Under the pieces are notes generated by a model. It was not told the origin of the DNA, searched no databases, and saw only the letters and a program-made list of their open reading frames with translations. A program made the translations under genes and the position numbers. A DNA stretch of 63,879 nucleotides, the filler included, from Aduncisulcus paluster (Eukaryota), in the NCBI GenBank assembly GCA_024181965.1. It is 35 parts of 35 records of this genome, joined end to end, with 100 filler letters (N's around TTAATTAATTAA, not from the genome) between each part and the next. Parts side by side here need not be neighbours in the genome. Positions count along the whole stretch, not along the records: positions 39,180 to 40,444 come from BQXS01010277.1; 34 more parts are not named here. One strand, 5' to 3'. Numbering within the stretch: position 1 is the first letter of the stretch; each line of letters begins with the position of its first letter. Shown here piece after piece: positions 1-63,879 of the stretch.

Positions 1-1395
1 GGTTTGCAAGGAATGTTTTCCAGAAATAGAATTGCCATCATCAACAACTGTGCTGTCAAAGTTCAGAGAAGGGAAGGTCAACTCAGTCGTAGGTGTAGGT
101 GGAATGTGAGATTCTTCATCTTTCTCATCCGATCTATTTTTAGAATCGGGTAATATCGAACAAGAGGGATTTTGATGTTGAACAGAATCAAGATGGAGAG
201 GCTTTGACAGAGAATGTGGAAGAGGAATGGTTACATGCCCAATTCCATCACCATTTCCTTCTTCCTCTTCCTCTTTCACAACCTCCTCTTTCTCATATTC
301 TTCTTTCTCACCATGTCTATTTATAGAAAATGATGATACATCTGTTTCAAGTTGTTGTTGTTGCTCGTGGATTGTTTCTTTCCCTTCAACTTCATGCAAT
401 TTCTCTTCATCTTTCCCCGTTGAATTGGAAAGACCAAGGGACACCGATGGAGCGATCGGAAGGGGAATAATCGGTAACGGAAGGATGTCCAAGGAAGAAT
501 CAGTCACATGGAGCGAAGACGGGAAAATGTTACATTCGACAGAATCCTCAAATTTAATACTGGCAGGTCTTGTTTGATCTATTTTTGGATCATCCTTACT
601 CGGATTTGGTCCCAAAATAGATCCAGGATACAGCATATGGGCCGAGGAAGAAGCCGAGGAAACTGTTGAAGCAGAATGGTGAGATCCAGCTGTTGCAGAT
701 TGCTGTTGAGGAGAAGTCTTAACAGAGGAGACAGACACCGATTTTCTATTTTTAGATCTTCCTCGACTTTTCCTCCCTCTTCCTCTCCCTCTTCCTCTCC
801 CTCTCCCTCTTCCACGTCCTCTCCCACGTTTGACAGCCTCAGTCGAAATCGTCTCAGTCGAAGTGATAGATGGAACAACAGATGGGTGAGAAGAACTCAC
901 TCCTTTGCTATTTATAGAATTACTATTTATAGGATTATCCACACCGACACTCAATGTACTTGTCAGTATCGGGGGGACTTCTGAACCCGTTGTCCCAACG
1001 TTGAGGGGAGAAACATCAGTATTTCCAGAAGAAACGTCATCCAACGCAAGTCCAAGTCTTTTTGTGGCTTCCTTTCCGATCGTTTCAATACCACTGCTGA
1101 CTCGATATCCTTCTTCCACACTCCATCCACTCAAATGGTGCATACAACCAGTGTAGGAAATTAGAGGAGTATGAGGGGGTAAATATTCAGTGTGAGTCAT
1201 ATCAGTGTGAGAATCGGAATAAGATACCTTTTCTGAGTGCTTTGAACGAGATTGAAGGGTTCTTCCAGAAGGTGGAGAGAGGAAGGAAGGACATGTGCAA
1301 GAAGACACGACGGAAGGAATTGTCGGGAAAGGTTTTGATGAAGGCTTCATCGGATTATTTGATTCTTTACCCAATGTGGATGACGCGATTGAGGG
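1..1395 (-). CDS. Partial low-complexity S/P/E-rich protein with an (RG)9 tract; open across the whole contig and absent from the ORF track
   Basis: Manual translation of the minus frame shows no stop from 1395 to 1 (…EAVKRGRGRGRGRGRGRGRGRGRKSRGRSKNR…). Both ends are truncated. Confidence 0.75.
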
Positions 1396-1495
1396 NNNNN
1401 NNNNNNNNNNNNNNNNNNNNNNNNNNNNNNNNNNNNNNNTTAATTAATTAANNNNNNNNNNNNNNNNNNNNNNNNNNNNNNNNNNNNNNNNNNNN
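1396..1495. other. Artificial contig linker (N-TTAATTAATTAA-N, 100 nt); first of 34 copies, last at 59173-59272
   Basis: The same six-frame-stop 12-mer flanked by N runs recurs throughout, and composition changes abruptly across the linkers. Confidence 0.99.
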
Positions 1496-1497
1496 CA

Positions 1498-2481
1498 TTT
1501 AAAATCCTTTTTAAGGAAAAAGGAGAAGAGTCACAGAAGAGATTAATAAGCCTTTTGAATGCAGTATATTCTCCAAAAGATAAGCTCATTAAATCAATAG
1601 AATATTTGCCTGAAAGCTCAACTCCAGGTCCTGGAGAATCAGGAACTTTAATATTATATGACGTAAGTTGTAAGGATGAGTCTGGAAATCAGTTATTTAT
1701 TGTAGAAATGCAAAAAAGATTAGAATCTTTTGGAAGGCGTATGGTTTATTATGCTGCTAGAGAGCTATGTGATCAATATACTCTATCTGTAAAAGGAGAG
1801 AAAAGATATGCAGATGTCCCTATAATACATGTGCTGGCGATTGCATGTTATGAACCGAAAGGGTTTGAAAGTAGAAAAACGCATAGTTATATCGAACGTT
1901 GGGAAATACTTAATTCTGAAACAAAAGAAATAGCAAGCGATGTGTTTGACTGGACTTATATTTATCTTCCAGCTTTTGATAAACAAGTTGTAAAGAAAGA
2001 TGGAGCAGCTAAGTTTACTCCTAAAGAACTGTTAGATGGATGGTTGTTCTTCTTATCTGGGCAAACTCCTCGTGAGGCTGATCGTATAAAATTACGTCCT
2101 GAGCTAGTGTGTGGTGACCCTGCCTTGGAAAGCGCTTTTGATAGAATGGTTAATTTAACGAAAGATGAAAGATTAAAGATGCGTAAAGAAACTAAAAGAC
2201 GGGCCGACGACCAAGCTGCAAAGATTGCTGAACTTGAAGATGCAAAAGAAAAAGGTAGAGCAGAAGGTGAGATTATTGGGGAGTTAAAATTTGCTATAAA
2301 AAGATTTATGAAAGGCAAAGAGATATCTGAAGATTTAGATGAATTTTCTAGCATAGGATTAGAAACCTTGACTAAATCTTGGCCTTCTGGTGTAACTCAA
2401 GAGCAACAGTTAGCATTTATCTCTGAATTGAAAAAGAAAAATCTTTTGAAAGCAGAAGTTGAGGAAGAAAAAGAAGACTAA
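1498..2481 (+). CDS. Rpn-family recombination-promoting nuclease / PD-(D/E)XK 'putative transposase' (5' partial)
   Basis: Motifs FKILF…LISLLNA, YDVSC…FIVEMQ, RMVYYAA, WLFFL and C-terminal KEKGRAEGEIIG match the family pattern. The frame is open from the contig start. Confidence 0.85.
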   Translation, partial: FKILFKEKGEESQKRLISLLNAVYSPKDKLIKSIEYLPESSTPGPGESGTLILYDVSCKDESGNQLFIVEMQKRLESFGRRMVYYAARELCDQYTLSVKGEKRYADVPIIHVLAIACYEPKGFESRKTHSYIERWEILNSETKEIASDVFDWTYIYLPAFDKQVVKKDGAAKFTPKELLDGWLFFLSGQTPREADRIKLRPELVCGDPALESAFDRMVNLTKDERLKMRKETKRRADDQAAKIAELEDAKEKGRAEGEIIGELKFAIKRFMKGKEISEDLDEFSSIGLETLTKSWPSGVTQEQQLAFISELKKKNLLKAEVEEEKED

Positions 2482-2753
2482 TCACTCTTCTATCTCTGTT
2501 GCAATCTATAGGCGAGCCATGTCATACAATACAAATTTGAAAATAAATCAGGTTGATTATTTTTCAATTCTACAATTATTTGTCATTTTTTGATTCCTTT
2601 CTCTTTTTCCCACGGATTTTATCTCGGGGTCTTTGTTTTGTCGTTTTATTAATGGCAACAGATAGTGTAAATGAGCCAGTCGATTGGTGGTTATTAATTA
2701 CTAATCTTGCCATCGTCATTTTACTTCTCGCCATCTTATTTAGCTTGTCATAT

Positions 2754-3149
2754 CTAATTCCTAGGAATAGCGATTGGAATAAGAGTAGGGGGGACTTGAG
2801 GGTCAAACGGTGGAAGTGGCGTCATAGTGAATGAGGCAGAAGCAGAATTAGAAGGTGGTATAGGTGGAACAGGAACATCGAGAGGGGCTGTAGGGGGAAG
2901 TTCAGAGGTTACTTGCGTGGGGGCGACAGTAGTCATATCCTCGAGGCGGCGCATCATCATGGGCCATAGTTGACATATGCGAGCACTAAGACACTCAAGG
3001 TAGTGAACTCTAGTGCGTGGATAGGGTTTGCCCCGACCACGGGGGATGGGACGTCGGAACGCATCCTCAAGGCCACGTAAGACACTCTGAATTACACTTA
3101 CAGTTAGTCTACCGGAGCCCGTAACAGCTTTTTGTGGACTCAATTTATG
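2754..3149 (-). CDS. C-terminal fragment of an unknown protein with a Pro-rich tail; possible homolog of 48310-49603
   Basis: Open to the contig edge. GRLTVSVIQSVLRGLEDAF resembles GSLTVAQLKHAHRAFDELF. Confidence 0.5.
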   Translation of the reverse strand, partial: HKLSPQKAVTGSGRLTVSVIQSVLRGLEDAFRRPIPRGRGKPYPRTRVHYLECLSARICQLWPMMMRRLEDMTTVAPTQVTSELPPTAPLDVPVPPIPPSNSASASFTMTPLPPFDPQVPPTLIPIAIPRN

Positions 3150-3249
3150 NNNNNNNNNNNNNNNNNNNNNNNNNNNNNNNNNNNNNNNNNNNNTTAATTA
3201 ATTAANNNNNNNNNNNNNNNNNNNNNNNNNNNNNNNNNNNNNNNNNNNN

Positions 3250-3384
3250 GTTCGTTGGTTTGGATTTGATGAGTCAGAGAATAGTTGGGAAAAGCTAGAA
3301 TCGATCAATGAGTCGATAGCTTTGGATAAGTACCTTGACGATCATCCAGAACTAAAACCATGGTGTCCAGAAGATAGTAAATAA
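3250..3384 (+). mobile_element. Chromodomain at the C-terminus of an LTR retrotransposon integrase (chromovirus-type)
   Basis: Translates VRWFGFDESENSWEKLESI…K*, matching the chromodomain VKWxGyxxxenTWE pattern, and is followed by a PPT and LTR. Confidence 0.85.
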
Positions 3385-3477
3385 GATTTATTCGATTATA
3401 ATAAGTTTTATTAGGAAAATTCAAAGATCATAGTCGATTATGGTGCAGAAGTGCAGCCAGAAGATGCTGGTAGGGGA

Positions 3478-4107
3478 TGTTCGCCAAGGATAGGCAACAG
3501 AATGACAGCAATAGGAAGCTTAGACCCATTTAAAAGAAGACATAACATCGAGTCAAGGAGGAAGAAAAGCCAATATTATCGAAAATATTCTGGAGACGGA
3601 GGGAATACTTTATATTATGAAGATGTTAAAGAGTACAGACCAAAATGGTGCGCCAAGGATGGAAGGAGGACGAAACATCTCTAGAACCATGTCGAGTGTC
3701 TTTTCTGATGATATCAAGAGGAGGACGAAGTCAAAAGGCATTATTAACAAAAACAATCTTCACAGACACCGATATTAGAAAATTTTCGAGTAAGATCAAC
3801 GAACTCATCACCATAAATGAGCACAGCAAAGCAACGATAATACAGGAATTAATTAGGAGATAAGCATAAGATTATGAGCTTAAAAGTTCAATTATGCTAA
3901 TAGGATACGAAAAATTTCTTTTCATACGTAATTGCAAGGAAAAGGAGATCGATTTTGGGGAAATCGATGTAAGATTCAGGATGTCGAAAATTACAGTGAT
4001 TTCATAATTACATGAAGATATAGGCTTCAAAAACAGTATTATTTTCTTGATACGTGCAAAGAATGAGGAGATACAGACTATCGAGTTAACAAGCATTTTT
4101 ACGAACA
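3478..4107 (+). mobile_element. Putative 3' LTR (630 bp) preceded by a purine tract
   Basis: Termini TGTTCG…CGAACA form a perfect 6-bp inverted repeat. AGGGGA lies directly upstream, about 90 nt after the chromodomain stop. Confidence 0.7.
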
Positions 4108-4499
4108 TTATAAATTAGGGGTGTTAATGGACTTATATCCATCCTATTTTTGCGTATATTAAATTTTTAAGTTATATTAAAATGGTCGAGAAAATGGCCA
4201 AACGAACCATGTTGGGCAAACTGAAAAAATCGAAAATGCTTAAGACACAATTAAATTTTTTTATCGACAATTTGGGGATAAAATAATCATGTTTTCGCGT
4301 ATTAATAGTTATAAAAATATAAATTATGTTATATTACATTTTAGATGTATGCTTTCGTTTCTGATTGTTTTTGGAGGGGAAGGAAATGAGATATTGGAGA
4401 GAGAGGATAGGAAGGTCTTAGAAATCGCTGAATATACAAGCTTAGAAGGACTGATGTATGGTTGCGAAAGTTGTAGCCTCACGCAAGGATGAAAAGATC

Positions 4500-4859
4500 T
4501 CATTGAGGAGATGGAGATCTGGATAGTGGGGTCCCCGACTGATTTTGGGGAGGAATGATGTAATAGACCGTTCCGGGACTCAGGTGCCGGCCCGCCGTGT
4601 TTCTCACCGGTTCTAAAAATAGATAATTAGCGTCAATCTTTATTTTAATAAATGTATCACAACACCTTATTTCCCTTTCTAAATTGTCATATTTTCCTTT
4701 TAAATCGATATCGGTTGGTATTTCTACGAATCCTTCCGATATTTCCTTCTCCAAATCCGTTAATTGTATTTTTTGTCTTCCTTGGTCCAGCAAATTGTGA
4801 TTTAATATTGTGGATGCCCCAATAAGCATCTTTTGGTTCGTATTTTCCATTTTTATCAC
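4500..4859 (-). CDS. Hypothetical protein fragment
   Basis: 119-aa ORF near the contig edge; no motif recognised. Confidence 0.35.
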   Translation of the reverse strand: MIKMENTNQKMLIGASTILNHNLLDQGRQKIQLTDLEKEISEGFVEIPTDIDLKGKYDNLEREIRCCDTFIKIKIDANYLFLEPVRNTAGRHLSPGTVYYIIPPQNQSGTPLSRSPSPQ

Positions 4860-4987
4860 AGTAAATGATTCTACAAATGTAACTTTTNNNNNNNNNNNNN
4901 NNNNNNNNNNNNNNNNNNNNNNNNNNNNNNNTTAATTAATTAANNNNNNNNNNNNNNNNNNNNNNNNNNNNNNNNNNNNNNNNNNNN

Positions 4988-6551
4988 ACAAGAATGACTT
5001 ACTTGTTGCAGTGGGTCCTGAAAGGATGATGGAACGCCTTGTTCCAACGACAGTTGCAATCTTCTCGAGCAATTGGAGTTGGAGAGAAGAGAACGAATGG
5101 GTGTCAATAGCCTTATTGACATGTTTCACAACCTTCTTGGAAGACGTCCACAAAGGAATCTTGGCACTTCCAATACACACAGTTCCACCATTGGATGATT
5201 TCTCCAGAGATAGGGGAACATGATCATTGGCAGGGAATAACTTGATACGATCACGGATATGTTTGGCTTCGGAAGGAGAGAAACGTGAAAGATAGACAAT
5301 ATCAAGGATGGATGAGAACTCGATAGCTCCACCAGCGGTTTTCAACATCTCGGATACCTTGATAATCTCTCGAAGGGAAAGACTATTCGTGAGACCATTC
5401 TTGGCACAATAGTCCAAACAAGCCTTGTGGATCATCGTCGTGCTTTCAAGATATTTTTCCTCAAGGTATCGAGTATCCGCATGAGGTTTACCCTTTGCAA
5501 TCTGGATGAGCTCATCCATGGAATATGATGGAATGGTTGTGTAGAGCACACTCTCACGAACCATGGGAGGGATCCTCATCCTTGCCCCAGAAAGTTCCTG
5601 TGGATTGAGAGTGGCAACAACCATCACATGGCTCACGTCACATGGGGATCCATCGGGGAGGGTGATGGACTTCTCGAGGGAATCTCCAAAGAGAGGGATG
5701 AGGATGTCGAACACTTCGGGAGGCGCAAGATTGATCTCATCAAGAAGAAGAACCATCCGAGGACATGGGTTACTCACAGACTTGTCCTTCCTACTCGTGG
5801 AATCAATGTATTTCTTCAGCGTGCCCGGAATTGTCTCGAACTTGGGGTATCCATCCTCACCACGAACACTTGCAACATACCCAAACAGACTATCCACAGT
5901 CGTCGAGTTGCTGAAGTTGAGACGCTTGAAATCAAGCCCGATGGATTTGGCAAAATGCTCGACGACGGCACTCTTCCCTTGGCCAGGGGCAGATTCAAGG
6001 AAGACGGGAATTCGACTTGCAAGACCTGTTACAAGAACATCGATGACGTTCGAGATATTTGGACCAAGCACGAAGTCACTGTCAGCAAACAGCTCTTCGG
6101 TGGTCTCGTGACGAATGCGAGAGATCTTTGATGCTGGGATTGGGATCACATTGGTGGAGACACACGACACCTTGGAATGGATCGTAACTCTCTTGTTTCC
6201 AAGCAGTTTGCCCGCATGAATATAACGAGAGAATGTGTTCTCAGGAATATGGATTTCTGGATCCTCTTCGGTATCATCGGCATTGTCAGGAGATATTTCA
6301 TTTTGACCTTTATCCAGATTATCATCATCTCCTCCTTCTTCCTCGTCCTCATCAAGGATGGGTCTCGATTGTACAACATCGGGGAACATCCCTTCTTCCT
6401 CTTCGGGTTCTTCACCTTCGCCCAAGATTGGCTGATGTTGGTGCTGATGATGATGATGATGATGTTGGTGCTGATGATGAGTGGATTGGAGTCGATCATT
6501 CAACTCCTTCTTCTCAGTCTCAGACAGGAGATCCATGAAACCAGGAATCAC
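4988..6551 (-). CDS. Midasin/MDN1-like multi-AAA ATPase, internal fragment
   Basis: Walker A ESAPGQGKS, RLNFSNSTTVDSLFG, Walker B LLLDEINLA, ATLNP, LSLRE, then a second P-loop ILSGPTATSKS. A His-rich and acidic tract lies upstream. Confidence 0.8.
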
Positions 6552-6653
6552 ACNNNNNNNNNNNNNNNNNNNNNNNNNNNNNNNNNNNNNNNNNNNNTTA
6601 ATTAATTAANNNNNNNNNNNNNNNNNNNNNNNNNNNNNNNNNNNNNNNNNNNN

Positions 6654-7923
6654 AAAGAGAGAGAAAGATTAAAGGTGCTGCAAATCGAACATGAACTATC
6701 TGTATCTTCATCGTCTATTGTTATAACTGATGATTCTACTGATGACGTTGCCAAACGTTCTTCTATTTTTAGAGACATTGAGAAGAAAGAGAAGATTGAG
6801 CAGAAGCGTGTGAATACTTTATTGAAGAAGATCACGAAAGAGTGGGAAGAGTGGAGAGAAAGGATGCATGGAATGATATCTGTCGTTGTAAAGAAAGAAA
6901 AGAGAGATGGGAAACATCCATTGATAAAGACTGACGAACAGTTGGCATCCCTAATTAAACGTAGAGTTTTATCAGAAACTGCAATTCCTTTCACTCCCCT
7001 TGTAGGTCGTTCTTTCCCTCAGCCTCTCTTAACAACTCCTTTACCACCTTCCCTTCTTCATCTTGAAGCTTATGTTCACACTATGATATGTTTCTTTGGA
7101 GAACTTACAGCCTGTCTTCCTTTACTTCACTGTGCATTTGACATGTCACGGGGTAAAAGTTCAAGAGCTGCAAGAGATATTGGGTCTACGTACAACTCGA
7201 GGAATGACATTACAAAGTCTGTTGAATGGTATAGCAAATCAGTGAAGCTTGAACCAACACATATAGAATCACAGTTCGCCTTTGGAGTGTGTCTAATGCA
7301 AGATAAGAACTTCTCAAGAGCTGAAGATGTATTTAAATACATTATTCAGCATGATTCAGAGTCTCAAGATGCTTGGGGAAACCTTGGAATGTGTAATTTG
7401 GCCAGGAATAAGTTGAAAGAAGCGCATTTATGCTTCATGAAGGCTGTCAACCTTGATCGTACTAATTTAAAGGCCTGGAGTGCCGTTCTTCAAAGCGCAG
7501 TCAGTGTTGGTGAAGAAGGAGTTGTTCATGATGCTGCTGAGAGTGTATGTCGAGTGTGTGATGGTGTTCGTGCTTGTTCATGGGTTAATGATAACATTAA
7601 CTTGCTCAGACGATGTGTGATGGTTTGTACTAAAGATGTCAAGACAAAGCAACGCAGAGCTATTGTTGTCAAAGATGCCATGGAGAAACTTGTTCGTTAT
7701 TCCATTGATGGACGGGACCAGTGTGAGTTGTTCTATAAATTGAACTGGCACAATGGACAAATGCCCAAGGCTAAAGCTAAGCTATGTTCTCCTCTATTGT
7801 CATGTAAAGGTCTTCCTCCTTCAGTCAACTCTACTGTATCCCTTGCTGTTCAATCTCTCGCTTGTGCTTGTGATGCTCTGAGTGCTTCTGTTGGTGATTC
7901 TTATGCTTCTCTATTGTTCTCAT
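6654..7923 (+). CDS. TPR-repeat protein, TTC27/Emw1-like (partial)
   Basis: Tandem TPR motifs (WYSKSVKLEP…FAFGVCLM; DAWGNLGMC…A…AVNLD…AW). Confidence 0.7.
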
Positions 7924-8023
7924 NNNNNNNNNNNNNNNNNNNNNNNNNNNNNNNNNNNNNNNNNNNNTTAATTAATTAANNNNNNNNNNNNNNNNNNNNN
8001 NNNNNNNNNNNNNNNNNNNNNNN

Positions 8024-9031
8024 CTTCTCTTTTCCTTCTCTTTCAACTTCTTTTCCAACTTCTTTTATGATAAGTTCACATTCTCTCCCTATTTTTTTCA
8101 TTTCTTCATCAGCACCCATTCCTCTTTCCAACTCCCCTCTCAAAGTATCGACTCTTCCACAGTCAATTCCCAGCTCTCGGCATATACACGCGAACGAATT
8201 CAATATTTTTTTCCATCTTTTCACTCTCAATTCCCTTGCCCTCCTCCCCTCAACGATTTCTCCTCCATCTGTTCCAGGCCACGCCCACAAATTATAACAT
8301 CCTTTTTCTAAATTTATCTTTGTCTGAAGTTGTTTGCACACTGGGTAATATAAAATTAATTCTGTTTTTCGTTTTCTCTTCTCTTTGTCTCTTTTTTCTC
8401 TGGAAATTCTTCTTCTTCGACGCTCCTCTTCTGCTTCATCTACCATCTGCTGTCTACTCCTTCTTTCTCTTTCTTCTTGACTTCTCTCCCTTCTCAGCTG
8501 ACGCAAACTTATCCCTCGATCTGTGGCTTCTCTCCTCTCTTCTGCTTCTCTTCTATCTTTCTCTTCTTGTCTTCTTCTCCTTATCTCTTGTCTTTCTGCT
8601 CGTGTTGTTGGTTGGGGTCGGATATCCTCTCTTGGGGTCGGCTCTGTGATCTCACCTATCTCAAACATTGAAACACTCTCCTCTCTCTCCATCCTTCTTA
8701 TCTCTGCTCTCAGTCTTTCTTCCTCTTCATTGTCAATCGTAATTTCTCCTTCTACTTCTTCTACTTCTTCTTCTTCAAACCTTGATGCATATACAACCAT
8801 TGTTCTCTCCATATCGTTTTTCGTGGCAAATGCCGCCTCCACTTCTTTGGGGGTGGGTATGGAAATTTTCCCCTCCGGATCTACCTGGGATCTTAATTTT
8901 CGATATATTCGCTGTGATATCTGCCCAGATATTATCAGATTTAGGATAACTGATGCCTTAAAACGCTCAGAATTCAACTTTTCAACAAATGGTAGGTCTA
9001 ATGGTTCTGTAGGGGGGGAATTTGCTGGCAA
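8024..9031 (-). CDS. Hypothetical R/E-rich coiled-coil protein (3' partial)
   Basis: Open frame of about 335 aa with highly charged composition. Confidence 0.55.
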
Positions 9032-9490
9032 AAAAATTCAAAAAATGATAAATATCCAGTTTCTTCAATATTTGCACTCGGATATTTCATTTTAAACAGT
9101 TTTGTGACTGATTCAAGAATAATCATGGTTTGTCACAAACCTTACAACGGTTGTAACATTTCTTTCCTTTTGGCTGCCGAACTGAGACCCGAACTCACTG
9201 TGCCAATGTAAAATGTATAAAAAAAAAGGTTCCTGAAAGCGAATAATGATATAAAGTTCGTTTCTATCGTTCTGAAGGAGTAGAATCTTTTCTGATGTCT
9301 GATTGAAGTATCGAAGCTGTGATATCCGTTTCCTCCGAATAATATTGAAGTTTTCGTCAAGGGTAAGGAGAGTATAACTGATATTATTTGNNNNNNNNNN
9401 NNNNNNNNNNNNNNNNNNNNNNNNNNNNNNNNNNTTAATTAATTAANNNNNNNNNNNNNNNNNNNNNNNNNNNNNNNNNNNNNNNNNNNN

Positions 9491-10360
9491 TGGACGAAGA
9501 AGTTTGTGGAAGTCTGCCCATGAAGCCCGTCATGTCGCCCTCTCCCTTGTCGGTGAATCTCTTTTATACCCTCAAATCAATGAACTGATCCTCGAGCTAC
9601 ACCGCAGAAAGTTGAGCACATTCCTCGTTTCGAACTCCCAGCTCCCCGAGAAACTCAAGGCCATGCCCCCCTGTCACCCAGTTGTACCTCTCTGTTGACG
9701 CTGCTGACCCGGACACATTAGCCGAAATCGACCGTCCCTATGTCGGCAAAACTGACGCCTGGCGCCGATTGAATGAGAGTTCTGTCCATTTTATCCACCC
9801 GTCAAGAGAGGACAGCCATCCGAATCACTGTCATTAAGAAGCTGAATTGCCGTCGTGAAGACATTCCTGGGTATGTCAAACTCATTCGTTTGGGCCGACC
9901 ATGCTTCATTGAGCTGAAAGCCTTCTCGTTTGTCGGTGGAACAAGACATCGCCATGCTTTCTTTCTTTCTTCTCTCTTGCCAACGTTCCCTGGCCAGACC
10001 AGTGTGTTGAGTATGCAAGGTGGCTTGAGGCTGCCCTTGAAGGTGATTACAGGGGCTGTCAGTGTCCACCACGAGAGAAAGGCTGTGGTTATGGTGCGCA
10101 GAGATCTGTTTGTTGGGTGGGAATTGGACTCGGTGTCTTGGATCGATTTTGACAAGTTCTTCTCCCTTTATGGTTCTCCTGACTTCGACGCCCTGTCTTA
10201 TAGCATTCCAATCCATGATGATCGCTTAATCACTCCTGATGATCGCTTAATCACTCCTGATGATCGCTTAATCACTCCTGATGAAGATTCTTCATTGAAG
10301 AAGCCCCCGCCAAGTGTAACTGTGAAGAAAACAACTACCTTGTTTATGGCAATGCTTTGA
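9491..10360 (+). pseudogene. TYW1: TYW1 radical-SAM wybutosine synthase C-terminal half with about 4 frameshifts (pseudogene or sequencing indels)
   Basis: HVALSLVGE…YPQIN…STFLVSN, PVTQLYLSVDA…IDRP, ERTAIRITVIK, PCFIELK, LANVPW and WIDFDKF occur in order but in different frames. Confidence 0.85.
10217..10284 (+). repeat. 21-bp tandem repeat x3 (GATGATCGCTTAATCACTCCT; DDRLITP)
   Basis: Three exact copies read directly. Confidence 0.95.
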
Positions 10361-10671
10361 ATCGTCAATCCTATGAGCTCCATTGCAGTGCAGTTTCGCT
10401 GTCAGTGGCTATGATACTTCAGAAACTATCCACAATCACCGTTTCCCATTTCCGTCACATATTTCCTTTTTTTTTTTTTTTTTTTTTACTCCTCGTTCGT
10501 GTGTATCTTGTAGGTTATCGTTGTTTGTTGTAGATAGTTGGAATATCTTTGTTTTTCTAGGTGATACTAGCACTTCTATAGTCTCTATAGATCCTCTGCT
10601 CATGCTCTTTCCACACGCTTCCCTGAGGTTATGATCCTATGAGCTCTCTTCTTACGTCACCTACACCTTTG

Positions 10672-10739
10672 AGTGTCTCACTATCTTCAGTGTCTCACTA
10701 TCTTCAGTGTCACACTATCTTCAGTGTCACACTATCTTT
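10672..10739 (+). repeat. 17-bp tandem repeat x4 (AGTGTCWCACTATCTTY)
   Basis: Four adjacent copies without spacers. Confidence 0.95.
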
Positions 10740-11092
10740 CTAAACTGCGCTAGGAGATCCACTCCTAGACATAAAATCGTTTCATCAGTCCCGAGTTTTG
10801 TTTACATATTGGATTATAAAGTGACAAAATATGCAGATAAGTTGCAGTTGAAATCTATGAATATTGTGAATATATCATCGACTTATTGGCAGAAAAGCTA
10901 CTAGCTTCTGGTTTTCTTCAGTTTGGGTTTTCAAAGTCGTTCTCACATTCTTCTCTGCTTGCTCGATTGATAAATACTAATTCAGTTTATTANNNNNNNN
11001 NNNNNNNNNNNNNNNNNNNNNNNNNNNNNNNNNNNNTTAATTAATTAANNNNNNNNNNNNNNNNNNNNNNNNNNNNNNNNNNNNNNNNNNNN

Positions 11093-12483
11093 GTGCGAGA
11101 TTCAGGTTTCACGAGGGAATCATCAGGTCGATGACCACTTCTATGAGCAAACTCCTCTTCACGATGAATATCACGACGAAATCCCACGAGTTCCTCACAT
11201 TCTTCACGCATACCACGGTCTTTCAGTGTCTCTGCGTAAACACTCCAACGGTCTTCACCTACAAGCTTCCTTGTCAGGTCGGAAGACATATAATCGGTGC
11301 AAGACCACACGAAATGGTCATTCTTTCCACAGTAAACACACATAGGCGCCCGCACACCACGGCGAGACACATGACGACCACCACGACCACGATTTGCGGA
11401 GAAATCCAGGTCTAATTCATCACTTCCACTAACACTTTCACTGGAACGGCGTTTGTGTACGTCCACTGGAGATTTACGCACACCTACGATCGCTTTTCCG
11501 AGAGTTTTATGGAATTCAGCACGATCCACAAGGCCTAAGGCATAACGGCCAACACCCTTCACGTAATCTTCTTCCAAAACCACGGCTTTCGGATCTTCCA
11601 CACTACGTTCCTTCTTTCCATAATGGCGAAGATCGTCAAGGTCACGAGACACCTTTTCACTAAAGAATCTGGGCTTCAACCCACGCACAAATAAATCCAC
11701 AACCTCATGGATGCGACTACGATCCCATCCGGTCATCGGTCTCCTTTTGAGTAGCTGCAACCACTCAAAATTATACTTACGCATCTGATCAGGCGTAACG
11801 GCACCAAAATCGTCCTTAAACGAATCACAAGCACACACAATTTCGCTGGCCTCAGCCAATAAATTCTCGAAGGCATTCTCAGCCACGAACATCTTCAATA
11901 TATCACGAAGAGCCTGTTCTACATATTCATGGTCATCACGAGAAGCATCGAATGGCGTAGTAGCACTCATGTCAAGAACCATTAACACTTCACTTTGTAT
12001 TAATTTTCCTAAGCATGGCAGCTTCACAGAACGATCATTTTCCACGATTTCAAGACACTTATGGACGAAATCCACGATTTCAGTCGCTTCAACACTTTTA
12101 AGCTTCACGACAAAATCACCATGAGGACGACGACTCTTATCATCCATTAAGACGGTTAAACGAGATGTAGACACGTCATGTCCACGAGCAGAGGTTCCAG
12201 TAAGCGACAAATCGTCACGATCGAGCGTACTGTCCTTTAACACTAATAAACCATCTTTCTCAATGACACTCACGGAATCTTCAACGGTTTTATCACTTTC
12301 AACACTAGATTTAATCGTTGGAGACATAATTTCAGACTTATCACGAGTCACGGTCGAGGAAACACTATCACCAGATTTCCTCTTAGGGCTACCACGTTTT
12401 CCGATTATCACAACATCAGAATCACCCTTAGTATTAACACTCGAAGTGTTTTTCACGGTTTTCACGGTTTTAACTTTCGTCAT
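11093..12483 (-). mobile_element. gag: LTR retrotransposon Gag with CCHC zinc knuckle (3' partial)
   Basis: CVYCGKNDHFVWSC fits CX2CX4HX4C; LFVRGLKP is a Gag capsid-end motif. Confidence 0.8.
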
Positions 12484-12659
12484 TTATCGAAAGTTCACAA
12501 TTTTCACAGTTTCGGAATTAACACAATAAATTACCTGATAATAGTAATTTTGATCAAANNNNNNNNNNNNNNNNNNNNNNNNNNNNNNNNNNNNNNNNNN
12601 NNTTAATTAATTAANNNNNNNNNNNNNNNNNNNNNNNNNNNNNNNNNNNNNNNNNNNNG

Positions 12660-13955
12660 GCCATTGACGGATCAAATAGTGCATATGCCCATCGTGAACA
12701 ACTGCATTCTCAGCTTCACACTCTCAAGACTCAGGTCGAGAGAGAGCAACGAGCCATGGATGACGAATGGAGGGAGTTGGGCAGAGTATTGGAACGTGGA
12801 CATAAAATCAAGGAGAAAACGACCAAAACGACCGACGAAGAGGAACTAGGCGAGTTGCCTGACCCGCTTATAATTCAGGGTGCCATGTCCCTTGCTGAGT
12901 CTGGAGTCCGCTCTGGTTCCACGTCATCTCTGCACTCTGAGCTCACTGCAGACGACTTGGAAGGCGAAATGGATGTCGTGGAAGCTCTAAGTGTACTCTG
13001 TGAGTATCTTGGAATTGCAGAACCTCTCATTACCCACCCAGCCGAGGAGATCGCCGGAGAGTTTGTCAAGCGTGAGGACCAGAACTTTTCCCTGTATAAT
13101 CTTGCCAACGAGCTTCAGAACGAGGCCGAGTTACTCGAGGAGAGTATCACACGGCTTAAGCAAGATCTTGCCAAGGCCGAGGAGAAGAAACAAGCCGTGG
13201 ATGATGAAGTCAAGGAACAATGCCGTGTATTGGAAGAAACCAATGCCTCATTCAAGAAACAGAGCGAGAAATACAGTACAAATACGAAGAAACTGAACGA
13301 GGATCTGTCCAAGATTGCCGTTGAGATCGCCAGACTGTTTGTGCTGATGAAATGTGCTCCTCCGAGTTCCTTGGAGACAGAAGAAGCCGAGAAGGAGACC
13401 ACAGGCTCTGCCATTGATCTTGGTGATGGGTCCACGGGCATGTCTGCAGATGGTACAAGTGGAGGTGCTGGTACAAGTGCAAGTGCAGGTGCTGGCTCAG
13501 GTTCTGGTACAGGTGCCGGCTCAGGTGTGTCTCAATCTAGTGGAGAGATCGAATCCATTGCTGCGGGCATTACTGCTGATAACATCCTTGAGTATCTGTC
13601 CATCATTGAGAGCTCTGTAGTCACCGAACAGGCGAAGCTCAATAAGTTAGTTCAACAGGGCAAGATTACGAAACAACAGGTTGCCGTTCTCTTGAAACCA
13701 AAGGAACAGCTCGAGAGCCATGGTTTCTTGAATGGATCGACTCCCCTGACTCCTTCTGCCGCTGTCCTTGTCCAGTCCACCCTCAACCTCTCCCAGGTGC
13801 CTGCATCTCCTCTCACCCCGCGTGGCAGCATGCTCCACTCCCCTGTGTCGACTCCTCCAGGCAGTGCACGAGGCAGTATTGTTGTCGGGGAGGGTGTGTT
13901 AGAGGTCAACCCACCTTCAACCATGGACAAGGACACAGCAGCTCTCATTGAATAA
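12660..13955 (+). CDS. Outer dynein arm docking complex coiled-coil subunit, CCDC114/ODAD1 (ODA1/DC2)-like (5' partial)
   Basis: SNSAYAHRE…EWRELGRVLE, FVKREDQNFSLYNLANELQNEAELLEE and GITADNILEYLSIIE match the DC2 family. The frame is open from the contig start. Confidence 0.8.
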   Translation, partial: AIDGSNSAYAHREQLHSQLHTLKTQVEREQRAMDDEWRELGRVLERGHKIKEKTTKTTDEEELGELPDPLIIQGAMSLAESGVRSGSTSSLHSELTADDLEGEMDVVEALSVLCEYLGIAEPLITHPAEEIAGEFVKREDQNFSLYNLANELQNEAELLEESITRLKQDLAKAEEKKQAVDDEVKEQCRVLEETNASFKKQSEKYSTNTKKLNEDLSKIAVEIARLFVLMKCAPPSSLETEEAEKETTGSAIDLGDGSTGMSADGTSGGAGTSASAGAGSGSGTGAGSGVSQSSGEIESIAAGITADNILEYLSIIESSVVTEQAKLNKLVQQGKITKQQVAVLLKPKEQLESHGFLNGSTPLTPSAAVLVQSTLNLSQVPASPLTPRGSMLHSPVSTPPGSARGSIVVGEGVLEVNPPSTMDKDTAALIE

Positions 13956-14231
13956 ATGAGTCACAATCGTAGAATCCAAGCATGTCTGTGTCGTATGTGT
14001 GTTGTATGTGTGTGTGTGTTGAATGGCTGTGTGTGTTGAATGGCTGTGATGAGGGATGAAATGTGGAGATCGTGTTTGATTGAGCTGAGAGTGTGAATGA
14101 AGAGTGTGAGGGAAGAAATGAACTATAGCNNNNNNNNNNNNNNNNNNNNNNNNNNNNNNNNNNNNNNNNNNNNTTAATTAATTAANNNNNNNNNNNNNNN
14201 NNNNNNNNNNNNNNNNNNNNNNNNNNNNNCA

Positions 14232-15756
14232 AAGACTGTCGACAAATATAACCTGAAAAGACACAAACTCAAGAATCCACTCAGGATCCGCCGTGACAAA
14301 ACGACGGAAATTCATTCCACTGGTGTCAAGCTAGAATTAGCTCTAAAAAGCGTGTCGAAAGACTACGTTTTAAACTACAACACTGAAGCAATCGTCAGTG
14401 ACATAATAACGTCGCACGAATTAACCCTGGGAGGGACATTCGCCAAAGATACGGGTGTCGTCAACAAAGAGTTCCTGAGCGCTGACTTCGGCCTCGGGGA
14501 AGAACCAGACATCGTCGACATACCAGAGACAGCTTTGAGGGGCCGTAGGGTAATAACGGCTGCAAACAAACCCAATGGAGAATATAAACGGGTTATCATT
14601 CCTCAAAAGGAAGCTAACAAGCTGGTACTGGACCTAGTCCAGGAATATAAGCACCTGTTCAATCCCACACTACCAAAAGAAGGTTGTAAATTGGGGAAGT
14701 TCGGGATCGAACTAATTGACTTGGAAAAGATAACAACCGTCAGACCAAGACATTATTCACCATTCGTAACGGAAGAAATCGAGAAGCACGTGAAGGGCTT
14801 GCTGGAGGAAGGCCTAATCGTCGAGTCAGACTCTCCTTGGTCGGCTCCAGCCTTACTAACCGATAAAAAGGGCAACGACACACGACTGTGTGTGGATTAC
14901 TCTGCTCTCAACAGGAATACACTTCCGTTGCCTTTTCCAATCCCAATGATTGCAAAGATGCTGACTCGACTGGGAGGCAAAAAGTGGTATGGTATTCTAG
15001 ATCTCCGCTCGGGATTTCACCAAATTAATATAAAGGAGGATTCGACAAAATACACAGCATTCACAACACCATCTGGGCATTATGAGTACAGGAGACTTCC
15101 ATTCGGACTCAAGAATGCACCAACCCATTTCCAGGGCCAGATGTCCAGGGCATTCAGAGGTCTTATTCCAGAGGTCTGTGAGATCTATATTGACGACATC
15201 ATCATCGCCGCAAACAGCCTGGAACAATTGGTAGAGAAGTTACGACAAGTTTTCGACAGACTAAACAACCTCAATCTCCGCCTCAAGGCGAAGAAGTGTG
15301 TCATAGGTGCGAAGAAAATAGAATATCTGGGGATGGAACTAAGCGAAAAAGGACAGACTATTGCTGAGTCCAGACTTCAGGGAATCAGAGATTTAAAACA
15401 CCCCACAAACAAGAAACAATTGAAGACTTTACTGGGGTTCTTGGGATACTTTAGGCAGTTCATACGGAACTACGCCACAATCGCGTCACCGCTTATCGAG
15501 ATGACAGCAAAACAGAAGAGCTTCGTGTGGAAGGAACCACAGGAGGGAGCCTTCAAGAAACTCAAGGAATTACTCCTGAAAAGACCAGTACTAACTCACA
15601 TCGATTACGAAAAGGAGATCGTATTGAGAACTGATGCTTCAGACGTCGGCGCAGGAGGTGTTCTCCTCCAGCGATCAAAAGACGGAAAAGAGGAGCATAT
15701 ACTGTATATTAGCAAGGCCTTTCGTGGAGCACAATTAAATTGGCCCACAATTGAAA
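14232..15756 (+). mobile_element. pol: Ty3/Gypsy pol fragment (RT + RNase H)
   Basis: RLCVDYSALN, LDLRSGFHQ, LPFGLKNAP, YIDD, and RNase H LRTDASDVGAGGVL. Confidence 0.95.
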
Positions 15757-15856
15757 NNNNNNNNNNNNNNNNNNNNNNNNNNNNNNNNNNNNNNNNNNNN
15801 TTAATTAATTAANNNNNNNNNNNNNNNNNNNNNNNNNNNNNNNNNNNNNNNNNNNN

Positions 15857-16921
15857 CACCGTTATCAGGAATCTTTGAGGAATTTCAATCGAGATTACAG
15901 TCGTCGACGTGCCCAATTGAAAGGAGAGGAGATGTTGGCGATGAATTCTGGAGTTCGTGAATTATGCTCTCATGTAAGCACTGTCGTTGGAGATATCGAA
16001 AGAAAACGAAGACAAAAGGAAGAGAAAGAGAGAAAGAAGAAAGAAAGGGAAGAAAGGAAACGAACCCAGCAAATTGACAACATCAAGGACCTTGACGAGG
16101 AAGAAGATCTCGGTGATGATGATGGGACTCCGCTTTCTCCGAGTGGGAAACTTGGTGGACAACCGCTTACTCCACGTCAACAATCTGAGAAAGTCTGGCA
16201 AAGTGCTGAGAATGCGCAAAAAACATTTATTATTTCGCGCGCATTCTTCAAATTGAGAATCAATGCGTTGACTTCATCGTACCGCCGACATGTGATGTCA
16301 ATTGAAAGAGATGTTGCGTCTCTCGAAGATCAACTTTCAGACCTCACTTCATCACTTTCACTCACTCATTTCTCTTCCCTCCATAAGTTGGCCTTCATTC
16401 ATCGAAAGTTAGGGAGGGTGCAAGCCGAGACTGTCTCTCTTCGGGAGCAACTTCAGGAACATAAACGGGTCCAACATGCGCTTGCCACTCTCAGAGCCGG
16501 AAAACAACGCCGGATGAGCAGTCTTGTAAATGAACTCCAACGACTCCAACGGTGGGCCAAGGTTGATGCCGATGCGCTCCTTCGAGAAGTTGCCAATATT
16601 GAAACCCAAGTGGAGGAAATGGAGACTGTTCGAGATGAAATGGAACAAAGAGTCATTGAAGAGGAGAGTAGAGCCAAAGAAAAGCGAAAACAAATCCAAC
16701 AACAGGTGAAGAAAGTTAAAAAGATGAAATCTGATGCAATAGTGGCTGCCCAAAGACTTCGATCTGATGTAGATAGTAGAATGGAAAAGAAATTGAAGAC
16801 ACGAGTGTCCACAACAGCTTTGTCCATCCGTCCTGAAGTGTTTTCATCAATGGGACCACCCAGGATTCAAAGTAGTCTTGCAGACATGCAATTTATGAGA
16901 AACAAAGAGAAAACACTGTGA
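15857..16921 (+). CDS. Coiled-coil protein C-terminal part
   Basis: About 350 aa open from the contig start with heptad/charged composition. Confidence 0.65.
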   Translation, partial: HRYQESLRNFNRDYSRRRAQLKGEEMLAMNSGVRELCSHVSTVVGDIERKRRQKEEKERKKKEREERKRTQQIDNIKDLDEEEDLGDDDGTPLSPSGKLGGQPLTPRQQSEKVWQSAENAQKTFIISRAFFKLRINALTSSYRRHVMSIERDVASLEDQLSDLTSSLSLTHFSSLHKLAFIHRKLGRVQAETVSLREQLQEHKRVQHALATLRAGKQRRMSSLVNELQRLQRWAKVDADALLREVANIETQVEEMETVRDEMEQRVIEEESRAKEKRKQIQQQVKKVKKMKSDAIVAAQRLRSDVDSRMEKKLKTRVSTTALSIRPEVFSSMGPPRIQSSLADMQFMRNKEKTL

Positions 16922-17324
16922 TCCAATTGAAATGTTTCTATGCAAGGAAGTAGCCAATCAGATGCGGAAACTGCTCAAAATATCTTAAAGATAGAACTTT
17001 TCCTCCTTCCATTGGTAGTTAACAGGTAGGCTTTTTTTGGGGCAACTGACATGCCATGTCTACTATGATAGTATGATCTAAGGTAATTGGCTTTTTTTTT
17101 TAATTTATTATTACTTGGGGCGACTGATTTGATATCAAACTCAGCTCAGCATGGAGCACTTCAATTACCTCCGTGCTGAGCAGGTCACGATGCTCGGTCT
17201 CTCTCTGCCAGAGCCGTGCTCANNNNNNNNNNNNNNNNNNNNNNNNNNNNNNNNNNNNNNNNNNNNTTAATTAATTAANNNNNNNNNNNNNNNNNNNNNN
17301 NNNNNNNNNNNNNNNNNNNNNNAA

Positions 17325-18796
17325 AGGAAGGATCCTATTTTTCTTGAAGTTTCAGGAGATTTATGTCTTAAGCCCACGAAACATTATTATGTCCACTTTC
17401 CAGACATTTCTAATATCAAAGGAAGGGATGGAACAAAGAAGAAACGTGACTTTGCCTACAACCAGACAAGTGAAGCGCAGAAATTGATGAAGCATGAGCG
17501 AAATGTTGGGCACTTTACGAAGCTTTCTATCCCTTTCACCATATCCCTACCGATGAAAGGGGTGTTCATTCGTGTTCCATATGGTGCCCACACTCCTGCT
17601 CGTCTTGTCTTCACATTTTTCGACTCCAAGGGGAAGAAGACGATTATGGACTACGAGTTCTCTACGTGGAAAGAGAGAGGTTGGTTTATGCTCCCTGTTG
17701 ATCTTCCTAAAGTCATGAGATGTCATATTACAGGCTACAGTGTTGAACCTCATCGAGGAGAAGAATGGTTTGAAATCAAGGACCTTGTTTTTTTCCAAGA
17801 GGGGTTAATTACTGATATGAATGGGAATTGCACTGTTGATTCTATCGGTAGAGCCTTGACTGATTTGTTGTTGATGGCATCGATGGATGACGAGTTGAAG
17901 GATGAAATCGCTGAGGAATTAATGGAGCTTGAGAAGGAGGTTGAGGAGGAACTTGAGAAGAAACAGATCTGGGATGAAGTTGTATGTTATTGATGTTTCT
18001 CATGTATAATGTTTTTATATTTGCATTTCATTGATCTATATTTATATTTATATATTTATCATCCTTACAATACTATTTCTATTGTTCACAACATTATATC
18101 CATTCACAGAGAATCGTTACACCCGAATTCATCCATTATGGAAACTTTGGTTGCATTCCAATTCCACGTGATGCTCCAACTATTTTGTGTCCAGACATTC
18201 CAAACATTGATGGTTGGAATGGGACCAAACGGAAAGACGAGGGTAATTGTAAAATTACTGCACAGAATATTATCCTTGGAGAAGGTGTTGATCATGAATT
18301 GACCCAATTGTCCATTCCTTTCTCTTCATCCACTCCCGTTAAAGGTGCGTATGTCTGTTTGTCTGAGGCATCTTCTCCATCATATCTCTATCTCACTTTA
18401 TTCCACTCGGATGGTGGGAAGGTTACCTATATTAGATTCAAGTTCTCTGATGTTTCCACTGAGAGTTGGTATTTCCTTCCGATCGATCTTACAAACGTTA
18501 TTAAATGTGAAATCACTGGAAAATGGAAAAGAACTGAATCTTTTAAGATTTCATCCCTCACATTCATCCGACCTGAGACACCTGAAGAATGCTCCATTCG
18601 TGAATCAAAGGAAAAGACCTGGTCTGACGCTGTATGTTATATTAAATCTATTTTTGTTGTATTTTATATTTATATCTATGATAATTTCTTCCCTGAATTG
18701 TGTGATTAATTTATTGTTTATACCCCATTTGTATTCCATTTGTATTATCATAATAATCTAGCCAATAGTTAAGCCAGTGTTGAAATGTTCTGGAGN
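17325..18796 (+). CDS. Multi-exon gene of the expanded repeat-domain family; introns 17982-18109 and 18632-18761
   Basis: Domain motif LSIPF…KG.(Y/F).…WYFLPIDL…CEITG occurs twice. Removing the GTATGT…CAG/TAG introns gives in-frame joins WDEV|RIVTPEF and WSDA|PIVKP. Confidence 0.85.
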
Positions 18797-18943
18797 NNNN
18801 NNNNNNNNNNNNNNNNNNNNNNNNNNNNNNNNNNNNNNNTTAATTAATTAANNNNNNNNNNNNNNNNNNNNNNNNNNNNNNNNNNNNNNNNNNNNACTGG
18901 AGTTACTGGCAGTACAAATATAATCTCGAGTTTTACCACAAGT

Positions 18944-20005
18944 ATGAGTATTTTGACTGGTATTCCACAACAGTTAAGACGGTATCTTATTCCCATCGAA
19001 TTGGATAAAGTTGAATCTTCTTTCTTCAGCGATTCATTGCGTTTTCCATGTATTTCTATGGAAGATATCAGAGAAAGTATTATTTCACCTTCAACAAAAG
19101 AACGAAAGGAAGAAGGAGAGGAAGAGGAAGAGAGAGGAAGAGGAAGAGAGAGGAAGAGGAAGAGAGAGGAAGAGGAAGAGAGAGGAGTTGTAATGGGTGA
19201 ATGTGAGGGTCATAACCATTCCTTTTCTGAGAATTTATCTGGTTATGAATCTTTTAATCATATATATGATACGACTTCAGAGCTTATTAATATCCTCAAA
19301 TTATGCTCCTTCCAATATCCCCTATCCTCTTTGATTCCCACTCCTAAAAATAGATCTGAGAAAGAAGAGAGAGAAGAATCTGTGATCCCCAGCTGTGAAG
19401 TTCAGTTTGATCGCATTAAGTTGTTTTTCTCAAAAAGGACAACCGTTAAGTGTGTATTATTGTGTATCAATGAATTTACAGGTCCTCAAAACCTTGAGAT
19501 TACTTTCAACTTATCTTCTTCCTCTTCTTCTTCTTCAAAAGGCTTTAATTATTCATTCAATGAGTGTGTTCCTTTCGACTGTGTTTCTCATGATTCTAAA
19601 TTTAGAACACCCGAGGAAGAAGAAGAAGCTGAAAAGAATGGAATGACTCATCCTATTTGTGGATGGTTTTATTTGCCCGTAGAAATTGAAGAGAAAGTCA
19701 TATCTTGTGAAATTGTTCAGAAACGAACCATTGGTCATTTTTCTCTACCCAAAATATCTGGATTGTTTATCGTACGATTCCCAAGTCATGAATTGAAAAG
19801 TCGAAGAAATGGCCATGAAAGAAGATTAGAAGAAGAGAAAGAGGAAGAGGAGAGAGAAGAAGAAGAAGAAGAGAAGAGAGAGGAAGATTTTGGTATTTTT
19901 GAATATTCTCCAGTTCTTGACAATCCTACCGATCAAGCAGAACATTCTGTTTCTAAATTTAGAAAAGAAGAAGAAGAAAAGAAGAAAAGAGAAGATTTTG
20001 ATCGC
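18944..20005 (+). CDS. Divergent member of the same family with Glu/Ser low-complexity insertions (3' partial)
   Basis: IKLFFS…VKCVLLCINEFTGPQNLEITF…GWFYLPVEI…VISCEI. Confidence 0.7.
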
Positions 20006-20257
20006 NNNNNNNNNNNNNNNNNNNNNNNNNNNNNNNNNNNNNNNNNNNNTTAATTAATTAANNNNNNNNNNNNNNNNNNNNNNNNNNNNNNNNNNNNNNN
20101 NNNNNCATCCATGTTGGCTGCGTCGGCTTTGGGGTTCTAAGGGATGTGTCATCAAATGATCCATATGATCAACAATCTCAGCATCTTGTATCGCTTGAGA
20201 AGCCCTTTCTAAATCCAATGATGCTCTAAATGACATCGATTTGCTGTACAAACCACC

Positions 20258-20367
20258 AATAAACTTTATTGCCGACCAATTTCAAAATTGCTGCGCAATT
20301 TCATTAATTCCCTAGCTATTTCGAAATTGGGGGTCAATTTCGAAATTGGTCGGCAATAAAGTTTATT
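20258..20367. repeat. 33-bp inverted repeat (32/33) with a 44-bp spacer
   Basis: AATAAACTTTATTGCCGACCAATTTCAAAATTG at 20258-20290 and its reverse complement at 20335-20367. Confidence 0.9.
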
Positions 20368-20823
20368 CCTAACTAATAAAGTTTATTACCCTTTTATTTC
20401 GAAATACCCCCCCTATTCGGAAATTCCCCTATTATCAAAAGGATTTCCTCGCTTGATTGTGGAAAGAAGCGAGGCTTTTGGAGCTGTTGAGCTGCCAGTA
20501 GTAAAGTAGCACAAGCATGTGGTACAAAACTGCGATTGCCGGCGGCAGTTGTCGTCTTGTTCTTCGTTTTTCTCAGATTAAATAAAAAAAAATCGATTTC
20601 AATACATTAAATAATATTATTTTAGATCTTTCAAGAATATGAAAGGGGCTAAATTCAATTTAATGAAGTTCATTGTTTCAAATAAAATCAAAATTTTCAA
20701 ATGCATTCAAAGTTTTTGCTGCAGAGCGTTATTATCCTGTCCTGATAAGGAATAAGTGTATCGTAAAACACATTTATAAATTGCACTTTATACATCCTTT
20801 TGTTTTTGTGTTCTTTCATTTAA

Positions 20824-22304
20824 TTGAATGAATGGGACAATGCTCAAAGTTTACCTACAAAAGTGATGATCCCAGAGTTAATTCATGCAGGCGATCCAAA
20901 ATGCTGCCCAATTCCCAGAGATTCTCCCAATAGGAATGATCCTGATTCTTCCAAAATCCGAGCAATCAATGCCACAGAAAAGTGTTCTCCTCTCTACTCC
21001 CAGAGTTCCCAAGCGCAGGAAATGATGAAAAGTGAGACTACTATTGGAAAATACACATATATTTCGATTCCTTTCTCTCGCTTTTGTTCTTGCTTTGGAG
21101 CGTATATTTGTTTACATGCTTTTCCTCGAGCTAAATGGTCTTGTCCTCCATCATATCTTATATTCACTTTTACTTCTTACAAGAAGAAAAAAATAGCCCT
21201 GAAATACGAATTTTCTGACTTTAAGAATTGGAATTGGTTCTTCCTTCCGATTGATCCCCCTGATCCCGTCATTCGATGTGAAATNNNNNNNNNNNNNNNN
21301 NNNNGTGTTCTCCTCTCTACTCCCAGAGTTCCCAAGCGCAGGAAATGATGAAAAGTGAGACTACTATTGGAAAATACACATATATTTCGATTCCTTTCTC
21401 TCGCTTTTGTTCTTGCTTTGGAGCGTATATTTGTTTACATGCTTTTCCTCGAGCTAAATGGTCTTGTCCTCCATCATATCTTATATTCACTTTTACTTCT
21501 TACAAGAAGAAAAAAATAGCCCTGAAATACGAATTTTCTGACTTTAAGAATTGGAATTGGTTCTTCCTTCCGATTGATCCCCCTGATCCCGTCATTCGAT
21601 GTGAAATAACTGGAAAAGGAAGAGAGAAAGACCATTTTAGCATCTCTTCCCTTATTTTCTTTAGAGACGAAACAGATGATGAAACAATAGCTCGTCTTGG
21701 TAAACAGAAACTGTGGTCTGAATCTCCTGTTGTGAAACCTGAGTTTGTTAAGGAAGCAGATAAAGAAACTATTTGTAAAAAAGCTCTTCCACATGATCCA
21801 AGGCTTATCTTTCCTTCATTCTCAAGGGTTACATGCAAAAATGATTCGGTGAGTAAGGAATCTGATAAGTACGATATGAGTTCAAAAGCACAAAAAATGT
21901 TGAAAGGGGAAGATTTTGTTGAATTGTCCCATCTTTCCATCCCTTTTCCTTTGCGCAGTATCATGAAAGGTGCATATATCTGTGTGAATAGGAATTGCAG
22001 TTCACCATCTCTTCTCTTCACTTTCACCAGTTTTAATGGTAAGAAGACATCCAAGAAGTATGAATTCACGAGACCCAAGCATTTATATGAATGGTACTAC
22101 CTTCCTATTGATTTGCCCCACATTGTTTCGTGTGAGATTGAAGGGAAAGGAATATGGAACGCCGAGCATGAGTGTCGAAGATTCTATTTCTACCCAATTG
22201 CATTTGTTATGCCTGAAGTAGCCATTGCTGGTCCTGATCGGTTCTTTCTTTTGCCTTGGGAACATTCCAAAGATGAAGAAGAAAAAGATACAATCCATTT
22301 GTAA
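20824..22304 (+). CDS. Two-domain member of the expanded family; one gene split by a gap with an artefactual 303-bp overlap
   Basis: 20982-21284 is repeated exactly after the 20-N gap. Collapsing the overlap gives one ORF with two ISIPF/LSIPF…WxxLPID…CEIxG domains. Confidence 0.8.
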
Positions 22305-23199
22305 ACATATCTTGTTATATTCTTCTTGAAGAAATGTTTTGCAATTAAATTAATTGAATTAATATTATTAATGCCGTTATTAATACATGATGCATCATGT
22401 CATGATGTAATCCTTTGTATTTTATAATATCTTAAATCATTCTTGGAGACAACTTGTCTCAGACAAGAAATACTTTTTGTTTTCGTTTCCTCATTTATTT
22501 CTTCCCTTTACAAGAGGAAATTCTTGGCCATCCATCAATTATTGCAACTATCCAGGCAAGGACTCTTATTCGTGAGCTTGGAGGAGAATTTATTGAGACC
22601 CCCCCCACGGCCGACGGCATTTCCAAATCAGATTCTTCTCCTTCTTCTCCTGCATATAAAATTCCACACATATGTACAGTTTCTCCAATTCGAATAATCA
22701 AAACAAAGCCATCAGTCGAAAACAAGAATGCCGGAAATGAGATATATCATAAATCTATAATAGAACAACAAATTGTGGAAAAGAAATTTAAAGAATGGCG
22801 TAAAGACTTGGGGAAAACTGAAGAAGCAATTGAAAGATTATTTTTCGTAAAATTGCAATAAAAAACTCAAGGCGAAGATCAGCAGAGCTAATCGAAGAAA
22901 TTCAAAGGAAATATAAGGAATAAATAGTTTTTCGGTAATTGTGATTCAGGATGAGGTCAAACAACAGCATAAACAACCAAAACAACACCAGAAAAACAAC
23001 CTGGGACAAGACAATGGATATTCGTCAGGGAGTGGATGATATTCACGGATTATAACAACAGCTTGGAGTCATGAAGGAAGAATTTTATAATTCAAATAGN
23101 NNNNNNNNNNNNNNNNNNNNNNNNNNNNNNNNNNNNNNNNNNNTTAATTAATTAANNNNNNNNNNNNNNNNNNNNNNNNNNNNNNNNNNNNNNNNNNNN

Positions 23200-24485
23200 A
23201 AACCGGATGTAGTGGGCAATCATGCTGCTGTACTTTGCTTGGGCATTGTGAGTCAGCATCTTAATCATCTCCACACTGATGGATGGCAACAGCTCGGTCG
23301 GATTGTTGATGTCATGAATCAACAGATCCATGTCATTGTCATCATCATCGGCATCGTCGAAGTTGAAGTTGAAAGACGAGGATGTGGAGGAGGAGGAGAA
23401 AGAGTACTCATCCTCAGAGCTCGAGGAATACGAATACTCGTGATCTTCACTGCCATACATGTCACTATCATCATACTCAGAGCCACCTGCAGCATTCCCA
23501 TCGGGCACAATGTCCTCATCAAACCCAGTCGAACCTTTCGAAGGGGACAAACGTTGGTCATTACGCTTCTTCTTCGACGTCGATAAAGCAATCGGAAGCA
23601 GCCCACTCCCATTCTTTTTGAATGTCTTGGGCGGAACAGGCGATTTGATGCTTGATGCAGACGAGACGATGTGCTGACCTTTGACAGTCCGTTTATGATG
23701 ATGACGGGGATGATTGGCCTTCTTGCCATGGTGCTTATGTTGACGGTGCCTATTCTTCCGCCGACGACGCTTTCTATCTTTGGAACTGGAACTCTTCTTA
23801 TTCCGACCAACGAGTTGCTGACGCTCGGTCACGGATATCCCATCGATGGCTTGTGCAAGCGAATGAAGACCTCCATCACGTGTCTTGGTTTCAGGGATGT
23901 GAGACATAAGGTTTCGTCTGAGAAACTGCAAATTCTTGAACTGGTCAAGACTGCCACCGGTTCCACCGGCATGTCCATTGATAAGGCCTCCCCTCCCTTC
24001 ATCGCCAAAGACATTCTCAAAGTTGTTCACGATCTGCAAACGTTCCTTCCGATCGGAATTGTCTGAACGGAGGATGATATCCCTGATCAACGTGGTATTA
24101 TCGATACCTCCAGCCTGCGTGAAGAAGTGTTTCATCTTGTCCATGATCACAACAATCTCATGCTCGTGACGGATGAGAAGAGAGGATTGGATTGAGAAAG
24201 TATTGTTGGGGGTGTCCATGAGAATGTTGCCAATGAGCTCGGCAAGGATCTCTTTATATGGACTATCGATGCTGACATGGTAGTGCTCGACGCGACTCAG
24301 CAGGGAAAGGTATATGATGGCAAGCTCTGAGGAATCGGGGAACAGACGTGCACACACGCAGATGAGCTTGATCACAAGCTTCAGGGCAGGGATCGAGAGT
24401 GGTTCAAGGACAGAGATGATAAACGACAACGAGAGTAATGTCACACGATAATTGTTGAAATTGACAAAATACATGAGCACCTTGG
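23200..24485 (-). CDS. Hypothetical protein, internal fragment with basic/His and acidic Ser tracts
   Basis: Open across the whole contig. Confidence 0.7.
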
Positions 24486-24585
24486 NNNNNNNNNNNNNNN
24501 NNNNNNNNNNNNNNNNNNNNNNNNNNNNNTTAATTAATTAANNNNNNNNNNNNNNNNNNNNNNNNNNNNNNNNNNNNNNNNNNNN

Positions 24586-25820
24586 CCACACCATCAACAG
24601 TCTCACAATCTCCGACACACACGGCGAGACCGTTCAGAAGGGAAATGGAATCAGAGAATGTGTGTTCTTGAGATGTGTCCGTGAGACCAGAGCATCCATT
24701 GATATTGAGTGAATCCAACGAACACCATCCAACACATGAGGACGAGGACATCAATGAAGTGGAAGGAGATGAAACGATGGAGGAAGAAAGAGGCAAAGAA
24801 GATGACGAGTTTGATATCGAAGTCACCAATGAATCTAACATGTCATAATTCATTTTCTGCATCTCAGAGATTGTCACAGACACCAACTTACTCAGGGTAG
24901 CAAGAGGGGTTAAATCAGAGATGGATGAATTCCCCGCAGAGAACGAAAGATAGGAGAGGTTATCCATGTATTGCATGCCTTCAATGGATTCCACAGTATT
25001 GGGCACAGTGAAACCAGAGATCGATTCCACTTCATCAATTCCAATGGCATCCACAAAGGATGTGTCATCACAATCTGTGCTCGAGAAACCAAGAGAAATA
25101 CAAATGGATCGCTTCAACACAACATCCATATTAAGAGACCCAAGAGTGACGTTCGGAGCAATCGTACACAGATCTCCCACATATGAGTCAGTACATGTGC
25201 ATTGGTGAGTCAAGGTATTACACCCACTACTGTGTTCACTCTTGCACACTTGATCCTGGGAATTGACAGGACATTCAGAGGTACATTCTTTCCCATACCA
25301 CCCATCAATACACATGATGGAAATGGTGTCCACTGAAACTTCTGTTCCATCAGATCCATCGGCAGCACACATCATATTGTCGGAGTGCAAGTCATGACAT
25401 TTCTCATACATCTCTGGAGATTCAGTGCGATCGATTAATACACAGGCAGAGTTATCAGATCCAATTGTCACAGAAACATCATGGTAGCAAGAACTGCAAC
25501 ATGTTGGTTCCCAATGGTCTGACCAAGATTCTTTGCAAACGATTCCTGACTCAAAGGAGAAAGATGATGTCAGAGCTGAACAGTTACAAGTGTTGTCACT
25601 GGCAGAGAACGAATCCAAGGATAAACGAGTCTTGACATCGGCAATACCATCGGCATCCATTCCACATATCATGTTATCACTAAGGTCAAGGGAGACAAGT
25701 GAAGGGAAGGAAACAGAGTAAAGGGGAGTTGGGTCGAAGATAGAGTTTGTACTAAGATCCAAAGAAGAAAGGGAAGGTGGAAGTGTTGACACAAACCCTT
25801 CCAAATCAGAGATCTCATTC
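24586..25820 (-). CDS. LRR + EGF-like cysteine-rich probable surface protein (fragment)
   Basis: LSSLDLSTNSI and LVSLDLSDNMIC LRRs; CIDGWYGKEC and CTCTDSYVGDLC EGF-like motifs. Confidence 0.8.
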
Positions 25821-25920
25821 NNNNNNNNNNNNNNNNNNNNNNNNNNNNNNNNNNNNNNNNNNNNTTAATTAATTAANNNNNNNNNNNNNNNNNNNNNNNN
25901 NNNNNNNNNNNNNNNNNNNN

Positions 25921-26514
25921 TTTCGAAATTGCTATATATCTTTATAGTCGGTACTTCACGAATCCTAATGTCTTTTGAATCCAGAAAATCGATCCCCCTT
26001 TTAATGTCAATGTATGTGAAATGACATTCCTCGAGTCCAAGCCATATAACTTTCTTTTCATGGTCCTTCCTGTTATAAATTGTTACCCCTCTCGTATCCA
26101 CGATACAGATTGTAACTTTAGCACACTCCGCTAGCACCAGTATATCATTTGAATCGGCAAAATAATTGGATCCAAGTGCGTCGGTCATATTCCGCTGACC
26201 ATTCAGATAGGTCATCGTTTTCACCATAATACCAAGTTTGCGTGCTAGTCCTTTGTGTATTTTACCATTTATATGGCACGTAATGAAAAATAGAGACATA
26301 GACAATCTGTGCCTGGAACAACGATATATGCAGGATCAACGTCAAATACACGTTTAAAAGATGCAATAAGTGCTCGACTTGGGCCTAGGTGTATATCCAT
26401 TGTAATATTTTGCAGGAAAAATTCAACATGGTTCCTTACTAAGGTAGTAGTACTACTCGGATACCAAAGAATTAACAAGAATGGATTATAATAACAAAGA
26501 CCCCGGGGGTTCAA
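25921..26514 (-). pseudogene. OTU-like cysteine protease, frameshifted near 26270
   Basis: VPGTDCLCLYFSL (cf. OTU VxGDGNCLF) lies in one frame; FADSNDILVLAECAKVTICIV…IWLGLEECHF (cf. WG..EI.AL…I.L…HY) lies in the next. Confidence 0.5.
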
Positions 26515-26631
26515 CGTAATATATTTATTTGGTAAATGAATAGATTCTATGCAGATCGGACCTGAGTTGAAAGCAATCGTTGACAGTTCAAAGAGAGAGA
26601 ATAAATGAAGAATTTATTATTCTGTACTAAA

Positions 26632-27174
26632 TCATCTTCCCTTTGCTGGGATTATTAATGCGGATTTTTTGATTGATGTATACCCAAGATCCCCTGCCAG
26701 AGCAGCATCAAATCTGTCATACACATCTGAGGCGGAAACCTCAATCTTACCGACTTTAGTATAAATATAAAAGCCAATTATACCATTGACTTCCATTTGG
26801 TTACCACTATGGTAGGTGTAATGGGTCCCCCGAAGTATTGATGGGTCCTCTGGAGATTCTGAATCATATCGAAGGGCATCAACGAAATCGTCATGACCAG
26901 GATAGGTAAAATAGTAGTATTTATCTTTAATAAATTGAGTGCCCGGCATCTTTTTAGATTCAGTGGGAGTTAGATTCAAGAAGGGAAGAATCTCAGCGGC
27001 CAACTGATGTCGCATAGGATGAGTGCGGATGTGGGCATATCCGCGCAAAACATTCTTATTTAACCTCTCCCCAACCTGTGCGGAGTAAGAGTCCTAATTA
27101 AGAATGGCCATAGTGGGATGAGGTGGTGCTGTAAGAGTACCTCCAGTAATGAGTTGGAGGTTTGGGGTTGCCAT
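26632..27174 (-). pseudogene. Orphan ORF with an in-frame TAG at 27094-27096
   Basis: ATG at 27174 is in frame with the 138-aa ORF, separated from it by a single TAG. Confidence 0.45.
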
Positions 27175-27915
27175 ATGCTTCGTGATAGCAAATGTGGATA
27201 TTTCTCTATATGAGGAGATTAGAGCAGGATAAAATTATTTTGAGCACAAAATAAATTATTTTAGGCGTTGTAAGTTATGAAAGTTACATATTTATTGGAT
27301 ATAATATTTTGCGGTTTGGGTGTGTTGGATTGGGATTTGTGCAAATCTTTCTTTGTTCGTAATCAAACATATTAATATTATCTCCTCTGGGCCTGCGCAA
27401 CCCAGGGGAGGTGGTAATAATATTTTGATGGTCTATTTTTGTTTTTTTTATGGTACGTTTCTGTGTTTTTGTTTTTTTTGTAAATACCCCCAAAATGGAG
27501 TATACTCCAGGATTTTTATGTTTTTTTTGTTTGTTCTGTTTGTTTTCTTTATTTTGACATTATTTAAGCTAAATTATAATAGTAAATCTGACTCAAAAAT
27601 GTTGCCCTCGATTTCACCCTTTAAACATGCTTTATTTAAGATTCTAATAGCGTCCGGGGCCAAATAAACCGATATAAAACATTAATTTAGGCTTAAAAGG
27701 CCCCTTATATTTTTATGGTCATATCTGAAACTGGATGGCGATTTCCAAATCAACTTCAAAAATGATATCATTTTAATTTTTCAGAATGATATCATTTCCT
27801 ATATCATTCTGATACTTATTTATGAACATTCTTTCTGTAATCAAACTTTCATTACGGATAGTATTTTGATTTATTATTGATATAAAATGGATCCTGAGAA
27901 AAAGTTTCCCTGTGT

Positions 27916-28646
27916 ATAGATGATGAGGAAATAAGGAAGTTGATCAAAGATGCGCAAGAAGAAGCTCCTCCAGACCCATCCACTCACGAACGAGAAGGAG
28001 ATCTCTGGACCTCAATATCCACAGGAAATATTTATATACCTGAGGACAAAAGCTTACACCTCGCACTAATCAGACATTTTCACTCTGCAACAACCGGACA
28101 TCATGGGATTAGAGCAACCATAGACAAGCTAAAAGACTATGGACTCACCTGGACAACAATGTACATTGATGTAAGGAAGACAATCAAGGGATGCCTCACC
28201 TGCCAGAAAATCGCAGAGCAGAAGAAAACAACGCAAGCCCCAACATTCAGTATCGCTCATGAGGTAACCGGACACACATGGTTCATCGACTCTCTCGGGC
28301 CACTTCCCAAAACAGCAGACGGATATGAGTACATCATGGCCGCCACAGACGCATTCTCTCGCTACACAGAACTCTTTCCTCTCACCTCTCTTACAGCGAA
28401 GGAAGCCATGTTCCATATACTAAGCCTAATCGGAAGGCATGGAATGCCCAATACAATCCACACAGATCAAGGCCCCCAATTTGCCAATTATCTGGCAGAT
28501 CATGTGTACGACACACTAGGCATACGTCATCACAGAGTCACACCCCACCACCCAACCGGAAATGGGATGGTCGAACGAATGAATCGGGAGATCAAGAGAC
28601 ACCTCAGAGCTCAAATGCTGGAACTCTCAGAAATGTCAGACTGGCC
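27916..28646 (+). mobile_element. Gypsy-type integrase (HHCC + DDE), 5'-truncated
   Basis: H…GHHG…CLTC zinc finger, WFIDSLGP, IHTDQGPQF, NGMVERMN. An in-frame stop at 27895 lies in unrelated AT-rich DNA. Confidence 0.92.
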
Positions 28647-29153
28647 NNNNNNNNNNNNNNNNNNNNNNNNNNNNNNNNNNNNNNNNNNNNTTAATTAATT
28701 AANNNNNNNNNNNNNNNNNNNNNNNNNNNNNNNNNNNNNNNNNNNNGGAACAAAATGATCTTGAAGAGAGGAAGACATGGGTTGATGATGACGGATTGAA
28801 AATAAATTGAATGAAATGAAAAACAATACGCCAAGGAATGCTCCAATGGCCACGAGAATGACATGACAACGAGAACACGGGATATGAGTGTGATAGATCC
28901 TTAGGTACCCCGATGTTCTGGCTTCTGTATGCATGTGAATGGGAATTACAAATATATTATTTTGAAATATATGTGATTGGCATACAAACGATGGGTACTC
29001 AGATACATCTATCAGGATTTAGATTACCGATATAATGTTGCTGCCGTTCACAAATTCCACAATGAAGGTACAACACCGATTTAAATAAATCGTTATAACT
29101 GATCTAATGTTGGGGTTTGTCGCTGTCGTTGCTGTGAACTTATGGATTTAAAA

Positions 29154-29227
29154 TAGAGGACCCGGGGATTGAACCCGGCACCTTCACGATGTTAGCGTGA
29201 CGTCATAACCATCTAGACCAGCCCTCC
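29154..29227 (-). tRNA. tRNA-Val(AAC)
   Basis: Acceptor GGAGGGC/GTCCTCT, anticodon arm TCACG-CTAACAT-CGTGA, T-loop GTTCAATC, followed by TTTT; no encoded CCA. Confidence 0.95.
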
Positions 29228-29704
29228 GATGAAAAATTTTCTTAAGAAATGCTATCACAAAATAGATTATCAAAAATTCAAATCCCTCTCTTCTTCATCA
29301 TATAATCACTCTTCAAACACAATTCAGCTGTTTTCGGAAGTTTACTGATGACAAACAGGTTGGCATTTCTATAAATAGATGTTCTAAAAATAGAATTGTG
29401 TTTTCTAAGATTGGTTCTAAAGTGGTGTTTTGAACGTCTTTGGTGGGTATTTTATCTGAATGAGGGAGATATGGTTTGTAAAGAATTTGAAGGTTTAATT
29501 TATCATCCGCACTATCATCGAATTTCATCATCAGAGTTTAGTGAAGATCTCTCTCGAACAGGAGACATCACACAATATGCTGAGATGTTGAAAGCATCAT
29601 GACATGATGATCATGTAACAGCTCTCCTCTGACAGAAATACAACAGATAAAACACAGTAAACACTTTTACACAATTTATTCTTTCAATACGCCTTCCAAA
29701 AATC

Positions 29705-30103
29705 TCAGAAATATGAGTACGACCCACCATATCTCCTCGCACTTTGTGGTCTCGAAGAAGATGTCAACAAGGAATATGAAGAGGAACGTTGCCGAGGTGC
29801 AGATACAGGTCTTGCACGAAGACTACTCACCCCAGAGGAACTACTCTTACGACCACTGGTGGAGCTTCGTCCATACACACTGCTCCCACTCACTCCAAGT
29901 CCACCCATACGATCGGCACGTTCACGCTCAAGCTCACGTTTCCGTTTTTGAACATCCGCAGACGAAGATCTACGCCTTCTGCTGGAGACAGAGGAAGTGA
30001 ATGAGGCCGTGTGGGATGCAGAATGAGATGATGGTGGTCTGAGTGAAGATGAGAGGAGAGAGTGAGGCTTTGAGGAGTGTAAATATGGTTGGTGATACTG
30101 TCT
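29705..30103 (-). CDS. C-terminal S/R-rich fragment of a hypothetical protein
   Basis: Open from the contig edge to the stop at 29705; RPVSAP and RPQSAR motifs. Confidence 0.55.
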   Translation of the reverse strand, partial: RQYHQPYLHSSKPHSLLSSSLRPPSSHSASHTASFTSSVSSRRRRSSSADVQKRKRELERERADRMGGLGVSGSSVYGRSSTSGRKSSSSGVSSLRARPVSAPRQRSSSYSLLTSSSRPQSARRYGGSYSYF

Positions 30104-30203
30104 NNNNNNNNNNNNNNNNNNNNNNNNNNNNNNNNNNNNNNNNNNNNTTAATTAATTAANNNNNNNNNNNNNNNNNNNNNNNNNNNNNNNNNNNNNNNNN
30201 NNN

Positions 30204-31040
30204 ACTACAAGATGAACAATAAGAATCTGAGCAAATATTTAATAAAAAGCCAAAGAAAAAGGAGAAGAAAGAGAGGTATTCATTTGACGAATAGGTATTC
30301 AATGATTTGAACATCGAAAACGCATTGTTATTGAATAACTTAACCAGAACATCGCCATAATCACTCAGGGAGGAAGATATGGCACGGGTTGTTTTTGAAA
30401 TTCGATTTGAAGAGATAAAATAGAGCGTTCCCGAAACGAAACCGATGAAATAAGGTTCGGTAGCAAATGTTGAACACCACTGTTTCAAAGAGGGAGATAT
30501 AATAGAAAAAATACAGGACGGATCAGCTTCCTGTTTGAAAAAACACTTAGAAAAAATAAAAAACAATCCGATTGCCTTGATGGCAACGGGTAAGGAAATA
30601 GAATCAAGAAATGACTCAGAAAAGATATTTTGAAGGAGATCCTTCATAGATTTAAATAAAATAAGGCATTCGTCTTCATAAAATGTACAATATGCAATGG
30701 AAATAGATAAAATAGCTTCGAGAAGCACAATGTTTGGATGAATAGAACAAAAATTCAAGAGAGTGGGGAAAAAAAGATCATAACACTCTTGAACCCATCG
30801 TTTAGAAATTGATATTACTCTGTCAGATGATTTTGAACGATTTCTATTTAATAAAATCAGGCACTGGCAACAAAGCAAAAAAGAATCTGAAAAGGTAAAA
30901 TCGTGAACTGAATCAATTTTAGAGAATTCAGAAATAAAAAGACGCTTATTTTCAACAAATATAGCATCAAGATGATCCCTTGAAGTTGTATTCTCAAGAG
31001 TAACAATCAATTTCTGGAGAGATACCGAATAACCAGACAT
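30204..31040 (-). CDS. Hypothetical helical protein (3' partial); likely start MSGYSV
   Basis: Long open frame. The upstream extension in the ORF track looks like T-rich UTR. Confidence 0.55.
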
Positions 31041-31939
31041 GAAAAGTATATAAGTGTAAGTCAAAGAAAGAACGAAGAAAGATATGATATATAGATAAAA
31101 AAAAAGATAAATAGGAAAAAAAATACAAAGAATCTTTCTTTGAACTTGCGAGAAACCAGCAATCAACTTTCTATTCAATTATTCATCAATCAATATCTAT
31201 TTTGACCTCAAATTCAATATCGTTACGGCCATAAAAAATTTTTAATAATTTATCTTGGCAGAATAACATCTTCGAAGTGAGTTGACGATGTTTTTATTAC
31301 AACTTTTTGATTGAATCGAAATAACGTATATAAAAATGATAAAATAATTCCTCGATCGAAGAAAATGAAATGAACCTATTCTAATAATCTAATAGGACTC
31401 AGATGCGGTTGAAAAGTAAAATTTTAAAAAAAAACTAATAACGTCAATCTAGTAAGACACACACAAAAAAAATACAATTTTCAACCAAAAGATAATAAAT
31501 AAAATAAAATAATACTGAACAGAACAAATAAAAATAAAAAATAAAAAAATAATAGATATCAGCCATCGATGTTAGTTTCCAATACTATTTGTATTTAATA
31601 ATCTCAGAGTTTATCAATTTGTTCCCATCTAGACCCAAGGACTCCCCTAAGATAACGGGGTGGCTGTGCAGTGTCGGGCATGTCAAACTTCTTGGATTTT
31701 TTCTTGTAAGGCATTGAAGTAATTAAATGTCCAGGTTTCTTCCATGACTTCTTGCCAATAATGGACCCAAGAATAGGTTTGCGAGAAGATATTCGATATG
31801 CTGGTGCACTCTGTGCTCCTGAGGGGATCATTTCCTCGNNNNNNNNNNNNNNNNNNNNNNNNNNNNNNNNNNNNNNNNNNNNTTAATTAATTAANNNNNN
31901 NNNNNNNNNNNNNNNNNNNNNNNNNNNNNNNNNNNNNNT

Positions 31940-32521
31940 GTGGAGTGGATGAACGACTCCGAATATGCGCTTGCCTTCCTGAGTGTGGATCCCACCGAGA
32001 CGACCGAGACTCGCCTGCTCAAGCTTATGCTCCTGCGTGCCTACAATGTCAAGCTCAAGGAACGGATGCGTGTGCGAGGGTTTGTCATCGACCATGGTCT
32101 CACTGACCTCAGACGTGTCCAGGAAGAACGATTTATTACAGAGAATACCAAGGTTGACGCAGCTCATCCCCGTGTCAAGGAATTGAGTGAGTTGAGCGAG
32201 AGTGGGAAAGAAGATCTCGCGAAACTACGTCCAATCGCCCCATTCTTCTCAAAGAAGGATTATGATACGCTGATTGATAGTTTTCGTGAGGAAAGAATTC
32301 TTCGGAAAAAGATTGACGAACTCGTTGAGGTTCAGCGCAAATATGGTGTCAAATATCTGTGCACGATTGATAAAGTGAAGAAAACTGTTGCCCGACGGGA
32401 GGAAGAAGGGCGCAAAAGGCGATCTCTGGTTGGAATGAACCGATTAACAGAGGAGGAAGTGTCTCTTCTCTCCGGTGAATTGGGTATTCCATTGAACAGC
32501 CCAAAGGAAGATCTGAAGTAA
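31940..32521 (+). CDS. ADA2: Transcriptional adaptor ADA2-like, C-terminal part
   Basis: EWMNDSE…LKLMLLRAYNVKLKERMRVRGFVIDHGL matches the ADA2 pattern E.DNDAE…LKL…YN.RL.ER. Confidence 0.8.
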   Translation: MEWMNDSEYALAFLSVDPTETTETRLLKLMLLRAYNVKLKERMRVRGFVIDHGLTDLRRVQEERFITENTKVDAAHPRVKELSELSESGKEDLAKLRPIAPFFSKKDYDTLIDSFREERILRKKIDELVEVQRKYGVKYLCTIDKVKKTVARREEEGRKRRSLVGMNRLTEEEVSLLSGELGIPLNSPKEDLK

Positions 32522-32557
32522 AAAGAAGTAAAATCTCCGTCATTTCATTCAGAAATC

Positions 32558-33068
32558 TCACCCTTCCTTGCGAACAACCTTGTACAATGTTCGAGAATCA
32601 TGAGTAAGCACAACGATCTCCTTTGGCCACTCTTGTCTCCCAGATGGACGCACTGGATATACAAGCACATTTCGACCGTGATTATTCGTGTGCATGATGA
32701 CAACACTCTCATCGCGAAGGGAACAGCCAGAAGTGAATCCTTCCACTTCTCCTCCAACCTTTTCCCCTCCAACCTTTTCCCCTTCTTCTTTCTCATCTTC
32801 CTTCTCAGCTTCCTTCTCAACTTCCTTCTCAACTTCAACTCCAGGATCTAAAAATAGACGTCGAATAATAATATTGTTTCCCCCGACAGAGTAGAGAATA
32901 GAGTTGCATCCTTCGACCATCTGGATATGTCCATCTCCTAGTGACACGGATGACACCATCGAATCTCCACCCGAGGTCAACCGATCCCATTCATGCAGTT
33001 CTAACCGCTTTGCAGACGTGTTGTGGATGAGAAAATGATTGGGAATATGAGAAAGGGCATGAAATCCT
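32558..33068 (-). CDS. C-terminal fragment of a hypothetical protein convergent on ADA2
   Basis: 140-aa ORF toward the contig edge; 36-bp intergenic gap to ADA2. Confidence 0.55.
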
Positions 33069-33168
33069 NNNNNNNNNNNNNNNNNNNNNNNNNNNNNNNN
33101 NNNNNNNNNNNNTTAATTAATTAANNNNNNNNNNNNNNNNNNNNNNNNNNNNNNNNNNNNNNNNNNNN

Positions 33169-34587
33169 AAACCACAGTATTTTGACGATGAGATACAAAC
33201 GATAATGGCCGAGAAAGCTTTGCATTTATCACATTTGACAGAGGCCGTGACATCAAACCACTCATATTCAAAGGTTCTTCTAAAAATAGACCATCCTCTT
33301 TCTCAATTGATCTATTTTTAGATGCAATGGGGGTTCTATCAATCATTTTGTGTTCTTCAATATGCTTAACCATTATTCCCCCTCCCTTTCTCCTTTCTCT
33401 TTCTTTTCTTTCAGAATCGGCCAATCTTCTTTCTTCCCAACCCAAGGTTATTTTTAGATTTCTCTGACGCTTTCTCATCTTTTCCCACACCGAGTAATTA
33501 GAACTCACTCGAACAAAATTCCTTCTTTTCAGGGATTTTGTTGGATCTAAAGAAAAGGCCACAGATAAATCAGGCAAAGCCGAAGAAGAAGAAGAAGAAG
33601 AGGAGGAAGAGGAGGAGGAATCCGTAGAAAATTTGTTACCACTTAGATTATAAATGTTTCTCAATATATATTTATAGAGCTCTTCGGAAGAGGAAGATAC
33701 TGATATGTGTCTATTTATAGAAGAATGAGAAGCGATTGATGGAGAACAAAAGGATTGACAAGAAACATATTCTTTCTTTCTTCTCTCTCCATCTTCCTCC
33801 TCTTCTTCTTGCATATTTTGACCAATGGAAATGATATCAAGAGGAAAACTTGGGAAATTATAACTTAATAAGGGCTTATTTAATGCCATTCCAACCCCAT
33901 AAGAAACAGAAGAGATACATGAGAGTGATTTTGAAGGTATTTGAGGAGAAACTAAAGTTGTAGCGTAAAAATATGTGTTAAAATTCAAAGAATTTGGTAT
34001 AAAACTTGGTGAACAATAATTTAACATCTCTGGTCTTTCAAATATTTCCATCCCTTTCCTTTTTTTCCACATAATTCCATTGTCCCACTCATATTCTATG
34101 CCAGCAAAGGAGAGAGAACGTGAATAAGGAGATAGGTGTGACGGATGAAGGAAATAGGGTGACATTCTTGGTGGAAATATCTGTTTTATAGTTGATACGA
34201 GAGACGATTGAAGAGATTCTGGATCAACAAGTTTCTGGGGAGTGGATTTGACATTTAAATTCTTTGGAACTTCATAGTTTCTTTCTTCTTCTTCTTCTTC
34301 TTTTTCTTCTTCTCCTCCTTTTGATTTATGTGATTCTTCAATTTCAATTTCAATCATAGCTTCTACCTCTTTCTCTTCTTCGTTTTCTTCCTCTTTCTCT
34401 TCCTTTTCTTTGTTTCCTTTCTCTTCTTCTTCGTTTCCTTGAAGCCAATCAAGCATAGATAACGTACAATGTTCAGAATTATTATTTGAGTTTGAAGAAA
34501 AAGAGAAGGAAGAGGAGGAGGAAGTTATGGAATTCTTTTTGTGTAATTTAACAGTTTGTTTTAGTTCCATTCCTTCTTTCTCTCCTC
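33169..34587 (-). CDS. Hypothetical protein with poly-Glu/poly-Ser tracts (fragment)
   Basis: Open across the contig. Confidence 0.7.
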
Positions 34588-34906
34588 NNNNNNNNNNNNN
34601 NNNNNNNNNNNNNNNNNNNNNNNNNNNNNNNTTAATTAATTAANNNNNNNNNNNNNNNNNNNNNNNNNNNNNNNNNNNNNNNNNNNNACCATTAAGACCG
34701 ATCCCGAAGGTAAGCTCGAATGGTTCCTTGATGAAGAGGAAGAATAATCTCGAATATCGATTTCTTTACATCCATAATATAAATACTCAACGCACATTTT
34801 AATAAATTTTCTTATCAAATATTTTCTTGGGTATAAGCACTTTATTCGCGTCTTACTCTCTATTTCTCGCCTGATTTATCTGGGATATTGAGAATGAGAA
34901 AAAATA

Positions 34907-34979
34907 TGGAGATGTTGGGACTCGAACCCAAGGCCTCTTCCATGCTAAGGAAGCGCTCTACCAGCTGAGCTACACCCCC
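34907..34979 (-). tRNA. tRNA-Ala(AGC)
   Basis: GGGGGTGTAGCTCAGCTGGTAGAGCG…CTTCC-TTAGCAT-GGAAG…GGTTCGAGTCCC…CATCTCCA, with a G3:U70 pair and a downstream T-run. Confidence 0.97.
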
Positions 34980-36332
34980 GATAACAAATTTTTTGAATAA
35001 TGGTATTACATGAAGTCAAAATCGTAAAAAACACCAATAAACCATTATAATATCACATGCAAAATAGTACACATCAAAATATAAGAGGGAAAGTGGCTGG
35101 ATTCTCTCGAAACAGTTTTGAATGCACAATAGACAATCATCAAAACTCTTTGGATATCTTGGATCGTGAAATATATGATCGCATTCCCAAACAGAATACC
35201 AGCAATATTCAAATAAATGATTATTAATTAAAATGACTCACAAAACAACTAACATCAATAGATGAGATGCCTCTAAGTGTGTATCTTTTAAAGATGTGTT
35301 ATTAATTCAAACAGCCAGAAAACAACAGTCCAAACCCATAGATTTCGAATAATAACATATCAAATTCATATCAACTTGATACGACTTTCAGATCAAAGAA
35401 TAAAGATTAAAAAGAATAATATGTCGGCTTTCAATTCGGGAGAAAAAATAATATACTTTATGGACACCATAAATCTTGGAGATTACATAGTATTAAGTTT
35501 TTCTATGGTGAGAGAAAACTGACGACTGCCCCCTGTTTTGTGAATTAAAGAAAGTATCCGGGCCAGTCCACAAATGTCTCCGAGATATCTACATATCTCT
35601 CACAACGAGCGATATGGTGGATCGCAAAGATGCTTGTTGGGCTTTCGACTTAATCCAAGGTCTGAAAAAGGATTTAAAGAAAAAGAAACAATTCATTCCG
35701 GATTTAGGATATGGTTGGGCTCCTCCTACTTTTGAAGACATGCGAAAGGATGCAATTGAGAAGAAAAGAAGAGGAAGCATTGAATCGGCCGATGCAATTG
35801 TTGATAAAGCTTTTGATACACCTGAAAAAGCCACATTTTGTAGTATTATTGATGAATAAAGCAAAGAAGTATAATTAGATATTTGCATATTAACTGAAAA
35901 AATATCAATCGTTAAAGTTACAAAATGTAGCATTATTATGCATGTGACCGGTCAAACCCCAACATTATCCAAATGCAAAGAGCAGAGATCAAATTTGATC
36001 TTTTTAGATGGGGAACTAAGTATATGAAGTAAAAAGTCGTTTATAATGTATTACAAACGGAAGTTGGATTTCATAGTATTATCAAAACATTTTCCAAAAT
36101 CATTTCACAGCATGATAACCAAGCAAAAAGGAGGAAATTACATTTTTGTCAAATTAATATAAATGTNNNNNNNNNNNNNNNNNNNNNNNNNNNNNNNNNN
36201 NNNNNNNNNNTTAATTAATTAANNNNNNNNNNNNNNNNNNNNNNNNNNNNNNNNNNNNNNNNNNNNAATATGATTGTTATCAGGAAAGAAGTTGTATTCA
36301 ATCCTTGTGGAAACGATGATATGAAGGATCAG

Positions 36333-36912
36333 CTATAACCAGGGAAGCATCGATAATCGTTCAATTGTTGCAAGTTCAGCTTTCGTTTTCTCTTGTTCTT
36401 TGTCAATCACGAATCGAATGCCAGAAAAAGAAATCATTTCTTGTCTTCCATTCAATGACGATATAACATGAATATCACAAGAAATAACATTATCAATATC
36501 TATCGGGAATTCTTGCCAGAAATTATGCCGTGGTGTTATCTCCCCCATTTGATATTCTTTTGTAATCTTCTTTCCATCAGATGTTGTGAATATAGCATTG
36601 AAATCTTTGATTCCCTGTGACCAATTATGATGACTTACAACTAACTTACTGAGATAATGTGGCGAAATAAATGGGAGATGTAGGGATGGATAGAAAGATA
36701 TATTCCTTTTGCCCTTTAAGAATCTCGTAATCATTATCAGTCCAAGTTATCCTATAGTTGGTATAGAAATCCCCATGTGCTTTGGATCCGTCAATTTCAG
36801 ATAATTCTGGATAGCCAACAGGATAAGGTCCTTTGTATATCTCAGAGATATCTGAACCCTCGGTAAAAACCAGAATAATTTTTCCTACAATTCTCATTCT
36901 GTATTCACACAA
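36333..36912 (-). pseudogene. Divergent single-domain member of the expanded family, frameshifted near 36740
   Basis: FLKGK…SLHLPF…FTTSDGKKITKEY…WQEFPIDIDNVISCDI; the N-terminal part lies in another frame. Confidence 0.6.
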
Positions 36913-37042
36913 TTAACCTGCTAAATCAGAATAAAAAGGAGATAAAACCACAAAAAATTAATCAATAATTAATTTATAATTGTAATACACCAGCAATACG
37001 AAGAAAATCTGAATTTTGAAAAAATGATGAATGGTCACGATT

Positions 37043-37555
37043 TTATTTGAGATAAAATTCACCAATCCCTATGCAACAGGCAAATACATGAGACAAACAC
37101 TGGGAGTGAACTTTTAATTTCTCGGAAATGGTTTTCAACTGTTGTTGAATATCTTCAAGATAATTTTTATGAAGTTTTGATGGAAGCGTACCTTCATTTC
37201 GAGAGTCTGATCGAAGCTTGGAAATTGGTGGAGAAACTTGGAATTCTAATTTTGTTTTGGCCATCCCTTCTATCATTTTTATCTGTTGGAAACTATTCTT
37301 GACCTTTGTATACGCTTTCACTCTTGTACTCGAAGTACAAGATGAGCGGATAAAAACTCGAAATTTCACACTTGCACAATCATGATTTCTGGCACAAAAT
37401 TCTTTAAAACGGTGAAATCTGTTCCTAACTAAACAGCAGCAACAATCTCTCATTTTATGCCATCTTTCAGAAGGAGCATTTCCAAATAAATCGAGACATT
37501 TCGCATTAAATCCATTCAAAAACTCTCCGCTGCGTTTGTGGTCACTCACATTCAT
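37043..37555 (-). CDS. Hypothetical protein fragment
   Basis: 170-aa ORF; no motif recognised. Confidence 0.4.
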   Translation of the reverse strand: MNVSDHKRSGEFLNGFNAKCLDLFGNAPSERWHKMRDCCCCLVRNRFHRFKEFCARNHDCASVKFRVFIRSSCTSSTRVKAYTKVKNSFQQIKMIEGMAKTKLEFQVSPPISKLRSDSRNEGTLPSKLHKNYLEDIQQQLKTISEKLKVHSQCLSHVFACCIGIGEFYLK

Positions 37556-37725
37556 GGAAAAACCTTTACATTTTTGAGGAGGAGGTGATTTCTTGGGTGA
37601 TATTGAAGGTAGATATTTCTTATGNNNNNNNNNNNNNNNNNNNNNNNNNNNNNNNNNNNNNNNNNNNNTTAATTAATTAANNNNNNNNNNNNNNNNNNNN
37701 NNNNNNNNNNNNNNNNNNNNNNNNC

Positions 37726-39079
37726 ACAGTACAATGTATATTAGACACTGGTGCGTCGAGTTCTGTCATCTCAAGGAGGTTAGTTCATTTATTAGGGATA
37801 AAAATCCAAGAGTCTACAATTAACGAAGTGTTCCTTGCTGATGGGAGTCCCATAGCCGTTTTGGGTACCGTAAAAATTCATACCTCGCTCCCCGGAGTCG
37901 ATGGAATGAGTATGGAGTTTGAAGAGATTTGTTTGGTTATAGAAATGAAAGGCAACAAACAAGTTGAATTTTTGATCGGTAAGGAGAGAATTCTCAAAAA
38001 TGATTTACTCGACTGGCTGCAAGAGTTGCCAGAAGAAGACGACGTTCTCATTGAAGATGAATTAAACAAGGAGATTGTCTCGCCTTTCGATTTGGACAAC
38101 GGCTTATGGACTTGCGAAATACCAGAATTACACAGCAAAATTGATTCTTTACTTCAGGGTTATTGTATGAAAATTGACAAAAACAAACCCGCCTCGGTCC
38201 CGGAGTTTAGTCTAAACTTCCCAGAAGACCGGAAACCTATCGCCCTTAAATGCAGAAAAGTTCCGTTTCATTTGCAGAATGAAGTTAGGGGTTGGATCGA
38301 CGAGTTACTTGATTCACATTTTATTGTTCCCTCGAGGAGCGAGTTTGCAGCCCCTATTGTTTTAGTCAGAAAGCCAAATGGAGGCCTCCGACTATGTTGC
38401 GATTATACTTTGCTCAACAGGGTCACTCCGAACGACGAGTATCCAATTCCACGGCAAGACATGCTTTTCTCCGCCTTGGAAGGTAAATCTATCTTTGCTG
38501 CTCTTGATCTCAAGAACGGGTACTTCAATATCGCGGTGGACAAGAAGTCAAGACATCAAACGGCATTTATCACGCCGTGGGGTCTGTTCGAATGGAACAG
38601 GATGCCATTCGGCCTTAAGTCAGCACCCGCTCACTTTCAGCGGTGCCTGAACGCGATCTTCAAAGGTATGATGCCTCAGAAGTGCCTCATTTATTTAGAC
38701 GATATTCTTGTCTTCGGAAGCAATGAAGAGGAATTCTTAAATAATTTAGCCAGTGTTTTGTCCAGGCTGGCAGAATACAATCTTTTCTTGAACTTGGAAA
38801 AATGCAAGATAGGTGTACGGAGAGTCCGTTACTTAGGGTTCTTTATTTCAGAAAAAGGCCGCTCAGTTGATCCGAAACGTCTAGAAGTCATGCGACAAAT
38901 ATCCCCACCAACGTCGCTAAAAGAGCTCCAGGCACTAGTTGGTAAGCTCAATTTCCTCCGCGAGTTCATCCCTGATTACTCCAGAGCTGCTGAACCTTTG
39001 ACTCGAATAATGCGGAAAGGTTATTCGATAAGTGAGTGGAAGGAGGAACAATCAACCGCTTGGGCAAAAATTTTAGATC
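37726..39079 (+). mobile_element. pol: Ty3/Gypsy pol fragment (aspartic protease + RT)
   Basis: ILDTGASSSVIS protease site upstream of the track start; RLCCDY, LDLKNGY, MPFGLKSAP, YLDD. Confidence 0.95.
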
Positions 39080-39420
39080 NNNNNNNNNNNNNNNNNNNNN
39101 NNNNNNNNNNNNNNNNNNNNNNNTTAATTAATTAANNNNNNNNNNNNNNNNNNNNNNNNNNNNNNNNNNNNNNNNNNNNAATTCAATATTGAAGTGAAGA
39201 TATTGAAGGATATTTCACATGAAAAAGTGTGCAAAGGTTGTGACCTGTTTATTTGCTATTCTACACATAAAAAGATTGCAAAGGAAATGAAGAAAAAAAC
39301 AAAACACGAATATTGCTGTTTGTATATTCCTTTCCCAAGGGGCTCATTCAAGTAGGAAGTCAAAAAGTTACTCCGTTTAAACCTCGTGTAAAATAAGTAA
39401 ATTTGCTACTAGCAGTATGG

Positions 39421-39565
39421 TGTGGTATAATAATGCATATTTTAGTGCCATTATTTATACATGAGGTTATTTTATTATTATTTATCCGTCCCCATGGTAA
39501 GATTTATGCAGCATTGTATTTTAGTAAATTGTATCACCGGCACTTTGCTAATCTACGATATCACA
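39421..39565 (+). mobile_element. Putative 5' LTR of family A (145 bp)
   Basis: Near-inverted termini TGTGGTAT…ATATCACA, ending 59 nt upstream of a gag-like ATG. Confidence 0.7.
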
Positions 39566-39624
39566 GTTAATTAACTTTAATCCAGATTGATATTAAACTA
39601 AGTTTACTTTAAACTTGGAAAATT

Positions 39625-39893
39625 ATGACCGTACCTGACAAAACAAAATTTTTGTTAAAAGGAACGAACGCTGATAATTGGCAGGACTTTAAAGATGGTT
39701 ATGAAGAATATTCTTTACAAGGAGGAAAACTTCAAATGTTTAAATTAATTCCAAGAACTCATATATTGTCCCTTATGACCAAAGTTAAAATGACCCGCTT
39801 AACATCGAAGAATATTGAAGACTTCTATAAAAAGGTTGAAAAATCTTTTCAAACAACTAATTTGAGAGAGCTGTATCACCAACTGGAAGTTCT
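39625..39893 (+). mobile_element. gag: Gag N-terminus of family A, interrupted by an insertion
   Basis: LKGTNADNWQDFKDGYEEYSLQGG resembles LKEINVAKYQKFLSDFKAYVARGG in the RT-linked ORF 46696-47409. Confidence 0.65.
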
Positions 39894-40159
39894 TGTGGTG
39901 ACCATTCTCAGGGACATTCTAAAAATAGATTGGTTCTGTTGTGACGTAGAATTATCATTATTATTATTATTATTATCATTATTATTATTATTATTATTGT
40001 TCTCACCGTCTAATTATAGATACCTATTTATAGATGAACCTTGTTTGTTTTTATTTAATAAATTGTACCTTAGCGTTAGCACCGTGCTAACCTGTGACAG
40101 GTTCGCTCGAGATCTGTTTATTAATAAATTGGACCGCATTATCGTATAGTTTGGCCACA
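39894..40159 (+). mobile_element. 5' LTR of family B (98 bp), split by a solo LTR
   Basis: TGTGG…CCACA termini. 39894-39936 plus 40105-40159 matches the reverse complement of 40292-40389 at 96/98. Confidence 0.85.
39937..40099. mobile_element. Solo LTR of family C (163 bp) with a 5-bp target-site duplication GGTTC
   Basis: TGT…ACA termini; GGTTC at 39932-39936 and 40100-40104; internal (TTA)n. Confidence 0.85.
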
Positions 40160-40291
40160 TTTTGATCAAAATCATATCAAACTACCTTTACTATATAATT
40201 GACGCCAAAATTTTTCTGTTAAAATGGTACAAACAAGAAGCCAATTGAAAAACGCCAATATTGATAATAATGATGAAGAATTTGAAATTGT

Positions 40292-40444
40292 TGTGGCCAA
40301 ACTAAACTATAATGCGGTCCAATTTATTAATAAACAGATCTCGAGCGAACCAATCTATTTTTAGAATGTCCCTGAGAATGGTCACCACATCCTCCTCTCA
40401 CTTGAAGAGGTCATCTCATGGCCGAAACCCTGTTCTCCTCTTCG
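40292..40444 (-). mobile_element. 3' LTR (40292-40389) plus polypurine tract of a second family-B copy in opposite orientation
   Basis: The minus strand reads GAGAGGAGGA|TGTGGTGACC…TTGGCCACA. Confidence 0.85.
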
Positions 40445-40544
40445 NNNNNNNNNNNNNNNNNNNNNNNNNNNNNNNNNNNNNNNNNNNNTTAATTAATTAA
40501 NNNNNNNNNNNNNNNNNNNNNNNNNNNNNNNNNNNNNNNNNNNN

Positions 40545-41381
40545 GTAAGATCTTCTCCGGCAATGTCTTCGTATTCTTCCACGTCACGCGCATCAAATTC
40601 CATGGATAAAAATGAAAAGTTTTGTTCATTTCTTCACCCTTCGTCTGCCTTTATTGTTCCCTCGACCACCTCAACGTCTTCCTCCTCTTCCTCCTCTTCC
40701 TCCTCTTCCTCCTCTTTCTCTTCTTTCTCACCTTCTGGCCATATTCCGGCATTCTCATCCCAACCGATGGGAACACCTGGCATGCTGCCACACCATCCAG
40801 GACCTCTTCAACCTTCGCCTTTCACCGGTCCTCCCTCTTCTCTCCCCCCCTCTTCCTCTTCTTCCTTCCCTTTATCAATCCAGGAAGTTACTTGCCTTAT
40901 CGACGTGTTCCATTCTTTTACTCAGCAGGAAACGACTGTGGCAAGGTTGGCGAAAGGAGTTGTCAGCGTCGAAAGTAAGTTGGCCAAGAATGTTGGAGAA
41001 GTCGATGAAGATGTCAGCGAGGTTCATTACATTGCTCTGGGCATTCTTGGAATATTGTATTCACATGTGTTTGCCGGAATTGACGAATCAAACACTCGTC
41101 GAAATGATAAGTTTGGTGGAAAACGGGATAGAATAGCTTCACCTCCAAAACTTCGACTCGATCCAGACGCTAGCAAAGGAATGGGGGCGACCAAAGTGAA
41201 AGAAAGTGATAATATCGTGAGGGAATGTCGTGTTGCCCTAATGGCTCTTAGGAAGGAGCTTATGGAGAAAAGAAAGGGTGTAGATGGCAGTGTCGTGTGT
41301 GTTTATGACCAAGTATTGAGTATGGTCGAAAGAGGATTGAAATTATGCAGGATAAAAGAGAAACGTATAAATATTAAATAA
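40545..41381 (+). CDS. Hypothetical protein C-terminus with poly-Ser
   Basis: 272-aa ORF starting near the contig edge. Confidence 0.6.
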   Translation, partial: VRSSPAMSSYSSTSRASNSMDKNEKFCSFLHPSSAFIVPSTTSTSSSSSSSSSSSSSFSSFSPSGHIPAFSSQPMGTPGMLPHHPGPLQPSPFTGPPSSLPPSSSSSFPLSIQEVTCLIDVFHSFTQQETTVARLAKGVVSVESKLAKNVGEVDEDVSEVHYIALGILGILYSHVFAGIDESNTRRNDKFGGKRDRIASPPKLRLDPDASKGMGATKVKESDNIVRECRVALMALRKELMEKRKGVDGSVVCVYDQVLSMVERGLKLCRIKEKRINIK

Positions 41382-42146
41382 AAGTATGTAAAATAGGAAC
41401 GATTTATCCCAAATTCGATATATTTCGAGCATTTATTTCAAAATATTTTCTTGCAAATGTTATTAATCGTTTAATTCGGTCAGAAACAAAAATCGTAATC
41501 TATCCGCCTACCCTTACTGTTCCCACACCATCTTCCATCTCCACTCCATTCTTCATATAACTGTCCATATATCCAATCTTTTTATTCCTGCCCAATCATG
41601 CCCCAATAAGCTCTACAGCATCTCGACGATTTTCCATTCTTNNNNNNNNNNNNNNNNNNNNTAAATAAAAGTATGTAAAATAGGAACGATTTATCCCAAA
41701 TTCGATATATTTCGAGCATTTATTTCAAAATATTTTCTTGCAAATGTTATTAATCGTTTAATTCGGTCAGAAACAAAAATCGTAATCTATCCGCCTACCC
41801 TTACTGTTCCCACACCATCTTCCATCTCCACTCCATTCTTCATATAACTGTCCATATATCCAATCTTTTTATTCCTGCCCAATCATGCCCCAATAAGCTC
41901 TACAGCATCTCGACGATTTTCCATTCTTTCTTTGTTGCTTGACAAGAAATTTATATCGTTTCAATTCTCTCTTGTGCATGTTGTCGTAGTCAAAATACTT
42001 GTTGTCAGCATAGATTCTCCATTCGTTGGCCTTGTCAAATCAATTTTGTCTCGATTTTCATTTATTGGCCGTGTTTGTGTTCCCAGTGGCATTTCTTTTT
42101 TTTCGACACATCCACATTTTAACCACATACAGTATTATAATATCTT

Positions 42147-42944
42147 ATGGATCCATTTGACGACGAATTCTTTACATCTCCTTTTGGTTCTTTTGGTTCT
42201 TTTGGGTTTGGTGATTCCTTCTTTGGTCGCCGTGGCCGTCGAGACCATCACCGTTCCCAGAGAGCCCCACGTACCCAACCACATATCGAGGAAGTTGCTG
42301 AGCCTGGAGAGTCTCACTTCGATGAGTCTAGATCCCACCAAGGCCCCACTCATGTTCAAGAGCCTGGTGATGATCCTTTCCACCACGAATCCCATGGTGG
42401 TGGGACATACTATGACGATGATTATGACACCCATCGAGGCCATCGTGACCAAGGAGTCTTTGGACATTCCATGCTTGATCGGATGGGGTTTGGGATGCCA
42501 TCGATGTTCAGATCAGACTTCATGAGCGATTTCCCTTCTTTCGACCAGATCGACCCGAGTCGTGGCGACGTGTACTATTCCTCTTCTTCGAGCATGGCGA
42601 CGAACTCGAATGGAGTGACCGAGATGCATCACGCCTCGACCGATTCACGAACGGGAAAGATGACCGAGAAGCATGGGCGAAAGATTGGCGATCGTTCCAT
42701 TGTGACGGAGCTGTCCAGGGACATGCGTTCTGGCGAGGAACGACGAGAGAGACGTCTTGCCAATGTGAAGGAGGATGAGGTTGATTCCTTTGAGCGTGAT
42801 TGGAGGGACACACGTGGAGCCTTCAGATCCATCGGGTATGACAGTGCACCGAGTGGACACACACGTGCGTTGGGAGGTCCCGATGGAAGTTCTCGTGCAG
42901 ACAAGCCATCATCCTCGAGGAAAGGGAGGAAAGAGAGGAAGTGA
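42147..42944 (+). CDS. MLF: Myeloid leukemia factor (MLF) family protein
   Basis: M/F/G-rich N-terminus, YYSSSSSM, DSRTGKM…GRKIGDRS, SGEE…NVKEDEVDSFERDW. Confidence 0.8.
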   Translation: MDPFDDEFFTSPFGSFGSFGFGDSFFGRRGRRDHHRSQRAPRTQPHIEEVAEPGESHFDESRSHQGPTHVQEPGDDPFHHESHGGGTYYDDDYDTHRGHRDQGVFGHSMLDRMGFGMPSMFRSDFMSDFPSFDQIDPSRGDVYYSSSSSMATNSNGVTEMHHASTDSRTGKMTEKHGRKIGDRSIVTELSRDMRSGEERRERRLANVKEDEVDSFERDWRDTRGAFRSIGYDSAPSGHTRALGGPDGSSRADKPSSSRKGRKERK

Positions 42945-43467
42945 TCATGGGGATGCTGAGGGTGTTGTGATTCAATCACAGTGATTGTGCTGGAGATGGA
43001 AGGTTATATGGTGAGAAGATGGGAATGAATGTTATCTGGTTGGTCGAACTTTTTTTATTCCTTTCTCACGCATGGAGTGTCACATCTAAATAGTGAATGT
43101 CTTGTTTTTGTTTCGTTTAAGTCTAAATTTCTTGTATTCTCCAGACTATTACCTTTGAAAAATCTATATACTTTGATCTTCACAAGAATATTATCCAATT
43201 GCATGGCATTTAAAAAATACATTTCTGTCCATATTATGACATTTTTGGAAACCACAGTAAATGTTGATAATTTCCCATATCACACAAATTTAAAAGTAAT
43301 ATTTTGTTGTTTTTAATCTGTATTATTTGTAGATGGTTCGAAATTAATATGATTGCTCCCAGGACAGAGGGTACTCAGTTTAGATTCGATCAGAATGATT
43401 CTCTACAAGTCAAATTTATGGTTTTCTCGGATCACAGATTTAATAACAGGTTTAATTTTGTTTGAAA

Positions 43468-46031
43468 ATGAGTCAAAAGGTATGTTTTAATATTTTATAT
43501 GGACCATATATGGCTCATACAATACCATTTAGTTAATTCTTGAACATCCTTGTCTAATCGTTGGTATTTTTTGCATTTCTTGATATAGGTTGTATGTGAA
43601 TGCAAACATTATTTATAATTATTAATATTTTATGCAACTTATTCATTTATGGGATTGTTTTGCTTCAATAGAAAGCTATTAAATTGAATGAATATAAATA
43701 TCGTACGACTGGCCCGACTTCACAGGGCCCATCAATATTACTTCGTTTTGATAAGGATAAAGTTGTTATGGATGGTAGTGGAAGTAGTTATACGAATTGT
43801 GATGGAGAGAAATTTTCATCTTGTACCTTTTCATATATCTCCATTCCCTTCACTTCAGCTGTTCCGATGCAAGGAATCTATATTCTTGCGCATAATGATA
43901 CTGGGCCACCTTCTTTGGAGATCAAATTCACTCATTCTGATGGGAAAGTTACTTCTAGGGGTTATCAGTTTGAGAGTCATGGAAAAAAAGACAGAAAACA
44001 AAGTAATGGAGGTTATTCCCCTTCCGCTAATATCTGGCACTATCTCCCTGTTGATCTTTCTGTTGTTAAGTGTGAGATTAATGGAAGAGGAACGTGGAAA
44101 GATTATTATCCAAAAGCTGGAGCCAAAACATCCATACGACAAATGTTTTTTGTTCGAGGTGAAACTGCCCGTGAAACTGAACTTCGTGAATTAGTTGAGA
44201 AGAAATCTACTGAAATGGTATGTTAACATTTTGTTTGTAGTTGTTTTTATCAAGTTATATTTATTGACTATATTGTTAATCCAATGATCTCATTCGCAAT
44301 TTTGGTTTTCAATAGCTTATTCTTAAATCTGAATTTTCAAAAGAAGGAGATTCCCATAACCCACCTATTTCTTATTCAGATCCAACAATCCTTCTAACTG
44401 ATGTTAAAAGAGTGAGTGGGGAAGTTGAAGACGAAAAAGGAGTGTCTAAACCTTCTGATGTGACACCTTCTTTGCAAAAAATGTTGAAAGGAGAGGGGCG
44501 ATGTTGCTTTAACCGTATTTCTCTTCCATTTTCTCTTGTATCAGAATTGAAGGGTGTTTATATATGCCTTGCTGCTTTTCAATCCGTTTCTCTTTTCTTC
44601 TTTTTCACTCATTCTGATGGTTCAAAGTCACACATCAAATATAATATTAATGAAGGATCTCGAATAATATGGCCCAAATGGTATTTTCTTAGTATTGACT
44701 TGGTTGATGTTGTGAAATGTGATATTGTTGGTTCAAGAAGTGAGGCATTTTTTGGAGTATCTCTATCATTTATTATGGCTTGTGGATTGGTTTTTGTCCG
44801 AAAAGAATCTCACAAAGAGAGACTAATTGCCCAAAAGATGGGTACTTGTAAACCAATTGTATGTTAATTATTATTCTCTAATATTTGTATTATTAAATGA
44901 AATATATATTATAATTCAACCATTTATTCATCCTTCCATACAATTTAATCATTGTTTCATTTTTAAGAGCCTCGAAAAATATTTTTCCACAGGATCACAT
45001 TGTAACCCACCAATTTCTTACTTAAATTCAACGATTATTCCTCTTACCATTGATGATATCAGTGGCTGTGATGATAATTGGGGGAAACAATCGAAGTTCT
45101 ATAATAAGACTGATGATATTCAGGGGGTTTTGAGAGATACCAAAGATTCATGCTGTTTCTCCCATCTTTATTTCCCCTTTTCTCCACCAATTCCCCAAAT
45201 GAAAGGTATTTATATGTGTTGTAATCATCATGATGGACCTAGATCATTGTTATTCTTTATAACCCAGTCAGACTCACAGTATAAGGTTAATGTGAAGGAA
45301 TTTTCTCTTCCTGAACCCAAAAATAGAAGTGAGTGGATCTTTCTTCCAATTGATCTCCCCAATGTTGTTCATTGTGAAATAAGACCCAAAGGAACTTGGA
45401 CTGTCAAAACTTCCCGCCGTTCCTATCTTGATGGTCTGATCTTTGTTCGAGCAGAAACTCCAAAAGAACTCCAAGATCGAAAAGCTAGAAAGAAGTCTAT
45501 TTCTGCTGCTGTATGTTTTGTATATTGTTTTAATTATTTGTTTCTATTGTTATTCTACTTCACTTCTTACATTTTCTTCATTCATCCCATTTCAATTTCA
45601 CCATTTCAATTCACCCCCTCACCCATTCATCCATCACTAGCCTTCCATCACAAGCACGCTCTACAGCCACAAAGATCGCCAACATCCACCCGTTGCACTC
45701 GATTCCACACAGACCATTCCCTTGAACGTTGCAGGATCAATTGCATGTGACGACTCGTTCTGCAAGGAATCTGACCGATTTGATAGGAGTTCAACCGTTC
45801 GACGCATGCTTCGAGGGGAGTGTTGTGCATCCTTCTCTCATCTTTCGATCCCCTTCCAAGACAAGTGTTGTCCCAAAGGTGTGTACATCTGCTTCAAGCA
45901 GAACAAGAAGACTCCTGCATTCAGATTCGTGTTCACTCACTCTGATGGGAAACAGACATTCATGAAGTGTGCCGTTGAAGACCTTGAGCACAAGCACGAA
46001 TGGCACTTCTTCCCAATGGATCTGTCTGATG
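43468..46031 (+). CDS. Four-domain member of the expanded family; introns 43480-43588, 43592-43671, 44218-44315, 44859-44967, 45511-45640 (3' partial)
   Basis: All introns are GTATGT…AG and phase 0. Splicing joins the ORFs at 43684, 44412, 44827 and 45722 in frame. Confidence 0.85.
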
Positions 46032-46131
46032 NNNNNNNNNNNNNNNNNNNNNNNNNNNNNNNNNNNNNNNNNNNNTTAATTAATTAANNNNNNNNNNNNN
46101 NNNNNNNNNNNNNNNNNNNNNNNNNNNNNNN

Positions 46132-47409
46132 CTTCCCAGGAACTCGATTGATCTGAAACCAAACTCACACTTACAAGCTTTTGCACGCAGATCTAATTCC
46201 TCGAATCTGGTTAAAACCCGCTCCAGATTTAAACAGAATTCCTCAATCGTTCGACCATAGATGATAATGTCATCGACAAATATGTTGCACACAGTAGGGA
46301 TCAGATCAGAAAACGCATTCATCATTGCTTGTTGAAAGTGAGCTGACGAGTTCCTTGTTCCGAAGGGCATTCTCGTATATTTAAATACCCCATATTTCGT
46401 TGTAAATGCCAGATACTTTTGGGATTCCTTCTCTACAGGTACTTGGTGAAATCCTGATCTGGCATCTATTTTCCCAAAGATGGCTTGTCCTTTCAACGAA
46501 TCAAGTAGTTCAGGTACAATTGGTAACGGGTACTGGAGAGGAACTGTGTTTCGATTTAATGGAATGTAGTTTACACACATCCTAGTACCACCACCAGGTT
46601 TTGGGACAAAAACAGGGGAACACACATAAGGAGAACTTTCTTTGACAATCAACCCTGATTCCAAACCTGAACTAATGTTGTCACGAAGAATCTTATCATA
46701 GGCGGGTGGAAAACGTCTCGGTTTGACACTCCAGACTGCTTTCGAATTGGTTAACTCCACACGGAACGGAGACAACATTAGTTAGTAGAGACATCAATGG
46801 TTTCTTCTTATCTGCCTCACTGGCATAGAACTTGAGGAGACGGCACACGGTAGAGGAGAGACAATGTTCAATAGGCTTCGATCCCCCCCTGGCTACATAG
46901 GCTTTGAAGTCTGATAAGAACTTTTGATACTTCGCCACATTAATCTCCTTCAGTACTGGAGGATCAAGAGCAACTGGCATATGTACACATGAGACAGAGC
47001 TTTTCGGAGGGACAGCTACAGGGTGGAAAAGAGAAGGTTCTAATTCATCTTTTGTGAGAGGATGTCGTCGAGCTTGCGTTAACTCAGGAAATTTCTCATC
47101 TTCTTCTGTTTTATCAAGCTTTTCAGACTCATGAGATTCAGAGAGAATATCTAATCGAATTCTTCTTTGCTCTTCTTTTAAATGATGATTTTGATCAACC
47201 ATGGATTTAAACATATCGATTAATCGATTCATGCCAGCATTTAAGGTCTCAATTTGCTGCTGCTGCTTAGCCAGCATAAGATCAATCTTTGATGGACTAC
47301 TAACGATGTCCGGGTTCTGGGTATCTAAAGTCGTCACCTCAGAGCGTCCCAGATGGCTTGAAGGCAGGGCTGCTGCCTTTTTAATAGGGGTTCTTTCTAA
47401 TATTGGCAT
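46132..47409 (-). mobile_element. Internally deleted Gypsy element: gag-like N-terminus joined out of frame to RT
   Basis: RT motifs RMCVNY, IDARSGFHQ, MPFG and FVDD begin about 50 aa after the gag-like motif; no knuckle or protease lies between them. Confidence 0.8.
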
Positions 47410-47631
47410 AAAGGAATATATAAATATGAAATAATTAAAATTAAAAGGTATTTTAACAATAATTAGAGTAAAATTTATTTAAAATTTCCATTTCAAATTT
47501 AGCTCGTTACAATTTGATTTAAATTTTATTTTCATATAGAAGGTAATGTTATGATTATTTTAATAAATTAATTATTTAATAATGTAAAAACCACTTGTTA
47601 TCCATTCGAGACATATTCAATCCTTGTTTGC

Positions 47632-48116
47632 ATGATTCCATCACCTGGAAGTCCAGAAAGGGCTTTTTCTATTTATAAAAAGCATGTCAAACAGACGACT
47701 CGAGAGAGAATTGCCTATGCAATTCTGTTTTTTGGTGTGAATCCTAAGATGGCTGCTACTTCTTTATTAGTGACAAGAAGAACCATTCAGAATTGGGTTA
47801 ATTCATTTTTTAAGAAACCTAAAGCTATTGATAGAAGTCATTTATTAAAATTGAATGATCATGAGTGTGAATGGCTGAAATCTGTGCTAGATGAGAACCC
47901 CCGGCTTTTTTTAGACGAAATTGCCCAATTAATTTATGAACGATTTAGAAAGAAAATAAGTACAACCACTGTTTTTAGAATAATTCGATATAGACTTGGA
48001 TATACAAGAAGGCGAATTTGTACCAGAGCCAAGCAAATCCTTAAGATGGATATTCATAGATATGAAACGATTTTGCAGAAGAAATACAAATATGCAAGGA
48101 GACTTTATTTTGTTGA
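47632..48116 (+). mobile_element. IS630/Tc1-mariner transposase, N-terminal part
   Basis: HTH (AATSLLVTRRTIQNWV), winged HTH (ENPRLFLDEIA…ISTTTVFRII…LGYTRRR); the contig ends at LYFV-ga, where the first catalytic Asp is expected. Confidence 0.88.
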
Positions 48117-48309
48117 NNNNNNNNNNNNNNNNNNNNNNNNNNNNNNNNNNNNNNNNNNNNTTAATTAATTAANNNNNNNNNNNNNNNNNNNNNNNNNNNN
48201 NNNNNNNNNNNNNNNNGATTCTGATTCATCTTAAACAGTAAATTGTCTTCAAGCATAGTCTTGCTAAGATTGGTTTTATTCTTATAACTAAGGTAACACC
48301 ACATTAAAA

Positions 48310-49603
48310 ATGGATATTTCAACTCGAATACCACCAACTAACCAAATGATCACAAAAATCCATATGTGGTCGACAAGGGACCCAAATCCCAATGAAAACA
48401 TTAACTTCCTAATCGGGATGTTTGAATCCGAAAGGATAACCCCTTGTTCTGGGATGTTCAAGAGGCCAGCGATTCAACATCGCGTTTTGCTATCAAAGGC
48501 GGCTAAAATCTTACATGATAATGGAGTTTTCGTGTTAAAACCAGTATGTAGGGATCTTAAAGTCGAACAAAGTTTGTTTGACATGAATTATATAGCACAA
48601 AACTACAAAATCGATGATAGAACGACAAACGAACGTTTGATCGAATTATTAGCATGTGTTTTTGCTAAAATAATTATCCCCAAAAATATAGGAAAGCTCA
48701 ACAACGTTGATTGTAAAAAGATTGCGGCATATCGCGTTTTGGTAGCTCTACCATGGATAAGGATGACAATTTCGGAGGATACAGAAACATGGGACTCATA
48801 TCCCAACCGTTATATGGGAATAACACCCCAGTTGTGTGCCCATTTTATACGTCTAATGTGCAAGCGAATTATCCTCCCAAATACCCTCGAACGACAGGGT
48901 CCATCAGTCGACGACCTCAAAATGCGACGTCGTCAATCCGCTTCAGCCTTTGAAGAAAGGTTTGCTAACTTCGGAGGGAAATGGACGAGCATGGACCCTG
49001 ACATGGGGAAATTGTTACAAAATGAAGCGAACCCCACTCTCCCAGCAGAAGATTGGAGAAATATGGCTTTCAACCCCATCTTGCCATGGTGGTTCGCTTT
49101 TCAGTTTGCCATACGCTCAAGCTCATCAAGGACAAAGGGAAGTTTGACTGTGGCTCAGCTCAAACATGCTCATAGAGCGTTCGATGAGCTCTTTATCAAT
49201 GAGATCAAGCCAGCACCCAAATCTTTGAATGTACTTAAGGCATTCGTGGGTAAGAGAATGGCTGTATCACTGTGGTACAGGTTCAAGGTATGGCTGGGAT
49301 ACGAAGAAGGTCAACCGATTGTCATCTCACCACCAGTACCTCCCGACGGAGGATATGATGTATTGCTCCCACCTGGGGCACAAAGCTTGGTGGTCTCAAG
49401 AGGACCAACAATCCCCGCAGAGACAAGAACAATCCGTCCCCTCTTCCCCGATGATTCTCCGAGCCAATCATCTTCAAGTACGAAGGCTTACTTCGAGCTC
49501 GAAGATAGGGATGACCTGCTGGGAGAGGAATCACCTGGCGCTGCGATAGGGCCTGACGACACCACGGCTATAACAATCACGACATGCCCCTCACCAGGAG
49601 GAG
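48310..49603 (+). CDS. Unknown protein (3' partial)
   Basis: Intronless ORF of about 430 aa; no family recognised. Confidence 0.7.
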
Positions 49604-49703
49604 NNNNNNNNNNNNNNNNNNNNNNNNNNNNNNNNNNNNNNNNNNNNTTAATTAATTAANNNNNNNNNNNNNNNNNNNNNNNNNNNNNNNNNNNNNNNNN
49701 NNN

Positions 49704-51107
49704 TGTGAATCGACTGATTATATGGGGTTTGCTTGCCAATATGTCACATTCAACGATTCTGATCTTGAGTCACACATCTGTGGACTTAGTGGGGTGACAT
49801 GTAGTTCTGATGGGCATATCACTGTGTCAGAACTGTTAACGATATCTGTTCTTAATCTCGCTGATGAAACCGATATCGCTGACATTAGAGGATTGGCATA
49901 CGCAACAGGATTGACTGAACTGAATCTCTCACGTTCTGTCTATACTGACAATCTTATCTGGGATTTATCCGAACTCAGTGATTTGCCTTTGTTGTCATCG
50001 CTTGATATCAGTGGATCCAATATGTCTGCGGATAATTCCCACGGATTGGATTGTCTTCCATCCTCGATTACATCCCTCACACTTGATAATGTTGACTTGA
50101 TTGAATCCCCTGATTTCTCTGCGCTTGAGGATCTAGTTTCTCTGTCTATGAGGGAAAATACAGCATCTATTCCCGATCCAAGTTCATTCCCTGGCTCCTT
50201 GAAGAATGTTGATATCAGTGGGTGCACTAGCTTTGATCTTTCTTCTATTCCAGAGACTATAGTTGAAATCTATGCCGATGGATGTGATATTCCAGCAAAT
50301 ACAGATATTTCGACATTTACAAGTCTTACAACACTTTCTCTAAATGACAATCCATTATACGATATCACTGAGTTTGGTCTTTTCCCATCACCATCATCTC
50401 TCACTTCTTTCAGTGCCAACAACACTTCAATCTCTTTGTTGTTCCATCTTGTTGCTAGCATGCCCAATCTGACTGAGCTATCTCTGAACAACAATAATAT
50501 CTCTGATCCTTCCCCATTGTATGCTTTGTCCAGCAATACTTCTTGGAGTAGCATTGACTTGTCATATAATCATATCTGTGGTGGTGATAATGGTGATACT
50601 GCGATTGAAACTTTCCTTGCATCTAAGTTTTCTCTTTCTACTGCAGATGTGAATGTGACTGGTCAAGACTGTATATGTTCCTCTGGTGACCTTGGATCTA
50701 CTCCACTCGCTTCCAACAAGGTCTGCAGTGAAACAAAACCTGGGTCTGGTTCATGGTATGTTGTATGTGCCAGTGATTCATACACGTCATACACCGATGC
50801 ATCGATATTTTCATGCATTTCCCCAGCTAATGTTGACGGGACATATGGATGTCCTGGCGGGTGTGAGTATGGATATGAATGTAGATTTGATGATGAATTA
50901 ACTCAATCCACCTCTTCATGTTATCCTGTGATTGCTGATGAGAACTTACATGCATATGTTGCTGATATGTTTGTGGATTCTGATGGACAACCCGATTATA
51001 CTCATCGAACAGAAGAAACAGAAGATGATCCTTCCCTTTTCAGTGTTGCTTCGTTGCGGACCATTTCCACTTCCACTCTCTCCAACGATGGTTTTGCTCT
51101 CTCCAAC
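49704..51107 (+). CDS. LRR + cysteine-rich probable surface protein (fragment)
   Basis: IRGLAYATGLTELNLS and LTELSLNNNNISDPSPL internalin-like LRRs plus Cys-rich linkers. Confidence 0.85.
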
Positions 51108-51207
51108 NNNNNNNNNNNNNNNNNNNNNNNNNNNNNNNNNNNNNNNNNNNNTTAATTAATTAANNNNNNNNNNNNNNNNNNNNNNNNNNNNNNNNNNNNN
51201 NNNNNNN

Positions 51208-52291
51208 CCGAGACGACCGAGACTCGCCTGCTCAAGCTTATGCTCCTGCGTGCCTACAATGTCAAGCTCAAGGAACGGATGCGTGTGCGAGGGTTTGTCA
51301 TCGACCATGGTCTCACTGACCTCAGACGTGTCCAGGAAGAACGATTTATTACAGAGAATACCAAGGTTGACGCAGCTCATCCCCGTGTCAAGGAATTGAG
51401 TGAGTTGAGCGAGAGTGGGAAAGAAGATCTCGCGAAACTACGTCCAATCGCCCCATTCTTCTCAAAGAAGGATTATGATACGCTGATTGATAGTTTTCGT
51501 GAGGAAAGAATTCTTCGGAAAAAGATTGACGAACTCGTTGAGGTTCAGCGCAAATATGGTGTCAAATATCTGTGCACGATTGATAAAGTGAAGAAAACTG
51601 TTGCCCGACGGGAGGAAGAAGGGCGCAAAAGGCGATCTCTGGTTGGAATGAACCGATTAACAGAGGAGGAAGTGTCTCTTCTCTCCGGTGAATTGGGTAT
51701 TCCATTGAACAGTCCAAAGGAAGACCTGAAGTAAAAATAAGTAAAATCTCCGTCATTTCATTCAGAAATCTCACCCTTCCTTGCGAACAACCTTGTACAA
51801 TGTTCGAGAATCATGAGTAAGCACAACGATCTCCTTTGGCCACTCTTGTCTCCCAGATGGACGCACTGGATATACAAGCACATTTCGACCGTGATTATTC
51901 GTGTGCATGATGACAACACTCTCATCGCGAAGGGAACAGCCAGAAGTGAATCCTTCCACTTCTCCTCCAACCTTTTCCCCTCCAACCTTTTCCCCTTCTT
52001 CTTTCTCATCTTCCTTCTCAGCTTCCTTCTCAACTTCCTTCTCAACTTCAACTCCAGGATCTAAAAATAGACGTCGAATAATAATATTGTTTCCCCCGAC
52101 AGAGTAGAGAATAGAGTTGCATCCTTCGACCATCTGGATATGTCCATCTCCTAGTGACACGGATGACACCATCGAATCTCCACCCGAGGTCAACCGATCC
52201 CATTCATGCAGTTCTAACCGCTTTGCAGACGTGTTGTGGATGAGAAAATGATTGGGAATATGAGAAAGGGCATGAAATCCTACACCAGATT
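51208..52291 (+). repeat. ADA2: Near-identical second copy of the ADA2 contig (ADA2 fragment to 51734; convergent ORF from 51771)
   Basis: Matches 31995-33068 apart from a few substitutions around the ADA2 stop. Confidence 0.92.
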
Positions 52292-52391
52292 NNNNNNNNN
52301 NNNNNNNNNNNNNNNNNNNNNNNNNNNNNNNNNNNTTAATTAATTAANNNNNNNNNNNNNNNNNNNNNNNNNNNNNNNNNNNNNNNNNNNN

Positions 52392-55204
52392 AGTCAAAGA
52401 CAGTCCCATTAATGATGGATAGAGAAGTCAGGGATGAAAACCCAGATAAATCAATCTTAGACACAATGGTTACTTCATCAAAGATAAGCTCGGAAAGCGA
52501 TGGAACTGCAGCAGCAATTTCATTAATTAGCGATTGAGTAAAAGTAGAACAGGAACAAGCTGTGCAATTGTCACACCCTCCAATCACGGAGAGAGACGAC
52601 AAGTTGGATGCATATTCAAGACCAGAAAAAGAGGTCACATTATTTGACACGGAAAGTGAAGAGATCGTCTCCATCTCAGAAGTTGAGATATTAAAGCAGT
52701 TGTCCAATGGATATCCAAGAGCAGTCTTCACGGCATTAGAAAGGTAATCGTCGGAAAAGATGACATATTCACATGCACCTCCATCCACACTCGAAAGATT
52801 TGATGATGTACAAGTGCATATATGGCTTCCAGAATCACATGTCCCGAATGCAGATCCATTACACACCAGTTGAGACCCAAATGAGACGGGACAGTTCTGA
52901 TCACACAAGGAACCATAGAATCCTTCGGAACAAACTGTGCCACAGATCACAGAACCGTCCGAGTTAAGGATGGATTGAACATCACCCTTGAGCTCACAAA
53001 CACCTGCTCGAATGGAATTGTCGAAGGCTATGATATTTGGATTGGAGACACAAGTCCCATCACAACTCAAAGATTCACCCAATGGACATGCCTTCATACA
53101 TTTGTTGAGATTCTTGTTCCAATAGTATCCATCCCAACACTCAATCTGGTGCGATGTGTTTGCTCGTTTCCGACAAGTCCGATAATCCAAGAAGGAACAA
53201 TACGATTCATTGCATGGGCAAGTACCTTGAGAGTGATATATGAGATATATACTGGTACCATTGTTGAAATGGGNNNNNNNNNNNNNNNNNNNNCTATGAT
53301 ATTTGGATTGGAGACACAAGTCCCATCACAACTCAAAGATTCACCCAATGGACATGCCTTCATACATTTGTTGAGATTCTTGTTCCAATAGTATCCATCC
53401 CAACACTCAATCTGGTGCGATGTGTTTGCTCGTTTCCGACAAGTCCGATAATCCAAGAAGGAACAATACGATTCATTGCATGGGCAAGTACCTTGAGAGT
53501 GATATATGAGATATATACTGGTACCATTGTTGAAATGGGAAGCAAATGTGGAAGCAACATTAGCAATATCACAGATATTATTAGAGCTAATATCAAGACC
53601 ACTGAAAGTACCAATGGGGAATAAACCAGAAGTAATAAACACAGAAACGTCAGAGATGGAGTTGGCTGAAAGATTAAGTGATGTTAGCTTGAAAGGTTTG
53701 GTGGTTGGATCTCCATCAGCAATGGGAGTCAGATCAAGAACATCACTGACTTCACTCAAACCACATCCACTTGCATTCAAAGATGTAAGACCGGAATTAA
53801 TGGAACCAAAAGCATTCGAATATGTCACTGCCTTCGCTAAGATCTGAACCACCAACTTGTCATACTCAGCATTGGGGTTGGTATCTCCACTCAAATCATA
53901 CCCGGAAACATTCAAAAATGTCAACGAGGTGGCATACTCAAGACCTTGTAGGGTTGTGATATCATCTAGAAACACAGTCAATGTCGATGTAACATCTAAT
54001 AGTGACAATGAGGAATCAGTACATGAGAGAGCACTTCGCATGGTGGCAACTGTTATGATTCCAGAGGTAAGACTGCACGAACAATTAACATTCAGATAAC
54101 TTCTTATGTAGTCATCATGGACAGTGTAACACTCACCACTGGTCCCTTCCTTCGCAATGAATGCACATTGTTTCGCGTTCACACCATCCACACTGTTGTA
54201 CACCTCATTCAGAACTATTGAAGGGCATGAAGCATTTGAAGTATCACAGTTATATGGGGAGTTCCCAGGATCAGAGTTGAGAGGACAGCTATTGGGAATA
54301 TAGATAGTGTCCTTATAATCTGAGGAATGAATTGGAAAGATAGTCGTTATAAATGTCCAATAATCGGTATCATCTTCTGATCTACAGAGAGGTATGAATG
54401 CAGAATGAGATGTATGCGCAATATACATCTTAGACAATCCAACATTCCTATATGAGACAGATATATCATAGATTTGTTCATTCCCATAAATATACAATCC
54501 ATTCAATCTATTCAATGTGAATAAAGAATTGAAATCATAAATATTGGCATCATATGTAGATGAAGTCTGATTAAAAGATAAGATTGAGAGTTGTTCAAGG
54601 AAAGAAATAGGATAAATTGATGTTACATCTGTATTTGATCCAGAGAAAAGATAAATGTTTATCAAATACTGAGCACCTTCAAAGGACGTAATATGGTATC
54701 CATACGAATAAAAAGACCCATTTATACCAGCCATTTCAAACTCTGAGACATCACAAAGTGGATCTAATGTAATATCATATCCGGCATAATCACACACTTT
54801 CTCTCTAAATAACTCATCCGGAATATACACCTGATATAATTGGTCACAGTCATCTCCATACCAGGCTACACGGCACCCACATGTTATGGAAGTAGCACCA
54901 ACTTCAAGAACAGGTTTCATGTTTGAATGTCTTTCACATACTTGGAGACGAATAGAATCATCAACATCTGAAGCAGCGGTTGTGCATGAATATGGCGGGG
55001 TTCCAGTTGGAGAATCAAGCTCATAACCACTTGCACATACCTCAAGACACTCTCCACTGGCTTTGTCAAGATAGTACCCATTCCAACACTCAACGGCCCA
55101 ACGATCGGGATACACTTCTCGACACACTTGGTGGTCAGAAGAAGACACAGATGCAGTGCAGTGACATGTTTGGTCAGAGTAAGTGATCGAACTCAAACCA
55201 GCTC
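52392..55204 (-). CDS. Large LRR + EGF-like cysteine-rich protein (fragment; artefactual overlap at the 53274-53293 gap)
   Basis: LQGLEYATSL, LTSLNLSANSISD, CRVAWYGDDC, CSEGFYGSLC; 53028-53273 is duplicated after the gap. Confidence 0.85.
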
Positions 55205-55329
55205 NNNNNNNNNNNNNNNNNNNNNNNNNNNNNNNNNNNNNNNNNNNNTTAATTAATTAANNNNNNNNNNNNNNNNNNNNNNNNNNNNNNNNNNNNNNNN
55301 NNNNCGGGAATAGCCCAAAACAAACAGTT

Positions 55330-56360
55330 CTATACATATTCCAACATAATTTGGCCAAAGGAAATCAGGATAGAATCCTTATCTTTCATGTCTAGACTGG
55401 CTAGAGATGCAATGAGTAAAATGATTGGCAGTAATAAAAACCAAGAATTTACAAACCATCCAAAATACGAAGTGCAACCGCACATAACAAATGCGATAAA
55501 GATGCCAAAACACGACAAGGCCTCGTAATCAGTTGAAATTAAGACCCGAACTCCGGTTATTAAAGAATCAATTCCAATAATAATTCCAAAGACAGAACAA
55601 AATTTTGCAAATCCAGAATAATCTTCAGAATCTTCTTCATTGAAGATCTGTAAATATATATATAATTGAATGAGAATTCCTGAAATAAAAAAACTAATCG
55701 TCGCAAAAACTATTTTTGTTCGTGGTGAAGCTATAGGATGTAAATCCTCGGGATCTGCCAACGCTTTAGAATCCTCGGATCTTCCAAGGTAGCAAGTCCA
55801 AAACATTGCCATACAAATCCAAAAATTACAAGAATGGGTAAATAGACTTTAAGAATGGTTGAAATAGGCATGCCTTCATCTTCATCCTCGTCATATGAGT
55901 CTTTCACAGATGAATTGACTTGATTACGAGCTATCTGAACATTTTCGAGGGTTGAGCCATTAATGTCTGAGTTATTTTGACATTTGGACAATTTTAGATC
56001 TTCGACTCCAATGTTATTACCATTATCATTCGTATTGTCAACGAGAGAAAGGTCTTCTCTGCCAAATAGTTTCTCACGATATTCAACGGAGGGCTCGGGG
56101 TTATGTTCAGCTAAATTGTCCATTTTATGAGTATTATGGTGGAAATTACCCTTCATAGCATTTTTATCCAGCTGTGACCATGATTCTGTCAATTCAGTGT
56201 GATCTGGAGGAATACTCTCATAATAAGGCATTTCAGAGGAATGAGCATCAGTAATAAGGATAAAGAGCATAAAAAGAATGAAAAGAAATGTTTGAAGACG
56301 CATCTTATGGCGTCCAACGCCAGAATACATGAAAATATTATTATTCATGAAGAAACGCAA
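55330..56360 (-). CDS. Probable signal-peptide, multi-pass membrane protein split by one frameshift near 55815
   Basis: MRLQTFLFILFMLFILITDAHS is signal-like; the overlapping downstream ORF has about four hydrophobic segments. Confidence 0.55.
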
Positions 56361-56814
56361 TGATTATTGACTATTTTGAATGTCGTGGGAAATTTACAAT
56401 AAAATATGAAGATACAAAAACCAAAATAATCCTGAAAAAGGGAATATTTTGCCGAGAATGCTGACAAAATGGGATTATTCGATTATTTGATCATTGAGTG
56501 ATAGAATACTTGATTCCTTCGGCGGTATTATCTTTAATTTCATTTTTCTCAAGTTATTATTTCAATTATATAATATATAATGTTGATTTATTTAGACGTA
56601 GTATTTCATTGTTTCCTCACTGAGCAAAAAACTTTGAATATCACAAATACGCACTTACATCNNNNNNNNNNNNNNNNNNNNNNNNNNNNNNNNNNNNNNN
56701 NNNNNTTAATTAATTAANNNNNNNNNNNNNNNNNNNNNNNNNNNNNNNNNNNNNNNNNNNNTTGGGACACTATCGCTTCCTCCCCTTCCAGAAGGATGGC
56801 CCTCTCCCACCCCT

Positions 56815-57939
56815 ATGCAAACGACTACGACTCAAGAACAACCACAAACTCTTGACCATCCAAGCTCACACCAAGCTTCTGAACCTCTTGCTGCCCCTTC
56901 TCTTCCTCCTACAACCCAGTCTCAGCCACAACAGAGTGCTCAGCCACCTCACCCATCAATGCACGGTAGTGTTCCTCAAGGCAGTGGCATGGCAGGTCAG
57001 AGTGGATACCCTTCTCTCCCCCACTTACCCCACTCAGCCCCTTTCCCTTTCCCCATGCTGCCCTCCCTTGACGGACACCCTCCAAACCCTCAGCAACAAC
57101 ATGCTTTCTTCCAACAATACATGCACCACATGATGCAATATGGACTCCAACCCATGACTCCGGAACAGATGGCCCAGGTTCAAGCCCCAATGATGCCCAT
57201 GCCTTCTATGCCCTCTTCTGAGCAACCTCCGCTTCCCTCTTCGGAACAACATCACGCCCAGCCACCTGAAGAAACTGCCCAGACAACACAGCATCGTGCT
57301 TTCCCCGATTCTATGCAGCCTTCACTGCCCACACCGAGTTCCACTGAAGTCCCTATGGGGATGAGCAGCAGTAGTGCACCATCTTCTGCCACATCCTCTC
57401 AGGAAATACTGGTCAGCAAGAAGAAAGGAAAGAAAGGGAAGAAAGGGAAGAAGGGAAAGAAGGGGAAACAACAATCCACTGATCTATCCGCTCAAGTTCT
57501 TTCTCAAACAATCGAAGAACCTGCTCCCAAACCTCAGGGGCCCCCCACTGAGCCTGTGGAAGTCGAGAAGGCTCCGGTTGAACAACAAAAATCCGTGACA
57601 AAACAACCCGAGGAAGTTTCTCAAAAATCTAAATCGAGCTCTCAAGCATCCTCTACCCCTTCAAAGAAAGAGAAGAAAGCGTTGAAGAAGAAGGAAGAAG
57701 AGGAGAAACCAAAGAAGGAACAGCAATCCAAGAAAGTTGCTAAGAAGAGGAGGAGCAAGAGCAAAAAGAGACAGGTCTTAACTGATGTTGTAATCACCGA
57801 AAGTCCAATCGTAACCCCAGCCCGGTCGACTGAGTTGCCCTCATCTCTCGATCCCTTGAAGTGGGGCAGCGATATTGACGCCAATGCCGCTGCTTTTGAT
57901 GAGGAAGAAACTGGAGGATGGGTGAGCACAAAGTCAAAG
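56815..57939 (+). CDS. Low-complexity P/Q/K-rich protein with KKG repeats (partial)
   Basis: Open to the contig edge. Confidence 0.7.
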
Positions 57940-58039
57940 NNNNNNNNNNNNNNNNNNNNNNNNNNNNNNNNNNNNNNNNNNNNTTAATTAATTAANNNNN
58001 NNNNNNNNNNNNNNNNNNNNNNNNNNNNNNNNNNNNNNN

Positions 58040-59172
58040 CTTGAAGGCACGGCGCTCATATCGATTCCGGCCCCTTCGAGCACCAGCTTGAAGTGACGAT
58101 GATGCGGCAGAGGGACGCGTATCCTTCCAGGGCATGTCTGGGACAACGTCACCCAACTCGGAGGGATTAGATCCACTCCTTGCAGCCCATGAGCTATGAA
58201 CATGGGATGCTCGTTGTTCGGCTTTGATCGCCTCAGCTCGTGCATGGGATCGATGGGAACGTTCAGCATCAAGGTCCATCGAATCGTGCAAATGCTCAAG
58301 ACGTTTTATCACGGCACTGTTCGTCTCCGTCAAGAACCGAAAGACTTCAGGGAACTCATATTGGAGGCGATCCATCTTCAACAATCGTTGCAACATCCGA
58401 TGTCTGTTCTTTTCACGCTCCTGCTCATCCTTGCCATCAGCAATAACAATCTCATAGAGACTTCTGCGCAAGTCGTCACTCAATCGATACTTACGATGGA
58501 GCACGGTTGAACGGAGAGGTTTGGAGAGGTTGAGTTTACGAGAGGCAGGAATGTCGCGAATGTCTAACGTAAGGATCTCCTTGCGAACATGATGTTGGCA
58601 CTCGTTGAGCTTTGAATCAGACACATGTTCATACAATAGCTTCACAAAGATCTGCATGGGTGTGAAGTCATATTCATGCGAGGGAAGCTTTGAGGTGGAA
58701 GAGATCCCAGTCACAGGGGATGGAGAGGACGAGGACGAGGATGGTGGAGAGGAACGGTCTTTCTTTGCATCAGAAAGGGGCGGCTTACATTTGGGTTCGG
58801 CGGGGACTTTCGGTTTTCGTTTGCCTCCTTTCTTCTTGGAGGGTTTGTCCACAAAGTACTCACAGTACTCTGACATCTTCTCCGAATCTCGGTGTGCACG
58901 CTTCTCTAACTCCTTTTGCTCACGCTGTTTACGACGTCGCTTCCCGGCATCTCGCTTTCGAACGGGTTCAGCGAGTGGACAGTGGGCAGCGAGGATCGTG
59001 TGCTTGACATACGGACGCATGCAGCGTGCAACAAGATCATGTGTTTGGTACTTCCTGGGCACAAAGTCAAACTCACGGATGATATCATAACGTTGGAAGG
59101 CCTGGGAACAAAGACGGATCTCATCGGTGAGTCGAAACTTCATCCGATCAAGGAGGTCATTCTGCTCCTCGG
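58040..59172 (-). CDS. Hypothetical protein fragment
   Basis: Long open frame over nearly the whole contig. Confidence 0.65.
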
Positions 59173-59274
59173 NNNNNNNNNNNNNNNNNNNNNNNNNNNN
59201 NNNNNNNNNNNNNNNNTTAATTAATTAANNNNNNNNNNNNNNNNNNNNNNNNNNNNNNNNNNNNNNNNNNNNCG

Positions 59275-59499
59275 CTCACGGCGGCGTCCGACGTGCTGCT
59301 GATCGAGCCGGACGGTTCGCCCGTCCACAACTACCAAGCCATTTCGCGCTGCCACCGCATCGGTCAAACGAATGGGGTGATCGCGCACTTCGCCTACGCG
59401 CACGGGACCATCGACGCGCGTATCTCCAACCTGCTGCGCAAGCGCGCGGCTGACATGCAAGACCTGTTCGGGGCGGCTCCCGAAGGGTTCACCAAATAA
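59275..59499 (+). CDS. SNF2-type helicase C-terminus
   Basis: LTAASDVLLIEP…QAISRCHRIGQ…GTID. Confidence 0.88.
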   Translation, partial: LTAASDVLLIEPDGSPVHNYQAISRCHRIGQTNGVIAHFAYAHGTIDARISNLLRKRAADMQDLFGAAPEGFTK

Positions 59500-59516
59500 G
59501 ACAAGGGATCGACGGA

Positions 59517-60035
59517 ATGTCTGCAATCAAGATCGCTTTCGAGGCGGAAAGCCCGGAGCAACTGCGCAAAATCCTGCGCGAGTTCATGCAGGGCATGGGC
59601 GACGCTTCGGGCAACTGCACCGAAATCACCAACCCGACGCCGACGACGGCAGAGGTTGTGGTGGAACCGGCCAAGCGCGGTCGCGGACGCCCGCCGAAGG
59701 ACAAGGGCACGAACCCCGAGAAAGACGGCACCGAAGACGACACGACGACCCCGGACACGGCCCCGGCTGACGGCGATGCCGCCGACGGCCAAGCCGAAGC
59801 CCCGCCTGTCGAGCATAACGAAAACGTCGTGCAAGACCTGTCGCCGCAGGACGCCCGCACCAAGGCTATCTCGGCCATGCAAAAGCACTTCGCGGCCAAC
59901 CCCAATTCGATGCCGGCCATCGCGAAGCTGCAACAGAAGTTCGGGATCAAACAGTTCTCGGAAATCCCTGACGACCGCGCGCACGACCTGCTGGCCGACG
60001 TGCTGCTGATCGTCAACGGCACCGGCGAGGCGTAA
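59517..60035 (+). CDS. Phage protein with an AT-hook-like motif and a C-terminal helical domain
   Basis: KRGRGRPPK; C-terminal LQQKFGIKQFSEIP resembles proteins that precede DUF2800 genes. Confidence 0.75.
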   Translation: MSAIKIAFEAESPEQLRKILREFMQGMGDASGNCTEITNPTPTTAEVVVEPAKRGRGRPPKDKGTNPEKDGTEDDTTTPDTAPADGDAADGQAEAPPVEHNENVVQDLSPQDARTKAISAMQKHFAANPNSMPAIAKLQQKFGIKQFSEIPDDRAHDLLADVLLIVNGTGEA

Positions 60036-60036
60036 C

Positions 60037-61326
60037 GTGGCACCTACCAAGCACTCCACCTTCTCGGCTTCTAGCGCCGCCCGCCTTCTGGCGTGCCCCG
60101 GCAGCTACAAGCTGGGGATGCTCGCGGACGACGGCACTCGAAAGAGTTCCGTCTACTCCGCCCAAGGGACGCTCGCCCACTCTGTAAGCGAGGTTTGCGT
60201 CTACACGGGAAAGAACCCGGCGGACTTCATCGGGGAAACAAAGTCCGCCGACGGGTTCTCTTTCACCATTGACGAGGAATTCGCGGAAGCGGCCTCGGTC
60301 TATGTTGATACTCTGCGCGGACTTCGCGCGATGGGCTACGTGCTCTCGCTCGAAAACCGCGTGTCCCCGCAAGTGCATTGGGAGGGGCTTGCCCCTCTCG
60401 ACGTCGAACTGTTCGGCACGTCCGACTGCATCGCCTACAACCCGGTCACGAAAGACCTCGTGATCGCGGACCTCAAGTTCGGGGCGGGCATCCCGGTCGA
60501 GGCGGACGCGAACCCGCAACTGCTCTACTACGCAGCCGGATCGTGCCACCCGGACGTGCTGGACGGGATTTGTGCTGCCGCCGGTGTAGGTTTTGCAGGA
60601 GTGCAAAACATACAACTGATTGTGGTCCAGCCGCGTGCATATCACGCGCTCGGCCCGGTCCGCCGCGCCAGCTACACCTACAACGAAGTCCGCGATTGGG
60701 CGCGCGGGCCGCTCTACTACGGCGTCGAACGCGCGCTGCAAGACGAAGGCAAGACGCTCTGCGACGGCAAGCACTGTCGCTTCTGCCCGGTGCTGGCGTC
60801 CTGCGACAAGCCGCGTGAGACGGCTTTCAACACCGCCCGCGCCGCGTTCATGAACGCGCCGCTTGAGAACATTCCCGCACCCGACGAGCCGGGCGCGGCG
60901 CTGCCTGACGTCCACCTGTCCGACGACAAGTTGGGCGACCTCTTGGACAAGATCGAAATCATCGCCCCTTGGCTGGACGCGGTGAAACGGCTGGCCCTTG
61001 AGCGCGCCCAAGCGAACCGCACCGTGCCCGGCTGGAAGCTGGTGCCGAAGCGGGCGCTGCGGAAGTGGGCGGACGAGGATCAGGACGCGATGATGGACGC
61101 GCTGCGCGCCGACGGCGTGGACGTGGACCTTATCAGCGAAGCCAAGCTGCTCTCCCCGGCGCAGGCCGAAAAGAAGCTGGGCAAAAAGGAATACGCCGCG
61201 CGGATCGCTCCGCACGTCGTCAAGAATTCGAGCGGCGCGACGCTCGCCCCCGAGGGTGATCCGCGTGCCCGCATCAAGCAACGCTCCGCCGCCGAAGCCT
61301 TCGGCGCGGCAAGCAAGACCCCGTGA
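60037..61326 (+). CDS. DUF2800 Cas4-like PD-(D/E)XK exonuclease
   Basis: HSTFSASSAARLLACPGS, GTLAH, FGTSDC, DLKFGAG, NPQLLYY, HCRFCP…C, PGWKLV, LLSPAQAEK. Confidence 0.92.
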   Translation: MAPTKHSTFSASSAARLLACPGSYKLGMLADDGTRKSSVYSAQGTLAHSVSEVCVYTGKNPADFIGETKSADGFSFTIDEEFAEAASVYVDTLRGLRAMGYVLSLENRVSPQVHWEGLAPLDVELFGTSDCIAYNPVTKDLVIADLKFGAGIPVEADANPQLLYYAAGSCHPDVLDGICAAAGVGFAGVQNIQLIVVQPRAYHALGPVRRASYTYNEVRDWARGPLYYGVERALQDEGKTLCDGKHCRFCPVLASCDKPRETAFNTARAAFMNAPLENIPAPDEPGAALPDVHLSDDKLGDLLDKIEIIAPWLDAVKRLALERAQANRTVPGWKLVPKRALRKWADEDQDAMMDALRADGVDVDLISEAKLLSPAQAEKKLGKKEYAARIAPHVVKNSSGATLAPEGDPRARIKQRSAAEAFGAASKTP

Positions 61327-61337
61327 AGGAGGGACAC

Positions 61338-61643
61338 ATGAAGCTGATCGGCAAAATCAAGGCCCGCGTCCGGGCGCGCCTGCGGCGCATCCACGGCGAC
61401 CAACCTCGGGCGGTGAAAACTACCCGGTTTATTACCGCCGAAGACCTGTGGCGGAAGTCCTATCGTATCTCGAACCCGGAGCCTGCAAGGGCAGGGGCCA
61501 AGCGCGCCGCCAAGCGCCTCGCGGACGTCCGCAAGAACCATCCGAAATCGGACCCCAACCGGCCCGCCACCCGGCAACAGGAACGCGCTCTGCTGCGCCG
61601 CCTGCGCAAGTCGGGTTCCTACACCGCCCGCCTCTCCGTCTGA
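61338..61643 (+). CDS. Basic hypothetical phage protein
   Basis: AGGAGG upstream of the ATG at 61338. Confidence 0.65.
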   Translation: MKLIGKIKARVRARLRRIHGDQPRAVKTTRFITAEDLWRKSYRISNPEPARAGAKRAAKRLADVRKNHPKSDPNRPATRQQERALLRRLRKSGSYTARLSV

Positions 61644-61655
61644 AAGGAATAGACC

Positions 61656-61958
61656 ATGAGCAAAGACGAAGCTGCTATTGAAGCCGAAATCCAAGAGAAG
61701 GGCCTGACCGCCCCGCGCATCACCGCGCAAGACGTGAACGACGAAATCGTCTCGGCGGAATACCACGTCTTCCCCGGATCGTGCCTGACGGTCTGCTGCC
61801 TCACCCTCAAGAACGGCTTTACCGTGACCGGAGAAAGCGCCTGCGTTCACCCCGCGAACTTCAACGCGGACCTTGGCCGTCGCATCGCGCACGAAAACGC
61901 CCGCAACAAGATTTGGGTGCTGCTCGGCTTCCGGCTGCGCGACAAACTCGTCGCCTGA
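61656..61958 (+). CDS. Phage Gp49-like protein
   Basis: APRIT…LTVCCLTLKNGFTVTGESACVHPANFNADLGRRIA…KIWVLLGF. Confidence 0.9.
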   Translation: MSKDEAAIEAEIQEKGLTAPRITAQDVNDEIVSAEYHVFPGSCLTVCCLTLKNGFTVTGESACVHPANFNADLGRRIAHENARNKIWVLLGFRLRDKLVA

Positions 61959-62039
61959 TCTTCCCCTTTTTTAGCCGTTTTGTAGGTTTTGTTGGCCTAC
62001 TAAAACGCGCCCCGACTGCCACATGAAAGGCTAACACCA

Positions 62040-62672
62040 ATGGCAAACACTACCCTGACCCCCATCGGCACGATCTGCTTCCCTGCTCTGTTCGAGCCGA
62101 AGAAGAACAAGCAGAACCCGACGGCGAACGCTCGCTATTCGCTGATCCTGCTGTTCGATGATACCGCCACCCAGACCACCGCGTATCAAGACCTGCGCAA
62201 GATGGTCCACGCGGCCATCGAAGAAAAGTGGGGCGCGGCCAAGGCGGCGGACCCGGCGTTCGTGCGCTCGCTCCGCCTGCCGTTCCGCAACGCGTCCGAA
62301 AAGGACTACAACGGCTTCGACAAGGGCACGATCTACATTTCCCCGTGGTCCAACGGCGAGGGTCCGCACGCATCGCGCCCGGACGTCGTGAACCTGCACG
62401 GCGACAAGATCGTGGTTCCCGAAGACGTGTGGGCGGGCCAGCTTGGCCGCGCCTCGGTCCGTGCCTTCGGCTACGACAGCAACGGCAACAAGGGCGTGGC
62501 CCTTGGGCTTGAGCACGTCCAGATCGTGAAGGCCGATTGCGAGCGTCTGGACGGCAAGCAGTCCGCCGACAAGGCGTTCGCGGGCGCGGACAACTCCCAG
62601 CTTGCGGCCCTCGGGATCGACCCGAACGCCACGTCCGGCGGCGGCGCGTCCAACGACGACTTCCCGTTCTGA
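62040..62672 (+). CDS. DUF2815 phage ssDNA-binding protein
   Basis: FPALFEP, YSLILLF, LPFRN, GNKGVALGLEHVQ, and an acidic tail ending DDFPF. Confidence 0.9.
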   Translation: MANTTLTPIGTICFPALFEPKKNKQNPTANARYSLILLFDDTATQTTAYQDLRKMVHAAIEEKWGAAKAADPAFVRSLRLPFRNASEKDYNGFDKGTIYISPWSNGEGPHASRPDVVNLHGDKIVVPEDVWAGQLGRASVRAFGYDSNGNKGVALGLEHVQIVKADCERLDGKQSADKAFAGADNSQLAALGIDPNATSGGGASNDDFPF

Positions 62673-62680
62673 TCGGGCTT

Positions 62681-62711
62681 CGGGCCGGGGTTCACGCCCC
62701 GGCCCGTTTTT
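62681..62711 (+). terminator. Rho-independent terminator
   Basis: CGGGCCGGGG-ttcacg-CCCCGGCCCG followed by TTTTT. Confidence 0.88.
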
Positions 62712-62728
62712 CACCCGGAGCCTCACCC

Positions 62729-62935
62729 ATGACTGAACACGAAGCGCACAAGGCGGCGTCGGCCATTCGGACCTATTGGGCCTCTCTCGGCCACTCGGTC
62801 GCGGTTCGCGTCGTCCGTTACCCGAGCGGCACCCACGCCCCTTCGACTTGGGGTGTGGAAACCGACCTCCGCAACGGCCTGCCGCGCGACGCGGACGGCA
62901 CCACCCTCCGCAAGATCGAGGAACGACTGAAATGA
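62729..62935 (+). CDS. Small hypothetical phage protein
   Basis: GGAG upstream; the stop overlaps the next ATG (ATGA). Confidence 0.6.
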   Translation: MTEHEAHKAASAIRTYWASLGHSVAVRVVRYPSGTHAPSTWGVETDLRNGLPRDADGTTLRKIEERLK

Positions 62936-63327
62936 CCACCGACCCCGGCAATCTCGTGTCCGGCTACAAGGCCGACGAGGACAAGGTTCGCATGGACCTG
63001 CTGCCCCCCGAATTCCTGTTCGCTACCGCCCAAGTCCTGACCTTCGGCGCGAACAAATACGCCGCCCGGAATTGGGAGAAGGGCATGAAATGGTCGCGCC
63101 CCTTCGGCGCGATGATGCGCCACATGTGGGCGTGGTGGGCCGGACGTGGCCCGACCAACAAATCCTTTCTTTTCGGTGACTTGGACCCCGAAACGAACAT
63201 GTCGCACCTGTGGCACGCCGCCTGCTGCGTCGCCTTCCTGATCTCTTACGAAGCGCGCGGCATGTCCGCGTGGGACGACCGCTTTACCGGGCCGGATGAA
63301 GTTCAGCCCGCAACCCCTCGGCAATAA
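62932..63327 (+). CDS. DUF5664-type dATP/dGTP diphosphohydrolase-domain protein
   Basis: KADEDKVRMDLLPP…VLTFGANKYAARNWEKG…AMMRH…DPETNMSHLWHAACC…DDR. Confidence 0.88.
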   Translation: MTTDPGNLVSGYKADEDKVRMDLLPPEFLFATAQVLTFGANKYAARNWEKGMKWSRPFGAMMRHMWAWWAGRGPTNKSFLFGDLDPETNMSHLWHAACCVAFLISYEARGMSAWDDRFTGPDEVQPATPRQ

Positions 63328-63339
63328 AGGAAAAATCAA

Positions 63340-63630
63340 ATGTCTGACCTGCTCGAAAACATGCCTATCGAAAGTGTCCAGCGCGTCCGCCTCGACAGCT
63401 TCTGGCGTCAAGCTGCGGTCCAACTCGGCTTCGCCCCGGACGAAAGCGACATGGAGCTGACCCAATCGCAAATGGTCAACATCATGTCCGTGATGTTCAC
63501 CGCCGCGCTTGAATTGCAGCGGCAATTCAATCTGCCCGAACAGGCCCGCGCGATGGCGTTCGCCGCCGCCCTCTACAACCTCGAAAACCGTGACCAGATC
63601 ACGGAAGCGGCAAAGCGGAAGGTGAACTGA
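63340..63630 (+). CDS. Hypothetical phage protein
   Basis: AAGG upstream; in operon. Confidence 0.7.
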   Translation: MSDLLENMPIESVQRVRLDSFWRQAAVQLGFAPDESDMELTQSQMVNIMSVMFTAALELQRQFNLPEQARAMAFAAALYNLENRDQITEAAKRKVN

Positions 63631-63879
63631 TGCTTGGTCCGCGCAAAGAGGCTTTGGCCTATCGCATCTGGGGCGTCTGCGACCCTATCGGCTGGGACTG
63701 CACCGTCCACGAAATCGCGGCGGCTCTCGGGGAGAACTGGCGGCGCGTCAACCTCGTGCTGAACGAAAAGGGTTGGAGCAACCGCATCCGGGCAACCCCG
63801 GCGAAGAAGCCCGCCTACCGCTACGAAGACGTCGCGGACGCGATCAAGACGCACTTCGGGGTCATGCCCGACAAGTGGG
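63630..63879 (+). CDS. Putative HTH protein (3' partial; not in the ORF track)
   Basis: TGATG overlap; MLGPRKEALAYRIW…CTVHEIAAALGENWRRVNLVL. Confidence 0.65.
   Translation, partial: MLGPRKEALAYRIWGVCDPIGWDCTVHEIAAALGENWRRVNLVLNEKGWSNRIRATPAKKPAYRYEDVADAIKTHFGVMPDKW

Follow-up and report, generated by a model that had tools for sequence, protein, structure and literature searches.

How do the LTR retrotransposons of Aduncisulcus paluster, a free-living fornicate flagellate, start minus-strand DNA synthesis, when perfect palindromes stand where a tRNA primer-binding site would be expected? To our knowledge, only two routes of minus-strand priming are established for LTR retroelements, namely priming by a tRNA, whole or through an internal part, and the self-priming of Tf1, reportedly described by Lin and Levin in 1997. 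We likewise know of only one class of elements with a palindrome at the primer slot, dating from 2017 and confined to one fungal Copia clade. The question was addressed in a window of 63,879 nt, that is, the whole stretch of DNA analysed, in which contigs are chained by TTAATTAATTAA linkers; all coordinates refer to this window.

Palindrome A (AGTTAATTAACT, 39565..39576, plus strand) is 12 bp long with the inner hexamer TAATTA, and palindrome B (ATTTTGATCAAAAT, 40159..40172, plus strand) is 14 bp long with the inner hexamer TGATCA. Both are perfect, their symmetry does not extend beyond 12 and 14 bp, respectively, and each starts on the A of a ...CA repeat end, base 1 being the last A of repeat A and of LTR B, respectively. 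On either side of the axis, a G-C in palindrome B is exchanged for A-T in palindrome A. From the palindrome end to the gag-like ATG there are 48 nt in element A (ATG at 39625) and 51 nt in element B (ATG at 40224). A B-type motif (TTTGATCAAAAT, 12547..12558, minus strand) forms the 5' edge of the leader of a third element, C, about 63 nt before the start codon of its gag ORF and at the very end of the contig; elements B and C share this 12-nt motif and with it the hexamer TGATCA. The junctions examined were two complete ones (A and B) and one partial one (C), and the palindrome included the final A of the LTR at both of the two with a visible LTR end. The preliminary description had placed the palindromes at 39565-39576 (12 bp) and 40159-40172 (14 bp), taking in the last A of the LTR about 50 nt before a gag-like ATG, with a recurrence of the B motif at 12548-12558, and each of these features was found again. 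No read variants are listed inside palindrome A or palindrome B; 5 variable places, at 40183-40193, fall within the 21 nt that follow the latter. Palindromes alone are commonplace in this DNA, since 31 natural perfect ones of at least 12 bp were counted in the window, leaving out 34 further ones that are linkers, versus 20.6 ± 3.8 in shuffles (about 5e-4 per position); the others lie in ordinary genes or intergenic DNA. The same cannot be said of two palindromes that each begin precisely at the final base of a repeat end.

The repeat in front of palindrome B proved to be interrupted. Its first 43 bp (TGTGGTGACC..., 39894..39936, plus strand) are 100% identical to an inverted copy at 40347-40389, and its last 60 bp (...TTTGGCCACA, 40100..40159, plus strand) match inverted 40292-40351 at 97%, the homology stopping exactly at CA. 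Nested between them is a solo LTR from a third family, LTR D (TGTTGTGAC...CTGTGACA, 39937..40099, plus strand, 163 bp), which is not in the uninterrupted inverted LTR-B copy (40292..40389, minus strand, 98 bp). LTR D is bordered by a 5-bp duplication, GGTTC, with the left copy at 39932-39936, inside LTR B, and the right copy at 40100-40104 (both plus strand), matching the empty site in the second LTR B. The true LTR B is accordingly 98 bp long (39894-39936 plus 40105-40159). The LTR B of the preliminary description, drawn at 39937-40160, therefore had to be given up at its left boundary as a composite including LTR D, while its 3' end at 40159 is backed by the second copy and by read contigs, five different flanks of which adjoin the CA end of the inverted LTR B at 40288-40292.

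LTR B ends in TGTGG...CCACA (two copies) and LTR D in TGTTG...GTGACA, and a CCHC gag follows a short leader. These are real LTR retrotransposons, and they probably use an integrase, because TG...CA ends (B and D) are combined with a 5-bp target duplication and its empty site. On the same two features, a reading of element A as a tyrosine-recombinase element (DIRS/Ngaro) was rejected, for which the sole hint was a weak likeness of the N-terminus of gag A to Phage_int_SAM_3 (0.95, 127-129 shared features); a match of this type was absent for gag A in Pfam at E up to 10. Repeat A, LTR B and LTR D have the motif TAAATTGTAYC in common, about 30 nt before the CA end; it led to no further LTRs in the window, and self-BLAST of the window gave no more element copies except the inverted LTR B.

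Repeat A is an LTR-like repeat at 39422..39565 (plus strand), with a start (TGTGGTAT...) placed at 39422 only tentatively. A read contig comes to its end at 39565, and its successor begins 30 nt earlier; as this step back equals a k-1 overlap, the branch lies directly after 39565, and in run X2 the sequence continues differently after the 3' end of the repeat. Self-BLAST of the window revealed no second copy, and read depth is 7570 for the repeat versus 7179 for its junction with the leader, two nearly equal values that are unlike the prediction of two LTRs per element. Of the LTR ends, the CA end alone is supported, and the status of repeat A as a true LTR is unproven: what had been called the 5' LTR of family A retains its 3' end, by the read-contig branch, and is not borne out as an LTR by copy number or depth. 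The five flanks after the CA of LTR B and the one after the CA of repeat A are all mutually different, and none of the six begins with a palindrome (consensus letters, read by eye), which indicates that the palindrome belongs to the internal junction and not to the LTR. The sequence supports a placing of the palindromes in what would be the primer-binding-site slot, right after the 5' LTR-like repeat.

Conventional priming was considered over the leaders, which measure 59 nt (A), 64 nt (B) and at least 75 nt (C). Leaders B and C contain no TGG, leader A contains one, 8 nt before the ATG, and no TGG-type primer site was found within a few nt after either repeat. A complement to the palindromic site was sought in the LTR sequences, and none exceeded shuffles for site B (0.67 and 0.41 of shuffles at least as good) or for site A (0.84 and 0.91). 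The canonical and the Tf1-type models are therefore ruled out as far as testable here, in agreement with the preliminary description, which had seen neither a TGG primer site nor a Tf1-type complement. Nor did the sites match the two host tRNAs of the window, tRNA-Val(AAC) and tRNA-Ala(AGC), beyond shuffles. A single palindrome folded as a hairpin gives 0 kcal/mol, that is, no stable fold, versus -10.8 and -12.6 kcal/mol for the two-strand duplexes, so the intermolecular idea of the preliminary description fits better than a hairpin.

The leaders of A and B are homologous by their alignment (local score of 20 versus 10.4 ± 2.0 in shuffles, with 1 of 2000 shuffles as high), and leader A contains, at 39576-39587 (plus strand), a degenerate B-motif homologue (TTTAATCCAGAT). 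Compared with leader B, it carries precisely 10 additional nt next to the LTR, themselves a palindrome (GTTAATTAAC). Outside the 12-nt motif, leaders B and C show no likeness beyond shuffles (p 0.18). A possible 6-bp hairpin pairs TTTAAT (39576-39581) with ATTAAA (39592-39597) in leader A (39576..39597, plus strand), where pair counts are suggestive only, and TTTGAT (40161-40166) with ATCAAA (40176-40181) in leader B (40161..40181, plus strand), where it is part of the minimum-energy fold and alone is not significant. Taken together, this TTTRAT/ATYAAA pairing with a loop of 9-10 nt has 16 of 18 cells paired and one double change, 322 of 500 shuffles being as good, and RNAalifold gave no consensus structure across the leaders. 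Stems between U5 and leader (39557-63 with 39588-94 in A, 40150-55 with 40204-09 in B) were dropped, because their places are not homologous and folds around the palindromes are no better than shuffles (z of -1.9 and 0.1). An identity of 14 nt between leader B and a coding stretch (47185-47198) was taken as coincidence, and a search of the region against Rfam returned chance-level matches only.

The preliminary description knew of no described case, yet the same feature has been published for the fungal GalEa clade of Ty1/Copia elements (Donnart et al., 2017, BMC Genomics 18:410; PMC5445492). In that paper, GalEa elements are described as having no primer site and as containing a 'Conserved Hairpin Site' made of CHSeq1 and CHSeq2. 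CHSeq1 forms a palindrome only together with the LTR's final A, its positions 3 and 6 vary, and two forms, with the inner hexamers TGATCA and TAATTA, account for 85% of fungal GalEa families; CHSeq2 lies 12-41 nt further downstream and is its inverse complement over 9 nt, save for a conserved A/A mismatch (PMC5445492). By analogy, the flagellate palindromes would be the same kind of site as CHSeq1. The two groups of elements share the absence of a tRNA-type site, a sequence after the 5' LTR that is palindromic only with the final A of the LTR, the inner hexamers TGATCA/TAATTA that vary at the same two symmetric positions, LTRs of the form TGT...CA with a 5-bp target duplication, and a longer leader block kept between different families of one species (PMC5445492). 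In the GalEa cores CTGATCAGT and CTAATTAGT, the inner six bases are identical to those found here, whereas the flanking bases differ and the flagellate palindromes are longer, with 12 and 14 bp versus 10 (PMC5445492). The elements described here also differ from the GalEa elements in their host, a metamonad and not a Pezizomycotina fungus, in their shorter LTRs (98-163 bp), in a gag that looks Ty3/gypsy-like by a weak feature search, with no Copia reverse transcriptase in the window, and in having, in place of the 9-nt CHSeq2 with its A/A mismatch, at most the possible 6-bp partner across a 9-10-nt loop (PMC5445492). A downstream partner of CHSeq2 type was not found beyond shuffles in the three leaders (0.23, 0.24 and 0.78). 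What is new here is the metamonad host, the longer palindromes and the lack of a clear downstream partner; the site type itself is already known. The phrases 'palindromic PBS' and 'palindromic primer binding site' were absent from the literature searched, in which the term 'Conserved Hairpin Site' is rare.

Other known systems resemble the flagellate elements in part. Internal-tRNA or 'half-tRNA' priming, as in copia, Ty5 and FunCo1, also uses primer sites that do not start with TGG, but these lack palindromic symmetry and correspond to part of the interior of one particular tRNA, unlike the sites described here, which match neither of the two tRNAs in the window. Palindromic (PAL) sequences of Ty1 pair two genomic RNAs and are additional to its tRNA primer site. 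Retroviral dimer initiation sites, too, are short self-complementary sequences in the 5' leader through which two genomic RNAs pair, although they occupy a hairpin loop, are not adjacent to the LTR and accompany a tRNA primer site (PMC5445492). The non-autonomous miniature TRIM elements of bivalves have no clear primer site and contain palindromes or inverted repeats in the inner domain, which their authors liken to the GalEa site, but the repeats are 9-10 bp long, 25 bp apart and have no fixed link to the LTR's terminal base (PMC6934838). Self-priming of the Tf1/sushi type, known from Tf1, Maggy, Skippy, Cft-1 and others, shares with the route considered here the absence of a tRNA primer and the use of the element's own RNA, which would prime from an RNase H-cut RNA-RNA duplex at the primer slot (PMC5445492 and PMC6934838). 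Tf1 needs, however, the start of its transcript, within the LTR, to be complementary to the primer site, a complement for which no candidate beyond shuffles was found here, and its primer site is not palindromic (PMC5445492).

The most likely role of the palindrome is that of a minus-strand priming site acting through self-complementarity of the RNA, a reading to which we give about as much credence as doubt. The analysis establishes the position, symmetry and conservation of the palindrome, the lack of a TGG site and of an LTR complement, and the parallel with GalEa, whereas pairing, cut and priming are inferred. The palindromes of two co-packaged genomic RNAs would pair into a duplex of 12-14 bp; RNase H would cut at its 3' edge, as in Tf1, and free a 3'-OH; reverse transcriptase would extend this end through U5-R of the partner RNA; and the last U of the primer would stay on the cDNA. 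HIV-1 RNase H leaves one primer nucleotide. Retention of the last U in this proposal would be the reason why the palindrome always overlaps the last A of the LTR. In the homologous leaders A and B, symmetry and position are kept and the sequence is not, which argues against a fixed external primer. Against self-priming, a duplex of 12-14 bp made almost entirely of A-U pairs is weak for a primer, perfect palindromes of at least 12 bp are frequent here (31 in the window), and a partner like the CHSeq2 of GalEa is not detectable beyond shuffles.

Four other explanations bear on the same observations. The palindrome could serve solely as a signal for dimerisation or packaging of genomic RNA, or as a DNA site for a dimeric protein, with priming taking place elsewhere. 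Palindromes do mediate retroviral RNA dimerisation, a comparison raised by the GalEa authors themselves (PMC5445492), the duplex energies favour pairing in trans, and palindromes of the TAATTA type are common protein-binding sites; but such a role leaves the elements with no primer site, there being no TGG site, LTR complement or other conserved block in the leaders of 59-75 nt, and it does not account for a palindrome that abuts the LTR and takes in its last A. Dimer sites of retroviruses, moreover, are placed in a hairpin loop and come on top of the primer site (PMC5445492). This explanation is judged unlikely. A conventional primer site for a host RNA, be it an internal tRNA part, a tRNA fragment or a small RNA, with incidental symmetry, gains from the fact that the sites were compared with two host tRNAs only, those in the window, and from the FunCo1 primer site, complementary to an internal region of tRNA-Lys (PMC5445492). 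Yet symmetry is not expected from a fixed external partner, and here two different sequences, both perfect palindromes, occupy the same place in homologous leaders; a loop-free palindrome of 12-14 nt would probably not fit one tRNA arm, the sites are almost pure A/T and the two host tRNAs G+C-rich by eye, and the GalEa elements obey the same symmetry rule (PMC5445492). Such a primer is considered decidedly unlikely.

The palindromes might also be a by-product, namely scars that replication or repair left at the edge of U5, for instance through hairpin opening or through snap-back copying that would duplicate the first leader bases in inverted order. An inverted duplication is what the exactly 10 extra bases of A at the LTR edge (GTTAATTAAC) resemble, but the same 12-nt motif stands in B and C, whose leaders are otherwise unlike, no read variants are listed within the palindromes, and both inner hexamers recur in fungal GalEa families (PMC5445492), three observations that point to constraint and make a scar very improbable. 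An assembly artefact, in which the palindromes or their junctions arise from a chimeric contig within a chain joined by TTAATTAATTAA linkers, has in its favour that contig 39180-40444 is indeed chimeric or rearranged: the gag-like ORF of element B (MVQTRSQ..., 40224..40291, plus strand) stops at 40292, where the inverted LTR B interrupts it, and the reads continue after 40293 with other sequence than the assembled contig. The linker and palindrome A also have TTAATTAA in common. The palindrome junctions are nevertheless spanned by read contigs of runs X1 (39536-39621) and X2 (40147-40293), the former at high depth, no N flanks palindrome A, and its presence in the read contig 39536-39621 at a depth of 7179 shows that it is not the artificial linker. 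Both runs derive from a single sample, which may be the one behind the window, and so are not independent of the assembly data; even so, an artefact is extremely improbable.

The affiliation of the elements was approached through their gag genes. The gag-like ORF of element A is represented by its 5' part (39625..39893, plus strand), cut at 39893/39894, where LTR B inserted, and that of element B by only 23 residues within the window. The gag ORF of element C (11092..12483, minus strand) encodes 464 amino acids with a CCHC zinc knuckle (CX2CX4HX4C). It is 58% identical to P0003 and has 15 relatives in a library of 1.84 billion proteins, with one or two CCHC knuckles; none of the 15 contains pol and all have at most 551 residues, P0005 and P0011 ending 26-27 residues past the last knuckle and being possibly cut short. 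Among longer proteins, one match was obtained, a 904-residue mosaic gene model without pol domains. The N-terminus of gag A aligns with that of P0009 (E 1e-4), which continues as a gag C relative; homologues of this N-terminus at near or longer lengths were not found. Searches of gag A, B and C against Pfam (E up to 10) returned nothing informative. Among named ESM clusters, those nearest to gag C carry zf-CCHC, Retrotrans_gag, Ty3_capsid and PNMA, with weak scores (0.90-0.93) and no Copia gag family among them, so this gag looks Ty3/gypsy-like by a weak feature search. Pol domains among the 38 window ORFs scanned were RVT_1 (three), Integrase_H2C2 with rve (one) and RVT_2 (zero), and on no window contig of 1-2 kb was gag A, B or C joined to pol. 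A metagenome scan gave no match to the exact 26-nt pattern of LTR B and palindrome, and another for gag C relatives gave 216 pattern matches with zero relatives.

The same rule, with the last A of the LTR and the same inner hexamers, is now seen in a distant eukaryote whose elements are highly abundant and perhaps members of a superfamily other than the fungal Copia, a recurrence that suggests a general mechanism and not a clade-specific oddity. Taken further, palindrome-primed reverse transcription could be a distinct and widespread way of starting the minus strand, setting the exact U5 end through the terminal A-U pair and shared or reinvented by fungal Copia and probably Ty3/gypsy-like metamonad elements; we regard this extension as rather doubtful. 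Under it, two co-packaged RNAs would pair at the palindrome abutting U5, and one of them would be cut and prime on the other. The flagellate elements also supply natural variants for experiments, in 12- and 14-bp forms that apparently stand without a partner sequence.

Perfect palindromes stand at the ends of two LTR-like repeats, as the preliminary description had claimed. Palindrome A, AGTTAATTAACT (39565-39576), and palindrome B, ATTTTGATCAAAAT (40159-40172), neither of which extends further, both take as their first base the A of a CA repeat end and lie ahead of a gag-like ATG (39625 and 40224, respectively). The B motif, earlier reported to recur at 12548-12558, was located at 12547-12558, at the extreme end of a contig, where the minus strand reads TTTGATCAAAAT and the site (C) lies at the 5′ margin of the leader (≥75 nt) of a further gag-like gene (gag C); the rest of this leader resembles the B leader no better than shuffled sequences do (p 0.18). 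Perfect palindromes of at least 12 bp are common in the window, with 31 natural occurrences (34 more, which are linkers, being left out) versus 20.6 ± 3.8 in shuffles, or about 5e-4 per position. Three features are not expected by chance, namely, two palindromes starting exactly on the final base of two repeat ends, the presence of the B 12-mer at the head of the element C leader as well, and the lack of any listed read variant within palindromes A and B versus five variable places at 40183-40193. The observation is real and not random, although its anatomy had to be corrected. A run of 14 nt, TTGATCAAAATCAT, is common to the B leader (40162-40175) and the coding sequence of another retroelement contig (47185-47198, minus strand), probably by coincidence.

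An inverted second copy of repeat B is present at 40292-40389, and the two copies align from TGTGGTGACC to TTTGGCCACA, with 168 additional bases in the forward copy. Of these, 163 bp (39937-40099) form an element with TGTTG...GTGACA ends and the remainder is a second copy of GGTTC, which occurs once in the uninterrupted repeat. The two copies therefore represent one filled and one empty site, the target duplication measuring 5 bp, so that the insert is a solo LTR of a third family (D) nested within LTR B, and the true LTR B measures 98 bp (39894-39936 plus 40105-40159). LTR B had previously been placed at 39937-40160; its 3′ end holds, the CA at 40158-40159 being exact from the alignment of the two copies, whereas the 5′ boundary had to be abandoned, the interval combining D with the final 60 bp of B. 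Beyond the CA, the forward copy continues with TTTTGATCAAAAT and the inverted copy with unrelated sequence, and five more, mutually different, sequences adjoin the LTR-B CA in read contigs (loose ends before 40288-40292) from X1 and X2, two sequencing runs of the same sample, guessed to be of DNA and RNA, respectively. Read depth was ~300,000-700,000 across LTR B and ~190,000-300,000 across the leader and the start of gag in B, a 2-3x ratio consistent with a pair of LTRs in each element and additional solo LTRs. LTR B itself also harbours a 12-bp palindrome, TTTATTAATAAA (40117-40128, 40323-40334), which gives a poly(A) signal on either strand.

The repeat-end evidence is thinner for A than for B, and a second repeat-A copy was not detected in the window. 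The X1 contig covering 39393-39565 ends there and the next begins at 39536, a 30-nt overlap that indicates a branch immediately after 39565; an alternative continuation past this position was found in X2. Our guess for the start of repeat A is 39422, TGTGGTAT. Read depths of repeat A and of its junction with the leader are nearly equal (7570 and 7179), so the same leader follows almost every read copy of the repeat. A read contig links 39685 straight to the LTR-B start at 39894, omitting 208 nt, at a depth of 5198 versus ~2000 for the colinear arrangement; most A copies may hold LTR B at this second position, or a deletion, and A may be a single nested composite amplified as a block. Repeat A is tied to B and D by a shared architecture: each ends in CA and, 28-34 nt before that end, carries TAAATTG(T/G)A(T/C)C together with a motif resembling a poly(A) signal, which is AATAAA in B and D and AGTAAA in A. 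Ahead of repeat A lies a separate repeat (39180-39360; read depth 54,000-113,000), most copies of which diverge after 39360, and run X3, labelled as another organism, has an identical stretch of 154 nt.

Gag C is a 464-aa ORF (11092-12483, minus strand) with a CX2CX4HX4C (CCHC) knuckle, whose best database relative, at 58% identity, is P0003, a protein of Aduncisulcus paluster called hypothetical by its source; a part of P0003 is also matched at 96% identity by another window ORF. Two relatives of gag C (P0005 and P0011), both possibly truncated, end 26-27 residues past the last knuckle. By language-model features, the named clusters nearest to gag C carried zf-CCHC, Retrotrans_gag, Ty3_capsid or PNMA, with no Copia gag family among them (scores of 0.90-0.93 with 118-138 shared features, rated weak). 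For the gag-A N-terminus (104 residues, 39625-39936), the same kind of features gave SAM-like (core-binding) domains of phage integrases as the nearest match (0.95, rated weak), which Pfam does not back, and an N-terminal module like it also heads P0009, another relative of gag C. The TG..CA ends, together with the target duplication of 5 bp, make a tyrosine-recombinase element unlikely, the SAM-like resemblance being the sole hint of one. No pol gene could be connected with A, B or C, so that these elements can be assigned to neither Copia nor Ty3/gypsy.

As the preliminary description had noted, the palindrome slot holds no TGG-type tRNA primer site: TGG is absent from the B and C leaders, and the single TGG of the A leader lies 8 nt before the ATG. 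The Tf1-type LTR complement, which it had likewise not seen, was also lacking; pairing with the LTR was no better than in shuffled versions, of which fractions of 0.67 and 0.41 did at least as well for B (first 14 or 25 nt after the LTR) and 0.84 and 0.91 for A (first 12 or 25 nt). Leaders A and B are homologous (local alignment score of 20 versus 10.4 ± 2.0, equalled by 1 of 2000 shuffles), with the A register shifted by 10 additional bases at the LTR edge (39566-39575) that are themselves palindromic, and with a decayed counterpart of the B motif, TTTAATCCAGAT, at 39576-39587. These related leaders have thus diverged in sequence at the LTR edge but have kept both the symmetry and the overlap with the final A. 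A single palindrome copy is computed not to fold (0 kcal/mol), and two-copy duplexes reach -10.8 and -12.6 kcal/mol. RNAalifold predicted no structure in the leaders, and Rfam gave no match above chance level in the region. A 6-bp pairing, TTTRAT/ATYAAA, with a 9-10-nt loop lies at homologous positions of A and B and is partial in C; 16 of 18 cells are paired versus 28-56% with slid partners, and there is one G-C to A-U double change. As the structure was derived from the same three sequences and 322 of 500 shuffles did as well, this hairpin is at most suggestive.

The preliminary description knew of no described case; the same kind of feature is, however, in print for the fungal Ty1/Copia elements GalEa. 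According to passages of Donnart et al. (2017; PMC5445492), a 9-mer, CHSeq1, palindromic once the final A of the LTR is included, reads CTGATCAGT or CTAATTAGT in 85% of families, the others deviating chiefly at nucleotides 3 and 6, and 12-41 bp downstream there is another 9-mer, CHSeq2, its inverse complement bar a conserved A/A mismatch, the two being named ‘Conserved Hairpin Site’. GalEa LTRs (TGT...CA, 138-311 bp) have a 5-bp target duplication, and the same passages report that no U5 complement was found, state that no described model fits, and flag the palindromy as unexplained (PMC5445492). In a full-text literature search, the term was found elsewhere only for bivalve TRIMs, in passages of PMC6934838, and ‘palindromic PBS’ and similar phrases were not found. 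Compared with GalEa as so described, the inner three pairs, TGA|TCA in B and C and TAA|TTA in A, are exactly its two main forms, the A and B/C forms differ at the symmetric position that varies there (nucleotides 3 and 6), and the shared features extend to the overlap with the last A of the LTR, the TGT...CA ends and the duplication of 5 bp. Unlike GalEa, where the palindrome has 10 bp, those here have 12 and 14 bp, the host is a metamonad, and CHSeq2 was not found in the A, B and C leaders, the best palindrome-leader pairing being no better than in shuffles (0.23, 0.24 and 0.78). Palindromic sites of this kind are thus already known from these passages on fungal elements; what is new is the presence in a distant protist lineage, in an extremely abundant family and in longer palindromes, apparently with no partner sequence.

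The occupation of the primer slot in very short, otherwise empty leaders, together with a constraint on symmetry and not on sequence, points to a site that pairs with itself, and a putative role in priming is plausible. In the simplest scheme, which modifies Tf1 self-priming to operate in trans, two packaged genomic RNAs would pair via their palindromes, RNase H would cleave one of the paired strands at the duplex's 3′ edge, and extension of the freed 3′-OH would proceed through the partner's U5 and R. HIV-1 RNase H leaves the last nucleotide of the tRNA-Lys3 primer on the cDNA. If the last primer nucleotide (U) were likewise left, it would template the final A of the LTR, and we propose that this explains the one-base overlap, here and in GalEa. 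A cis partner, as in GalEa, or the weak 6-bp hairpin here, could keep the site closed until dimerisation.

Self-pairing could instead serve as a dimerisation or packaging signal, or the site could bind a protein, with priming elsewhere, which we consider rather unlikely. An unseen host RNA acting as primer is less likely still; the complementarity check with host tRNAs could be made for the two tRNAs of the window, Val-AAC and Ala-AGC, a very partial host set, and neither matches. A functionless replication scar, left at the LTR edge of each element, seems improbable. An assembly artefact is hardly credible: the contig is rearranged, gag-B being broken by the inverted LTR B while other sequence continues it past 40293 in reads, yet read contigs span both palindrome junctions (39536-39621 in X1, 40147-40293 in X2), which are thus unaffected.

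Aduncisulcus paluster, a free-living fornicate metamonad, has a reported draft genome of 29.4 Mb (25,863 contigs, 39.1% G+C), and the searched passages of its genome announcement make no mention of repeats or transposons. The window of 63,879 bases is a chain of ~35 contigs of 0.9-4.6 kb each, not a single locus, joined by artificial spacers (N44-TTAATTAATTAA-N44, e.g. 39080-39179), so that adjacent contigs are not neighbours in the genome. Its G+C content is 30-45%, the last contig excepted, and many contigs consist of one long ORF. A Pfam scan identified RVT_1 in 3 of 38 ORFs (37726-39078, with a protease; 14232-15755, with RNase H; and 46134-46781), Integrase_H2C2 plus rve in one (27898-28647), and Copia-type RVT_2 in none. 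In the region 46132-48116, a minus-strand ORF with its start at 47408 shares 96% identity with residues 575-787 of P0003, the 904-aa relative of gag C named above; the RVT_1 reverse transcriptase at 46134-46781 comes after it, without a protease in between, and a plus-strand helix-turn-helix ORF of the DNA-transposase kind (47572-48114) lies upstream. ORF 1498-2478 has a match (E 1e-24) to PDDEXK_2, the transposase domain of the PD-(D/E)XK nuclease family, which is known mostly from bacteria. Three 20-N gaps (20982-21604, 41375-41928 and 53028-53539) have exact 246-300 nt duplicates at both sides, which look like unmerged contig overlaps within scaffolds. Two contigs share 300 nt with 100% identity (31995-32294, 51208-51507) inside a TADA2A-like gene, which may reflect a duplicate contig or a recent duplication. 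The last contig (59273-63879; 52-64% G+C) codes for a DUF2800/PD-(D/E)XK protein and an Enc34-type ssDNA-binding protein, and looks like a phage or prophage fragment from a co-cultured bacterium and not host DNA.
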